This document shows, in pieces, positions 1-54,406 of a stretch of DNA of 54,406 nt. Position numbers and translations under genes: made by a program. This stretch comes from a virus (Duplodnaviria > Caudoviricetes). The stretch spans positions 1 to 54,406 of IMG/VR virus record IMGVR_UViG_3300034072_001783; one strand, given 5' to 3'. Position 1 is the stretch's first letter. Every line of letters starts with the position of its first letter. The notes beneath the pieces were generated by a model. The model was not told the origin of the DNA and did not search any database. It saw only the letters and a program-made list of their open reading frames with translations.

Positions 1-1
1 A

Positions 2-334
2 CTCTATAAAATGGTAGATAAACTTGATAAAATAGACGGTGAAGTTGATTTTCCACATTGGTGGCAAGCCAAAATTATTAAAGCCAAATCCATGCTAGTT
101 TCAGCTAAACATTATCTTGATTTTGAGCTAAAAGAACCCCAAATTAATGCTATGGTAGATATTGCAAGTGAGGAAGATATTATTGATGAAGATATAGTAA
201 AAGGATCAAATATTAAGAAAGTAGACAATAAGTGGAGAGTAATTTCAGGTAAAACTGGAAAAATGTGGCCTCAAACTTATGATACTAAAAAGGATGCTGA
301 AAATGCTATAAAGGCATATCATGCTTCAAAATAA
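2..334 (+). CDS. Hypothetical protein, 5'-truncated (probable internal head protein)
   Basis: Frame is open from position 2 (ctc tat aaa atg...), so the gene probably starts outside the window. A small basic C-terminal module (KWRVISGKTGKMW...) follows an IIDE site. Confidence 0.6.
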   Translation, partial: LYKMVDKLDKIDGEVDFPHWWQAKIIKAKSMLVSAKHYLDFELKEPQINAMVDIASEEDIIDEDIVKGSNIKKVDNKWRVISGKTGKMWPQTYDTKKDAENAIKAYHASK

Positions 335-340
335 TGCTAA

Positions 341-814
341 ATGACTAGAGAAGAACTCATATTAAAAATTAAACAACTTGCCCCTCAAGTATATAATTCA
401 TCTAAAAAAGCAGATGAAGCCGCAGTTGAATATGATGAGCTAACCAAATTCCCAGAACTTAAAAAAATATTAGTTGATCTTTTAACAACTGAATTTGATA
501 ACTTTCTTTCATCAATAGATTGGGTTTCTCCACGTCCTACTACCTTTAGAATTAACTTAAAAAATGGTCAAAACTTTTACTTACTTTATGGTAAAAGAAG
601 TTGGATAGCACAAGTTGAAGGTAAAAAATATTACCTTTTAAATTTACCTGAAGAAGAACGTGCTGCTGAGGCAATTGCTCGTATTTTAAGATATGGTAAA
701 AAAGAAGAAGAAAGTGAAGAAGGATTTGGTGGAGAAGAAATGGGAGGAGAAGAAATACCTGGTGGAGGAGAAGAACAACCAACTGAAACACCTGAAGAAA
801 CACCTGAGACATAA
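341..814 (+). CDS. Hypothetical protein with acidic Glu/Gly/Pro tail
   Basis: 157 aa ORF, in tight operon, stop overlaps next ATG (TAATG). Confidence 0.7.
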   Translation: MTREELILKIKQLAPQVYNSSKKADEAAVEYDELTKFPELKKILVDLLTTEFDNFLSSIDWVSPRPTTFRINLKNGQNFYLLYGKRSWIAQVEGKKYYLLNLPEEERAAEAIARILRYGKKEEESEEGFGGEEMGGEEIPGGGEEQPTETPEETPET

Positions 815-1968
815 TGGACGTTTTAGAACAATTTTTAAATAGTATATCATATAAATTCCCTAAAGGATATCCTGATATAAAAGATAAACAAGATGTTCTA
901 TTATTAGAATCTCTTATTAATGAAGTATTAGGGGAAAAAACTCTACTCCTAGAGGAAGTTCCTAATATATCAGGTACTAGAAAGGCAGTGGCTTTAATTT
1001 CCCAAGAATTAGGAGATGAATATGGTATAAAACCCCTACCTTCCAAACCCAATAGACTCTCAGCTCCAGGCATTAAAGATCCAAAAATATTTTTAGATAT
1101 AATAAAAAAAGTATTTGGACCCGAAACTAAAATAAAAGTCTTTGGACCAAGACAAGGCTCAAACCCTAGTGGTAAATTTCCCCTATTTCAATTTGACACA
1201 GAAGAATTTGGGCAAGTAAATATGTTAACTAGTTTTAGTGCTCCTGGTGGTGCTGGAAAATCTAATGAGGCTGTATTTTTGGATACCTTAAATAATTTAA
1301 TAGCTCAAGCTGGGGACTCTGCAAAAATTGTAATCAAATCACCTGAATATACTGAAACTTTTAATAATGTAACTAAAGTTGAAGATTCCTCAAAATCAGG
1401 AGCAGGTGTTGGAGATAAATCAGACGCTCAATTTCTTTCAGATGGTAAAGTAGTAGCCAATATTTCCCTAAAACAAGATGGAGGATTTAGATGGGCTTCG
1501 GTAGCATCTAATTTCCCTGATTTTATAAAAACATTCCAAGAAAAAGCATTAGCAGGAGAAATCCCAGAATTAGAATTAAGACCTAACCCCGATGTTAAAG
1601 GTAAATATTTAATGTATAACTCTAATACGGGTGATCGAGTTACTAAAGTAATAATCCCTGATTTCATAACAGACGAAGATCAAATAAACACCTTTGTGTT
1701 TGGATCTGAAACACCAAAAACCATTGTAGTTTCTAGGACTTGGAAAGAAGATGATTTTAAACTAGATGGAGATACTATTACAGTACAAGCATCCCATATT
1801 TATAAAACAATAGAAGATATTAAAAAGGGTGATATATTACCTGTATTCACTATTGCTCAACATCAAAATAAGCCAATTGGGTTAGATTATAGAATATATC
1901 CTGAAAATATGGCTAAATTTGGTCCTAAAGCTAGAGGATTAGAATTATCAATTAATGATATAGTATAA
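814..1968 (+). CDS. Putative PD-(D/E)xK-fold (restriction endonuclease-like) nuclease with N-terminal leader
   Basis: Motif GKSNE...KSDAQF...NISLK resembles the E..K-x-D..S-x-K variant of the REase fold. The leader ends in LLESLINEVL...LLLE. Confidence 0.5.
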   Translation: MDVLEQFLNSISYKFPKGYPDIKDKQDVLLLESLINEVLGEKTLLLEEVPNISGTRKAVALISQELGDEYGIKPLPSKPNRLSAPGIKDPKIFLDIIKKVFGPETKIKVFGPRQGSNPSGKFPLFQFDTEEFGQVNMLTSFSAPGGAGKSNEAVFLDTLNNLIAQAGDSAKIVIKSPEYTETFNNVTKVEDSSKSGAGVGDKSDAQFLSDGKVVANISLKQDGGFRWASVASNFPDFIKTFQEKALAGEIPELELRPNPDVKGKYLMYNSNTGDRVTKVIIPDFITDEDQINTFVFGSETPKTIVVSRTWKEDDFKLDGDTITVQASHIYKTIEDIKKGDILPVFTIAQHQNKPIGLDYRIYPENMAKFGPKARGLELSINDIV

Positions 1969-1972
1969 AATA

Positions 1973-3091
1973 ATGGAACGACTTAGAAAACTTATAAAAG
2001 AAGTATTATCTACTCCACCAAAACAAGATTCTTGTAACTGTGGATGTCATAGTTGTGAAAATGTTGGTAATCCGGGTGTAGTACTAAATGAAAGTATAGT
2101 TAAAAAGGATATACTATCGGAAAATCTGCGATATCACGTGGATAATAAACTCCCACTAACCGAAAACACGTTCCGCTACGGTTCTGAAGCTTTTCTTAAT
2201 TTATGGGCAGAAGCTCGCGCTTTGTATTTACGTGAAATAATTCATGTTAATGAAGATGATAAGCAAATTTTAGAGGAAACTGATTTAGGTAACTTTGGTT
2301 TATATGAGGGTGTTAAAGTACCTTTAGATTTACCCATGGCATATGAAAACCAATATGAGCCTATCCTAGAAGATATAGCCATATATGGTACTATATATGA
2401 AGCAGTAAATATAGAAAATTCATATAAAATAGATGCTATTGAATCAGATGGGGTTAGCAATAATTTTATATTCATAGATAAACACGGGATAAAAAGAAAA
2501 CTTCAATTTATTAAAGGAAATAGTGTTAAGCTATTATGGTTTGATCCTAAATCTCAAGAATGGACAACTGAAAGAATGCCTAGTAAATATGAAGATGAAA
2601 AAGTGATGAACACATTTGGTATGATACTTGTTAAAGTAATATTACCAAAATATGGCTCATTCTATTTTAAAGCATTAAGTGAGGCCCGTTATCGTTTATT
2701 TAGAGCACTTATCTATAATAATTTAGATATCTCTAAATATGAAATGGATTATGATGATGAGGCTAGAACTATTGAAGTGTATAAAATAGATACCCTAACA
2801 GAAGAAGGTAAAAAGAAAAATCCTCCACTTAATAAACCAAAACGTGGTGGATCTAAAAAATTCTATGTTTATGTTCGTAATCCAAAAACTAAAAAAATTA
2901 AAAAAGTTAGTTTTGGAGACACAACAGGCCTATCTGTAAAAATTAATGACCCTAAAGCTAGACAAGCTTTTGCTAAACGACATAAATGTGCTCAAGCTAC
3001 TGATCGTACGAAAGCGCGATATTGGTCATGTAGAATCGGTCGTTATTGGAAACAATTAGGAGGTTCAAAAAACTTTAGCGGTTTTTGGTAG
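1973..3091 (+). CDS. Multi-module hypothetical protein (leader, Cys cluster, inserted domain, basic C-terminal KKVSFGD/RHKC/YWSC module)
   Basis: 372 aa ORF; starts MERLRKLIKEVL; CNCGCHSC cluster; many L/I-x-E sites separate the modules. Confidence 0.7.
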   Translation: MERLRKLIKEVLSTPPKQDSCNCGCHSCENVGNPGVVLNESIVKKDILSENLRYHVDNKLPLTENTFRYGSEAFLNLWAEARALYLREIIHVNEDDKQILEETDLGNFGLYEGVKVPLDLPMAYENQYEPILEDIAIYGTIYEAVNIENSYKIDAIESDGVSNNFIFIDKHGIKRKLQFIKGNSVKLLWFDPKSQEWTTERMPSKYEDEKVMNTFGMILVKVILPKYGSFYFKALSEARYRLFRALIYNNLDISKYEMDYDDEARTIEVYKIDTLTEEGKKKNPPLNKPKRGGSKKFYVYVRNPKTKKIKKVSFGDTTGLSVKINDPKARQAFAKRHKCAQATDRTKARYWSCRIGRYWKQLGGSKNFSGFW

Positions 3092-3108
3092 GAAATCGGC
3101 CCTACCAA
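3085..3108 (+). promoter_or_regulatory. Perfect 8-bp hairpin directly upstream of the homing endonuclease late promoter
   Basis: TTGGTAGG (3085-3092) / CCTACCAA (3101-3108), abutting TATTTATA at 3109-3116. Confidence 0.55.
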
Positions 3109-3121
3109 TATTTATAATAAA

Positions 3122-3760
3122 ATGGCTTATGTTTATCTTATAACCAATGTTACAAATGGAAAAAAATATATTGGTTCTTCTAGAAAATCTCAAATAGATG
3201 AAAATTACTATGGTAGTGGTAAAGCAATAAAAGATGCTTTAAAAAAATACGGTAAAAATAATTTTACAAGAGATATACTTTGGCAAGGTGAAGGAGATGC
3301 TCGTGGTGTAGAATCTCAATGGTTAGAATATTTTAATGCTTCTACAAATCCTCAATTCTATAATATGACAAATGATGCTAGAGGAAATGGACTCCATAAA
3401 GAAGAGACCAAACTTACTGTTAGTGAGAAACTAACTGGAAGAAAATTCTCAAAAGAAATATGTGAAAAAATATCCAAAGCAAAAACTGGAAAACCCAACC
3501 CTAAAAAAGGAAAACCAGATGGCCCCAAACCTAGAGTATCTGAAGCCCATAAAGGTAGAACCAGCCCAAATAAAGGCAAAGGAACCCCAGTAGCCCTTTA
3601 TACAACCTCTGGAGAATATCTCAACACATACTCAAATTATACTCTTCTAGCTCTTGCTCTTAATATAAACCCAGAAACAGTAAGATGTCATTTAGTAGGA
3701 AAAGCAAATACAATATGTAACAAGCAATATAAAGTTAAATATGTATTAGGTGATGGATAG
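3122..3760 (+). mobile_element. Free-standing GIY-YIG homing endonuclease with NUMOD3-like repeats
   Basis: YVYLITNVTNGKKYIGSS (GIY-YIG), YYGSG, FYN motif, H/S-x-E-T-K..S repeats, C-terminal NUMOD1/HTH-like segment. Confidence 0.9.
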
Positions 3761-4988
3761 ATTGGATAAACTTACTAATGAAGTCCTACAAGAGGAAAAA
3801 GAAAAACGTGACAGATGTTTACGTATTGCTGACCGTAAATTCAAAAAACCATCCGCTTACAAATCTGGTGCTGTAGTTAGATGTCGTAAAGGAGATATTT
3901 GGAAAGGTTTAAATGAATATAATAATGTAGGTCCTTCTACCCCTAAAGTATATATTGTAAAAAATGACGGGACTTATAAAGAAGTCCCAATTAAATTACT
4001 ATCTAAAATACCTAATTTAATATATGATATGGGTGGAGGTGAAACTAATTACTACCCTGAAAAAAATATTGTAATAGTAGATAACATCCCCATAGAACAA
4101 TTCGCTAAAGAACCAGGTGAGATAAGAGATGAAAAGATATATGTTGAATATAATTTAAATCAACCTTATAGCTTTCCAAAAGCAAATAAAATTATAGCTG
4201 CTCAATTAGTATATAACTTAGATAATGTTGAATCATTTGCTACAACAGTAAATAATTCACTTAAAGATAATGGTACCTTTGAATTTTACAGTGACGTAAT
4301 GATAAAAAAGGATAAAGACTTTTTAAACTACTTATACAGTGAATATGGGTTTGGTTTCCCTAAAAATTTAAGTCAATTTAAACAAGAACCAATTCAATTA
4401 AAAAAAGGAAAATTTGTTGAACCTATTATATCTTACATTTACAATGTAACAGATGTTGATGGAAATACATCAAAAATATCAGTTACTAAAGAAGGTAGGT
4501 GGTGGAAATATAATAAAATTGAAGGTAATATAAAATTCAAACCTGTTAAATGGAGTATTGAGCCTGAATATAAATATAACGATATAACTCCAAGTAAGGA
4601 GAATGTTTTAAATACTTTTTCCAAAGCATTAGGAACTGATATTATAGATTTTAAAAAATTAAATGAAAATTTAAAAGAAACCGATGACCCTCAATCAGGT
4701 AAAGCAGCACCTTACGGCTCAGGATATTCTAAATTAAAAGACATAATTAGAGAAATCATCCAAGAAGATGAATCTTTAAGAAAATGGTTCAAACGCTCAG
4801 GTACCCCAGGTAAAGAAGGTGGTTGGGTTGATTGTAACGCACCAATTAAAAAAGATGGTAAAATAGTAGGATATAAACCTTGCGGGAGAAAAAAAGGAGA
4901 AAAACGTGCAAAATACCCTTCATGTCGTCCTACACCTGCTCAATGTAAAACACCTGGTAAAGGTACTAAATGGGGAAAAACAAAATAA
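3750..4988 (+). CDS. Modular protein: basic Cys modules flanking an inserted class I SAM-dependent methyltransferase-like domain
   Basis: N-terminal RDRC..PSAYKSGAVVRCRK; central IYDMGGGE (motif I), IVIVDN, YNLN, LKDNG; C-terminal LRKWF..GGWVDC..PCGR..YPSCRP. Confidence 0.6.
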   Translation: MMDRLDKLTNEVLQEEKEKRDRCLRIADRKFKKPSAYKSGAVVRCRKGDIWKGLNEYNNVGPSTPKVYIVKNDGTYKEVPIKLLSKIPNLIYDMGGGETNYYPEKNIVIVDNIPIEQFAKEPGEIRDEKIYVEYNLNQPYSFPKANKIIAAQLVYNLDNVESFATTVNNSLKDNGTFEFYSDVMIKKDKDFLNYLYSEYGFGFPKNLSQFKQEPIQLKKGKFVEPIISYIYNVTDVDGNTSKISVTKEGRWWKYNKIEGNIKFKPVKWSIEPEYKYNDITPSKENVLNTFSKALGTDIIDFKKLNENLKETDDPQSGKAAPYGSGYSKLKDIIREIIQEDESLRKWFKRSGTPGKEGGWVDCNAPIKKDGKIVGYKPCGRKKGEKRAKYPSCRPTPAQCKTPGKGTKWGKTK

Positions 4989-4989
4989 T

Positions 4990-5430
4990 ATGGATAACTT
5001 TGATTTAAAAAAATATTTAGCAGAAGGTAAATTATATGAGGCAGCTATGGCTTGTCCTTTACCAACCCAAGATCTAGAACTTAACACTCGAAATAGAGAT
5101 TCAGCTATTAAAGCAGACTATATTAAATATGGTCCTTTAAATGTTGATGAACCTGGAGACTATTGGGATGAGTTAGCAGAACATTGGAATACAACAGTTG
5201 AAGCTGCTAAACAATCTTTATGTGGCAATTGTGCTGCGTTTGATATTTCTCCAAGAATGGAAGATTGTATGCCTGGACCATTACAAGATGAAGATGGTAA
5301 ATTAGGGTATTGTTGGATGCATAGTTTCAAATGCCACTCAGCTCGTACTTGTAGAACATGGGCTAAAGGTGGTCCTATAGTTAAAGATACTATATCTTAT
5401 GAGTGGCAAGAACGTAAAGAAAATGATTAA
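4990..5430 (+). CDS. Cys-rich hypothetical protein (possible metal/Fe-S binding)
   Basis: Start reassigned to ATG 4990 (MDNFDLKKYLAE), just after the upstream stop. CGNC...GYC...KC...TC..W pattern. Confidence 0.65.
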   Translation: MDNFDLKKYLAEGKLYEAAMACPLPTQDLELNTRNRDSAIKADYIKYGPLNVDEPGDYWDELAEHWNTTVEAAKQSLCGNCAAFDISPRMEDCMPGPLQDEDGKLGYCWMHSFKCHSARTCRTWAKGGPIVKDTISYEWQERKEND

Positions 5431-5869
5431 ACTTATAGACATATTAAAAGAAATCAACCAACCATCTCCTCCGGATGTTTTGTACCATTTTACAACACCT
5501 GAAAATTTTGTTAAAATATTAAATTCTGATCGTTTAAAAGCTCATTCCAAATTCAATCAAATTTCATTCACTGAAGACCCAGATTTATGGGCATTCCAAG
5601 AATTTCCCGACTCAAACCAAGAAATAGGAGTTCGTTTAGAATTTGAAACGGATAGTTTACCTCCTGTAAAACCATTTACATTCCAAGGAGCACCTGGTGA
5701 ATTCTTAGAACACGAAAAAGAATGGATAACTACTTCAGGAGATATAACAGATATAGAAGGTAGAATTATGGGTTCAGGTACTCTAGAGATAACAGCCCTT
5801 GAATATTGGAAAAAATACTTACAAGATAATATACCAGGACACATATATACCAGAATAAAATTTATATGA
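5423..5869 (+). CDS. Putative ADP-ribosyltransferase-fold protein with N-terminal leader
   Basis: Start at ATG 5423 (MIKLIDILKEI). The LYHFT...ISFT...EHEKEW triad fits the H/R-S-E ART signature. Confidence 0.55.
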   Translation: MIKLIDILKEINQPSPPDVLYHFTTPENFVKILNSDRLKAHSKFNQISFTEDPDLWAFQEFPDSNQEIGVRLEFETDSLPPVKPFTFQGAPGEFLEHEKEWITTSGDITDIEGRIMGSGTLEITALEYWKKYLQDNIPGHIYTRIKFI

Positions 5870-6126
5870 CCCCATACACAGACATAGAAGTTACAGACAA
5901 ATATATTATACGTGAATTTAGCGAAAATATAGATCCTATTGAATTACTTTGGCATCGGGATTTAGAAGATCGAACAGTAGAAATACTTGGAGAAACAAAT
6001 TGGAAAGTACAACTTGATAATGAGTTACCAACCTCACTAAATCAACCAATATTTATAGAACGTCACCAATGGCATCGCGTAATTAAAGGTGATGGTAATT
6101 TAAGATTAAAAATACATTTAGACTAG
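5866..6126 (+). CDS. Small cupin-like hypothetical protein
   Basis: WHRD.EDR and WHRVIKG His motifs with beta-strand pattern. Confidence 0.55.
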   Translation: MTPYTDIEVTDKYIIREFSENIDPIELLWHRDLEDRTVEILGETNWKVQLDNELPTSLNQPIFIERHQWHRVIKGDGNLRLKIHLD

Positions 6127-6149
6127 ATTCATAGCCTAGTCGTTTTTTT
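6121..6149 (+). terminator. Rho-independent terminator (hairpin 1)
   Basis: GACTAG / CTAGTC stem followed by T7. Confidence 0.55.
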
Positions 6150-6171
6150 AAAGATAAAATTTTCGAGAGCT

Positions 6172-6203
6172 GTGACCTCTATTTGGAGGTCACTCTTTTT
6201 TTT
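6172..6203 (+). terminator. Rho-independent terminator (hairpin 2), overlapping a promoter
   Basis: GTGACCTC-tatttg-GAGGTCAC followed by a T-tract. Confidence 0.7.
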
Positions 6204-6211
6204 CATATATT
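6183..6211 (+). promoter_or_regulatory. Putative early/middle promoter TTGG-N19-TATATT
   Basis: Same bipartite motif and spacing at 45185 and 46947. Confidence 0.6.
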
Positions 6212-6231
6212 AAATTATAAATTTTTATAAA

Positions 6232-7578
6232 ATGCAAGATAAAATTGTAATTGTAGGAGCAGGAGTAGCAGGAGTAAATGCTGCAACTAAGCTAGTAGAT
6301 GAAGGATATCCCGGTAATATGATTACCATAATTGATATGGGTAAATCACCCTATGAAAGAAAACCTGAAGAGGTAATGACAGGCTTTTTAGGCGCTGGGG
6401 GCTGGTCAGATGGTAAACTAACATACCATACTGCTATTGGTGGTCAATTATCCAAATATTGTGGTGAAGAAAAAGCAATGGAGTTAATGGATCAAGTTAT
6501 CACTAACTTTAAACGTTTCCACCCTAAACCAGAGGAAGTACAATGTTCAGATCCTCAAGCAGAACCAGATTTTATTAAACCATATTTTGGTTTAAGATTG
6601 TTTCCTGTATGGCATGTTGGTACTGACTACTTGCACGAAATTGGTAAAAATTGGTATGATTATTTAGTTGATAAAGGTGTAAAATTTGAATGGGAAACTA
6701 AGGTAACTAATATCTCTTTTGGAGCCCAAGAATTATGGACTGATAAGAGTGTAGATGATAATGATTGGATTGGGTATGACCGTTTAATATTTGGAGTAGG
6801 AAAATCAGGCATCGACTTCGGTAAAAAATTAGCAGAACAATATGACCTACCAACAGAACCAAAATCAGTACAAATAGGTGTTAGATTTGAAGCACCACAA
6901 AAACATTTTCAAAAATTAATTGATGTTAGTTATGATTTTAAACTTTATAGAAAATTTGAAGACAAAGGTGTATCCTTACGTTCATTTTGTACTAATAATA
7001 ATGCCGCCTATGTAGCAACTGAAGTAACATATGGAGATCATACCTATAATGGTCATGCTAAAAAAGATGAAGCATATCGTAATGATATGACTAACTTTGG
7101 TATATTAATGGAAATCAATGGTATAGATAATCCATTTGATTGGTCAAGAGAGGCTGTTAAAAAATTACAAAAAGATGGTATGGGTACTTATTTTTCACCT
7201 AACCACACTCGTTTACCCTCTAAAACATCTGAAGGTACCTATATACAATGTAATGTAGTAGATAGTATTCAACCATTATATGATGCTATAGGTGATTATG
7301 CTCTTTATATTGAGGAGTTTATTGAGGATATGAAAAAAGTATTCCCAACACTTGAAAATGATTGGGGTATTTACATGCCTGAGGTAAAATATCTTTCACC
7401 TGAACCCTTAGTAAATTATAAAGATCTTAGTTTAACTAAATTCCCTAACGTACATTTCGTAGGTGATGCTTTAAGCGCTCGAGGCATTACAGTTAGTGGT
7501 GCACAAGGAATATATGTTGTTGAAGTATTTTTAAATGAAATATTAGAATCAGATAATTATTATAAACAGATACAATGA
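6232..7578 (+). CDS. FAD-dependent oxidoreductase/dehydrogenase
   Basis: Rossmann IVIVGAGVAG, GAGGWSDGKL, GVRFE, C-terminal HFVGD..ARGITVSGAQG. Confidence 0.85.
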   Translation: MQDKIVIVGAGVAGVNAATKLVDEGYPGNMITIIDMGKSPYERKPEEVMTGFLGAGGWSDGKLTYHTAIGGQLSKYCGEEKAMELMDQVITNFKRFHPKPEEVQCSDPQAEPDFIKPYFGLRLFPVWHVGTDYLHEIGKNWYDYLVDKGVKFEWETKVTNISFGAQELWTDKSVDDNDWIGYDRLIFGVGKSGIDFGKKLAEQYDLPTEPKSVQIGVRFEAPQKHFQKLIDVSYDFKLYRKFEDKGVSLRSFCTNNNAAYVATEVTYGDHTYNGHAKKDEAYRNDMTNFGILMEINGIDNPFDWSREAVKKLQKDGMGTYFSPNHTRLPSKTSEGTYIQCNVVDSIQPLYDAIGDYALYIEEFIEDMKKVFPTLENDWGIYMPEVKYLSPEPLVNYKDLSLTKFPNVHFVGDALSARGITVSGAQGIYVVEVFLNEILESDNYYKQIQ

Positions 7579-8114
7579 AAATAGGATTTTGTGGTACTAT
7601 GAGTGTTGGAAAAACTACTCTAGTAAACGCTCTTAAGGAACAGCCTGAATTTAAGGATTATGTTTTCACAACAGAAAGATCTAAATATTTAAGAGATTTG
7701 GGTATTCCCCTTAATACTGATTCAACTCTAAAAGGTCAAGTAATATTCTTAGCAGAACGTTGTAGTGAACTTCTACAACCAAAAATCATCACAGATAGAA
7801 CCGTGATTGATGTTATGGCTTTTACAAATGCTGCTCAATCTATTCCTATAAGACACGCAGACACATATTATGAATTAGCTGCTAATTTTATTAAAGACTA
7901 TGACTATATATTTTATATATCCCCACTAGGAATCGAAGTTGAAGATAATGGGGTAAGAGAAACAGATCTAAAATATAGAAAAAAGATTGATAGAGAGATT
8001 AGAGATATATTAGAATATAACAAACATAAAATAAAAAACTATTATGAAATTTCTGGATCAACAGAAGAACGTGTGGAAAAAGTAATTTCTTCTATATTCC
8101 ACCCATATTTATAA
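7575..8114 (+). CDS. P-loop ATPase / nucleotide kinase (NadR/AAA_28-like)
   Basis: KIGFCGTMSVGKTT Walker A, ITDRTVID, YDYIFY, EDNGVR. Confidence 0.8.
   Translation: MKIGFCGTMSVGKTTLVNALKEQPEFKDYVFTTERSKYLRDLGIPLNTDSTLKGQVIFLAERCSELLQPKIITDRTVIDVMAFTNAAQSIPIRHADTYYELAANFIKDYDYIFYISPLGIEVEDNGVRETDLKYRKKIDREIRDILEYNKHKIKNYYEISGSTEERVEKVISSIFHPYL
8106..8113 (+). promoter_or_regulatory. Putative late promoter TATTTATA
   Basis: One of 14 exact ATATTTATA copies just upstream of gene starts. Confidence 0.65.
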
Positions 8115-8129
8115 TAAAAAATATAAATA

Positions 8130-8729
8130 ATGAAAAAATCTTACTTATTAGAAATTATACGTGAAGAAATCCATAATGTTCTTTCTGAAATGGATCTAAA
8201 CGAAATGGCCAAAATTTCTGGAGACCTTAAATCCGCAATTGAAAAAGTAATAAAAGACAATCCTGATTTAGAAGGATTGCCTTTAAAGAAAAAAATTAAA
8301 GCTGATAAAAGTGTAGAGGATGCTCTTGAAGGGGATACTCTATATGATAACCAACTTAATAAATTTATTGCTTTAACTAAAGGAGAAAGAGAAGTTGGAC
8401 AACGTGGACGAAAAGCAGATCCAAACAAAGAACCTAAAAAACCTACTACAGGCAAACGAGGCCGCCCCGCTGAAAAAATGTCAGGGATGGATGATGAAGA
8501 TAAAGAGGCTGTAAAATCTATGGGTAAAGATGAAACAGCAAAAGAATTAGCGTCAACACCCGAAGAAAAGAAAGAAAAATTCAATTTGGGTCTAAAGTTT
8601 ATTAAAAAATATAAAGACGACAAACCAAAAGTAGATGCTTATTTAAAGAAAGCAAAAGAAGAATATAAACTTTCAAAGGCAATGATTGATGATCTTAAGC
8701 GTGCTGCTGGAAGAGAGGTTGAAGCCTAA
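8130..8729 (+). CDS. Highly charged protein with leader and AT-hook-like motifs (putative DNA-binding internal protein)
   Basis: MKKSYLLEIIREEI leader; GQRGRKA and GKRGRPA motifs. Confidence 0.6.
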   Translation: MKKSYLLEIIREEIHNVLSEMDLNEMAKISGDLKSAIEKVIKDNPDLEGLPLKKKIKADKSVEDALEGDTLYDNQLNKFIALTKGEREVGQRGRKADPNKEPKKPTTGKRGRPAEKMSGMDDEDKEAVKSMGKDETAKELASTPEEKKEKFNLGLKFIKKYKDDKPKVDAYLKKAKEEYKLSKAMIDDLKRAAGREVEA

Positions 8730-8737
8730 CAAAATGT

Positions 8738-9097
8738 ATGAAAAAGGTTATAACATTAGATAAGACTAAATTAATCCTTTTAGGAGTTATAGGAATATTA
8801 TTACTGGGGTTGGCTCTTTCTTTATATAGGAAAGACCCTACCCCACATAATATTTCTCTATATCAAAAACAGATAGATAGCTTAAATATAGAATTAAAAC
8901 ATTTAAAACAAGATCAGATTATTCTTAACCATAAGCTTAAAATGTATAAAGATAGTCTTGTAGTATATAACCATAAAATAGATTCCTTAAATCAAAATAT
9001 AACAAAAATACGAAACTATTATGGTAAAAAAATACGGGATATTAATAACGCTTCTCCTACTGAAATTTACGATTTTATCACAAATCGATACAAATAA
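8738..9097 (+). CDS. N-terminal transmembrane + coiled-coil protein (i-spanin-like topology)
   Basis: LILLGVIGILLLGLALSLY hydrophobic helix followed by heptad pattern. Confidence 0.6.
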   Translation: MKKVITLDKTKLILLGVIGILLLGLALSLYRKDPTPHNISLYQKQIDSLNIELKHLKQDQIILNHKLKMYKDSLVVYNHKIDSLNQNITKIRNYYGKKIRDINNASPTEIYDFITNRYK

Positions 9098-9440
9098 AGT
9101 ATGTTTTCCCTATGAAGTAGCTAAAAAGATTTCTATTGAGCTTATCCAAAAAGATTCTTTAGAAGCTGAACTTCATGAAACTCAAAAAATTCTTAATGTT
9201 TTTAACTCTAAGTTTATACTTCAAGATAGTATAATTTCTACTTTAGAAACTAAAGAAAAAAACTATATATCTCAAATTGATATTCTTACTAAAAAAGATT
9301 TATTACATAGTAAAGAAGTAAACGAATTAAAAGATAAAAATTCTTCTTTAACTCGTAAAAACAAAAATCTGAAAACTACTGCTAAAATTTTAGGTGGGGG
9401 ATTTTTGGGTACTTTAGCTTTGTTGATAGTATTAATATAA
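9021..9440 (+). CDS. Signal peptide + coiled coil + C-terminal TM protein (possible lysis accessory)
   Basis: MVKKYGILITLLLLKFTILS-Q; C-terminal ILGGGFLGTLALLIVLI; overlaps the previous gene by 77 nt. Confidence 0.55.
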   Translation: MVKKYGILITLLLLKFTILSQIDTNKVCFPYEVAKKISIELIQKDSLEAELHETQKILNVFNSKFILQDSIISTLETKEKNYISQIDILTKKDLLHSKEVNELKDKNSSLTRKNKNLKTTAKILGGGFLGTLALLIVLI

Positions 9441-9441
9441 T

Positions 9442-11022
9442 ATGAGCCAAGATATAAAACAAATATTAAGAGAAGAATACATAAAGTGTGCAACAAACCC
9501 TGTATACTTTATGAAAAAATATTGTTACATCCAACACCCCCAAAGAGGAAGAATCCAATTCCACTTATACCCCTTCCAGGAAAAAGTCTTAAAACTATTT
9601 CAAGATAACCCATATAGTATAATTTTAAAATCAAGACAATTAGGAATATCCACTCTTGCTGCTGGCCATGCTTTATGGTTGATGGTCTTTTATGAAAATA
9701 AAAACGTACTTGCTTTAGCTACTACTCAAGCAACTGCACGTAATCTAGTTTCCAAGGTACAATTTATGTATGAAAATCTTCCATCTTGGTTAAAGATAGG
9801 ACACGAAGAAAATAATAAACTTTCTTTAAAACTTAAAAACGGATCTAAGATACAAGCCAAATCATCTAGCCCAGATGCCGCACGATCAGAAGCAGTATCA
9901 TTGCTAATAGTTGATGAGGCTGCTTTTATTGAAAATATTGCAGAAACATGGGCCTCAGCTCAACAAACGTTAGCAACGGGTGGTGGAGCTATAGTGTTAT
10001 CCACTCCCTATGGTACTGGTAATTGGTTCCACCAAATGTGGGAAACTGCTGAAAATTCCTTGGATAGTGAATTCCTCCCAATTAAATTACCATGGCAAGT
10101 TCACCCAGAAAGAGATCAATCTTGGAGAGATAAACAAGATGTTCTTTTGGGTGATCCTAGATTAGCTGCTCAAGAATGTGATTGTGACTTTAACACCTCA
10201 GGAGATACGGTTTTTTATAATGAATTCATGGAATTCTATGAGAAAACTTATGTTAAAGATCCCTTGGAAAAGCGAGGAGCTGACCGTAACTTATGGATAT
10301 GGGAACCTGCAGATTATTCTCGCAATTATATGGTGTTAGCAGATGTTGCTCGAGGAGATAGTAAAGATTTTTCAGCATTCCATGTGATGGATGTTGAAAA
10401 TAACACTCAGGTTGGAGAATATAAAGGACAGATAGGAACAAAAGAGTTTGGTCATTTATTGGTAGGAATATCAACGGAATATAATAATGCTTTATTAGTG
10501 GTTGAAAATGCAAGCATTGGGTGGTCTACAATACAAACTATATTGGAAAGAGGTTATCAAAATTTTTACCATTCACCAAAAAGTGGAGAAATTAAAGCCG
10601 ATTCATATTTTAATGAATATTCTGACATATCTAAAATGACCCCTGGTTTTACAATGAACACCAGAACTAGACCAATTTGTATTAATAAATTCCAAGAATC
10701 TATTTCCGACAAAGGAGTAATATTCCAGTCTAGGAGACTACTTTCTGAAATGAAAACTTTTGTTTGGAAGAATGGTAGAGCAGAAGCCCAATCAGGATAT
10801 AATGATGATTTAGTTATGTCTTTTGCAATGGGGCAATATGTTAGATCAACTGCTCTACAATTTAATAAATATGGTGAAGATATGTATAAAAGCATGTTAA
10901 ATAGTACCACTTCAACAAATACCCCATATTTTGGAGGATATTCAGCTAATACACAAGATAATCCTTGGAAAATGGATAATCCATATTCTAATGGAAAAGA
11001 AGATATTAGATGGTTACTCTAA
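9442..11022 (+). CDS. terL: Terminase large subunit (T4 gp17-like)
   Basis: LYPFQ, KSRQLGIST Walker A, LLIVDEAAF Walker B, STPYG, ADVARG..D nuclease, DDLVMS. Confidence 0.95.
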   Translation: MSQDIKQILREEYIKCATNPVYFMKKYCYIQHPQRGRIQFHLYPFQEKVLKLFQDNPYSIILKSRQLGISTLAAGHALWLMVFYENKNVLALATTQATARNLVSKVQFMYENLPSWLKIGHEENNKLSLKLKNGSKIQAKSSSPDAARSEAVSLLIVDEAAFIENIAETWASAQQTLATGGGAIVLSTPYGTGNWFHQMWETAENSLDSEFLPIKLPWQVHPERDQSWRDKQDVLLGDPRLAAQECDCDFNTSGDTVFYNEFMEFYEKTYVKDPLEKRGADRNLWIWEPADYSRNYMVLADVARGDSKDFSAFHVMDVENNTQVGEYKGQIGTKEFGHLLVGISTEYNNALLVVENASIGWSTIQTILERGYQNFYHSPKSGEIKADSYFNEYSDISKMTPGFTMNTRTRPICINKFQESISDKGVIFQSRRLLSEMKTFVWKNGRAEAQSGYNDDLVMSFAMGQYVRSTALQFNKYGEDMYKSMLNSTTSTNTPYFGGYSANTQDNPWKMDNPYSNGKEDIRWLL

Positions 11023-11030
11023 TATTTATA
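11023..11030 (+). promoter_or_regulatory. Putative late promoter TATTTATA
   Basis: Intergenic, 18 nt before the portal ATG. Confidence 0.65.
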
Positions 11031-11048
11031 ACTATATAAATTAAATAA

Positions 11049-12935
11049 ATGGCAGATAAAGGCTTATTTTCACGATTGCAACGTTTATTCTCTACAGATG
11101 TTATCATTAGAAATACTGGAGGAGACCAATTAAAAGTACTAGATGTAAATACCATCCAACAATCGGGGGAATTTCAAACTAACTCATTAATAGATAGGTA
11201 TAACCGTTTATATACTAATTCTAGTACCTCTCTTTATGGATACCAAAATTCATTCAATTACCAAACTCTACGCCCTCAACTATATTCAGAATATGATGCT
11301 ATGGATACAGATGCTATTATTGCATCAGCACTTGATATTTTAGCGGATGAATCTACTCTTAAAAATGATATGGGTGAGGTATTATCTATTAGATCAACAG
11401 ATGAAAATATACAAAAAATATTATATAATCTCTTTTATGATGTTTTAAATATAGAATTTAATCTTTGGCCTTGGGTTCGTAATATGTGTAAATACGGTGA
11501 TTTCTTTCTTAAACTAGAAATCGCTGAAAAATTTGGGGTATATAATATTATCCCTTATACTGCATACCATATTGAGAGACAAGAAGGATATGATAGAGAA
11601 AACCCAGCATCTGTAAGATTTAGATTTGATCCTGATGGAGTATCTGCCTCTAGTTATGGCTACTATGATGTTCCTAATTCTGCCAATCAAGCTAATTCTA
11701 TATTGTTTGATAACTATGAAATGGCTCATTTCCGTTTATTAACAGATACAAACTTTTTACCATATGGAAGAAGTTATATAGAACCTGCTCGAAAACTGTT
11801 TAAACAGTATACCCTAATGGAAGATGCTATGTTAATTCATAGAATAGTAAGAGCACCAGAGAAACGTATCTTTAAAATTAATGTTGGTAATATAGCTCCT
11901 GCTGAAGTAGAAAACTTCATGCAAAAGACTATCTCTAAAATGAAACGTACCCCTTACATTGACCAACAAACTGGAGATTACAATTTAAGATACAACATGC
12001 AGAATCTCCTAGAGGACTTTTATATCCCAGTTAGGGGCAATGATCAAGCAACCCAAATTGATACCTTAGGAGGTTTACAATACGATGGAATACAAGATGT
12101 AGAATATTTAAGAGATAAACTATTTGCTGCACTTAAAATACCAAAAGCCTTTTTGGGTTATGAGAAAGATTTAACAGGTAAAGCTACATTAGCTGCTGAA
12201 GATATTAGATTTGCTCGTACTATAGAACGTATCCAAAGAATTATAGTATCTGAACTTAATAAAATAGCTCTTGTCCATTTATATGCTCAAGGTTATAAAG
12301 ATGAAAATCTTTCAAACTTTGAACTTTCTTTAACTACTCCTTCAATCATATATGATCAAGAAAGAATAGCTTTAATGAAAGAAAAAATGGACCTAGCTAG
12401 CCAAATGGTAGAACAAAAACTATTCCCTACTGATTGGATATATGATAACATATTCCATTTAAGCGAAGACCAGTATGATGAATATAGAGACCTAATCAGA
12501 GAAGATGCCAAACGTAGATTCAGATTAACTCAGATAGAAAATGAAGGAAACGATCCATTGGAAACTGGTAAATCATATGGTACTCCACACGATTTAGCTA
12601 CGTTATATGGTAAAGAAAGAATGTACTCTAGTCCTGGTAACGTTCCCGATGGATATGATACGGATGAGAAAAAACCATTGGGCAGACCTGTTGAAAAAGT
12701 AACCAACAAAAATTCTCAAGATAATGCTTTTGGTAAAGATAGATTAGGAAATCTTGGAATGAAAAAAGATAATGATTCATCCGATTCAATAAAACCCCAA
12801 TATAAAGGTGGATCTCCATTATCTCTTAAAGAAAAAACAATGCTTGAAAAAATGCCTATAAATTCAAAAAAATTAGTATTTGAATCAAGTGAAGGAAAAG
12901 GATCATTATTAGATGAAGATCAAATACGTGAGTAA
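11049..12935 (+). CDS. gp20: Portal protein (T4 gp20-like)
   Basis: LMEDAMLIHRIVRAPEKRIF, EDFYIP, IDTLGG, KLFAALKIPK, EDIRF; follows terminase. Confidence 0.95.
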   Translation: MADKGLFSRLQRLFSTDVIIRNTGGDQLKVLDVNTIQQSGEFQTNSLIDRYNRLYTNSSTSLYGYQNSFNYQTLRPQLYSEYDAMDTDAIIASALDILADESTLKNDMGEVLSIRSTDENIQKILYNLFYDVLNIEFNLWPWVRNMCKYGDFFLKLEIAEKFGVYNIIPYTAYHIERQEGYDRENPASVRFRFDPDGVSASSYGYYDVPNSANQANSILFDNYEMAHFRLLTDTNFLPYGRSYIEPARKLFKQYTLMEDAMLIHRIVRAPEKRIFKINVGNIAPAEVENFMQKTISKMKRTPYIDQQTGDYNLRYNMQNLLEDFYIPVRGNDQATQIDTLGGLQYDGIQDVEYLRDKLFAALKIPKAFLGYEKDLTGKATLAAEDIRFARTIERIQRIIVSELNKIALVHLYAQGYKDENLSNFELSLTTPSIIYDQERIALMKEKMDLASQMVEQKLFPTDWIYDNIFHLSEDQYDEYRDLIREDAKRRFRLTQIENEGNDPLETGKSYGTPHDLATLYGKERMYSSPGNVPDGYDTDEKKPLGRPVEKVTNKNSQDNAFGKDRLGNLGMKKDNDSSDSIKPQYKGGSPLSLKEKTMLEKMPINSKKLVFESSEGKGSLLDEDQIRE

Positions 12936-12947
12936 TACCTTTTTATA

Positions 12948-12955
12948 TATTTATA
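12948..12955 (+). promoter_or_regulatory. Putative late promoter TATTTATA
   Basis: Intergenic; overlaps a TATAAATA at 12952-12959. Confidence 0.65.
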
Positions 12956-12976
12956 AATAAATAACATTACGAAAGA

Positions 12977-13840
12977 ATGAAAATTAAACATTCCAAGTAC
13001 AAAAATACGGGAATACTATTTGAACTTTTGGTAAGACAAATTACCTCTGATACTTTAGAAGGTAAAGATTCTCCCGTTAAAAGTCTTCTTAAAAAATACT
13101 TTGTTAAAACTGAGTTAGGGAAAGAGTATAAGCTTTATGAGACCCTACTAAATAAGACTAGTTTAACAGAAACCAAAGCTGATATTATAATTAATACTTT
13201 AGTTGAATCTTCTAAAACTCTTAATAGAAGATTAATTCGTAAACAGAAGTATAATTTGATCAATGAGCTTAAAGAACACTATGATTTAGTTGAATTCTTT
13301 AACCACAAACTTCCCCACTACAAAATCCAAGCAGCCTTTTATACCTTGCTTGAAATATACAACCATGACAAACCAGTAAATCCAGAATATATCATCACAA
13401 ACAAGATGACTATTCTTGAACATTTAACTGCTGCTCAAATAAAAGAAAATAACGTTCGTAATAGTGTTCTAGAAGAACTTAAAAAAGAAGATAAGGATGT
13501 TAAAATGTTAACATATAGAATTCTCCTTGAAAAGTTTAATACTAAATATGAAAATTTTTCTCAACCCCAAAAAGAAATTTTAAAGGAACTTATTTATTCT
13601 ATAGATAATAAACCACGTTTAAAAGAGTTTTATATTTCTAAAACTACTGAACTTAAAAAAGAACTTACGGAATTAAATAAAAAAACTAAAGATAAAGTTA
13701 CTAAAATAAAGTTAGATGAGGTAATATCTTTACTAGACCCTAATAAAATTACTAATAAAGTAACAGACAGTAATTTAGTTGATCTTCTTCAATATTGTGA
13801 TTTAGTAAATGAATTAGAATTAGCAAATGCATCAGCTTAA
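12977..13840 (+). CDS. Head-cluster hypothetical protein (helical)
   Basis: 287 aa, KHSKYKNTGILFELL start, between portal and protease. Confidence 0.75.
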   Translation: MKIKHSKYKNTGILFELLVRQITSDTLEGKDSPVKSLLKKYFVKTELGKEYKLYETLLNKTSLTETKADIIINTLVESSKTLNRRLIRKQKYNLINELKEHYDLVEFFNHKLPHYKIQAAFYTLLEIYNHDKPVNPEYIITNKMTILEHLTAAQIKENNVRNSVLEELKKEDKDVKMLTYRILLEKFNTKYENFSQPQKEILKELIYSIDNKPRLKEFYISKTTELKKELTELNKKTKDKVTKIKLDEVISLLDPNKITNKVTDSNLVDLLQYCDLVNELELANASA

Positions 13841-14522
13841 AGAAAATATATTAGAAGTATTTAATGCTTTAAAAGAAGCTGAGGATTTCATTACTTATAA
13901 AACTGGTGAAGATCCTGAACATCAGACTACTACCTGGATTGTAGACTATCAACCTAATCTAAAATCATTATACAACGATATAGATAATATTGTTAAAAAA
14001 TTAGAAAAAGTACAACAAAGAGTCCAATCAAATGAATCTGAAGTTCTTTTAAAATTAGGAAAATCATTAAGAAATCGTTTTGCAAGGTTACTTAAAAAAT
14101 ATAGTGATTTAAAAGAACAATCCTCTACCTCACAGGGTGGAGCTTCTTTTACTCCTGGAGAAGGGGCACAATATGCTACTCCAAAAGCATTTAATAAAAA
14201 TACCAACTCTAAAGGAGCTAAAAATATTTATTATTATAAGCTAGGGTGGAAACCTGTCCCTAAAAAAATAAAAGGATCAGGTTTAGAAGTTAAAAAATTA
14301 TACGAGGGGGAAGCTAAGGATTTTCAACAAGAGAGAATCAACATGTTTGATAAAATTGAAGATGAACTTAACACGTTATCCCCACTAATTTCAAACGCTA
14401 AAAATTCCACTATAGAATATTACAATGAAAACCCAGGATCATATGCTATTGTTAGATCAACAGATTTGATTTTGGATTATATTAAAGACATAAAACAACT
14501 ACTTAAAGGAGAAACAGAATGA
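13827..14522 (+). CDS. Head-cluster hypothetical protein (possible prohead core/internal)
   Basis: Multiple LKE/LYE sites; GAQYATPKAF motif. Confidence 0.65.
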   Translation: MHQLKENILEVFNALKEAEDFITYKTGEDPEHQTTTWIVDYQPNLKSLYNDIDNIVKKLEKVQQRVQSNESEVLLKLGKSLRNRFARLLKKYSDLKEQSSTSQGGASFTPGEGAQYATPKAFNKNTNSKGAKNIYYYKLGWKPVPKKIKGSGLEVKKLYEGEAKDFQQERINMFDKIEDELNTLSPLISNAKNSTIEYYNENPGSYAIVRSTDLILDYIKDIKQLLKGETE

Positions 14523-15733
14523 AAACCTTACAAGACCAGTATAAACTAATTAAAGAAGGTAAAGGACACAAAGATGTATTTTTAAAGGAAGCAAAACAAA
14601 TGTTTCCTAACTATATTCGTAATGCTGCTACATTTGAAGAAGCATCTAATATCCTAAAGGATAAAAACGTTATTAGTGAAAATTTAGTTGGTATAGAACC
14701 AATTAATACTATCTCACGTGAAAAAGAATCATATGAGAAAGCATTTGAAAAATTTCTAGAAGAAGCTAATAAAAAGGACATTAAAGATCCTAATGCTGAG
14801 ATCAAAAAGGTTTCCCAACAAGTAGAAGATAAACTTAAAAATAACTTTGATCGTACAGATAAGAAAAACCCTGATAATCAAATCTTTGGTGAGATTATGA
14901 AAGGGTATTACTGTGAAATGAAAGATCCTAAAAATGCTGATAAAACCGAAGAACAACTACGTGATATTGTTCTTAAAAATCTAGCTAAAGATCCAATCTA
15001 CTATACTAAAAATGGAATGTTTGGTGAAAAAGGTGTAGGTGTTGAAATGGATGTACCTGGACTTGGTGAACCAAAAGAACCAAAAGGACCATATAAATCA
15101 AGCGGGTATGGTACTTTGAAAGAAGGACTTGAAGGAAATTTAGAAGAACAAAAACTTCGTAAAGTGATCAACTCAATGATCAAACAAGAACTCATCTCAG
15201 AAAATAAAAAATACCAAAAAACTATTAAAGAGATAGAAAAGGCATCTAAATTAGCTGAACTCACAACTAAAATGGAAGCTTTAGATAAAGCAATCGAGGA
15301 AAAAAATTCACGACTAAACTCAATTGAGGAAAGTGAAGAAATGAAAGAATTGGTTGACAGAAAAGCAATAAAAGAACTTCAAAAAGAAGTTAAACTTCTT
15401 GAAAAGTATAAAGATAAAGTTCTTAAAATATATGAAAAATATACTGGGAAGAAAAAAAAACAAGTAATAGATGAAAATCCTATAAACGAGGCAGATGGGG
15501 ATGTAGCAGATACAGACCAGATGAAGAAAGACTTAGAGGATATAAAAAAAACAGTTGATGATATTTCTAAAACAGAACTCTTTGAAGAAGAACCATCTAA
15601 AGAATATCTTGATGCTAAAGAAGAAGCAGAAGAAAGATATGAAGGTGGAGAAGAAATTGAGGCAATAGTTAAAGATTTCCCTGAATTTAAAGAAATGTTA
15701 TACCAGGATTTAAAAGGAAAATACGAAGGATAA
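14519..15733 (+). CDS. Head-cluster charged coiled-coil protein (possible prohead core protein)
   Basis: MKTLQDQYKLIKE start resembles T4 internal protein leaders; many L/I-x-E sites. Confidence 0.65.
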   Translation: MKTLQDQYKLIKEGKGHKDVFLKEAKQMFPNYIRNAATFEEASNILKDKNVISENLVGIEPINTISREKESYEKAFEKFLEEANKKDIKDPNAEIKKVSQQVEDKLKNNFDRTDKKNPDNQIFGEIMKGYYCEMKDPKNADKTEEQLRDIVLKNLAKDPIYYTKNGMFGEKGVGVEMDVPGLGEPKEPKGPYKSSGYGTLKEGLEGNLEEQKLRKVINSMIKQELISENKKYQKTIKEIEKASKLAELTTKMEALDKAIEEKNSRLNSIEESEEMKELVDRKAIKELQKEVKLLEKYKDKVLKIYEKYTGKKKKQVIDENPINEADGDVADTDQMKKDLEDIKKTVDDISKTELFEEEPSKEYLDAKEEAEERYEGGEEIEAIVKDFPEFKEMLYQDLKGKYEG

Positions 15734-15737
15734 AAAT

Positions 15738-16349
15738 ATGAGTAAGCAAGTATTAATAGAGACTCAAAATTTCATTTCCACTTTATCTCCCTTAACCGAA
15801 GGAAAAACCTCAGAACGTGGTAATCCCATTGTTGAAGGAATTTTAGCCACAGCTGAGGTTAAAAATGGTAATGGGAGATATTATAAAAAAGATTTGTGGG
15901 AACGCGAGATAGATAAGTATATGGAGTCTGTAAAAGAAAAGCGCGCTCTAGGAGAACTTGATCACCCTGAATCCTCTATAATTAACCTTAAAAATGTATC
16001 ACACAATATAGCTGAGTTATGGTGGAATGGAGATAACATAATGGGTAAAATAGAAATTCTACCCACTCCCTCAGGAAACATACTTAAAGCTTTACTTGAT
16101 AGTGGAATTAAAGTAGGTGTATCCTCACGTGGTATGGGTTCATTGAAAGAAGTAAATGGAATACTAGAGGTACAAGATGATTTTGATCTATTATGTTGGG
16201 ACTTCGTTTCTACACCATCCAACCCCGGATCATGGATGTCTCCACTTAAAGAAGGAATTGATTATTCAAATCTCCCAAACCCCTATTTAAATGTTCAAAA
16301 AGTAATAACGGATATTCTTTGTTCTCAAGGTAGTTGTCCTATATTTTAA
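15738..16349 (+). CDS. gp21: Prohead core protease (T4 gp21-like)
   Basis: NGNGRYY, ALGELDHP, GVSSRGMGS, WDFVSTPS catalytic motifs. Confidence 0.95.
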   Translation: MSKQVLIETQNFISTLSPLTEGKTSERGNPIVEGILATAEVKNGNGRYYKKDLWEREIDKYMESVKEKRALGELDHPESSIINLKNVSHNIAELWWNGDNIMGKIEILPTPSGNILKALLDSGIKVGVSSRGMGSLKEVNGILEVQDDFDLLCWDFVSTPSNPGSWMSPLKEGIDYSNLPNPYLNVQKVITDILCSQGSCPIF

Positions 16350-16377
16350 CACCCCTTAGTGTTTTATCACTTTGGCC

Positions 16378-16409
16378 AAGGTTGAACTTTTGTTCAACCT
16401 TTTTTTTTT
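16378..16409 (+). terminator. Rho-independent terminator after the protease
   Basis: AAGGTTGAAC-tttt-GTTCAACCTT followed by a T-tract. Confidence 0.85.
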
Positions 16410-16435
16410 CTTTTGCATTTTGAAAAATCCCCACA

Positions 16436-16548
16436 TATGTATAAACCGAATATGCTATCCAATCTATATATAGCATGACTATTAATTAATTTCTATTACG
16501 TTTCTTTAATAAACGTATTTCCCAAACAAAAACATAATTTTAGGAAAA
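16436..16548 (+). promoter_or_regulatory. Variant late promoter (TATGTATA) plus structured 5' leader of the scaffold/capsid operon
   Basis: Stems ATGCTAT/ATAGCAT and TACGTTT/AAACGTA; a third imperfect stem covers AGGA before the ATG. Confidence 0.5.
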
Positions 16549-17787
16549 ATGGCTACAAACAGAGATTTGCTTAAAGAAGCAATCGCAGAAGCTAAAGCTG
16601 TAAAAGAAATGGCTATAGCAAATGCAAAAGCAGCTCTTGAAGAAGCTTTCACACCTCAACTAAAATCTATGCTTGCTACTAAACTTCAAGAAATGGAAGA
16701 AGAAGATTTAGAAGAAGCAGGATTTGGCAAAATGTCTTCCGATGCTACTGAAGGATTCAGTGATATGGAAGAAAAAGCTCTTGATGAGGAAGAAACTACT
16801 GAAGAGTTAGATCTTGATGAACTTCTTGCAGAACTAGAAGAAGCTGAAGATGATGACATGATGTATGAGGCTGAAGAAGCTGAAGAAGACATGATGGATG
16901 AAGAAGAAGCAGAATCACTAGATTTGGAAGATATGTCTGAAGAAGATTTAAAATCATTCATCGAAGATGTAATCGCTGATATGATCGAAGCTGGTGAATT
17001 AGAAGCTGGTGAAAGTGAAGAAGGCGAGGAAATGGAAGATGAAGAAATGGAAGATGAAATGGAAGAAGAAGATGAAGAAGTAAATATCGATGAACTTCTT
17101 GCTGAAATTGATTCTATGGATGAAGAAGAGGAAATGATGGAAGAAGGCCTTATGGATAAAATCGTTAAGGCAGTAAACCGATTTGGCTCCTCAGGAAGAA
17201 TTGAAGATTTGAAAAAAGAAATCCCTGCAAAAGTTGCCGCAGGTAAAAAACTAGCAGCATCCGGAAAGATTGAATCTTTTACAGAACCTACAGAAGCTGA
17301 TATTAATACTATAGTTAAAGCAGCTGAAGAAGATGGTGGTACTGGAAGAGTTGAGATTAAAGGAGGTAAATTAGTTTATACTCCTGGGTCCGAAGCTAAA
17401 GGAGCAGCACAGGCATCTACTTTTGAAAATCTTCAAAAAGAACTTTCTGAAGCTCACAAAACAATTCAAACTCTTCGTTCCGAATTAAATGAAGTTAATT
17501 TGTTAAATGCTAAATTGCTTTATACAAACAAAATCTTCAAAGGTAAAAACTTGACAGAAAGTCAAAAAGTAAAAGTACTTGAAACTTTTGATAAAGCTAC
17601 TACTGTTAAAGAAGTTAAACTTGTTTATGAAACCCTAAATGAAGGAATTAACACAAACAAAAGACCAATTTCTGAAAACTTAGGAAGTGCATCAAAAGCA
17701 ATGGGTACAACTAAAAAACCTATAATTGAAGCTAATGATCAATTCGCTCGTATGAGAGAATTAGCGTTCTACAGTACAAAACATTAA
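16549..17787 (+). CDS. Prohead scaffold/core protein (gp22-like position)
   Basis: Very acidic E/D/M-rich middle; LLKEAIAEAK..ALEEAF N-terminus; LNEVNLLNAKLLY C-terminus; between protease and capsid gene. Confidence 0.8.
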   Translation: MATNRDLLKEAIAEAKAVKEMAIANAKAALEEAFTPQLKSMLATKLQEMEEEDLEEAGFGKMSSDATEGFSDMEEKALDEEETTEELDLDELLAELEEAEDDDMMYEAEEAEEDMMDEEEAESLDLEDMSEEDLKSFIEDVIADMIEAGELEAGESEEGEEMEDEEMEDEMEEEDEEVNIDELLAEIDSMDEEEEMMEEGLMDKIVKAVNRFGSSGRIEDLKKEIPAKVAAGKKLAASGKIESFTEPTEADINTIVKAAEEDGGTGRVEIKGGKLVYTPGSEAKGAAQASTFENLQKELSEAHKTIQTLRSELNEVNLLNAKLLYTNKIFKGKNLTESQKVKVLETFDKATTVKEVKLVYETLNEGINTNKRPISENLGSASKAMGTTKKPIIEANDQFARMRELAFYSTKH

Positions 17788-17814
17788 TTTTAAAACTTAA
17801 AAACAAAAAACAAA

Positions 17815-19494
17815 ATGTCAAACTTAAATTCACTTTTAGAAAGTTCTGCTAGCGGTTGGAGAAACATGCAGAACGAAGGTGCTCGTATCGCGAGCAAGTG
17901 GGGAAAAACAGGTTTGTTGGAAGGTCTTTCTACAGAGATCGATAAAAACAACATGGCCTTGATCCTTGAAAACCAAGCAAAACAATTAGTAACTGAAGCA
18001 TCTGCTACTGATCAAGGTGGTGGTACTTTTTCTGTAGGAAATGGTGCACAATGGGCAGGAGTTGCTCTTCCATTGGTACGTAAAGTATTTGGATCTCTTT
18101 CAACTAAAGAATTCATGTCAGTACAACCAATGAACCTTCCTTCAGGTCTAGTATTCTTTTTGGATTTCCAATATGGAGATGCTAAACAATTAAATTTTGG
18201 CCCAGGTGGTAATCCTTATTCTTCTCCTGCTTCAATGTATGGTAACACTAACCCAGGTGCCTCTGCAGATGCTAGTGGTGGTCTTTATGGTGCAGGACGA
18301 TTTGGTTACTCAATCAACCAAAAATCAGCTTCTTTAACAGGTACTATTACAAAAGCAACTTGGGCTCAGGTTGACTATACTGCTGAACTTTCATCTTCAA
18401 TTGCTGCAGGTGTTACTTATTCTGCAGTATCAATTAATATGAGTTCCCTTACTGGATCTGGTGCAACTAACCCAGACTTCAAAGGTGTTCGTGCTTTCAC
18501 AGCTACTTCAGCTTCAATTGCTACTACTTCAACTATCTTACCTCAATACACTTCAGTTAATGAAGCTACCGGAACTGTAACTTTCATTCACCAAGTATCC
18601 TCAGCTTCATTCGCTGATTTGAGTGAGCCATTCTATGTAACTTACAACGTTCAACCAACAGATAACAACCGTGGTGACTTTGAAGATGCATCAGGTGCTG
18701 GTTACCCAAATGCTAACTCAACTTCAGCTGATCAACTTGCTATCCCAGAAATCAATGTTAAATTGAAATCTGAAGCAATCGTTGCTAAAACACGTAAATT
18801 GAAAGCACAATGGACTCCTGAGTTCGCTCAAGACCTTAACGCTTACCAATCACTTGATGCTGAAGCAGAATTGACATCTATCATGAGCGAGTATATCTCA
18901 TTAGAGATTGATCTTGAAAACCTTGATATGTTGATCCAAGATGCTTCTGCAGCAGATGAGTACTGGTCAGCTGTTAATAACCGTTCATTGAACTCTGCTA
19001 AAACAGGATTTGATGATCTAGGATTCTACAACACACAAGGTCAGTGGTTCCAAACTCTAGGAACAAAAATGCAAAAAGTTTCAAACAAAATCCACCAGAA
19101 AACTCTACGTGGAGGTGCAAACTTTATGGTAGTTTCTCCTACAGTTGCAACAATCCTTGAATCAATCCCTGGATTCGCATCAACATCAGATGGTGAAGCA
19201 ACTAAAATGTCTTACGCATTTGGTATCCAAAAATCAGGTCAGTTAAATAACCGTTTCACAGTTTATAAGAACCCTTATATGACTGAGAACGTTATTTTGA
19301 TGGGTTATAGAGGATCTCAGTTCCTTGAAACAGGTGCTGTATTTGCTCCATACATTCCATTGATCATGACTCCACTAGTATACGATCCAGATACATTTAC
19401 ACCACGTAAAGGTCTATTGACTCGTTACGCTAAGAAAATGATCCGTCCGGAATTCTACGGTCGTATCTTCGTGAGCGACTTGGCTTCTATCTAA
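17815..19494 (+). CDS. gp23: Major capsid protein (T4 gp23-like)
   Basis: VQPMNLPSGLVFFL, AKTRKLKAQWTPEFAQDLNAYQSLDAEAEL, APYIPL, FTPRKGLLTRY. Confidence 0.97.
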   Translation: MSNLNSLLESSASGWRNMQNEGARIASKWGKTGLLEGLSTEIDKNNMALILENQAKQLVTEASATDQGGGTFSVGNGAQWAGVALPLVRKVFGSLSTKEFMSVQPMNLPSGLVFFLDFQYGDAKQLNFGPGGNPYSSPASMYGNTNPGASADASGGLYGAGRFGYSINQKSASLTGTITKATWAQVDYTAELSSSIAAGVTYSAVSINMSSLTGSGATNPDFKGVRAFTATSASIATTSTILPQYTSVNEATGTVTFIHQVSSASFADLSEPFYVTYNVQPTDNNRGDFEDASGAGYPNANSTSADQLAIPEINVKLKSEAIVAKTRKLKAQWTPEFAQDLNAYQSLDAEAELTSIMSEYISLEIDLENLDMLIQDASAADEYWSAVNNRSLNSAKTGFDDLGFYNTQGQWFQTLGTKMQKVSNKIHQKTLRGGANFMVVSPTVATILESIPGFASTSDGEATKMSYAFGIQKSGQLNNRFTVYKNPYMTENVILMGYRGSQFLETGAVFAPYIPLIMTPLVYDPDTFTPRKGLLTRYAKKMIRPEFYGRIFVSDLASI

Positions 19495-19518
19495 TAGAAA
19501 CAACTAATAAAAGTTAAA

Positions 19519-19546
19519 AGAGCCTAGCGAAAGCTAGGCTTTTTTT
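19519..19546 (+). terminator. Rho-independent terminator after the capsid gene
   Basis: AGCCTAGC-gaaa-GCTAGGCT plus T-tract (GNRA loop). Confidence 0.9.
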
Positions 19547-19549
19547 ATA

Positions 19550-19557
19550 TATTTATA
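19550..19557 (+). promoter_or_regulatory. Putative late promoter TATTTATA
   Basis: Immediately after the terminator, 14 nt before the phoH ATG. Confidence 0.65.
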
Positions 19558-19571
19558 ATCAAAAACGTTAT

Positions 19572-20270
19572 ATGACAGATTATAATAGAAGTGCTGAAGC
19601 ACAGGAGGTTTTTAAAAGAAAAGGGAAACCAAAAACCCCAATCAAATTTAAACTCACCTTAAACGAGGAACAAAAAATTGCAAAAGATCAAATACTCCAT
19701 AATACCGTAACTATATTAAAAGGTAAAGCAGGATCAGGTAAATCTTTATTAGCAGCAAATATAGCCCTAGATTTACTCTTCACAAGAGAAATTGAAAAAG
19801 TAATCATCACTCGACCCACAGTAGTAGCAGGACAAGATATAGGATATCTTCCAGGGGGTATAGATGAAAAATTAGCCCCTTTTACAGCTCCAGTATACGA
19901 AAATATGCATAGATTATATGATAAGGAAAAAATCGAAAAACTTATCACAGAGGGTAAAATAGAAATAGTACCTGTATCTTTTATGAGAGGGAGGAACTTC
20001 ACAGATTGTTTAGTAGTTGTTGATGAATCACAGAATCTAACAGATGTACAGACTGAGCTAATCTTAACCCGTATATGCAAGGGATCTAAAGTAATATTTT
20101 GTGGAGATAGTGCCCAAATTGACCTTAAAAACAAGAAAGAATCAGGATTTGATTTTATGGCTAAGCACATGGCTGACATTCCAGGAATTAAAGTTATAAC
20201 TTTAGAAAAAAATCATAGACACGAAATTGTTGAACCTATATTAGAAGTTTATAAGTCATTCAGAAGTTAA
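19572..20270 (+). CDS. phoH: PhoH-family ATPase
   Basis: GKAGSGKS, TRPTV, IGYLPG, FMRGRNF, VDESQN, LTRI, GDSAQID, HRH. Confidence 0.95.
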   Translation: MTDYNRSAEAQEVFKRKGKPKTPIKFKLTLNEEQKIAKDQILHNTVTILKGKAGSGKSLLAANIALDLLFTREIEKVIITRPTVVAGQDIGYLPGGIDEKLAPFTAPVYENMHRLYDKEKIEKLITEGKIEIVPVSFMRGRNFTDCLVVVDESQNLTDVQTELILTRICKGSKVIFCGDSAQIDLKNKKESGFDFMAKHMADIPGIKVITLEKNHRHEIVEPILEVYKSFRS

Positions 20271-20294
20271 CAATATTTATAACAAAATATTGAT

Positions 20295-20741
20295 ATGGCT
20301 TCTACATTAACTGCTACCTCTTTTAATATAAAAATAACAGAAGAACACATTATTCGTAATAGTGTTATTAAAAATGAAGTAACTCGTACAATTACTGGAG
20401 TTAAAAACATTGATCACCGAATTGTAACTTGCCCAAACACTACATCTATTGATTTATTTAATTTAGATGGAATTAACCCTGGAGCAGGAACATTCCCTTC
20501 AGGTAGTCTTCAATATGTTAGGATTACTAACTTAGATGATACCTATAGTGTAGCAGTAACAATTAGTGGGTCACAAGGAAATTTTACTCAAGAATTAACC
20601 CCCACAAATTCAGTATTTATAGTAAGTTCAAATGTTACTTCTAGTAACTTTGATGGTAGTTTTGGTGATGATATAGAGGCTGTAAAAATTTACGCTATAA
20701 GTAGTAGTGTAGATATTGAATATACACTTGTAAACGCATAA
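20295..20741 (+). CDS. Hypothetical virion protein (beta-rich)
   Basis: Own TATTTATA at 20274; YVRITNLDD; S/T-rich. Confidence 0.65.
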   Translation: MASTLTATSFNIKITEEHIIRNSVIKNEVTRTITGVKNIDHRIVTCPNTTSIDLFNLDGINPGAGTFPSGSLQYVRITNLDDTYSVAVTISGSQGNFTQELTPTNSVFIVSSNVTSSNFDGSFGDDIEAVKIYAISSSVDIEYTLVNA

Positions 20742-20745
20742 TACT

Positions 20746-21900
20746 ATGAATGTACCTATTTGGCCCGGCTCAAGTTCTTTCCAACCTGGAGAAACTCCAT
20801 TTGGATTTTACGATAATGATCTTCAATTCCAGCAAGACATAGATAAATTTGCTATATTTGCTTCAAGAAGGATGGGATATCCTATTGTAGAAATAGAATT
20901 ACAAGATTTAAACTTTTATGCTGCTTTTGAAGAGGCTGTTACAACATATGGTAATGAACTTTTTGCTTATCAAGCAGCACAAAATTTCTTATCCTTTCAA
21001 GGTGCTCCACAAACCATAGCCTCAGCTAACAATTCTTTGCCTCAACCCAATCTTGCAACTATAATCAGATTAGCAGATCAATATGGAGTAGAAGCAGGTG
21101 TTGGAGGAAATGTCACATGGTATTCAGGATCTATTGATCTTATTCAAGGAGTACAAAATTATAATTTAGAGAATTTTGCAGCTCAGGAAGGAGTAGCCCC
21201 TGGAGATCTAGAAATTAAAAGAGTTTTTTACGAAGCACCTCCCGCAATTGTAAGATATTTTGATCCATATGCTGGTACAGGTACGGGGATGATGCAAATG
21301 TTAGATAGTTTTGGTTTTGGTGGATATTCACCTGCCATCAACTTTTTAATGATGCCTATAAATTATGATTTGCAAAAAATTCAAGCTATTGAGTTCAACG
21401 ACCAAATCCGTAGATCACAATATTCATTTGAGCTTATACATAACAATCTAAAAATATTCCCCATCCCAGGCCCTGCTATGGATAAACTTTGGGTCCAATA
21501 TATTAAAAAATCAGATAGAAATAATCCTTATGTAGATACAGGTGGAGTAGATGTTATTACAAACATTTCTCAAGTACCGTATACTAATCCTATATATTCT
21601 CAAATTAATTCTATAGGTAGACAATGGATTTTTGAATATGCATTAGCCATTGCTAAAGAAATATTAGGATATGTACGAGGTAAATATGGAAATGAAATTC
21701 CTGATCCAAACGAGAAATTAACTTTAAATGCCCCTGATCTACTATCTTCAGCAAAAGATACTAAAGATGCTCTTATAGAAAGATTGAGAGCGTATTTTGA
21801 TGAAACCTCTAGAAAAAAACTTTTAGAAAACAGAGCATCAGAATCTGAATATTTGCAAAAAGAGTTAAATTACGTACCATATACAATTTATATAGGATAA
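20746..21900 (+). CDS. Neck/adaptor protein (T4 gp13-like)
   Basis: RMGYPIVEIEL, WIFEYALAIAKEILGYVRGKY, terminal IYIG; position after capsid. Confidence 0.75.
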   Translation: MNVPIWPGSSSFQPGETPFGFYDNDLQFQQDIDKFAIFASRRMGYPIVEIELQDLNFYAAFEEAVTTYGNELFAYQAAQNFLSFQGAPQTIASANNSLPQPNLATIIRLADQYGVEAGVGGNVTWYSGSIDLIQGVQNYNLENFAAQEGVAPGDLEIKRVFYEAPPAIVRYFDPYAGTGTGMMQMLDSFGFGGYSPAINFLMMPINYDLQKIQAIEFNDQIRRSQYSFELIHNNLKIFPIPGPAMDKLWVQYIKKSDRNNPYVDTGGVDVITNISQVPYTNPIYSQINSIGRQWIFEYALAIAKEILGYVRGKYGNEIPDPNEKLTLNAPDLLSSAKDTKDALIERLRAYFDETSRKKLLENRASESEYLQKELNYVPYTIYIG

Positions 21901-21901
21901 T

Positions 21902-22414
21902 ATGGCACTTTTCGGATCACAAAGAGATATATCATTGTTTAGAAAAGTTAACCGAGAGTTAATGGGTAACATTATGTCTCAACAATGTGTTTACTATAAG
22001 TTAAAGTTAAATGAAACTAAAGTAAACATGTATGGTGAAGCTGCAGGGTCAAGATATTATTTTGAACCCGTAATACTTTTTGCACGAATTCAAAGATCAG
22101 AACAAGAATTCCCTGCAGATGACATAGTAGGTGTAGATTTTCAATGGGGAATTGATTTTAAATTTTTAAGAGATGATTTAGTAGATGCTAATCTTGTTCC
22201 TGAAGTTGGAGATATTATAATGTACAATGAAGGGTATTATGAAGTTCATACCACCAATACTAACCGCTTTATAACAGGTAAAAATCCTGACTACCCTTAC
22301 GAACCAAACCCACTAAACCCAGGACTAGAAAATTTTGGTACTAGCTTGTCAATCATTTGTCAAACATTCTACGTACCTGCTGATAAGGTACAAATAACTA
22401 AAGAACGTATATAA
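21902..22414 (+). CDS. Neck/head-closure protein (T4 gp14-like)
   Basis: NMYGEA, PEVGDII..YYEV motifs; synteny. Confidence 0.7.
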   Translation: MALFGSQRDISLFRKVNRELMGNIMSQQCVYYKLKLNETKVNMYGEAAGSRYYFEPVILFARIQRSEQEFPADDIVGVDFQWGIDFKFLRDDLVDANLVPEVGDIIMYNEGYYEVHTTNTNRFITGKNPDYPYEPNPLNPGLENFGTSLSIICQTFYVPADKVQITKERI

Positions 22415-23673
22415 TGCCTAACCACAGAAAACCCGTACCCAAATCTCAAAAAGAGATAATGAATGATCAGATTAACCCCTATGTTAATCCTGAAACGGGA
22501 GAAACTCGTGGTAATCCTAATGAACCTCAAGATTTTAGACAGTTTACTCCTGATACCCAACGTGGAGTTGATTTTAATAGATCTGAAGAACTCTCATCTA
22601 AAAATGACACATATAAACAATTTTCAGTAAACATACAAGATGTAGATGAAGCTATTTTATACTATTTTGAAAATGTAATCAAACCTACAGTTATACAAAA
22701 TGGTGAAAGAATAGCTGTACCTTTAGTTTATGGTTCTCCTGAAAGGTTTAAAACTATCCAAAAAGATGGATTTTATCGAGATAAAAAAGGTAAAATCATG
22801 TCTCCTATTATTATGTTTAAACGTGATAGTATGGATAAAAATCGTTCTATAGCTAATAAACTAGATGCTAACAATCCTCACCTTTATACAGCTTGGCAAA
22901 AAGCATATAACCCAAAAAATTTTTACTCTAACTTTGATATATTAAATAACAGAGTTCCTACAAAACAGTTTATAGCTAATGTTGTTCCTGACTATGTTAC
23001 ATTAACCTATAGTTTTATTGTACAAACCTACTATATAGAACAATTAAATAAAATCATAGAGGCGATAAACTACGCGTCTGACTCTTATTGGGGTAACCCG
23101 GAACGTTTTCAATTTAAGGCGATGATTGACAGTTTTAATACCATCACTGAACTTAACCAAGGACAAAATAGAGTTGTAAGAAGTAATTTTAATTTGAAAG
23201 TTCATGGATATATTGTTCCAGATATAATACAAAAAGATTTAAAATCTATTAAAAAATACAATAGTAAATCTAAAGTAACTTTTGGAATCGAAACCACTTC
23301 AGGACTAGAATATGTTTCATCTTCCAAACCAAAATCAGTGACACAATTTGCAACAACTTCAACTAGTGGTGGAAATGGTATCAATACAAATGTGATAATT
23401 TACTTAAACACTAATATCCAAAAAGAAGGTACATATGTAAATTCAACTACTGTTACATTCCCAAGCGGTTGGTTAACAGCACCAAATGGTCTACCTTCAA
23501 CCTCTGTAAATAACTTTAGCATATTTGTCAATGGTGCATTAATAGAAGGAGCAGCTATTGTTTCTTTCACTGAAAGTGGGGGAGTTACAACTCTAGTAAT
23601 AGATCCTGTAGAGCTAGGATATAGTTTTAGCCCAACAGATGAAGTAATAGCAATAGGAAAATTTAATAGTTAA
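22414..23673 (+). CDS. Tail terminator/sheath stabiliser (T4 gp15-like) with C-terminal extension
   Basis: VPLVYGSPERF, PIIMFKR, VPDYVTLTYSF..QLNKIIE; synteny. Confidence 0.65.
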   Translation: MPNHRKPVPKSQKEIMNDQINPYVNPETGETRGNPNEPQDFRQFTPDTQRGVDFNRSEELSSKNDTYKQFSVNIQDVDEAILYYFENVIKPTVIQNGERIAVPLVYGSPERFKTIQKDGFYRDKKGKIMSPIIMFKRDSMDKNRSIANKLDANNPHLYTAWQKAYNPKNFYSNFDILNNRVPTKQFIANVVPDYVTLTYSFIVQTYYIEQLNKIIEAINYASDSYWGNPERFQFKAMIDSFNTITELNQGQNRVVRSNFNLKVHGYIVPDIIQKDLKSIKKYNSKSKVTFGIETTSGLEYVSSSKPKSVTQFATTSTSGGNGINTNVIIYLNTNIQKEGTYVNSTTVTFPSGWLTAPNGLPSTSVNNFSIFVNGALIEGAAIVSFTESGGVTTLVIDPVELGYSFSPTDEVIAIGKFNS

Positions 23674-23675
23674 TA

Positions 23676-25811
23676 ATGGCATTAATCAAACCAGAACAAC
23701 TCCGATCAGGCTCATACTCCATTTCAGGATCATTTTCAGGATCATTTTTTGGAGATGGTAGTGGCTTAACCGGGTTAGATGCTTTCCCCTACACAGGCTC
23801 GGCAGAAATAACCGGGAGTTTAAATTTAGAAGGACCTTTTACCATAACTGGTAGTATAAAACTAGACCCAACCCAAGACCCAGACCCATCAGGTTTAGAT
23901 TTAGATACAACTGCTTTATTTCAAAGTGCATCAAATACATCTTTAGGATATGACTTATACATCCGCCAAAATGGTAATCTAATAAAATGGAAGTGGGTTG
24001 AAGGCATCTTAAATACTGGTTTATTGTATGGAGGCGTTGTAACATACAGTGGTGCAGATGTGTTTGTATCTCCTGGATCAGGAATTATTGTAAATCACAA
24101 TGCAACCACAGGATCTGAAATATCTCCTATTGTAGAATACGTTACATGGAATGCAATTACTCAAAGTATCACAAACATTGCAACACAGCAAGTAACTTAC
24201 CTATATATTGACAATACCGGGGCTTTGCAACAACAATCCACTCGATTTACAAATGAACAGTACCACGATTATATACCATTGGGGGCAGTAGGACATTTTG
24301 ATTACACACAAGTGTCTGCATTCGGAGGCCAAGTTCAAACAGCATACGATCAAATCGCACAAATATCTAGTTTTGTTGATGCATTTGGACCTTTAAAAAT
24401 ATCTGGATATGGGTTGACAGGACAACCTGGAACTCTTCGATTATCTGTAGGCAGCGGTACATCTTTTATTCATGGTGGTTTTTATGAGGAAGATCCTGAA
24501 TTACCCTCCCAAATCACAACCCCAGCTCAAGCAACCGCTAGTATGGCTTATGTGTATAGATCGGGGTCGGGAGTAAGATTTGATACAAACGGAGGTAATT
24601 TATACACTCAATTAAAACCTGGATTCTATGATCCCGGAACTGGTGTTACTGGTTCTGTTTCAAACAATGATTGGACAATCCAACGTGTATATTCTGATCC
24701 GAAAACGGGTGTGTTATATGTTTATTTTGGTCAAACAATATACCCTGATTTTTTAACTGCAGTTGCAGACCTATCAACAGATCCATTCACAGAAGGAGAT
24801 ACATTTGATTTTACAACATTCATTGGATTTCTTGTATTAAAAAGCAACGGAACCGACATAACAGCTACAGATAATAAAATAGTACCTGCAGGTTTATTCC
24901 GTGGCTCTGGTCAAGGCAGTGGAGGTGGTGTAGCTATATCTAATTTAGATGACTTAACAGATGTCTCTATCACCGGACCTACTAATGGAGAAGCATTAAT
25001 ATATGATTCTGGTATATGGCAAAATGGAACCCCATTAAACGCTACTAGTGCATCATTTGCTTCATCAGGTAATGGAATATTTTCTGGATCCTTTTCTGGT
25101 TCATTTACAGGTGATGGATCTCAACTAACCGGAATAGTATCTTCTAAATGGTCAGGATCAAACCCAATCACACGTCAAAGCGATGTAGAGATAACCGGCT
25201 CATTCAAAGTAGCAGGTCAAACAACATTATACACTACCGGATCGGGTACCTTAACAGTACAAGGTTCAGGTTCAGCTCAACCACTATTCCTAGTAACCGG
25301 AAGCATAGGTGAGCTATTATCTGTAACAGACCAAGATGATCCAAATCAACCATTACTCATAGTATCAGGTTCAGCAGGACAATTATTTGTAGTGGAAAAC
25401 TCCACAACCGGTTCACTACTTCAAATCTACGATACTGCTTCAAATTCTATATTTGAGATAAACAACGATGCAGAAATCATATATGGTGTATCTTCCTCTA
25501 TATTTGCAACACAGTATCTCACAATTACGGCAACTGCAAGTTACCAAACTATCTATAACATAGAAACTGGATCGTACACAGGAGCATTCATAAACTACAC
25601 AGTAACATCTGCTTCCAATGCCGCTGCTGGTCAGATAATGTCGGTATGGAACTCTGGAACAGCTAGCTACACTGAAACATCAACCTCAGATATTGGAGAT
25701 ACATCTCAAATTGCATTTGATGTTATAATGACAGGAAGTGTAGCACAAATAGCGGTATCCGCATCTTTAACAACGGGATGGCAAGTTAAAACAGCATTAA
25801 ATATATTGTAG
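23676..25811 (+). CDS. Ser/Gly/Thr-rich fibre-like structural protein
   Basis: Repeated SGSFSGSF.GDGS.LTG, FPYTGSA.ITGSL, LDDLTDVSI..P..G..L.Y fibre-type motif. Confidence 0.7.
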   Translation: MALIKPEQLRSGSYSISGSFSGSFFGDGSGLTGLDAFPYTGSAEITGSLNLEGPFTITGSIKLDPTQDPDPSGLDLDTTALFQSASNTSLGYDLYIRQNGNLIKWKWVEGILNTGLLYGGVVTYSGADVFVSPGSGIIVNHNATTGSEISPIVEYVTWNAITQSITNIATQQVTYLYIDNTGALQQQSTRFTNEQYHDYIPLGAVGHFDYTQVSAFGGQVQTAYDQIAQISSFVDAFGPLKISGYGLTGQPGTLRLSVGSGTSFIHGGFYEEDPELPSQITTPAQATASMAYVYRSGSGVRFDTNGGNLYTQLKPGFYDPGTGVTGSVSNNDWTIQRVYSDPKTGVLYVYFGQTIYPDFLTAVADLSTDPFTEGDTFDFTTFIGFLVLKSNGTDITATDNKIVPAGLFRGSGQGSGGGVAISNLDDLTDVSITGPTNGEALIYDSGIWQNGTPLNATSASFASSGNGIFSGSFSGSFTGDGSQLTGIVSSKWSGSNPITRQSDVEITGSFKVAGQTTLYTTGSGTLTVQGSGSAQPLFLVTGSIGELLSVTDQDDPNQPLLIVSGSAGQLFVVENSTTGSLLQIYDTASNSIFEINNDAEIIYGVSSSIFATQYLTITATASYQTIYNIETGSYTGAFINYTVTSASNAAAGQIMSVWNSGTASYTETSTSDIGDTSQIAFDVIMTGSVAQIAVSASLTTGWQVKTALNIL

Positions 25812-25815
25812 ATTT

Positions 25816-27357
25816 ATGGGATTAGTATTAAAAAATGTAAATATAACTGGTGGTAAATTGAGTAGTACTATACCACAACCCACTGATGAACCTTGGATAA
25901 GAAATCCAGATTGGTTACCACTTGATGATGTACAACCAGGAGATAATAAGTTTAGTGGTTTATGGGCGGTGTATGAAGATATACCAAGTACACATTGGTT
26001 CTATTATCAAATAGGCGGAGGTAATGTAAGTGAAGTTGATTATGGTGATGGTACAACACAAACAGCTAGCAATCTTGTATTCTACAGCAAATTTTATGAC
26101 TATTCCTCATTACCAGGTCCAGTATTAGTTGATGAAGATTGGGGTAATTATAAGATGGTAGTTATTAACATACAATTTGCTACTACAACTACAGGTATCT
26201 TATGTGATAGACAGAGTACGTTTGGTTATGCAAGTAAACCTACTGGATGGTTAGATGTAGTAATGGATTGTTCTACTATGTCTACACTCAATATATCATC
26301 ACAACGACTTTCAATATTTATAGAGCGTTTAAGAATATTAAATAATAATTTAACAAACCCAAATAGTATATTTCAACGTTTACTGAGATTACGGATATTT
26401 GATTGGGATATTGATGGTGTTAATGTAGGTAATTTTCAATCAACATTCCAAACTTCAAGAGGTGATTTTAGGACAAGTAATAACGAACCTATAAGCTTAA
26501 TAAACAATACCACCACACAGTTCGCATCCACATTCGCTTCATCACATAATCTAAAAAAGATAGGTACAATATCCTCCACCTCAGCGGATAGTTTGTCATC
26601 TACATTAGCTAGTTGTGTTAATTTAGAGGAAGTAGATAAAGTAATAGTACCTAATGTGACAAACTCATCTAGTACCTTTAACAATTGCCCTAAGCTTAAA
26701 TCAATAAACGAAATTGATATATCGGCTACACAAAATACAACTGCCCTGTTTCAGGCATGCAATAGCCTCGAGAAGATAGGGGAGACAAATACTTTAAATA
26801 TTAATTCTGCAACTACTGCTGCTAATATGTTTTTAGATGCTAGAACACTAAAAAAAATTAGTATACTAGGTTCTAATTTAGGAAATGTTACTTCTATGTT
26901 TAGTAGGTGTTATGAAATTGAAGAAATTAATTTTATTAATCAACCAACAAATATAACAGCGATGACTTCTATGTTTAGTGAGTGTTTCTCATTAAAAAAA
27001 ATAGATTTAAGTAGTTCTATTATAACTGGATTAGCAAACTCAACATTTGTTAACTGCATATTAATTGAAGAAATATCATTAGGTGACTGTTCTGGTATTA
27101 CAAACACTAGTTCAATGTTCGCAGGTTGTACTATGCTTAGACGCTTAAGAGTACCTAATATAAAAATTAGTTTTATAATAACAAGTACTGCTATAGAAGC
27201 CCCAGAAATGGTAACAGTATTTAATGATTTAGCTGATTTGATTACATTAGGATTACCAGCAGCAAATATCAATATTTCTAATACACCTGCATCATCCAAC
27301 TTAACACCTGCTGAACGAGACATAGCACTAAATAAAGGTTGGACAATAACAGGATAA
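25816..27357 (+). CDS. Leucine-rich-repeat (BspA/DUF285-like) putative adhesin
   Basis: About nine F-x-x-C-x-x-L-x-x-I repeats, VDYGDG (PKD-like), C-terminal IALNKGWTI. Confidence 0.75.
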   Translation: MGLVLKNVNITGGKLSSTIPQPTDEPWIRNPDWLPLDDVQPGDNKFSGLWAVYEDIPSTHWFYYQIGGGNVSEVDYGDGTTQTASNLVFYSKFYDYSSLPGPVLVDEDWGNYKMVVINIQFATTTTGILCDRQSTFGYASKPTGWLDVVMDCSTMSTLNISSQRLSIFIERLRILNNNLTNPNSIFQRLLRLRIFDWDIDGVNVGNFQSTFQTSRGDFRTSNNEPISLINNTTTQFASTFASSHNLKKIGTISSTSADSLSSTLASCVNLEEVDKVIVPNVTNSSSTFNNCPKLKSINEIDISATQNTTALFQACNSLEKIGETNTLNINSATTAANMFLDARTLKKISILGSNLGNVTSMFSRCYEIEEINFINQPTNITAMTSMFSECFSLKKIDLSSSIITGLANSTFVNCILIEEISLGDCSGITNTSSMFAGCTMLRRLRVPNIKISFIITSTAIEAPEMVTVFNDLADLITLGLPAANINISNTPASSNLTPAERDIALNKGWTITG

Positions 27358-27372
27358 AAAATAATTATAGAT

Positions 27373-27567
27373 ATGGAAGATACATCAGGGTTTTATAAGC
27401 AAACAGAAACAGAATGGTGGTATGCACCTAATTTTGTGTATCACAGAACATATACCCTAGAACGAATAGGTAATAGAGAAAGTATCGATGGATGGCAATG
27501 GCACGATACCGCACCACAAGAATATCTAGATTGGTTAGAAACACAACAAACCGAACTAAACCCATAA
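27373..27567 (+). CDS. Small Trp-rich hypothetical protein (possible fibre chaperone)
   Basis: 64 aa; GFYK..YAPNFV..DGWQW; directly after the LRR gene. Confidence 0.6.
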   Translation: MEDTSGFYKQTETEWWYAPNFVYHRTYTLERIGNRESIDGWQWHDTAPQEYLDWLETQQTELNP

Positions 27568-28338
27568 ATGAGCATCTCAGGTAGATATATAACAATAAGA
27601 GGAGGAAACATTATAGGTACACCACCTACAATAACCCCACCTGCTCCCCCTATTGTTACAGATAATCTATTCATGAAACTAGATGCTTCCAACTATGTTA
27701 GTGGTGCATGGCAAGATGAAACCGTTAACGGAAACAATGCAACTATAAATGGAGCAACTTGGTTATCTACAGATGGGGGAATATTTGATTTTGATGGTAT
27801 AAATGATACCATGACAATTACTCATAATTCAAGTTTAAGCTTAAATACCACAACTCAACGAACTTTACAAGCATGGGTAAAATTTGATGCTTTACCTACC
27901 TCAACAAACCGCATGATTGTCTTTGGAAAACTATCTGCTAATTTTGTATTTGATGGTTGGTGGGGTGGTATAAATTCATCTGGAAATGCTGTTATAGCAA
28001 CAAACGGTACTGGTACATCCAAGACAACTGCCTCTACATTAACGGTTAACATTGATACATGGTATCTATTTACCTTTATATCTCGAATAACGGCAACTGC
28101 TAATACAACCAAGATATATGTTAATGAGACTGAGTATGTTAGCACAGCACATGGAACAGATGGATACAGTGAATCAAACAACTTAACATTAGGTTATTTA
28201 ACACCACCTCTCACAGGTTTAGGGTTAATTTCATACTTAAATGGTAAAATAGGTGCATGCTATTTTTATACTAAAGGTTTAGATGCATCTGAGGTGTCAA
28301 CCAATTTTAATGCAACTAAAACTAGATTTGGAATTTAA
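27568..28338 (+). CDS. LamG/concanavalin A-like lectin domain protein
   Basis: LDASNY..W.D..NGNNAT, FDFDGIND, TLQAWVK, WYLFT, KIYVN, LNGKIG..FY.K.L. Confidence 0.85.
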   Translation: MSISGRYITIRGGNIIGTPPTITPPAPPIVTDNLFMKLDASNYVSGAWQDETVNGNNATINGATWLSTDGGIFDFDGINDTMTITHNSSLSLNTTTQRTLQAWVKFDALPTSTNRMIVFGKLSANFVFDGWWGGINSSGNAVIATNGTGTSKTTASTLTVNIDTWYLFTFISRITATANTTKIYVNETEYVSTAHGTDGYSESNNLTLGYLTPPLTGLGLISYLNGKIGACYFYTKGLDASEVSTNFNATKTRFGI

Positions 28339-28391
28339 CCATATTTATAATAAAATAACCAATCTCGGATAGTGAACAGATATGGTAAAAA

Positions 28392-28844
28392 ATGGCTGAT
28401 TTCCCTCAAGATAAAAAATACAATAAACTTTGGAAACGTTCCTCGTTTAATGATACTATATTTGAAGGAAATAACATTTCCGAACTAACCAACAACTCAG
28501 AATTTTTAAATCAAGAACAAACTGACAGACTCTATCCAACCTCTCAATCATTTAATGATTTGAATGAAGTAGCTATAAGATCTACTACAAATTTTTATAT
28601 AGTAGATGATTTTATAGATGAATACTTTGATGATGTAGATGAATTTTTTGAAACATATAACACAGGATCATTTTCGGGAAGTTTTGAAGGGAATTTGAGT
28701 GTAAAAGATGTAATGTTACTATCCCCCCTCAACAGTTTACCTGAAACTGCTCTACCTGGATCATTAGCATCCTTAAGAAATGCAGAAAGAGGAAACATTT
28801 CTTTATATTTTTATAATGGGTCTGAGTGGGTTTTAGTAACATAA
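28392..28844 (+). CDS. Hypothetical structural protein
   Basis: TATTTATA at 28342; NISELTNN, TGSFSGSF, LYFYNGSEW. Confidence 0.6.
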   Translation: MADFPQDKKYNKLWKRSSFNDTIFEGNNISELTNNSEFLNQEQTDRLYPTSQSFNDLNEVAIRSTTNFYIVDDFIDEYFDDVDEFFETYNTGSFSGSFEGNLSVKDVMLLSPLNSLPETALPGSLASLRNAERGNISLYFYNGSEWVLVT

Positions 28845-28866
28845 GACATATTTATAATAAAATTAA

Positions 28867-29631
28867 ATGGCAATACTTTCAAAAACAGGAATTACAACCG
28901 GACAAACAGTTGAACCTGGACATGTAACTCAATCTATAGATGCTTTTACAGGAATAGAAGCATACGACATTTTCCTTTCAGGATCATTTAATATGACGGG
29001 TTCTATAAATGGAGAGCCAGGAGTTATAAATAGTTTAACCTCCTCATATGCTGTAACAGCATCAAATGCTATAACTGCATCATATGCTCTAAATGCGGGA
29101 GCATCCTTTCCATACACTGGATCAGCAGCAATTTCAGGATCTCTAACGGTTGATGGTAATATATCAGGGAGTCTTATATTAGGTACAACCCGCACTACTA
29201 AAGAATATAATAATTTAAACAATGATCCCCAAATTGCCAGTACCTTAGCCGCTTTAGACATATATGCAGGATCCATAACTAGCATAAATTTACGCTCCAG
29301 CAACACAAATTTCATAAGACTATCTCTCCCATTATTAAGTAATAGCCAATTTGGTGATAGATATGAATTTATAATAAGTGAAGATGCTGCATCTGGGGGT
29401 ACTGCCTTTTTTCGTTTAAGCTGCGCTACAGGTGATAGGATGTATGGTAGTGTAATAGGTGCTGATGGTGGTTCTCTATATAGTACTGGAAGCCTATACA
29501 TCTCTACAGGAGATGGAAATGGAAGAGTAGGAGATAGAATTATGGTTACCTCGATCATTGGGATGGATAGTAATAGATATTGGGCGGTTGAAGCTATTGT
29601 TTCTGGGTCTGCTGGATATTTGTTTGTATAA
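28867..29631 (+). CDS. Fibre-like structural protein
   Basis: TATTTATA at 28849; TASYA repeats; FPYTGSA.ISGSL shared with 23676. Confidence 0.65.
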   Translation: MAILSKTGITTGQTVEPGHVTQSIDAFTGIEAYDIFLSGSFNMTGSINGEPGVINSLTSSYAVTASNAITASYALNAGASFPYTGSAAISGSLTVDGNISGSLILGTTRTTKEYNNLNNDPQIASTLAALDIYAGSITSINLRSSNTNFIRLSLPLLSNSQFGDRYEFIISEDAASGGTAFFRLSCATGDRMYGSVIGADGGSLYSTGSLYISTGDGNGRVGDRIMVTSIIGMDSNRYWAVEAIVSGSAGYLFV

Positions 29632-29659
29632 ATTTTTAACCAATAAATTAAAATAAATT

Positions 29660-29923
29660 ATGTCAATTGTTACAGAAAAAAATGTTTTAACTAAAGAAGA
29701 ATTAGATAATCTACGTTCTTTACAACAAGATTTCCAAAGTATCCAATTTGAATTGGGGGAAATTGAAATTATCAAAATTCAAATGGAAGAAAGATATGAG
29801 AGTGCTAAAAAACTCTTAAAAGAAACTCAAATAAAAGAACAATCTTTTACAAATTCTTTAAAAGAAAAATATGGTGATATCTCATTAAATGTTGAAACTG
29901 GAGAGTTCTCTAGAATAGAATAA
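29660..29923 (+). CDS. Small coiled-coil hypothetical protein
   Basis: 87 aa, heptads, LKEKYGDISLNVETGEF. Confidence 0.7.
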   Translation: MSIVTEKNVLTKEELDNLRSLQQDFQSIQFELGEIEIIKIQMEERYESAKKLLKETQIKEQSFTNSLKEKYGDISLNVETGEFSRIE

Positions 29924-29954
29924 AACTCTTAAATATTTATAAATAAAACATTAG

Positions 29955-32087
29955 ATGGCCGAAACAATATTATCTCCTGGAGTAGTAACCAATGAAAACG
30001 ATCAGTCTTTCATTTCTCAACAACCTATTGAAGCGGGTGCAGCTATAATTGGCCCCACAGTAAAAGGACCAGTTGAAAGACCTACAATTGTAACAACTTA
30101 TTCTGAATATGTAAACAAGTTTGGTACCTCTTTTATTAGTGGAAGCCAAAATTTTACCTATTTTACTTCTATATCTGCATACAATTATTTTAATAATGGT
30201 GGAACTTCACTTTTAGTAACCCGTGTTACAAGTGGATCTTTTACTCCTGCTACAAGTAGTAACGTAACAAACAATGTTTTAGCTGTACCTGGAAATACTG
30301 CTTCATTTTCATTAGATGTATCTACCATTGTTACAGGTTCAGCAACCGGATCTTTACAAGGATTTGGTTTATTAATTGGAACTAACTATTATGGTGCACA
30401 TCCCAATACAGTTGGGCTAAACTTTGTAGGTGGAGGTGGAAACGTAGTTTCTCAATTTGTTGGAGTAGCTACATTAGCTGATACTGACGAATATATGGCT
30501 GCTGCAGTTACAGGATTAAACCTACTAAAATCCTCTACAGGAGTTACAGCATCATATTCTTCTCCTAACATTACTCTTCAAGCAATAGATGCAGGAACTT
30601 CTTTAAATGGAACTACAATATTCTATGATGACGCTCCTTCATCCTTTATCCTCCCAACATCATTCCTCCCAGGATCAATGTCTGGTGGAACCCCTAATAC
30701 TGGAGATAATGCTTTTACCTTAGAAACTTTATCTGAAGGATCCCTTATGAATAACACTTCACCTGAAAATTCAGATGGGTCTTTACCTTCAGGTTCAGCA
30801 GATAATGTAAGATGGCAAATAATTTCCCCTAACACCTCTTCAGGAACCTTTACTTTATTAATCCGTAGAGGGGATGATGATACTAATTCTCCCGTAGTAT
30901 TAGAAACATGGGATAATTTATCATTAGACCCAGTAGATCCAAACTATATTGAAAAAATTATAGGTAATCAAACAACTACCATAGCAACAGATGGATCAGA
31001 TACTTACCTTCAACTTTCAGGTAACTATCAAAATCAATCCAAATATGTTAGAGTTAAGGAAGTAGTTTATAAAACACCTAACTACTTAGATAATGCTGGT
31101 AACCCTGTATCAGCATATACATCTTCAATTCCTGTAGCAGGAAGTGGTTCATTTGGAGGTGCTTTAGGTACAAATCTTCCTACATTAGGTAATTACTATG
31201 AAAACATATCTAACACAAGTACTCAAGGTTTAGTAGCTTCGGAATATGTTCAATCTATTAACCTACTTTCTAATAAAGATACTTACCAATTCAAATATAT
31301 TACAGCTCCTGGATTAGTTAAAGATTTTGCATCTCATGCCTCTGTAGTTACCTCACTTATAACAATGTGTCAAGAAAGAGGAGATACGATGGCTGTAGTT
31401 GATATGTTAGACTATAATGCTAACATTACTGAAGTAGTAACAGAAGCTGCCACAGTAAACAGTTCATATGCTGCTACTTATTGGCCTTGGGTTCAAACTG
31501 TAGATCCTAATACAGGACAACAAGTTTGGGTTCCTGCCTCAACTATGATTCCTAGCATATATGCCTTTACAGATTCTACAACTGAACCGTGGTTTGCTCC
31601 TGCAGGAATTAATCGGGGTATATTATCAACTGTAATTAAAGCTGAAAGAATTTTAACACAAGGAAATAGAGACACACTATATCAAGCAAATATTAACCCT
31701 ATTGCTACATTCCCAAACACAGGAGTAGCAGTATTTGGACAAAAAACTCTTCAGAAAAAGAAAAGTGCTCTTGATCGTGTGAATGTTCGACGATTATTAA
31801 TTGAACTAAAAAATACCATTAAACAAGTAGCAGATAATTTAGTATTTGAACAAAACACAATAGCTACACGTAATGATTTTTTATCTCAAGTAAACCCTTA
31901 TCTAGCCTCAGTACAACAAAGACAAGGTTTATACTCGTATAGAGTTGTAATGGATGATACAAACAATACCCCTACTGTAATAGATAATAATCAACTTGTA
32001 GGTGCAATATATATTCAACCTGTAAAAACAGCTGAATTTATAGTACTAGATTTCAATGTAACATCAACTGGAGTTACTTTTGACTAA
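29955..32087 (+). CDS. gp18: Tail sheath protein 1 (gp18-like)
   Basis: SPGV..E.D, IGPTVKGP, YWPW, WFAPAGINRG, INPI, FGQKTLQ, LDRVNVRRL, AEFI. Confidence 0.95.
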   Translation: MAETILSPGVVTNENDQSFISQQPIEAGAAIIGPTVKGPVERPTIVTTYSEYVNKFGTSFISGSQNFTYFTSISAYNYFNNGGTSLLVTRVTSGSFTPATSSNVTNNVLAVPGNTASFSLDVSTIVTGSATGSLQGFGLLIGTNYYGAHPNTVGLNFVGGGGNVVSQFVGVATLADTDEYMAAAVTGLNLLKSSTGVTASYSSPNITLQAIDAGTSLNGTTIFYDDAPSSFILPTSFLPGSMSGGTPNTGDNAFTLETLSEGSLMNNTSPENSDGSLPSGSADNVRWQIISPNTSSGTFTLLIRRGDDDTNSPVVLETWDNLSLDPVDPNYIEKIIGNQTTTIATDGSDTYLQLSGNYQNQSKYVRVKEVVYKTPNYLDNAGNPVSAYTSSIPVAGSGSFGGALGTNLPTLGNYYENISNTSTQGLVASEYVQSINLLSNKDTYQFKYITAPGLVKDFASHASVVTSLITMCQERGDTMAVVDMLDYNANITEVVTEAATVNSSYAATYWPWVQTVDPNTGQQVWVPASTMIPSIYAFTDSTTEPWFAPAGINRGILSTVIKAERILTQGNRDTLYQANINPIATFPNTGVAVFGQKTLQKKKSALDRVNVRRLLIELKNTIKQVADNLVFEQNTIATRNDFLSQVNPYLASVQQRQGLYSYRVVMDDTNNTPTVIDNNQLVGAIYIQPVKTAEFIVLDFNVTSTGVTFD

Positions 32088-32126
32088 AAATATAATATTT
32101 ATAATAAAATAAATCACTAATAGAAA

Positions 32127-33836
32127 ATGGCAAACTTCACAGCATCTCCTGGAGTATCACTTAATGAAATAGATAATACTTTTATTTCTCCACTCCCAGT
32201 CAAAGTAGGAGCAGCAATTATAGGACCAACAGTTAAAGGACCAGTTGAAATTCCTATAGTTGTAACCTCTTATTCAGATTATAAAAACCGATTTGGGGGT
32301 TCACTTGTAAGTGGAAGTGATACTTACTCTTATTTAACCTCAATTGCAGCATATAATTACTTTAATAATGGAGGTGAAACTCTATTAGTAGCTCGAGTTG
32401 TAACAGGATCATACACATCTGCTACATCAACTACAATTTCAAATTATATTGATGCAACCTCATCCTCATTTGCTCTAGAAACAATTTCTGAAGGAGTTAT
32501 CATGAATAACTCAGGTGCTCTAAACTCAGATGGATCATTAGTTTCTGGATCTGCAGATAATGTTAGATGGGAAATTACAAACTCAAATACAGGATCAGGT
32601 ACATTTAACGTACTAATTAGACAAGGTAATGACAAGACAAACGGTAAAGTAGTTCTTGAATCATTCAATAATGTAAACTTAGATCCAAATTCTCCACGTT
32701 ATATTTCACGTGTAATTGGGGATCAAGTAATTGCTTATAATTCTGTAGAGAATCAAGTTGACATTGCTAGTGGTTCATTCCCTAACAACTCAAGATATGT
32801 AAGAGTTAAAAATGTAACTCCTACCCCAAACTATTTTGATAATACAGGAACAGCAGTTTCTGCCTACACTGCTTCAATCCCACAAAATGGATCTGGTTCA
32901 TTTAGTGGAGCAACAGGAGATGTAAAAGCAGGAGCTAATTTTTATGAAAATATTTCAAACACTGATACCCAAGGATTAACCTCAGGTAACTATACTAACA
33001 TGGTTAACCTTCTTTCCAACAAAGATGATTACCAATTTAATATCCTATTAACCCCAGGCCTACTAAACTCTGAAGGAACTCATACTGGAGTAATCAGTTC
33101 TATTATAACAAATACACAATTACGTGGAGATAATATTTATGTAGTTGATATGGTAGATTATAATGGAACCTTAGCTGAAGCAGTAACTCAAGCTCAAACA
33201 CGAGATACTTCATATGCTGCTACTTATTGGCCTTGGTTGCGCATCCAAGACCCAGAAACTGGTAAACGCGTATGGGTACCTGCTTCAACTATGATCGGAG
33301 GAGTATACGCATATAATGACAGAGTAGCCGCACCTTGGTTCGCACCAGCAGGTATTAATAGAGGTGGATTAGGATCTGTGTTAAGAGCTAAAACTAAACT
33401 ATCTCAAGCAAACCGAGATGAGCTATATGATAATAACATTAACCCAATTGCAACTTTCCCTAAAAAAGGAATTGTAGTATTCGGACAAAAAACTCTACAG
33501 AAAGGTGCTTCAGCACTTGATAGAGTGAATGTTCGCAGATTGTTAATTGAATTGAAATCCTTTATAGGTCAACTTGCGGATAATTTAGTATTTGAACAAA
33601 ACACTATTACAACTAGAAATAAATTCTTGTCTCAAGTAAACCCTTATCTTGAAAATATTAAACAAAAACAAGGATTATATGCGTTTAAGGTGATTATGGA
33701 TGATACACTAAATACACCTGATGTAATTGATAGAAATCAATTAGTAGGTCAAATTTATATCCAACCAACAAGAACCGCAGAATTTATTAACCTAGATTTT
33801 ATTTTACAACCAACAGGAGCTGAATTTCCTGCTTAA
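32127..33836 (+). CDS. gp18: Tail sheath protein 2 (gp18-like paralogue)
   Basis: Same sheath motifs; own TATTTATA at 32096. Confidence 0.95.
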   Translation: MANFTASPGVSLNEIDNTFISPLPVKVGAAIIGPTVKGPVEIPIVVTSYSDYKNRFGGSLVSGSDTYSYLTSIAAYNYFNNGGETLLVARVVTGSYTSATSTTISNYIDATSSSFALETISEGVIMNNSGALNSDGSLVSGSADNVRWEITNSNTGSGTFNVLIRQGNDKTNGKVVLESFNNVNLDPNSPRYISRVIGDQVIAYNSVENQVDIASGSFPNNSRYVRVKNVTPTPNYFDNTGTAVSAYTASIPQNGSGSFSGATGDVKAGANFYENISNTDTQGLTSGNYTNMVNLLSNKDDYQFNILLTPGLLNSEGTHTGVISSIITNTQLRGDNIYVVDMVDYNGTLAEAVTQAQTRDTSYAATYWPWLRIQDPETGKRVWVPASTMIGGVYAYNDRVAAPWFAPAGINRGGLGSVLRAKTKLSQANRDELYDNNINPIATFPKKGIVVFGQKTLQKGASALDRVNVRRLLIELKSFIGQLADNLVFEQNTITTRNKFLSQVNPYLENIKQKQGLYAFKVIMDDTLNTPDVIDRNQLVGQIYIQPTRTAEFINLDFILQPTGAEFPA

Positions 33837-33884
33837 AAATTAGAATAGCTAATATTTATAACTAGAACATTAATATAATAGAAA

Positions 33885-34373
33885 ATGGCAGTATTAGATC
33901 CAAACGAAATATTTTTCACAGCTTTTGAACCAAAGCAAACCAACAGGTTCATCCTATACATTGATGGTATTCCATCTTATATGGTAAAAGGAATGGGAGC
34001 TGTATCATTAACACAAAACTCTGTTGCTCTTAACCACATTAACGTACAACGTTATGTTAAAGGTAAGACAACATGGAATACAATTTCATTCACATTGTTT
34101 GACCCAATCACACCTTCAGGTGCACAAGCAGTAATGGAATGGGTACGTCTACACCACGAATCAGTAACAGGTAGAGATGGTTACTCTGATTTCTATAAAA
34201 AAGATTTAACATTTAATGTTCTAGGACCAGTTGGAGATATCGTTTCTGAATGGGTTGTTAAAGGTGCTCTTATCACTGAAGCTTCATTTGGAGATTATAA
34301 CTGGGATGATGATGGTACTGCTGTAAACATCGAAATGACAGTTCAACCAGACTACTGTGTATTAAACTTCTAA
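33885..34373 (+). CDS. gp19: Tail tube protein (gp19-like)
   Basis: FEPKQTNRF, KGKTTW..I..T..DPI, EW, YKKD, G...EW...GA; follows sheath. Confidence 0.88.
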   Translation: MAVLDPNEIFFTAFEPKQTNRFILYIDGIPSYMVKGMGAVSLTQNSVALNHINVQRYVKGKTTWNTISFTLFDPITPSGAQAVMEWVRLHHESVTGRDGYSDFYKKDLTFNVLGPVGDIVSEWVVKGALITEASFGDYNWDDDGTAVNIEMTVQPDYCVLNF

Positions 34374-34395
34374 TAATACTTTTTAAAAATTTTTT

Positions 34396-34429
34396 AAAAA
34401 AGCTTGCCTAGTTTAGGTAGGCTTTTTTT
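34396..34429 (+). terminator. Rho-independent terminator (possibly bidirectional)
   Basis: A-tract, AGCTTGCCTA-gtt-TAGGTAGGCT, T-tract. Confidence 0.8.
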
Positions 34430-34477
34430 ATTCCGATATATTTATATAGGACAATTAAGTTATAACAAATAAAAATT

Positions 34478-35206
34478 ATGAGCGAATTTAAATTACCTAC
34501 TGAAGTTATTGAACTTCCATCTAAAGGTTTACTTTATCCTGAAGGATCCGAATTAGCAAAAGGTACAGTTGAAATGAAGTATATGACAGCTAAGGAAGAA
34601 GATATCCTTACAAACCAATCATATATTCAAAAGGGTATTGTACTAGATAAATTGATGAAATCACTTATTGTATCCAAAATCAACTATGATGATCTATTGA
34701 TAGGAGATAAAAATGCAATTATGGTTGCTGCTCGTATTCTAGGATATGGTAAAGAATACTCATTCTCAGTACTAGGAGAAGACCACACAGTAGATTTATC
34801 AACTTTAGATAATAAACCACTTAAGGAAGAACTATTTAAAGACGGTAAAAACAACTTTGAATTCACTCTCCCCCACTCTGGTAACCACGTTACATTCAAA
34901 CTTTTAACACACAAGGATGAGCAGGATATTAACAGAGAACTAGAAGGACTTAAAAAAATCAACAAAGATAACTCCCCTGAACTCACAACCAGACTCAAAT
35001 ATCTAATTACCTCAGTTGAAGGAAAAACCGAAAAGAAAGACATTCGAGAATTTGTTGACAATTACCTGCTAGCTAGGGACTCAAGAGCCCTAAGAGAATA
35101 TGTAAAAGAAATCCAACCCGATGTTGATTTAACTTTTTTTCCCGAAGGATCATCCACTCCACAAAACATTCCAATCGGTGTAAGTTTCTTCTGGCCCGAT
35201 GCTTAA
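34478..35206 (+). CDS. Baseplate hub / tail assembly chaperone (T4 gp26-like)
   Basis: IELPSKGLLY, MTAKEEDIL, GD...I...AR...YG, C-terminal FFWP. Confidence 0.8.
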   Translation: MSEFKLPTEVIELPSKGLLYPEGSELAKGTVEMKYMTAKEEDILTNQSYIQKGIVLDKLMKSLIVSKINYDDLLIGDKNAIMVAARILGYGKEYSFSVLGEDHTVDLSTLDNKPLKEELFKDGKNNFEFTLPHSGNHVTFKLLTHKDEQDINRELEGLKKINKDNSPELTTRLKYLITSVEGKTEKKDIREFVDNYLLARDSRALREYVKEIQPDVDLTFFPEGSSTPQNIPIGVSFFWPDA

Positions 35207-35227
35207 AGATATATAATTTAAAAAGAA

Positions 35228-35257
35228 TGGCTTCTCAAAAGAGAAGCCACATTTTTG
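35228..35257 (+). terminator. Hairpin/terminator upstream of the second homing endonuclease
   Basis: TGGCTTCTC-aaaa-GAGAAGCCA then CATTTTT; ATATTTATT at 35260-35268. Confidence 0.7.
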
Positions 35258-35290
35258 TAATATTTATTATTGACACTAAAAAATAATACA

Positions 35291-35890
35291 ATGATAAATA
35301 CTTCAAACAATATTCCCTTAATAGGAATTTATAAAATAACATCCCCTACCGGAAAAATTTATATAGGACAAAGTAAAAATATTCTCCAAAGATTTAAGTT
35401 CTATTCCTTTTATAATTGTAAAAATCAAACCAAACTTTATAATTCTTTTAAAAAACATAAAGTTGAAAATCATTTTTTTGAAATTATAGAAGAATGCTCT
35501 GTAAAACATCTAAATGAAAGAGAAGAATATTGGATTAATCATCTAAATTCTATAAAAAAGGGACTTAACATTCAAAATGGGGGTAATGCTTCTCCTCGTA
35601 ATATTGAAACTAAGAAAAAAATTTCAAGATCCTTAACAGGTAAAACCAAATCCCCCTCTCATAGATCTAATATTTCATCTTCCCGAAAAGGTATGAGGTT
35701 TACTGAACAACATAAACATAATATGAGTAAAAGTAGATTTAGATATTCTATAATATGTTTAGAAAATGGCAAAATCTATAAAAGTGCAAATCAAGCATCA
35801 AAAGATTTAAACATATATCCCTCTTCAATTATAAAGGTGTGTGAAGGAAAATATAAACAAACTAAAGGATATACCTTTAAATTTATATAA
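35291..35890 (+). mobile_element. Free-standing GIY-YIG homing endonuclease (NUMOD3/NUMOD1-like)
   Basis: IGIYKITSPTGKIYIGQS, LNEREEYWI, GLN; ETKKKIS repeats; IICLENGKIYKSANQAS HTH. ATG 35291 preferred over TTG 35270. Confidence 0.9.
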
Positions 35891-35895
35891 TAGTA

Positions 35896-36237
35896 ATGGA
35901 AACAAATGAAAAACTAAGAAACCAACTAGCCCTATTTGGAATCACCCCAGAAAATGCTTCCCAAGCTAGAGCAGCAATTTTCACTCAAATCCACGAAATA
36001 GTATTTCATGGTAAAGGAGGCTATGATTGGTATAGTGTATATAATATGCCAATTTGGCTTCGTCGTTTTACATTCAATAAAATAAGTAGTTTCTATTCTG
36101 AAGAAAAAGAACAGATAGAAAATATGAAGTCAGGTACTAAAGGCTCTAAAAAACTTGTTGACTCCTCAGGTAAAGTAAACACACCTGATTTTTTACAAGC
36201 TAGTAAACAATATAAAAAACCTTCAAGTTATAAATAA
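35896..36237 (+). CDS. Tail/baseplate assembly protein (gp51-like / chaperone second part)
   Basis: QIHEIVFHG.GGYDW..VYNMPIWLRRF; directly before tape measure. Confidence 0.6.
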   Translation: METNEKLRNQLALFGITPENASQARAAIFTQIHEIVFHGKGGYDWYSVYNMPIWLRRFTFNKISSFYSEEKEQIENMKSGTKGSKKLVDSSGKVNTPDFLQASKQYKKPSSYK

Positions 36238-36276
36238 AAATCCCATCTTTAAATATTTATAACAAAACATTGGTGA

Positions 36277-38610
36277 ATGGCCTTAGATCCTAAAAAATTA
36301 CAAGAAGCAAAAAGACTTTTAGCTGATTTAGAGAAAGCATACAAGACTATAGGAGATACTAATCCCTTTAAAAATATACCTGCCGCTAATGCTGATTTAG
36401 ATCAATTAAAACAAGGGTTAAAAGATGCCAATGAATATATAGCTTTAATGGACTCAGATGCTGCTGATTTAGTATCTTCTTTTAAAGCAATCACTGAAGA
36501 AGTAGGTAGAACTAATAAAGCATATGGCAACTCAGCTAAATCCATAAATTCACTAACTTCTTTAGCTGGTAAACTCCGAGACCATCAACAAGGAATCAAC
36601 ACCTTGTCCTCCTCTCAACTTAAAACTTTACAATCTAAATTAAAATCTGAGCAAGCTAATTTAGAATCTAATAGAAAACAACTTGAAACTAAAACAGGCA
36701 ACTTAGCAACTGATACTAAAAATGCTGCTATGCTAGCTAATGTTAATGGTTTATTAGAGGATAATGATAGTACTCTTAAATCTTTAGAAGCTACAACCAA
36801 AAAAGAACTTAAGGAAAGAGAGAAAATAGAAAAATCTATTGGAGTAACAGGAGGTCTACTGAGAGGAATGTCTAAAATCCCATTAATTGGTGATTTAGTA
36901 GACACTAAAGAAGCATTAGAAGCAGCTGAAGAAACCGTCAAAGAAACTGGTAGTGGGGTTAGAGGAATGGGAGCAGCTTTTAAAACCCTTGGAAACCAAG
37001 CAGCTTCAGGACTACTCAATACTTCTAATATGATATTGGGGGTATTTACCTTCATGGTTAAATCTTTAATGGATATGGATAAAAATGCCGGTAAAATGGC
37101 AAAATCCTTAAACATTAGTTATGAAAATGCCCTTGATTTAGACCAAACTCTTAGAGATGTAGCAGTTACATCTGGAGATACTGCCTTATCATCTGCTCGA
37201 TTAGGTGAATCCTTAATGTCTATAAATTCTGCTTTTGGTACTACAGCACAGATTTCAAACGAAAATCTTGCTACATTTACCAAACTACGTGAACAAGCAG
37301 GAATGACTAATGAAGAATTAGTTGGAGTCTACCAATACTCAGCTCTTACTGGTAAATCTATGGAAGATGTAGTAAATTCTTTCCAAGGATCAGCCAAAGC
37401 AGCTTCTTTTCAATCAAAAGTTGCCCTTAACACTAAAAAGTTAATGGCAGACATCTCTAAAATCTCAAGTAGAATGAAACTTTCTATTGATGGGGGTGCA
37501 GATGGACTAGCTAATGCGGCTGTTAACGCAAAATTATTAGGAGCAGATATAGATAAAGTATCTGCTTCTGCAGAGGCATTATTAAATTTTGAACAATCTA
37601 TTGAAGATGAACTCTCAGCTGAATTGCTTCTAGGCAAAAACATAAACTTAGAAAAAGCAAGAACAGCCGCCCTAAATAATGATATAGCTACTCTATCCTC
37701 AGAAATTAAAGATCAAGTAGGATCAGCTGCTGAATTTGGAGACATGAATAGAATCCAACAGGAGGCTATTGCTAAATCCGTTGGTATGTCAGCAGATAGT
37801 TTAGCTGACATGCTTTTTGAACAAGAAGCTTTAGCTAGTTTGGGACAGCAATTAAATGATGAGGAACAAAGAGCTTTTGAAGCAGCTAAAGAAAAGTATG
37901 GAATTGAAGAAGCCTCTAGAATGTTACAAGAGGGTCAACTAGAAAATTTAGTCAATCAACAATCAACAGCTGAACAATTCTCCCAAACTATAGAACATTT
38001 AAAAGAAATATTTGTGTCTATAGTAGATGGTCCATTGGGTATTTTATTAAATGGAATGGCTTCTCTTTTAAGTAATGCCTATACCTTATATCCTATAATA
38101 GCAGGAATTGGAGCTATTATTAGTGTTAAAATGGTAAAAGGTATGGCATCTTTTGGGAAAGAATTAGTAAAAGTTATTCCAAAATTAGCTACTATGCTTA
38201 CTAGCTATATAGGAATTGCTGCTGCATGGGCTGTAGCAAACCCAATAATGGCAGCTGTAGGTTTAGCTTTAGCAGCCGGGGTAGGAGCCTTAGTATACTC
38301 CCAAATGAAAGATGGTGTCATAGGCCCGGGTGGAGAGACTATAGTAAGTGGTCCTAAAGGATCTATTCAACTTGATAAGGAAGATTCTATGATAGTAGGA
38401 ACTAACTTAATGGGTGATAAAAATAAATCAAAATCCAAAACTCCACCACCCCCACAAGGAGGTGGAGGAGGAACTGTCAATGTAGACATGACCCAAACAA
38501 ATGCCCTCCTCCAACAACTTATTAATGTAATCCAATCAGGTGGAACAGTAACATTAGATGGACAAAAAGTAGGTGAAGCACTTAAATTAGGTTCTTTCCA
38601 AACTCAATAA
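36277..38610 (+). CDS. Tape measure protein
   Basis: 777 aa, Ala/Leu-rich helical, hydrophobic segments near the C-terminus, terminal LDGQKVG; position after tube and chaperones. Confidence 0.8.
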   Translation: MALDPKKLQEAKRLLADLEKAYKTIGDTNPFKNIPAANADLDQLKQGLKDANEYIALMDSDAADLVSSFKAITEEVGRTNKAYGNSAKSINSLTSLAGKLRDHQQGINTLSSSQLKTLQSKLKSEQANLESNRKQLETKTGNLATDTKNAAMLANVNGLLEDNDSTLKSLEATTKKELKEREKIEKSIGVTGGLLRGMSKIPLIGDLVDTKEALEAAEETVKETGSGVRGMGAAFKTLGNQAASGLLNTSNMILGVFTFMVKSLMDMDKNAGKMAKSLNISYENALDLDQTLRDVAVTSGDTALSSARLGESLMSINSAFGTTAQISNENLATFTKLREQAGMTNEELVGVYQYSALTGKSMEDVVNSFQGSAKAASFQSKVALNTKKLMADISKISSRMKLSIDGGADGLANAAVNAKLLGADIDKVSASAEALLNFEQSIEDELSAELLLGKNINLEKARTAALNNDIATLSSEIKDQVGSAAEFGDMNRIQQEAIAKSVGMSADSLADMLFEQEALASLGQQLNDEEQRAFEAAKEKYGIEEASRMLQEGQLENLVNQQSTAEQFSQTIEHLKEIFVSIVDGPLGILLNGMASLLSNAYTLYPIIAGIGAIISVKMVKGMASFGKELVKVIPKLATMLTSYIGIAAAWAVANPIMAAVGLALAAGVGALVYSQMKDGVIGPGGETIVSGPKGSIQLDKEDSMIVGTNLMGDKNKSKSKTPPPPQGGGGGTVNVDMTQTNALLQQLINVIQSGGTVTLDGQKVGEALKLGSFQTQ

Positions 38611-38643
38611 TCCTCAATATTTATAATCAAAAATAACACAATT

Positions 38644-38859
38644 ATGGGACTATTAGACAAATTAAATATAGACGGTTCAAATCTAAGTGAATTTGACGGA
38701 GCTACTCCTCCACAAATGACTAGTGCTAGCCCACAGTCAAATGTTCATTATGAATATTCATTAAATGGTATTCCAAACTTAAATGGTTACCCATTCCCAT
38801 CTACTCTAGATCTAGATGGAATAACTCCACCAAAATACTTAGATAACCCTCCAACCTAA
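38644..38859 (+). CDS. Small hypothetical baseplate-region protein
   Basis: Own TATTTATA at 38618; 71 aa. Confidence 0.65.
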   Translation: MGLLDKLNIDGSNLSEFDGATPPQMTSASPQSNVHYEYSLNGIPNLNGYPFPSTLDLDGITPPKYLDNPPT

Positions 38860-38866
38860 TAATTAA

Positions 38867-40897
38867 ATGGGGCTTATTGACTTACAAACTGATCTTAAAT
38901 CTCTTAAGTTTGGTAAAGATAGGTTTGGTGGTGGTGATAGTGGACAACCTTACATTAAAAATCCAATCATTGATGAACCTGGAAGACTAACTCAAGCAGA
39001 CAATGATTTCCTATTAAGGGGAGGGATACGTGCTCCTCTAAATGCTGCTGAAGATGTTGCTAGGTTAACCAAATATATGTTTAGCACTAAATCACCTAGT
39101 GGTTTATTATTTATAGCTAAACAAAATCTTTTATCAAGAGTAGCCCCAAAAACTGAAGCTTCAAAAGGTATTGGATATGGTGGTGGTGGTTTAAATGCTG
39201 GTGTTTATACACCCTTATCTACTTTAGCTCAAGTTGGAATAGGATTTACTGGAATACATCTTAACAAACAAGGTATAGATCCAACTGGACTTATCCCAGG
39301 ACTAGGAATTAACAAGTATGAGGATATAATTAAGTCTCAAGATGAAAATCGTTTAGTTACCCTCACTAGTTTAATTGAAGAAGGATTTTCTGAAAATAAT
39401 TTTAATTTTACTAAAGGATATTCTTTAAATAAAGGAAATTCTGTAGTAGAATATGGTGGTGGACCCGGATCTATTTTAGGAATTGGCAAAACCAGAATAC
39501 AATTTGCTGATCAAAGAACAGGGAATCAAAATGTAGAATTAAGAAATAGTGGTTTTTTTACTCCCCTAAAAGATAAAGGCTATAATGATTATTCTATTTT
39601 TAAAAATCCTAGACCTTTAACATATCAAAGTGCTAAAATATTTCATAAAGGGGTAAGTGAATTATATAAAAGATTAACCAACTATGATCTAATAGGAGAT
39701 AATTTTACCACAACTAATGATTCTTCTCTTCTATATAATTTCCAGACAAGTGTATATACCCCCTTTAGTGCAGGTACTTTTCCTGAAAATACTCCTCTAA
39801 TTGGGAAAGGTTCTTGGTCCCAACAAGATTTTATAAATCAACCTAAAAGTGTTGATAATGAAATTTTAGAAGATTTTAGAACTAAATTAGACCCAACATC
39901 TTCTCCTCAAAGCACCTTTTTAAGCCTATCTCCTAATTACAAAAGAGGAGAGGGAAAAAATATTGAAGAAAGAGTCCATTTAGGTAATCCTGGAGAAAAA
40001 GGAGATATATCTAACTATGCCCTAGGAAAAAGAAATCCTATAACCAAAACCCAACTAGGCCCTACAGATACTATAAATGCTCTTCCTATATATAAATCTT
40101 CTAATGTGACCCATAAATGGTCCCTTAAAAATGATTTAGTTAAGTTTAGAATAGCTATTATTGATGTTGAAGACCCCTCTCAAAAATATTTTATACATTT
40201 TAGATCATTTATCGATAAGTTTTCTGAAGGGTATAAGGCTAAGTGGAAAGGACAGAATTATATGGGTAGAGCTGAAGAGTTTTATAAATATGAAGGATTT
40301 AGTAGAGACGTTTCTATTGATTTTACTATAGTAGCTCAATCTAAAGAAGAATTAATTCCTATGTATAAAAAATTAAATTTCCTTGCCTCCTCCTTAGCTC
40401 CTAAGTATACTCGTCCTGGATATATGGCTGGAAATATTGCTCAATTAACTGTAGGAGGATATCTTTTTGAACAACCTGGTATAATCGAAAGTATATCTTA
40501 TGATATTCCTGAAGAATCTTCTTGGGAAATAGGTATCCCTCTCCAAACTCCTGATGGAACTAAATTTGAAGATTCTTCTGTTAAAGAATTACCACATATG
40601 ATTAAAGTTTCTATTTCCTTTACTCCAATTCATAAATTTAGACCTGAACTTATGAGTTTAGGATCTACCCCTAATAATGGAAGTAGTTTGACTAAAGAAG
40701 ATATACTTAATGATCAAAATGTTTATGGAAATCAAAGATTTATATCATTAGCAGATGGGCTAGATAAGAAGACTAACAACTATGATACCAATGAATATGT
40801 AACCTCCCCTGCTTCCCCACCTCCTCCTCCACCCAATCCTGACACTCTACCCACACTAACCTCAGAAGACTTAGGAATAAATGATAATATTAGTTAA
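38867..40897 (+). CDS. Baseplate/tail-tube initiator protein (gp48/54-like C-terminal domain)
   Basis: FRSFI..FSE...W....YMGRAE.FY.Y.GFSR, P..I.VS.SF tube-fold pattern. Confidence 0.6.
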   Translation: MGLIDLQTDLKSLKFGKDRFGGGDSGQPYIKNPIIDEPGRLTQADNDFLLRGGIRAPLNAAEDVARLTKYMFSTKSPSGLLFIAKQNLLSRVAPKTEASKGIGYGGGGLNAGVYTPLSTLAQVGIGFTGIHLNKQGIDPTGLIPGLGINKYEDIIKSQDENRLVTLTSLIEEGFSENNFNFTKGYSLNKGNSVVEYGGGPGSILGIGKTRIQFADQRTGNQNVELRNSGFFTPLKDKGYNDYSIFKNPRPLTYQSAKIFHKGVSELYKRLTNYDLIGDNFTTTNDSSLLYNFQTSVYTPFSAGTFPENTPLIGKGSWSQQDFINQPKSVDNEILEDFRTKLDPTSSPQSTFLSLSPNYKRGEGKNIEERVHLGNPGEKGDISNYALGKRNPITKTQLGPTDTINALPIYKSSNVTHKWSLKNDLVKFRIAIIDVEDPSQKYFIHFRSFIDKFSEGYKAKWKGQNYMGRAEEFYKYEGFSRDVSIDFTIVAQSKEELIPMYKKLNFLASSLAPKYTRPGYMAGNIAQLTVGGYLFEQPGIIESISYDIPEESSWEIGIPLQTPDGTKFEDSSVKELPHMIKVSISFTPIHKFRPELMSLGSTPNNGSSLTKEDILNDQNVYGNQRFISLADGLDKKTNNYDTNEYVTSPASPPPPPPNPDTLPTLTSEDLGINDNIS

Positions 40898-40905
40898 TCT
40901 AATTT

Positions 40906-41235
40906 ATGAATAGATATAATAACATACCAACAAAGTTAGGGTCTAATCCAAACACAACACAGCAAGATAACATATCTAGATATGTTACAACTAAGTACCC
41001 TAATATTCCTGTTTCTTTTCAAGATATATATGTTTATACCGGAATAGGAGATAGATATGATTTGTTAGCTCAAGTTTATTATAATGATTCTTCTTTATGG
41101 TGGGTTATATCTAGGGCAAATTATAATTTGTCCAAGGATTCTATTATTCCTCCTATAGGTTCTCAAATAAGAATTCCTAATCCTAATAGAATACAAAGTA
41201 TCATAAGCAATTATGAGTCTTTAAATTTAATATAA
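40906..41235 (+). CDS. Baseplate wedge LysM-like protein (gp53-like)
   Basis: GDRYDLLAQVYYNDSSLWWVISRAN...G.QIRIP. Confidence 0.8.
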   Translation: MNRYNNIPTKLGSNPNTTQQDNISRYVTTKYPNIPVSFQDIYVYTGIGDRYDLLAQVYYNDSSLWWVISRANYNLSKDSIIPPIGSQIRIPNPNRIQSIISNYESLNLI

Positions 41236-41239
41236 AGTT

Positions 41240-44200
41240 ATGGCAAATATAGTAGGTGAAGAAATTCCAAAATACACCACAGATCAAATTAGAGTTAGAC
41301 AAAATCTTCATGGTAAGGGATCTCCCTTAAGTGGGTTAAGAAATGCAAGTGAAATATCCCTTTTAAATTCTAATACTTCTTGGGTAAAATTAGCATCAGG
41401 AGTTTCAGTAACTCAAGATAAATTAAAATCACTTAATTTAAATTCATCTGAATATGTAGGAATGGGATTAGCTAAATCTCATGTGCTCTTTGGAGGAGTC
41501 TCTACTCTTTCTGGAGCTTCTACTAACCAATGGCTTTACCCTAAACAATTCAATACTGGCCTTTCGGGTTATTCTCATAGCACAGATTTTGGAATAGTTC
41601 CAATGCCCGGTATAATTGATGTATCTATTAAAACCCTTAATAGGGGCTCCATTAAAAAAGCCTCAGTCAAACTCAAAGCATATAGTAGAGAACAGTTTGA
41701 AATCCTTGATGTTTTATATCTTAGACTAGGATTTACAGTATTGTTAGAATGGGGGAATGTTAATTATTTAGATAATGATGGAGTAAATTATAGAACTGTA
41801 GGAGGTACCCTTATTGAAGATAGCAAGCGTTTTTTTAATCCTGCTTTTACTGAAAATAAATCATATCTAGACCTTTTAGGCCCTATAGAATATTATCGAA
41901 AAAAATATCAAGGTAATTACGATGGATTCTTAGGAAAAATATCCAATTTTAGTTGGAGTTTTAATGAAGATGGGTCATACGATATAAGTTTAGAAATTAT
42001 AAGTTTAGGAGATGTTATAGAATCTCTTAAGTCTAATGTTTCAATAGATTCAAAGTTAAATACCTATATTGAACAGTTTAGGACTGATGAGAACTCAATT
42101 CCTGAAGGTGAGCCTTCTGAGAATTCTTTTTTAACTCCTTATGAAAATAATAACATAATAACTTCTATGTTATGGTTATGGAAATTTCTTAACAGAGATA
42201 ATAGTGGAGAAACAAATAATGGAGTTTCAATTACCACAGGAAATGGAGTTAGAGGTTTTATAGGAAGAATTTTAGACTTAACTAATACCGAATTACAAGT
42301 ATATAAAATATTATTAGTTGAAAAAGGAAATAATAGTAATATTATTTTTGAATTCCCTGAGCGCCCCTACATTAGTGATGATGAAATACAAAAGAATGTA
42401 GACCAAATAAGAGCCTATTTAATTAATAAAAATCTACAAGACGCCTTAAATGATTCATACACTATCATAGATTATGTATTTAGAGTAGCAGATGAAGAAG
42501 AAATTGATATAGTTTATGAGAGATATACTGCCCTTGAAGTAGATACTCTTTTTACTTCAACTAATCTTCCCCCAATCCCTGTTATTAGGTTAAACACTCC
42601 TGAAAAGGATCATTATATAAGATTTGAATATCTCCTTCAATATATTAAAGAAAAAGTTTTACCTAATGTTAAAACTAATGGTGCTTCAAATCCCCCAATA
42701 TTTAACATAGAATATGGAAGATATTCTAATAAAATGTATTCTCTTCCAAATCAAATTTCTTTAGATCCTCGAGTATGTTTGGTAAGAAATGATAAATTCT
42801 TCAAATCTGGATCTCCTGATATACCCGCTAAGGTCCTCTCTGAATTAATTCCTTTTAGGGCAGTAGATTATAATTCAAATGCATCTCCTAATACTGCATA
42901 TCCAATGAATATATATTTAAACTTTAACTTTGTAGTTGATAGTTTGAATTCAAATACTGATGAAAGAGGAGATGTAGGATTATTTGGGTTCCTTTCATCT
43001 ATATGTGATGGGCTAAATAAAGCCCTAGGTGGAATAAACAACCTTGAACCCATAATTGATGAATCATCCAACACATTAAAAATTATTGATTCAACTCCAA
43101 TCCCAGGACTGACTAAAGATAAAGGAAATTATACTTTAGAAGTTTTTGGATATAATGAAAAACAATCAAATTTTATTCGTAAAATAGATCTTCAAACTGC
43201 TATTACTCCTGAATATGCTACAATGGTAACTGTAGGAGCTACAGCAGGAGGATATGTTAAAGGAGTTGAAGCTACTGCTTTTTCTAATTGGAATAAAGGG
43301 TTAATAGATAGGTTTAAAACTGAGTTTACTACTGCAAATACTAAAGAAGAAGAAGGAGAAGTTGTAGATGAAGCTGAAAAAAATTACGTAGAACAATTTT
43401 TAAGTAAATTTATAAACTGTTATGGATTTGCAGCCCCAAATGGTTGGAGCAATGGAAGAGTCCAAATAAAGTTTGTTGGTGATATAATAGGAAGTAATCT
43501 TTCAGTTGGAACAGAGTATTTTAAATATCTTCAAAATAAAAATAAAGCAGGTGGGGCAATAGGTTTTATCCCATTTAAATTTAGTTTTGTTATGGATGGG
43601 TTAGCTGGATTTAAAATCTATAATAAACTACATATTTCAACTAGGTTTCTTCCTAGAAACTATGGAGATACTTTAGACTTTATAATAACAGGTATAACTC
43701 ACGATTTAAAAGATAATAATTGGGAAACCTCAATTCAAACTCAAGTAATCCCTAAAACAACAGAAATTAGTGATCTAGAGATAAGCGAAGAATACATTAA
43801 ACAAACTATTGCAGATGTGAATAGCAGTGGTGGTGTTGGTGCTCAAGTTTCAAGTTGTAGGGAACTCCCATCTTCACCTAGAAGTGTTCCCAAAAACAAA
43901 ATTAATTCCACTTCTACTGAAATAGATGCTATTAATTATATAATTGATTATCTTGAAGGAGGTTATTATCACCCAACCCAAGCCTTTGACCCTATCACTA
44001 AAATAATCTCCCCAGGATTTAGTGTTATGGCTAATAGTGGAGAAACTATATATGGTTTAGACAGAGTAGCTGGAGGATGGATGAATTACCCTGAGGGGAG
44101 AAAATTTTGGGATACAATTGATAAAATTTCAGGAAATGGTGTTTTTGGGGGTGTAAATGGACGCAATTCTACAAAAAGAACAAAAGATTTTGGGTATGCT

Positions 44201-44578
44201 CCATTACAACCAAAGTCTTGGGGTTATAATGCCTTTCCTGGTAAGAAAGGTATCCCCCCATCCCCACAACTTCGCATAGATGCTTCAAAAATGATTAAAG
44301 AAAGATATGATGCATATTTTAATTCATATTTTGGAACCCACCCTTCTGGGGCTCTAATTAAAAGTGATGGGAGAGGTATATTTATGTTCTATCGAGCAGT
44401 ATGGAATGGAAGTGGGTTTTTCCAAAAATATGCTAATAATGTTAAATCTAAATATGATAGTGGAGTAACAAATATTGAAGATTTAATATGTGAAGATTTA
44501 ACATTTAGATATAACACTAAATCTTCTTCATTTAAAAAAGGTGTTCTCTATTTAAGAGATGCTATGGTAGGATTTTAA
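41240..44578 (+). CDS. Baseplate hub protein with C-terminal lysozyme-like (GH108-like) domain
   Basis: PMPGI, LYLRLGFTVLLEWG, YDGFLG.I.NF.W hub motifs; C-terminal LEGGY...GETIYGL. Confidence 0.7.
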   Translation: MANIVGEEIPKYTTDQIRVRQNLHGKGSPLSGLRNASEISLLNSNTSWVKLASGVSVTQDKLKSLNLNSSEYVGMGLAKSHVLFGGVSTLSGASTNQWLYPKQFNTGLSGYSHSTDFGIVPMPGIIDVSIKTLNRGSIKKASVKLKAYSREQFEILDVLYLRLGFTVLLEWGNVNYLDNDGVNYRTVGGTLIEDSKRFFNPAFTENKSYLDLLGPIEYYRKKYQGNYDGFLGKISNFSWSFNEDGSYDISLEIISLGDVIESLKSNVSIDSKLNTYIEQFRTDENSIPEGEPSENSFLTPYENNNIITSMLWLWKFLNRDNSGETNNGVSITTGNGVRGFIGRILDLTNTELQVYKILLVEKGNNSNIIFEFPERPYISDDEIQKNVDQIRAYLINKNLQDALNDSYTIIDYVFRVADEEEIDIVYERYTALEVDTLFTSTNLPPIPVIRLNTPEKDHYIRFEYLLQYIKEKVLPNVKTNGASNPPIFNIEYGRYSNKMYSLPNQISLDPRVCLVRNDKFFKSGSPDIPAKVLSELIPFRAVDYNSNASPNTAYPMNIYLNFNFVVDSLNSNTDERGDVGLFGFLSSICDGLNKALGGINNLEPIIDESSNTLKIIDSTPIPGLTKDKGNYTLEVFGYNEKQSNFIRKIDLQTAITPEYATMVTVGATAGGYVKGVEATAFSNWNKGLIDRFKTEFTTANTKEEEGEVVDEAEKNYVEQFLSKFINCYGFAAPNGWSNGRVQIKFVGDIIGSNLSVGTEYFKYLQNKNKAGGAIGFIPFKFSFVMDGLAGFKIYNKLHISTRFLPRNYGDTLDFIITGITHDLKDNNWETSIQTQVIPKTTEISDLEISEEYIKQTIADVNSSGGVGAQVSSCRELPSSPRSVPKNKINSTSTEIDAINYIIDYLEGGYYHPTQAFDPITKIISPGFSVMANSGETIYGLDRVAGGWMNYPEGRKFWDTIDKISGNGVFGGVNGRNSTKRTKDFGYAPLQPKSWGYNAFPGKKGIPPSPQLRIDASKMIKERYDAYFNSYFGTHPSGALIKSDGRGIFMFYRAVWNGSGFFQKYANNVKSKYDSGVTNIEDLICEDLTFRYNTKSSSFKKGVLYLRDAMVGF

Positions 44579-44593
44579 ACTAGAATTTAAAAA

Positions 44594-45196
44594 ATGTATT
44601 ACCCAAAATCTCAAATAAAAACCAATTTATATACTAGTGGAGGTGAATATATTCTTTCTACTACCCAAGAAGAATACATAGGATTCTTACACCATCTATC
44701 TAATGGTAAGTTTTATACTGGGAAATCCCCAAACGATCCCCCTACTTTATTACTTCAACCAATAACAACCAACCTTATTATTTATAATGGAGAACAAGAA
44801 AATTTCCTTCCTAATGAAATTCAACCACTACCCTTAGTAGATTCTAAATTTTTCAATATCCCCAACACACGCAAACTCCCCTCCCCCATCCAACCCCTCC
44901 CAACCCAACAAGATAAAGATCTAGGAGTATTCCCAAGATATTTCTGTAAGAAAAATAATGAAAACATCTATATTGAAATAGATAAAGAACAATTTACTAA
45001 ACTACAAAGTAAAGATAAAACAATTGCATGGGACTTATACACCCCAAAACAAGTACTATGGCAAATAAAAGGAGATAAAACTCAAACCTACAATGCCAAT
45101 AAAAACAATATTTCTTTAATAGAACAAAGAGATAAATGGTATGGTTTTACACAATACTTTAAAGATAGATTTTTAAAATATTATTTGGAATCTTAA
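44594..45196 (+). CDS. Hypothetical baseplate-associated protein
   Basis: 200 aa, MYYPKSQI..NLYT.G, RYFCKK; last gene of the tail block. Confidence 0.65.
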   Translation: MYYPKSQIKTNLYTSGGEYILSTTQEEYIGFLHHLSNGKFYTGKSPNDPPTLLLQPITTNLIIYNGEQENFLPNEIQPLPLVDSKFFNIPNTRKLPSPIQPLPTQQDKDLGVFPRYFCKKNNENIYIEIDKEQFTKLQSKDKTIAWDLYTPKQVLWQIKGDKTQTYNANKNNISLIEQRDKWYGFTQYFKDRFLKYYLES

Positions 45197-45213
45197 AAGA
45201 TATATCTTATATT
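45185..45213 (+). promoter_or_regulatory. Putative early/middle promoter TTGG-N19-TATATT
   Basis: Exact spacing match to 6183 and 46947; at the structural/replication boundary. Confidence 0.6.
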
Positions 45214-45220
45214 ATGAGGT

Positions 45221-46468
45221 ATGTTTTGGATTATAGAAACGGAATCTCAATTAGATATATTTAATCGTCAAGGGTTTAAAGAAGCCTTCGTTGAGGTTAT
45301 CCCATTTTCTTCAAACATACACCCTACCCAAAACCCCGTATCATTAGTTTACGTTAAACCACTCATAAATGCGAGTAAAGGGTATATGTTGTGCATTCAA
45401 CACAATGACACGTTTCCACTAGAATATAGCAAAATACAACAAGTACTAGCAAATATTGAAACAATATATGTTAGAGATAAGAAAGAATTCTTACATTATT
45501 TTTTTCATAAATCTTGCCACACTACACCACCCCCTCCCCCTCCGTATATACATGAATATACAAAAACACATGAGTTTTACTATAGGAAATACCCAAACCA
45601 AGATAACATCAATTGTATTATCCCTATTTCAAAACACTATGAATATTGTGAGGCGTTATTTAAAAGTATAACTCCTCAACCCCTATCTAAATTTAGAGAT
45701 AAAGCAGACCTAGTGTTTCACCTTATAGAAAAATCCGGATTAAAATTAAACCAAGAAATATACAATAAATATTTTACCTTCCCTTCTCAGGATTATATTT
45801 ATACTCAATATAATTTAAACACAACAACAATGCGCCCTTCAAACAAATTTGGAGGTATAAACTTTGCGGCATTGAATAAAGATAATGGAGAAAGGGAAGC
45901 ATTCATACCCCACAACGATTTCTTTTTGGACTTGGACATTAGTGCATACCATCCTACTTTATTGGGTAAGTTGGTGGGTTTTGAATTTCCTGAAGGAGAT
46001 ATCCATCAAGCATTTGCTGAAATGTACGGGGTGGATTACAAAAAGGCAAAAGAATTAACATTTAAACAGTTATATGGTGGAGTGTTTAAGCAGTATGAGC
46101 ATCTAGAGTTTTTTAAGAAAGTTAAGAAATATACGGATAAGCTTTGGGATGAGTTTAATAACCAAGGATATATAGAGTGTCCTATATCAAAACATAGATT
46201 TGAGAAGGATAAGCTGGAAAATATGAACCCACAAAAACTTTTAAATTACTTACTTCAAAACTTGGAGACCTCAAATAATGTTATTATTTTATGGGAAATA
46301 TTAAAACTTTTGCAAGGAAAGAATACTAAACTAGTATTATATGTGTATGATTCTTTTTTATTAGACGTAGATAAAACCGAAAAAGACACAGTAAAACAAA
46401 TATTAAATATATTTAAAAACCACAGATTAAACATTAAATTTAAAAAAGGGAACACCTATAATCTTTAA
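45221..46468 (+). CDS. polA: Minimal family A DNA polymerase-like protein
   Basis: T.T.RPSN, motif A DLDISAYHP, motif B KELTFKQLYGG, NY.LQ, motif C YVYDSFL. Confidence 0.75.
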   Translation: MFWIIETESQLDIFNRQGFKEAFVEVIPFSSNIHPTQNPVSLVYVKPLINASKGYMLCIQHNDTFPLEYSKIQQVLANIETIYVRDKKEFLHYFFHKSCHTTPPPPPPYIHEYTKTHEFYYRKYPNQDNINCIIPISKHYEYCEALFKSITPQPLSKFRDKADLVFHLIEKSGLKLNQEIYNKYFTFPSQDYIYTQYNLNTTTMRPSNKFGGINFAALNKDNGEREAFIPHNDFFLDLDISAYHPTLLGKLVGFEFPEGDIHQAFAEMYGVDYKKAKELTFKQLYGGVFKQYEHLEFFKKVKKYTDKLWDEFNNQGYIECPISKHRFEKDKLENMNPQKLLNYLLQNLETSNNVIILWEILKLLQGKNTKLVLYVYDSFLLDVDKTEKDTVKQILNIFKNHRLNIKFKKGNTYNL

Positions 46469-46477
46469 AAACCAGTT

Positions 46478-46939
46478 ATGAACCAAATTTTAGACCAAAC
46501 TGAATATATGTATTATCAGTATGACTTTGATACACCTGATAACATAAATTCAATGAATAATAGATTATTTTGCACTTTTACTCAGTTAGAGGACATGGAT
46601 ACACTTATTTCCGAAGTTTCTTCTAAATATGATATATTGTACAATAAAATTTTTGCCCTACAAGTTAAAAGTAACAATGAATATGTAATTACATACAATG
46701 TTGATCAAGGTAACATTTCTTCAATCCCTGAAAATACCATATTGGTGCATAGAAAAAAAGAGACAAACACACTCTATACTATAAATGCTTTAAATACTTT
46801 AATTAAAAGTTTAAATGGTGGAGTTGTAGATACAAAATTCCCTATTTATTGGGATCACTATAAAAATTGCATTCTATTAACTCAACATAACGAGTTAAAA
46901 CAGTTAAATACCAAAATATATAAAGTGATAAATCTTTAA
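46478..46939 (+). CDS. Conserved-looking hypothetical protein (true start may be 46553, MNNRLFCTF)
   Basis: TYNV, VHRKKETNTLYTINALN. Confidence 0.7.
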   Translation: MNQILDQTEYMYYQYDFDTPDNINSMNNRLFCTFTQLEDMDTLISEVSSKYDILYNKIFALQVKSNNEYVITYNVDQGNISSIPENTILVHRKKETNTLYTINALNTLIKSLNGGVVDTKFPIYWDHYKNCILLTQHNELKQLNTKIYKVINL

Positions 46940-46946
46940 GGAGAAC

Positions 46947-46975
46947 TTGGTTTTTATAAAATAGGTTATTATATT
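46947..46975 (+). promoter_or_regulatory. Putative early/middle promoter TTGG-N19-TATATT
   Basis: Intergenic before SSB; exact spacing match. Confidence 0.6.
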
Positions 46976-47005
46976 TAGTTATACATTATAAATTAGTTTT
47001 AAATT

Positions 47006-47857
47006 ATGAATCTAGACTTAATCAAAAGTAAACTTGAGGCTTTACAACCTCAAAGTAAAAAGAAAGAGTATGAAAAAGTAGATTACTCTAAGGTTTATTG
47101 GAAACCTAAAAGTGAAGGTAAATATCAAATTCGTATTGTTCCTTCTAAATTTAACCCTGATTGGCCCTTCCAAGAAGTCCAACTTCATTATGGTTTTTCA
47201 AAATTTCCACTTTATGCACTATCTAATTGGGGTGAAAAAGATCCTATTGTAGAATTTGCTAAGGAACTTCGTAAAACTAATGAATCTAAAAATTGGAAAC
47301 TTGCAAAGCAAATTGATCCTAAAATGAGATATTTTGCTCAAGTTTTAGTTAGAGGTGAAGAAGATATGGGAGTTCGTTTGTGGGAATTTGGAAAAAACAT
47401 CTACCAACAGTTTCTAAACATTGCTGAGGATGAGGACTATGGGGATTATACTAACGTAGCTAATGGGTTTGATTTTACAGTTAATGTTGAGAAAGGAGAC
47501 ATGAATGGAAGAGATGTTTTAAAAATTGTATCCGTTTCTCCAAAACGTAAAGAATCCCCATTGAGTGAGAACGCCTCAGTGGTTGAAGGATGGTTAGAGA
47601 ACCAAAACAATATTTTGGATCTTCAAAAACCCTTTAAAAAAGATTTTGATGCTTTGAAACAAACACTCCAAAACTTCCTTAACCCTGAAGAAGAAGAAGA
47701 TGAAATTATCTCTGAGAATGCATCTGATTTTGATTCAGACCTAAAAGAAGAACCTAAGTCAAACTACTCTTTATCTACTAAAAAAGATACTAAAACATCC
47801 GTAGACAAGTTTGATGAGATGTTTGAGGATGATGAAGATGATGATTTACCTTTCTAA
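47006..47857 (+). CDS. gp32: Single-stranded DNA-binding protein (T4 gp32-like)
   Basis: WKP...IRIVP, HY, DPI, LWEFGK.IY, G.DF, acidic tail ending DDLPF. Confidence 0.85.
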   Translation: MNLDLIKSKLEALQPQSKKKEYEKVDYSKVYWKPKSEGKYQIRIVPSKFNPDWPFQEVQLHYGFSKFPLYALSNWGEKDPIVEFAKELRKTNESKNWKLAKQIDPKMRYFAQVLVRGEEDMGVRLWEFGKNIYQQFLNIAEDEDYGDYTNVANGFDFTVNVEKGDMNGRDVLKIVSVSPKRKESPLSENASVVEGWLENQNNILDLQKPFKKDFDALKQTLQNFLNPEEEEDEIISENASDFDSDLKEEPKSNYSLSTKKDTKTSVDKFDEMFEDDEDDDLPF

Positions 47858-47876
47858 TAAAAAAACAAAATAAGTT

Positions 47877-48953
47877 ATGCCAAGACCTAAAAAATCATTA
47901 GCAGAGGCCGTATCTAAAGAACTCAAATCGGGGTTTAGTATTGATAGTTTTAAAAATAAAAAAGGCCTCAACACAAACGTTAAATTTAAAGAACAAGAGT
48001 GGATACCTCTTTCAGATGCATTCTCCGAAGTTCTTTCTATTCCTGGAATTCCTTTAGGTCATATCGTTCTATTAAGGGGCCACTCAGACACAGGTAAAAC
48101 AACAGCATTGCTTGAAGCCGCTGTTTCCGCTCAAAAAAGAGGTATTCTTCCCGTTTTTATCATTACAGAAATGAAATGGTCCTGGGAGCATGCCAAAATG
48201 ATGGGGTTAGAAGTTGAAGAAGTTGTAGACGAAGAAACAGGTGAGATTCTAGATTATAAAGGTAATTTCTTATATGTTGATAGAGAAACTATCCATACTA
48301 TTGAGGATGTTGCTGCCTTTATTTTAGATATGCTAGATGAACAGAAAAAAGGTAATCTCCCAATGGACTTAATGTTTTTGTGGGACTCAATAGGATCAGT
48401 ACCATGTGAAATGTCCGTTAAGTCGAATAAAAACAATAATGAATGGAATGCAGGGGCAATGTCAACCCAATTTGGAAATAACGTAAATCAGCGTATTACC
48501 TTGTCTCGTAAGGAATCCTCACCATATACTAATTCTTTAATTTGTATCAATAAAGTATGGGCAGCTAAGCCAACAGTTCCTATGGGACAACCAAAATTGA
48601 TGAATAAAGGAGGATTTGCTATGTGGTTTGATGCAACCTTTGTTATAACCTTTGGAAATGTTGCGGATGCTGGTACTTCTAAAATTAAAGCTATTAAAGA
48701 TAGTAAACAAGTTGAATTTGCTAAACGTACTAACATTCAAATTGATAAAAACCACATTAACGGAGTTCAAACACGAGGAAGAATTATTATGACACCTCAT
48801 GGGTTTATTGAAGATTCTGAAAAGGCTTTAAAGCACTACAAAGACACTCATGTTGAGGAATGGAAAGCAATTTTAGGAGGAGAAAATTTCAACATCATTG
48901 AAGAAGAAACCTCAGAAGTGAATGTTGAGATGTTCACAAACGAACCCGAATAA
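47877..48953 (+). CDS. uvsX: RecA/UvsX-family recombinase
   Basis: GIPLG..V.L.GHSDTGKTT Walker A, WDSIG Walker B, INK, GG.A. Confidence 0.85.
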   Translation: MPRPKKSLAEAVSKELKSGFSIDSFKNKKGLNTNVKFKEQEWIPLSDAFSEVLSIPGIPLGHIVLLRGHSDTGKTTALLEAAVSAQKRGILPVFIITEMKWSWEHAKMMGLEVEEVVDEETGEILDYKGNFLYVDRETIHTIEDVAAFILDMLDEQKKGNLPMDLMFLWDSIGSVPCEMSVKSNKNNNEWNAGAMSTQFGNNVNQRITLSRKESSPYTNSLICINKVWAAKPTVPMGQPKLMNKGGFAMWFDATFVITFGNVADAGTSKIKAIKDSKQVEFAKRTNIQIDKNHINGVQTRGRIIMTPHGFIEDSEKALKHYKDTHVEEWKAILGGENFNIIEEETSEVNVEMFTNEPE

Positions 48954-48956
48954 AAA

Positions 48957-49982
48957 ATGGACAACAAAGATTTATTAAAGCTTTTGAATAACATTCAAGA
49001 GCAAGGAGACGATACTCCTCAAGAAAGACGAATATTACTTATAGATGCCCTTAACTTATTCTTTAGAAATTTTACTATTATAGGTTCTATAAATGAAGAA
49101 GGAGCACATATAGGTGGGTTAGGAGGATTTCTAAGATCGTTAGGAGCTATGATTAGACAAACTGATCCTACTGAAGTTTATATTGTGTGGGATGGTGTAG
49201 GTTCTTCTAATAATAGAAAAAATATTATCCCTGAATATAAATCTGAGAGAAATATCTCAAGGGTCACTAATTGGGAGGTATTTGATTCACATGAAGATGA
49301 GGATGATTCTAAGGTTGATCAACTAGTTAGAATCATCCAATACCTTAAAACCCTCCCAGTTAGAACTCTATCAATAGATAAAGTAGAAGCTGATGACATA
49401 ATTGCTTATCTTAGTACTACTCTCCTTAAAGAAGAAGAAGAAGGGAGAATATTTATTGTTTCTAGTGATAAAGATTATCTCCAACTTGTAAATGAGAAGG
49501 TTATAGTTTATTCTCCAATAGTAAAACAATATTTTACTACACATAAAGTTGAAGAAAAATTTGGAATACCACCACACAATTTCTTACTTTATAAGGTTTT
49601 AATGGGAGATAACTCTGATAAAATCCCTGGAATAAAGGGATTAGGCCCTAAAAAACTATACAAACTATTCCCTGAATTGCAGAATAGTAAATTATCTTTA
49701 GATGATCTAATTAAAATAAGTGAATCTAAATTAGGGCAGCATATAGTTTATGCTAGATTATTAAGTGACTTAAATGCGCTTAAAAATAGACATAGAGTAA
49801 TGGATCTAAGCAACCCTATGATAGATGAAAAAGATAAGAAATACATAGATGATTATGTTGCTAATTTTAAACCTCAATATCACCCACAACATTTTCTTAA
49901 AATGTATGAGCAAGATAGGTTGGGAAATTTAATTAGAAATGTTAATTTATGGTTAAAAGAACGTTTTGAAAATTTAAAATAA
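48957..49982 (+). CDS. 5'-3' exonuclease / flap endonuclease (T4 RNase H, Pol I N-terminal-like)
   Basis: LIDALN, WDG, PEYK..R, EADDIIA, SSDKD, GDNSDKIPGIKGLG. Confidence 0.92.
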   Translation: MDNKDLLKLLNNIQEQGDDTPQERRILLIDALNLFFRNFTIIGSINEEGAHIGGLGGFLRSLGAMIRQTDPTEVYIVWDGVGSSNNRKNIIPEYKSERNISRVTNWEVFDSHEDEDDSKVDQLVRIIQYLKTLPVRTLSIDKVEADDIIAYLSTTLLKEEEEGRIFIVSSDKDYLQLVNEKVIVYSPIVKQYFTTHKVEEKFGIPPHNFLLYKVLMGDNSDKIPGIKGLGPKKLYKLFPELQNSKLSLDDLIKISESKLGQHIVYARLLSDLNALKNRHRVMDLSNPMIDEKDKKYIDDYVANFKPQYHPQHFLKMYEQDRLGNLIRNVNLWLKERFENLK

Positions 49983-49985
49983 GTT

Positions 49986-51350
49986 ATGACATTACAAAGT
50001 ATTGACCAATATGGACCACAATTCCAAATAAAAGTTATTTCATCACTTCTTACTCATAAAGATTTTCTTGTAAATATACATGATATTCTTGATGAGAATG
50101 ATTTTGGAAGTGATGCAAATAAATGGATCATTAAAAATATCCTAAAATATTACTCTAAATACCATACTACTCCTAGTATGGATATTCTAAAGGTAGAATT
50201 GAAAAAAACATCAAATGAGGTATTACAAATCGCTATTAAAGAACAATTAAGAGCAGCCTACCAAGCCTCAGAAGAAGATTTGGAATATGTTAAAGAAGAA
50301 TTTTCTACTTTCTGTAAAAACCAACAATTAAAAAAAGCCCTTCTCAAGTCTGTTGATTTGCTTCAAGCAGGTGACTATGATTCCATTAAATTAATGGTTG
50401 AAGGCGCTTTAAAAGCAGGTCAAGATAAGAACATAGGACACGAGTATAATAAAGATGTTGAATCAAGATACCGTGAAGATAATCGAGTTGTTATACCTAC
50501 ACCTTGGCCTCAAATAAATGAACTTCTACAAGGTGGATTAGGAAATGGTGATTTTGGGCTAATATTTGGTAATCCTGGAGGAGGAAAATCTTGGTCACTA
50601 GTAGCACTAGGGGGTTTTGCTGTTAAACTAGGGTACAATGTTGTTCATTATACTCTGGAGTTAGGAGAAGACTATGTTGGAAGAAGATATGACGCTTTTT
50701 TTACACACATCCCCGTAAATAAAATACTTGAAAACCGAGATAAAGTAGAAAACGCCTTAGAAACAATAGAAGGTGAACTCATCATTAAAGAATTCCCAAC
50801 AGGTAGAGCAACTATTACAACAATTGAAGCTCATATTCAAAAACTTAAATCTTTAGGAATTGTACCTGATTTGATTATTATTGACTATGTTGACCTTTTA
50901 AAATCAAAAAGAAATTCTACTGATCGTAAGTATGAAATCGATGATATTTATACTAGCACTAAAGGTCTAGCTCGTGAACTTAATATTCCTGTTTGGAGTG
51001 TATCACAAGTTAACAGAGCAGGATCAAAGGATGATATAATTGAGGGTGATAAGGCAGCAGGATCCTATGACAAAATGATGATTACGGATGTTGCAATCTC
51101 ACTCTCCAGGAAGAAAGAAGATAAAGTAAATAATACAGGAAGATTCCATATAATGAAGAATCGCTATGGTATGGATGGGGTTACCTATCAAATTAAAGCG
51201 GATACTTCAACGGGGCATTTTGAAATTACCCAAGAGTATGATGAAGATTCTCAACCTTCCCCCTCTCCCTCTACTTCACCCAGCTCACTTAATCTAGACA
51301 AATTTGATAAAGAACATCTATCTAAGAAATTTTTTGAATTAAACACATGA
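49986..51350 (+). CDS. gp41: Replicative DnaB-like helicase (T4 gp41-like)
   Basis: GNPGGGKS Walker A, YTLEL, IIDYVD, SQVNR, MKNRYG. Confidence 0.92.
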   Translation: MTLQSIDQYGPQFQIKVISSLLTHKDFLVNIHDILDENDFGSDANKWIIKNILKYYSKYHTTPSMDILKVELKKTSNEVLQIAIKEQLRAAYQASEEDLEYVKEEFSTFCKNQQLKKALLKSVDLLQAGDYDSIKLMVEGALKAGQDKNIGHEYNKDVESRYREDNRVVIPTPWPQINELLQGGLGNGDFGLIFGNPGGGKSWSLVALGGFAVKLGYNVVHYTLELGEDYVGRRYDAFFTHIPVNKILENRDKVENALETIEGELIIKEFPTGRATITTIEAHIQKLKSLGIVPDLIIIDYVDLLKSKRNSTDRKYEIDDIYTSTKGLARELNIPVWSVSQVNRAGSKDDIIEGDKAAGSYDKMMITDVAISLSRKKEDKVNNTGRFHIMKNRYGMDGVTYQIKADTSTGHFEITQEYDEDSQPSPSPSTSPSSLNLDKFDKEHLSKKFFELNT

Positions 51351-52297
51351 TAACAGAATTAAGACCCCACTATAAACCATTTGAATATCAAACAGCATTT
51401 GAATTTTATAAAGATCAACATAGAGCCCATTGGCTTGCAGATGAAGTACCTCTCTCCTCAGACTTGAATGATTGGAAACTTAAACTTACTGAAAGTGAAA
51501 AAAATTTGATTGGTAATATTTTAAAGTCATTTGCCCAAACAGAGACGTATGTAAACGATTATTGGTCAACAAAAGTGGCTGTATGGTTTCCTAAACACGA
51601 AATTAAAGCTATGGCGTGTGCATTTGCTGATTTTGAATCGATTCATGCTGAGGCTTATGCTCGTTTAAATGAAGAATTGGGTCTTGATGATTTTGAGGCC
51701 TTTATGGAAGACGAGGAAGCAAAAGCTAAAATCGATCGTTTAGTTGAACTGCCTGGAGATACATTGCATGAAAAAGCACTTTCACTAGCTATATTCTCTG
51801 CATTTACAGAAGGTGTAAATTTGTTTTCTTCATTTGCCGTGTTGATGTCTTTTCAATTAAGAAATTTAATGAAAGGAACAGGGCAAATTGTAGAATGGTC
51901 TGTGCGTGATGAATCACTTCACTCAAAAGCAGGATGCTGGTTATATAGAACCTTATTAGAGGAAGATCCAACATTAGACACCCCCGAATTAACACAAGCA
52001 ATTTATGAAGCTTGTGATTTATCTGTAAAATTAGAATTCGATTTTATAGAAAAAGCATTTGAAATGGGTGATATTGAAGGACTAACTAAAGAACAACTAA
52101 AAAATTTCATTAAAGAACGAGCAAATCAAAAATTAGTTGAATTAGGTTATAATCCAATTTACAACGATATTGATCCTAACCTTTTAAAACAAATGGAATG
52201 GTTCGGGCATTTAACAAGTGGTAAAACACACCAAGATTTCTTTGCAAATAGAGTAACCGATTATTCAAAATCAACCGCTGACTGGTCAGACCTATGA
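51347..52297 (+). CDS. nrdB: Ribonucleotide reductase class I beta subunit
   Basis: W...E..L..D, ESIHAEAY, EGVNLFSSF, VRDESLH, DFF. Confidence 0.95.
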   Translation: MITELRPHYKPFEYQTAFEFYKDQHRAHWLADEVPLSSDLNDWKLKLTESEKNLIGNILKSFAQTETYVNDYWSTKVAVWFPKHEIKAMACAFADFESIHAEAYARLNEELGLDDFEAFMEDEEAKAKIDRLVELPGDTLHEKALSLAIFSAFTEGVNLFSSFAVLMSFQLRNLMKGTGQIVEWSVRDESLHSKAGCWLYRTLLEEDPTLDTPELTQAIYEACDLSVKLEFDFIEKAFEMGDIEGLTKEQLKNFIKERANQKLVELGYNPIYNDIDPNLLKQMEWFGHLTSGKTHQDFFANRVTDYSKSTADWSDL

Positions 52298-52830
52298 AAC
52301 CAGAAAAACTACGTAATATAATTAAAGAAGAACTTCAAAAATATTTTGAAATTCATCCATATTCTCTTGAAGATGAGCTTATAATGGAAACTGAAATTAT
52401 GCTTGGAGAACTTCTCAATCCTGATAATGCTCTTTCATATGAAAAAGTGAGTAAAGGATTTTACACTTATGAAGATCCTAATGGGGTTAAATTTTTTGTT
52501 CGAGCAGCTTATGTTCCTGAACCACAAAATTACTTTGAATTTAAAACAGGGTGGTTTGATCAAAATGGGAAAGCAACTTATGAACCTTCTGTACCATACG
52601 GGAACCAAGAAACCTCAGCCTTAGATATCAATTCCCGTTCAGATACAGTAGCAAAAATTTATAGAGATGAAATTTTACCTTTTTTCAAACAACAAACATT
52701 AACAGATACAATGGTTATAAAACCCATTTCTTCAAGTAGAATGAAGTTTGCTGAACGTTTAGTTAAAAAATTTACACCTGAAGACTTTACAATAGACTTT
52801 AAAAATAGAGAAATAACAATAAAAAAATGA
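52294..52830 (+). CDS. Leader-bearing hypothetical protein inserted between nrdB and nrdA
   Basis: MKPEKLRNIIKEEL leader; ATGA overlaps on both sides. Confidence 0.75.
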   Translation: MKPEKLRNIIKEELQKYFEIHPYSLEDELIMETEIMLGELLNPDNALSYEKVSKGFYTYEDPNGVKFFVRAAYVPEPQNYFEFKTGWFDQNGKATYEPSVPYGNQETSALDINSRSDTVAKIYRDEILPFFKQQTLTDTMVIKPISSSRMKFAERLVKKFTPEDFTIDFKNREITIKK

Positions 52831-54406
52831 GCATACAAGTAGATACAACAAATTGGATTAAGGGTAAACACTACCCTGAGTGGATGAACGAGATTTCATT
52901 ATCAATGATCTCAAAAGGGTATTTGTTACCTGATGAAGATGTTTATGGAGCATTTAAACGTGTTTCAAGATCAGCAGCTAAACGTTTAAAGCGTAAAGAT
53001 TTACAACCATACTTTTATGAGGCAATGGTTAAAAATTGGTTATGCTTAGCTTCACCTGTTCTCTCAAACATGGGAACAGAACGTGGAATGCCTATTTCAT
53101 GCTTTGGAATTGACACAGATGATTCAATTGAAGGAATTGCTCTAGCCAACTCAGAATTAATGCGTTTATCATCTCAAGGTGGTGGAGTAGGAATTGGTGT
53201 ATCTAGAATCAGAGGAAGAGGAAAACCAATTTCTGGAAATGGAGTATCTGAAGGGGTAGTTCCATGGATTAAAATTTACGATTCAACAATATTAGCTACC
53301 AACCAAGGTTCAGTTAGACGAGGGGCAGCCTCAGTTAACCTACATATTAACCACCCAGACATTGAAGAATTTTTGATGATTCGACGCCCAAAAGGTGATG
53401 TTAATAGACAATGTCTAAATATGCATCAATGTGTTGTAATTGATGATGAGTTTATGAATCGAGTTGAAGAACGCGATCCAAAAGCAATTAAATTGTGGGG
53501 TGAAATTTTAAAAACACGTTTAGAGACAGGTGAACCTTATATTATGTTTGAGGACAATGTAAACAATGCAAACCCTGAAGCATATAAAAAGAACAATTTG
53601 CATGTTTCAATGACGAATATTTGTAGCGAGATAAGCTTATACACAGACGAACTTCACTCTTTTATCTGTTGTTTATCTTCCCTTAATCTCGCACGTTGGG
53701 ATGAATGGAGCGAATATAAATTTGAAAATGGAATGACATTACCCGAACTAACTTGTTGGTTTTTGGAAGGTGTATTGCAAGAATTTATTGATCGTTCCAA
53801 AAACATTCGCTTTATGGAAAACACCTATCGTTCTGCATCTAAAGGTAGAGCAATTGGTATTGGAGTACTTGGGTGGCACACCTTCCTCCAAGAAAAAAAT
53901 ATCCCATTTGCAGGATTACAAGCAAATTCTTATACAAGGATCATGTTTGATTTTATTGAAAAAGAAGCATTAAAAGCATCTCGTGACCAAGCAGAATTGT
54001 ATGGTGAACCTGAATGGTGTAAAGGAACAGGTTTAAGACATACACATCATTTAGCAATTGCCCCAACAGTTTCAAATGCACACATTTCAGGAGGAGTATC
54101 CCCCTCAATTGAACCAATCCCCGCTAATGTTTATAATTTAAAAACAGCTAAAGGTACATTTATCAAGAAAAACCCAACATTAGAGCGCCTACTTGAATCT
54201 AAAGGATATAACATTGACAGTGTTTGGGATCAAATTTCTAAAGATAAAGGTTCTGTTATGGGACTACCTGATTATATTTTAACGGATGAGGAAAAGGAAA
54301 TATTTTTAACATTTAAAGAAATCAACCCATTCGAGATAGTTCGTCAGAATGGAATCCGACAAAAATATGTTGACCAAGCAGTTTCCCTTAATTTAACATT
54401 TGACCC
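52827..54406 (+). CDS. nrdA: Ribonucleotide reductase class I alpha subunit, 3'-truncated (absent from ORF track)
   Basis: My translation from ATG 52827: MSIQVDTTNW...ASPVLSN...PISCF...GGGVG...RRGA...GEPY...TNICSEI...CCLSS...LAIAPT...SIEP...VDQAVS; open to the window end. Confidence 0.95.
   Translation, partial: MSIQVDTTNWIKGKHYPEWMNEISLSMISKGYLLPDEDVYGAFKRVSRSAAKRLKRKDLQPYFYEAMVKNWLCLASPVLSNMGTERGMPISCFGIDTDDSIEGIALANSELMRLSSQGGGVGIGVSRIRGRGKPISGNGVSEGVVPWIKIYDSTILATNQGSVRRGAASVNLHINHPDIEEFLMIRRPKGDVNRQCLNMHQCVVIDDEFMNRVEERDPKAIKLWGEILKTRLETGEPYIMFEDNVNNANPEAYKKNNLHVSMTNICSEISLYTDELHSFICCLSSLNLARWDEWSEYKFENGMTLPELTCWFLEGVLQEFIDRSKNIRFMENTYRSASKGRAIGIGVLGWHTFLQEKNIPFAGLQANSYTRIMFDFIEKEALKASRDQAELYGEPEWCKGTGLRHTHHLAIAPTVSNAHISGGVSPSIEPIPANVYNLKTAKGTFIKKNPTLERLLESKGYNIDSVWDQISKDKGSVMGLPDYILTDEEKEIFLTFKEINPFEIVRQNGIRQKYVDQAVSLNLTFD

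Follow-up and report, generated by a model that had tools for sequence, protein, structure and literature searches.

The open reading frame (ORF) that begins at position 1973 of a marine phage contig contains a segment which an initial annotation had aligned, by eye, with the free-standing gene found 50 kb away between nrdB and nrdA. The question raised by this locus is whether the two stretches are copies of one domain and, if so, in what sense that domain is mobile. The window, by which we mean the whole stretch of 54,406 nucleotides that was analysed, is a 54-kb contig from an uncultured marine T4-like myovirus, and this contig was the scope within which copies in the phage genome were considered. 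Every long ORF of the window lies on the + strand. Pfam matches include a T4-type terminase, the gp20 portal, the gp23 capsid protein and two sheath-like genes, together with gp32, a RecA/UvsX-like protein, a 5'-3' exonuclease and a DnaB-like helicase. The genes referred to below are as follows.

1973..3091, + strand: ORF 1973 (protein P0001), 372 residues, in the order leader, N module, inserted cassette, C module
15738..16349, + strand: prohead protease of the T4 gp21 family (Peptidase_S77; phrog_207, 1.2e-59; PF03420, 3e-33, 115 bits)
51347..52297, + strand: nrdB, ribonucleotide reductase beta
52294..52830, + strand: ORF 52294 (protein P0002), 178 residues, the free-standing paralog, the start of which overlaps the nrdB stop and the stop of which overlaps the nrdA start
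52827..54404, + strand: nrdA, ribonucleotide reductase alpha, running past the end of the window

With some reservation, we favour the view that a single undescribed α/β domain of about 135-150 residues is present in both stretches, that it has a GNAT-like fold but lacks the acetyl-CoA motif, and that it moves between marine T4-like myoviruses as a portable module. The copy in ORF 1973 would then be one alternative cassette and ORF 52294 a distant paralog from a sister subfamily.

Relationship between the two stretches

The segment had been placed at 2402-2803, which corresponds correctly to residues 144-277 of the 372-residue ORF 1973. These positions lie inside the domain, but its start is about 15 residues before the IYE site, at approximately residue 128. 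Compared directly, the similarity that had been noted by eye is not significant by either BLASTP or Smith-Waterman alignment. In BLASTP of P0001 against P0002 the domain segment gave 13 identities in 48 positions (E of 4.0), and the best segment of that comparison was the N-terminal leader (7/11 identities, E of 0.30). The Smith-Waterman score of the segment against P0002 was 32, compared with 31.3 ± 5.5 in shuffles, 800 of 2000 of which reached it. Softer gap penalties recovered the alignment made by eye, with a score of 51 compared with 40.8 ± 7.6 that was reached by 220 of the 2000 shuffles.

Profiles were built from the relatives of each copy. In an exhaustive phmmer search, residues 123-282 of P0001 matched 15 proteins at E <= 0.001, of which P0138 and P0140 were removed as repeat proteins with matches of about 45 residues in 8 and 5 stretches, respectively. 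The 13 that remain are close embedded copies, free-standing proteins of 175-201 residues (P0134, P0137 and P0139) and other fusions (P0136, P0141, P0142 and P0143). Among 160 candidates of 97-312 residues, 136 are relatives of P0002 at E <= 0.01; nearly all are about 178 residues long and unnamed, and 50 of them, picked across the identity range, were aligned as set A2.

The HMM-HMM alignment of the two families was significant, with a probability of 97-98% and E values of 1e-11 to 1e-12 over about 120 columns. The 13 insert-type segments aligned with the 50 proteins of A2 by hhalign at a probability of 97.8% and an E value of 1.3e-12 (score of 80, 119 columns, 21% identity), and a second comparison using full-length rows, of the insert-family set A3 with A2, gave 97.2% and 3.8e-11. 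As controls for the first score, the reversed template scored 13.5 and 100 column shuffles scored 12.9 ± 2.6, with a maximum of 25.9. All five pairs of anchors that had been picked out by eye are mutually aligned in both comparisons. When 336 six-frame ORFs of the window were searched with an HMM built from the insert family only, ORF 52294 was found at an E value of 4.2e-6, with the runner-up at 0.74; the HMM of the ORF 52294 family did not find ORF 1973 among the same 336. On divergent members the two HMMs cross over, that of the insert family matching L029 at 1.6e-7 and that of the ORF 52294 family matching the insert-type proteins P0143 (2.9e-5), P0142 (9.4e-5) and P0141 (1.7e-4). Both families share, in register, the core motifs [N/D]-T-x-x-K-I-(5)-[I/L]-P and K-x-[I/L]-S-x-x-R. 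The homology that had been proposed is therefore upheld by the profile-profile comparison, by the shuffling and reversal controls and by the HMM match, and the similarity of the two stretches is confirmed as real at this level, being visible by profiles only.

Searches of Pfam, PHROG and PDB sequences with both domain families gave nothing usable, and the family is absent from the curated libraries. The nearest curated family is Pfam DUF6934 (PF22028), which is also the Atlas lead for ORF 52294, where it is carried by 11% of one cluster, and the top weak family for the insert family (two of 18 A3 members, best E of 0.02). Neighbouring modules of the long proteins exceed its gathering cutoff of 27 bits (L026, 32.4 bits; L028, 36.3 bits), whereas there was no match at this cutoff for P0001, for P0002 or for any of the 50 A2 members. 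An hhalign probability of 94.7% to DUF6934 was obtained only when the query included a known insert-type copy; DUF6934-type segments alone gave an E value of about 0.05. The tie between the domain family and DUF6934 is thus suggestive only. Among the results of our literature search DUF6934 appears by name in one paper.

In a maximum-likelihood tree of 40 domain sequences, several rows of which have long branches, the two subfamilies are separated at 100/100. Each subfamily has both free-standing and embedded members: L026, L028, L029 and L031 embed the ORF 52294 type, and the embedded copies of L026, L028 and L029 are nested among free-standing ones (97/95). Four changes between the free and embedded states are needed on this tree, two of which are forced by well supported branches. 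Given this split and nesting, the two copies in the window are ancient paralogs and not the product of a recent duplication. The initial annotation had read them as one mobile cargo domain present both as a polyprotein insert and as a stand-alone leader fusion. Its homology, modularity and fold stand, and members of both forms are found, with the stand-alone leader having no counterpart in the embedded copies; what does not stand is the implied single, recently shared element, as the copies are deep paralogs with 21% identity on either side of a 100/100 branch.

Relatives of P0002 are encoded at 32 viral loci, in five of which (L026-L029 and L031) the domain lies within long ORFs of 863 to more than 1303 residues that also hold cytidylyltransferase-like, Zn-ribbon, HExxH and nucleotidase-like modules. 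We note that three of these (L026:1364-3955, L028:1196-5104 and L029:896-3526) are strings of cytidylyltransferase-like, Zn-ribbon, DUF6934, ORF 52294-type, HExxH, nucleotidase-like and DUF5661 domains, with short linkers repeated between the modules, such as YLQEARYNKFLKES, which occurs twice in L026. The 'ISLSKDNAVE...' modules of L026 and L029 were considered as a third subfamily and rejected, with hhalign probabilities of only 10-24%. Tandem paralogs of the ORF 52294 family stand side by side at L030:1884-2929, the upstream one having 29% identity to the family profile and an hhalign probability of 99.9%. In P0137, residues ~170-201, past the domain, have a leader-looking sequence, 'MKLKEILKQV...', which may be a fused leader or may come from reading on into the gene that follows.

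Predicted fold and comparison with GNAT enzymes

Template-free AlphaFold2 models were calculated from separate alignments and gave a pLDDT of 91.6 and a pTM of 0.88 for P0002 and a pLDDT of 86.1 and a pTM of 0.81 for the insert. The order of elements is the same in both models (helix, five strands, helix, strand, helix, two strands), and P0002 has one additional N-terminal helix compared with the insert. The top-50 structural lists of the two models have 17 entries in common, and their end points on 3f8k_A agree with the hhalign register. A GNAT-like α/β fold, which had been raised as possible, is accordingly predicted for both copies. The order β-β-β-α-β-α-β spans the whole domain, and about 100 residues of either copy superpose on many GNATs with an r.m.s. 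difference of approximately 3.3 Å. The models have the GNAT core, namely a mixed sheet with α3 and α4 in the order β2-β3-β4-α3-β5-α4-β6. They differ from GNATs in that the helices come before the sheet and not after strand 1. Foldseek against the PDB gave nothing at E <= 0.001 for either model, and its weak rows are rich in GNATs.

Two other explanations have to be weighed against a shared GNAT-like domain that lacks the acetyl-CoA motif. One is that there is no common ancestry, and that two unrelated small α/β domains of similar composition and strand-helix order have been aligned through chance or convergence. The profile score of 80, against a shuffle maximum of 25.9 and a reversed score of 13.5, argues against this, as do the specificity of the insert-family HMM among 336 ORFs, the divergent members that link the families in both directions and the presence in register of [N/D]T..KI.....[I/L]P and K.[I/L]S..R in both. 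We consider it extremely improbable and already largely refuted. The other is an active acetyltransferase, a minimal GNAT that would acetylate a target in the host, in the manner of the anti-CRISPR AcrVA5 or the TacT/AtaT toxins. In GNATs the pyrophosphate of acetyl-CoA is bound by motif A (Q/R-x-x-G-x-G/A) at β4-α3. A regular-expression scan found this motif in none of 120 ORF 52294-family proteins and none of 13 insert-family segments, so that [QR]xxGx[GA] is missing from all 133 sequences. Acetyltransferase Pfam families gave nothing at E <= 1 for P0001, P0002 and the 50 A2 members, and nothing at E <= 10 for the 18 A3 members. The models also lack the α1-α2 pair between the first strands. 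Such an enzyme therefore seems to us quite improbable, and for the homologous, GNAT-like domain the binding of a ligand or of a host target by the conserved K...[N/D]T..K...R residues is more probable than the transfer of acetyl groups.

Insertion contexts of the two copies

ORF 1973 and ORF 52294 are built from the following parts.

1973..2002, + strand: N-terminal leader of ORF 1973, residues 1-10, hydrophobic at 4 and 7, with I-K-E at 8-10
2126..2338, + strand: N module, residues 52-122, ending in VPLDLPM, conserved in immuto and Melnitz
2339..2818, + strand: cassette, residues 123-282, absent from most relatives, with a DNA indel from ~2340 to ~2800
2354..2803, + strand: GNAT-like domain of the insert type, residues ~128-277, from profile alignments and the predicted model
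2795..2803, + strand: L-T-E junction motif that ends the domain, where 17 of 18 embedded copies have [LI]xE
2804..3088, + strand: C module (KPKRGGSKKFYVYV...), phrog_7595
52294..52365, + strand: leader helix of ORF 52294, residues 1 to ~24, with I-K-E at 10-12, absent from the embedded copies of its subfamily
52366..52827, + strand: GNAT-like domain of the ORF 52294 type, residues ~25-178

The N and C modules of ORF 1973 are shared with the two-module protein of immuto (immuto35A_171), Melnitz and HTVC008M, the immuto protein having 51% identity over 54% of the query. P0001 matches the immuto and Melnitz proteins as two pieces. These lack the cassette, residues ~123-282 being missing, and the window thus has about 155 extra residues in the slot, which lies between VPLDLPM and ...KPKRGGSKKFYVYV. 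A scan of viral contigs gave at least 574 stretches related to the ORF 1973 protein, and the slot was surveyed in the best 80 of these, from which 79 ORFs were reconstructed. The domain is present in only two of the 79 (L035 and L036), the rest having either empty slots or unrelated inserts. The slot is empty in L038, L039, L041, L079 and L111. By labels assigned by eye, it holds a Zn ribbon in L037, an SH3/KOW-like unit with a helical unit in L049, an Ala/Gly-rich hydrophobic stretch in L087, helical units in L063, L081, L066, L047, L069 and L100, and a ParB-like unit in L084. A second slot, inside the N module, has an SH3/KOW-like insert (also labelled by eye) in P0132 and L105.

Alignment of the DNA with that of relatives shows near-identical flanks on either side of an indel from ~2340 to ~2800. 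Together with its absence from immuto and Melnitz and its occurrence in two of 79 ORFs, these conserved flanks identify the ORF 1973 copy as an insert relative to close relatives. Carrier proteins of the immuto type are found both with the cassette (L036 and P0129) and without it (L111 and immuto). In comparison with L036 the N module is 53.5% identical, the cassette 63% and the C module 66%; as the value for the cassette is not above that for the C module, lateral gain is not separable from repeated loss. In ORF 1973 the domain occupies an in-frame slot that is hypervariable, takes many alternative cassettes and lies between two conserved modules, and since the flanking DNA is nearly identical between phages, cassettes are most likely swapped there by homologous recombination. 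A GIY-YIG homing endonuclease gene (3122-3760; phrog_314, 1.3e-31) lies directly after ORF 1973. It was considered as the carrier of the cassette and rejected, as it is at the site in seven of 80 related loci and the cassette is in none of the seven.

The gene order of immuto is as in the window (recombinase, exonuclease, helicase, nrdB, nrdA), with 9 nt between nrdB and nrdA, and from this comparison of sequences ORF 52294 is an insertion between the two genes relative to that phage. A tblastn search of 50,697 phage records with ORF 52294 gave no match, and no cultured phage record among them holds a P0002 relative. The arrangement nrdB-X-nrdA occurs in 12 of the 32 loci with P0002 relatives, all 12 at 60% identity or more; in the other 20 the nrd genes are absent within 2.5 kb. 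Eight of these 20 contexts were examined, and include positions between a sheath-proximal ORF and a T4_baseplate gene (L019 and L020), before QueD/QueE-like genes (L025) and near an HNH endonuclease (L016). HMM matches in the embedded copies begin at position 18-25, so that the first helix of P0002 has no counterpart in them and represents a leader. ORF 52294 is a distant sister-subfamily paralog with its own leader helix, wedged in where the closest cultured relative has nothing. At a second, independent site of ribonucleotide reductase adjacency, L024:2465-4876, a class II (B12-type) ribonucleotide reductase gene follows immediately on a distant ORF 52294 relative.

Possible roles and comparison with T4 internal proteins

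The passages of PMC9026906 that deal with head targeting describe T4 gp21 as cleaving after L/I-X-E, the first ten residues of IPIII as sufficient for targeting to the T4 head, and residues 4 and 7 of the leader as important in targeting, residues 8 and 10 in processing. The leader of P0001 (L4, L7 and I8-K9-E10) is in the register of the T4 capsid targeting sequence as given there, and that of P0002 repeats the pattern two residues further on. Of the 55 genes in the window, six carry the motif h..hh.E at the N-terminus, compared with about 0.8 expected from the internal rate, an enrichment weakened by the presence of the terminase among the six. The motif is also found in 78 of 114 full-length P0002 relatives, and 117 of 120 members of the ORF 52294 family have a second [L/I/M]-x-E ahead of the first strand. 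At the C-terminal junction, [LI]xE in 17/18 embedded copies compares with 24% of random 18-residue windows, but these copies are homologous and therefore not independent events. The prohead protease matches Peptidase_S77 at 115 bits, against a cutoff of 27. Leader-like starts were also noted at 3750-4988 (MDRLDKLTNE...) and 5423-5869 (MIKLIDILKE...); the 'GKAAPYGSGY' motif of ORF 3750 recurs in the long L027 and L028 proteins, and this ORF matches phrog_727 and, weakly, DUF5872.

These motifs are consistent with a reading in which leader-tagged proteins are loaded into the prohead like T4 internal proteins, are cut after L/I-x-E by the gp21-family protease and release modules that enter the host with the DNA. 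The leader would direct the tagged proteins into the prohead, the protease of the phage would then cut after each L/I-x-E, and the freed modules would pass into the host together with the DNA. We regard this as the likeliest role, although we would put it at somewhat less than even. Against it, ORF 52294 is translationally coupled to its neighbours in the nrd operon, no late-type box stands upstream of it, and its position inside that operon is a poor fit for a late capsid protein. Furthermore, the two N-terminal helices of P0002 are modelled at a pLDDT of 89-94 and so may belong to the fold and not to a removable propeptide.

A box, ATATTTATAA, precedes many structural genes but is not found directly before ORF 1973 or ORF 52294. 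On the + strand it precedes the starts of at least 14 structural genes by 5-45 nt, for example at the following positions.

3107-3116, 11021-11030, 19548-19557, 29932-29941 and 36252-36261, + strand: ATATTTATAA box

The reverse complement of its core is the T4 late box TATAAATA, which occurs 29 times on both strands of the window compared with 13.7 ± 4 expected. We note it as a candidate late promoter of unusual sequence.

A different role would be in nucleotide metabolism: the domain would be a cytoplasmic module for ligand binding or regulation that works with nucleotide enzymes in the infected cell, is neither packaged nor cut, and has acidic L-x-E stretches that are ordinary linkers. The nrdB-nrdA location in 12 of 32 loci and the L024 relative directly before a class II reductase are what this would lead one to expect, as are the fusions to cytidylyltransferase-like modules (P0003 at 4.2e-6; L026 and L028 weakly, at 0.005-0.007), the fusion of P0141 to an NT5C-like nucleotidase and, as judged by eye, the conserved basic residues where GNATs hold the phosphates of CoA. 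It does not account for the 20 of 32 loci away from the nrd genes, near tail genes, QueD/QueE or an HNH endonuclease, for the Zn-ribbon and HExxH modules in the same long proteins or for the enrichment of leader and junction motifs, and we judge it to be unlikely. Returning to delivery with the phage head, a more general form can be proposed, tentatively, which strikes us as rather doubtful as a whole: a plug-and-play delivery of effectors in marine T4-like phages. Here a conserved capsid-cargo protein with an in-frame slot and conserved recombination flanks would take interchangeable modules (GNAT-like, Zn ribbon, SH3-like, ParB-like or a hydrophobic segment), the same modules would occur as leader-tagged stand-alone genes between core genes such as nrdB and nrdA, and all would be brought into the head by a leader of the T4 type, separated there at L/I-x-E through the action of the head protease and injected along with the DNA.

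The domain family delineated here has at least 150 members in public metagenomes and is present in no curated library. The analysis also shows, with matched relatives, that the in-frame slot of a very common marine phage protein (at least 574 related stretches) accepts alternative ready-made modules, and the two very distant copies in one phage indicate that T4-like marine phages shuffle such modules. If the cargo reading is true, the idea of T4 internal proteins would extend to a modular, recombining injected repertoire in some of the most abundant ocean phages, with concrete candidates for proteomic and anti-defence tests. If it is false, the locus is still a clean case of domain cassette exchange and of a mobile gene within a ribonucleotide reductase operon. 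Our literature search found no paper on capsid-targeting leaders or on modular proteins of this kind in marine T4-like phages, the papers it gave on capsid targeting sequences being on T4 or giant phages, and it found no virion proteome for the domain.

Comparison with the internal proteins of T4 indicates both common features and differences. T4 internal proteins are processed by gp21, whereas packaging and cutting are predicted here from the motifs and the protease gene. The motif of ORF 52294 is two residues out of the T4 register and its gene is in the nrd operon. ORF 1973 has, like IPI-III and Alt, a short leader that is hydrophobic at 4 and 7 with L/I-x-E at 8-10. As in T4, diverse payloads stand behind a common leader and the phage encodes a protease of the gp21 family. 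Where the phage of the window departs from T4 is that its payload modules are also fused in frame, both in long multi-module proteins and in the cassette slot.
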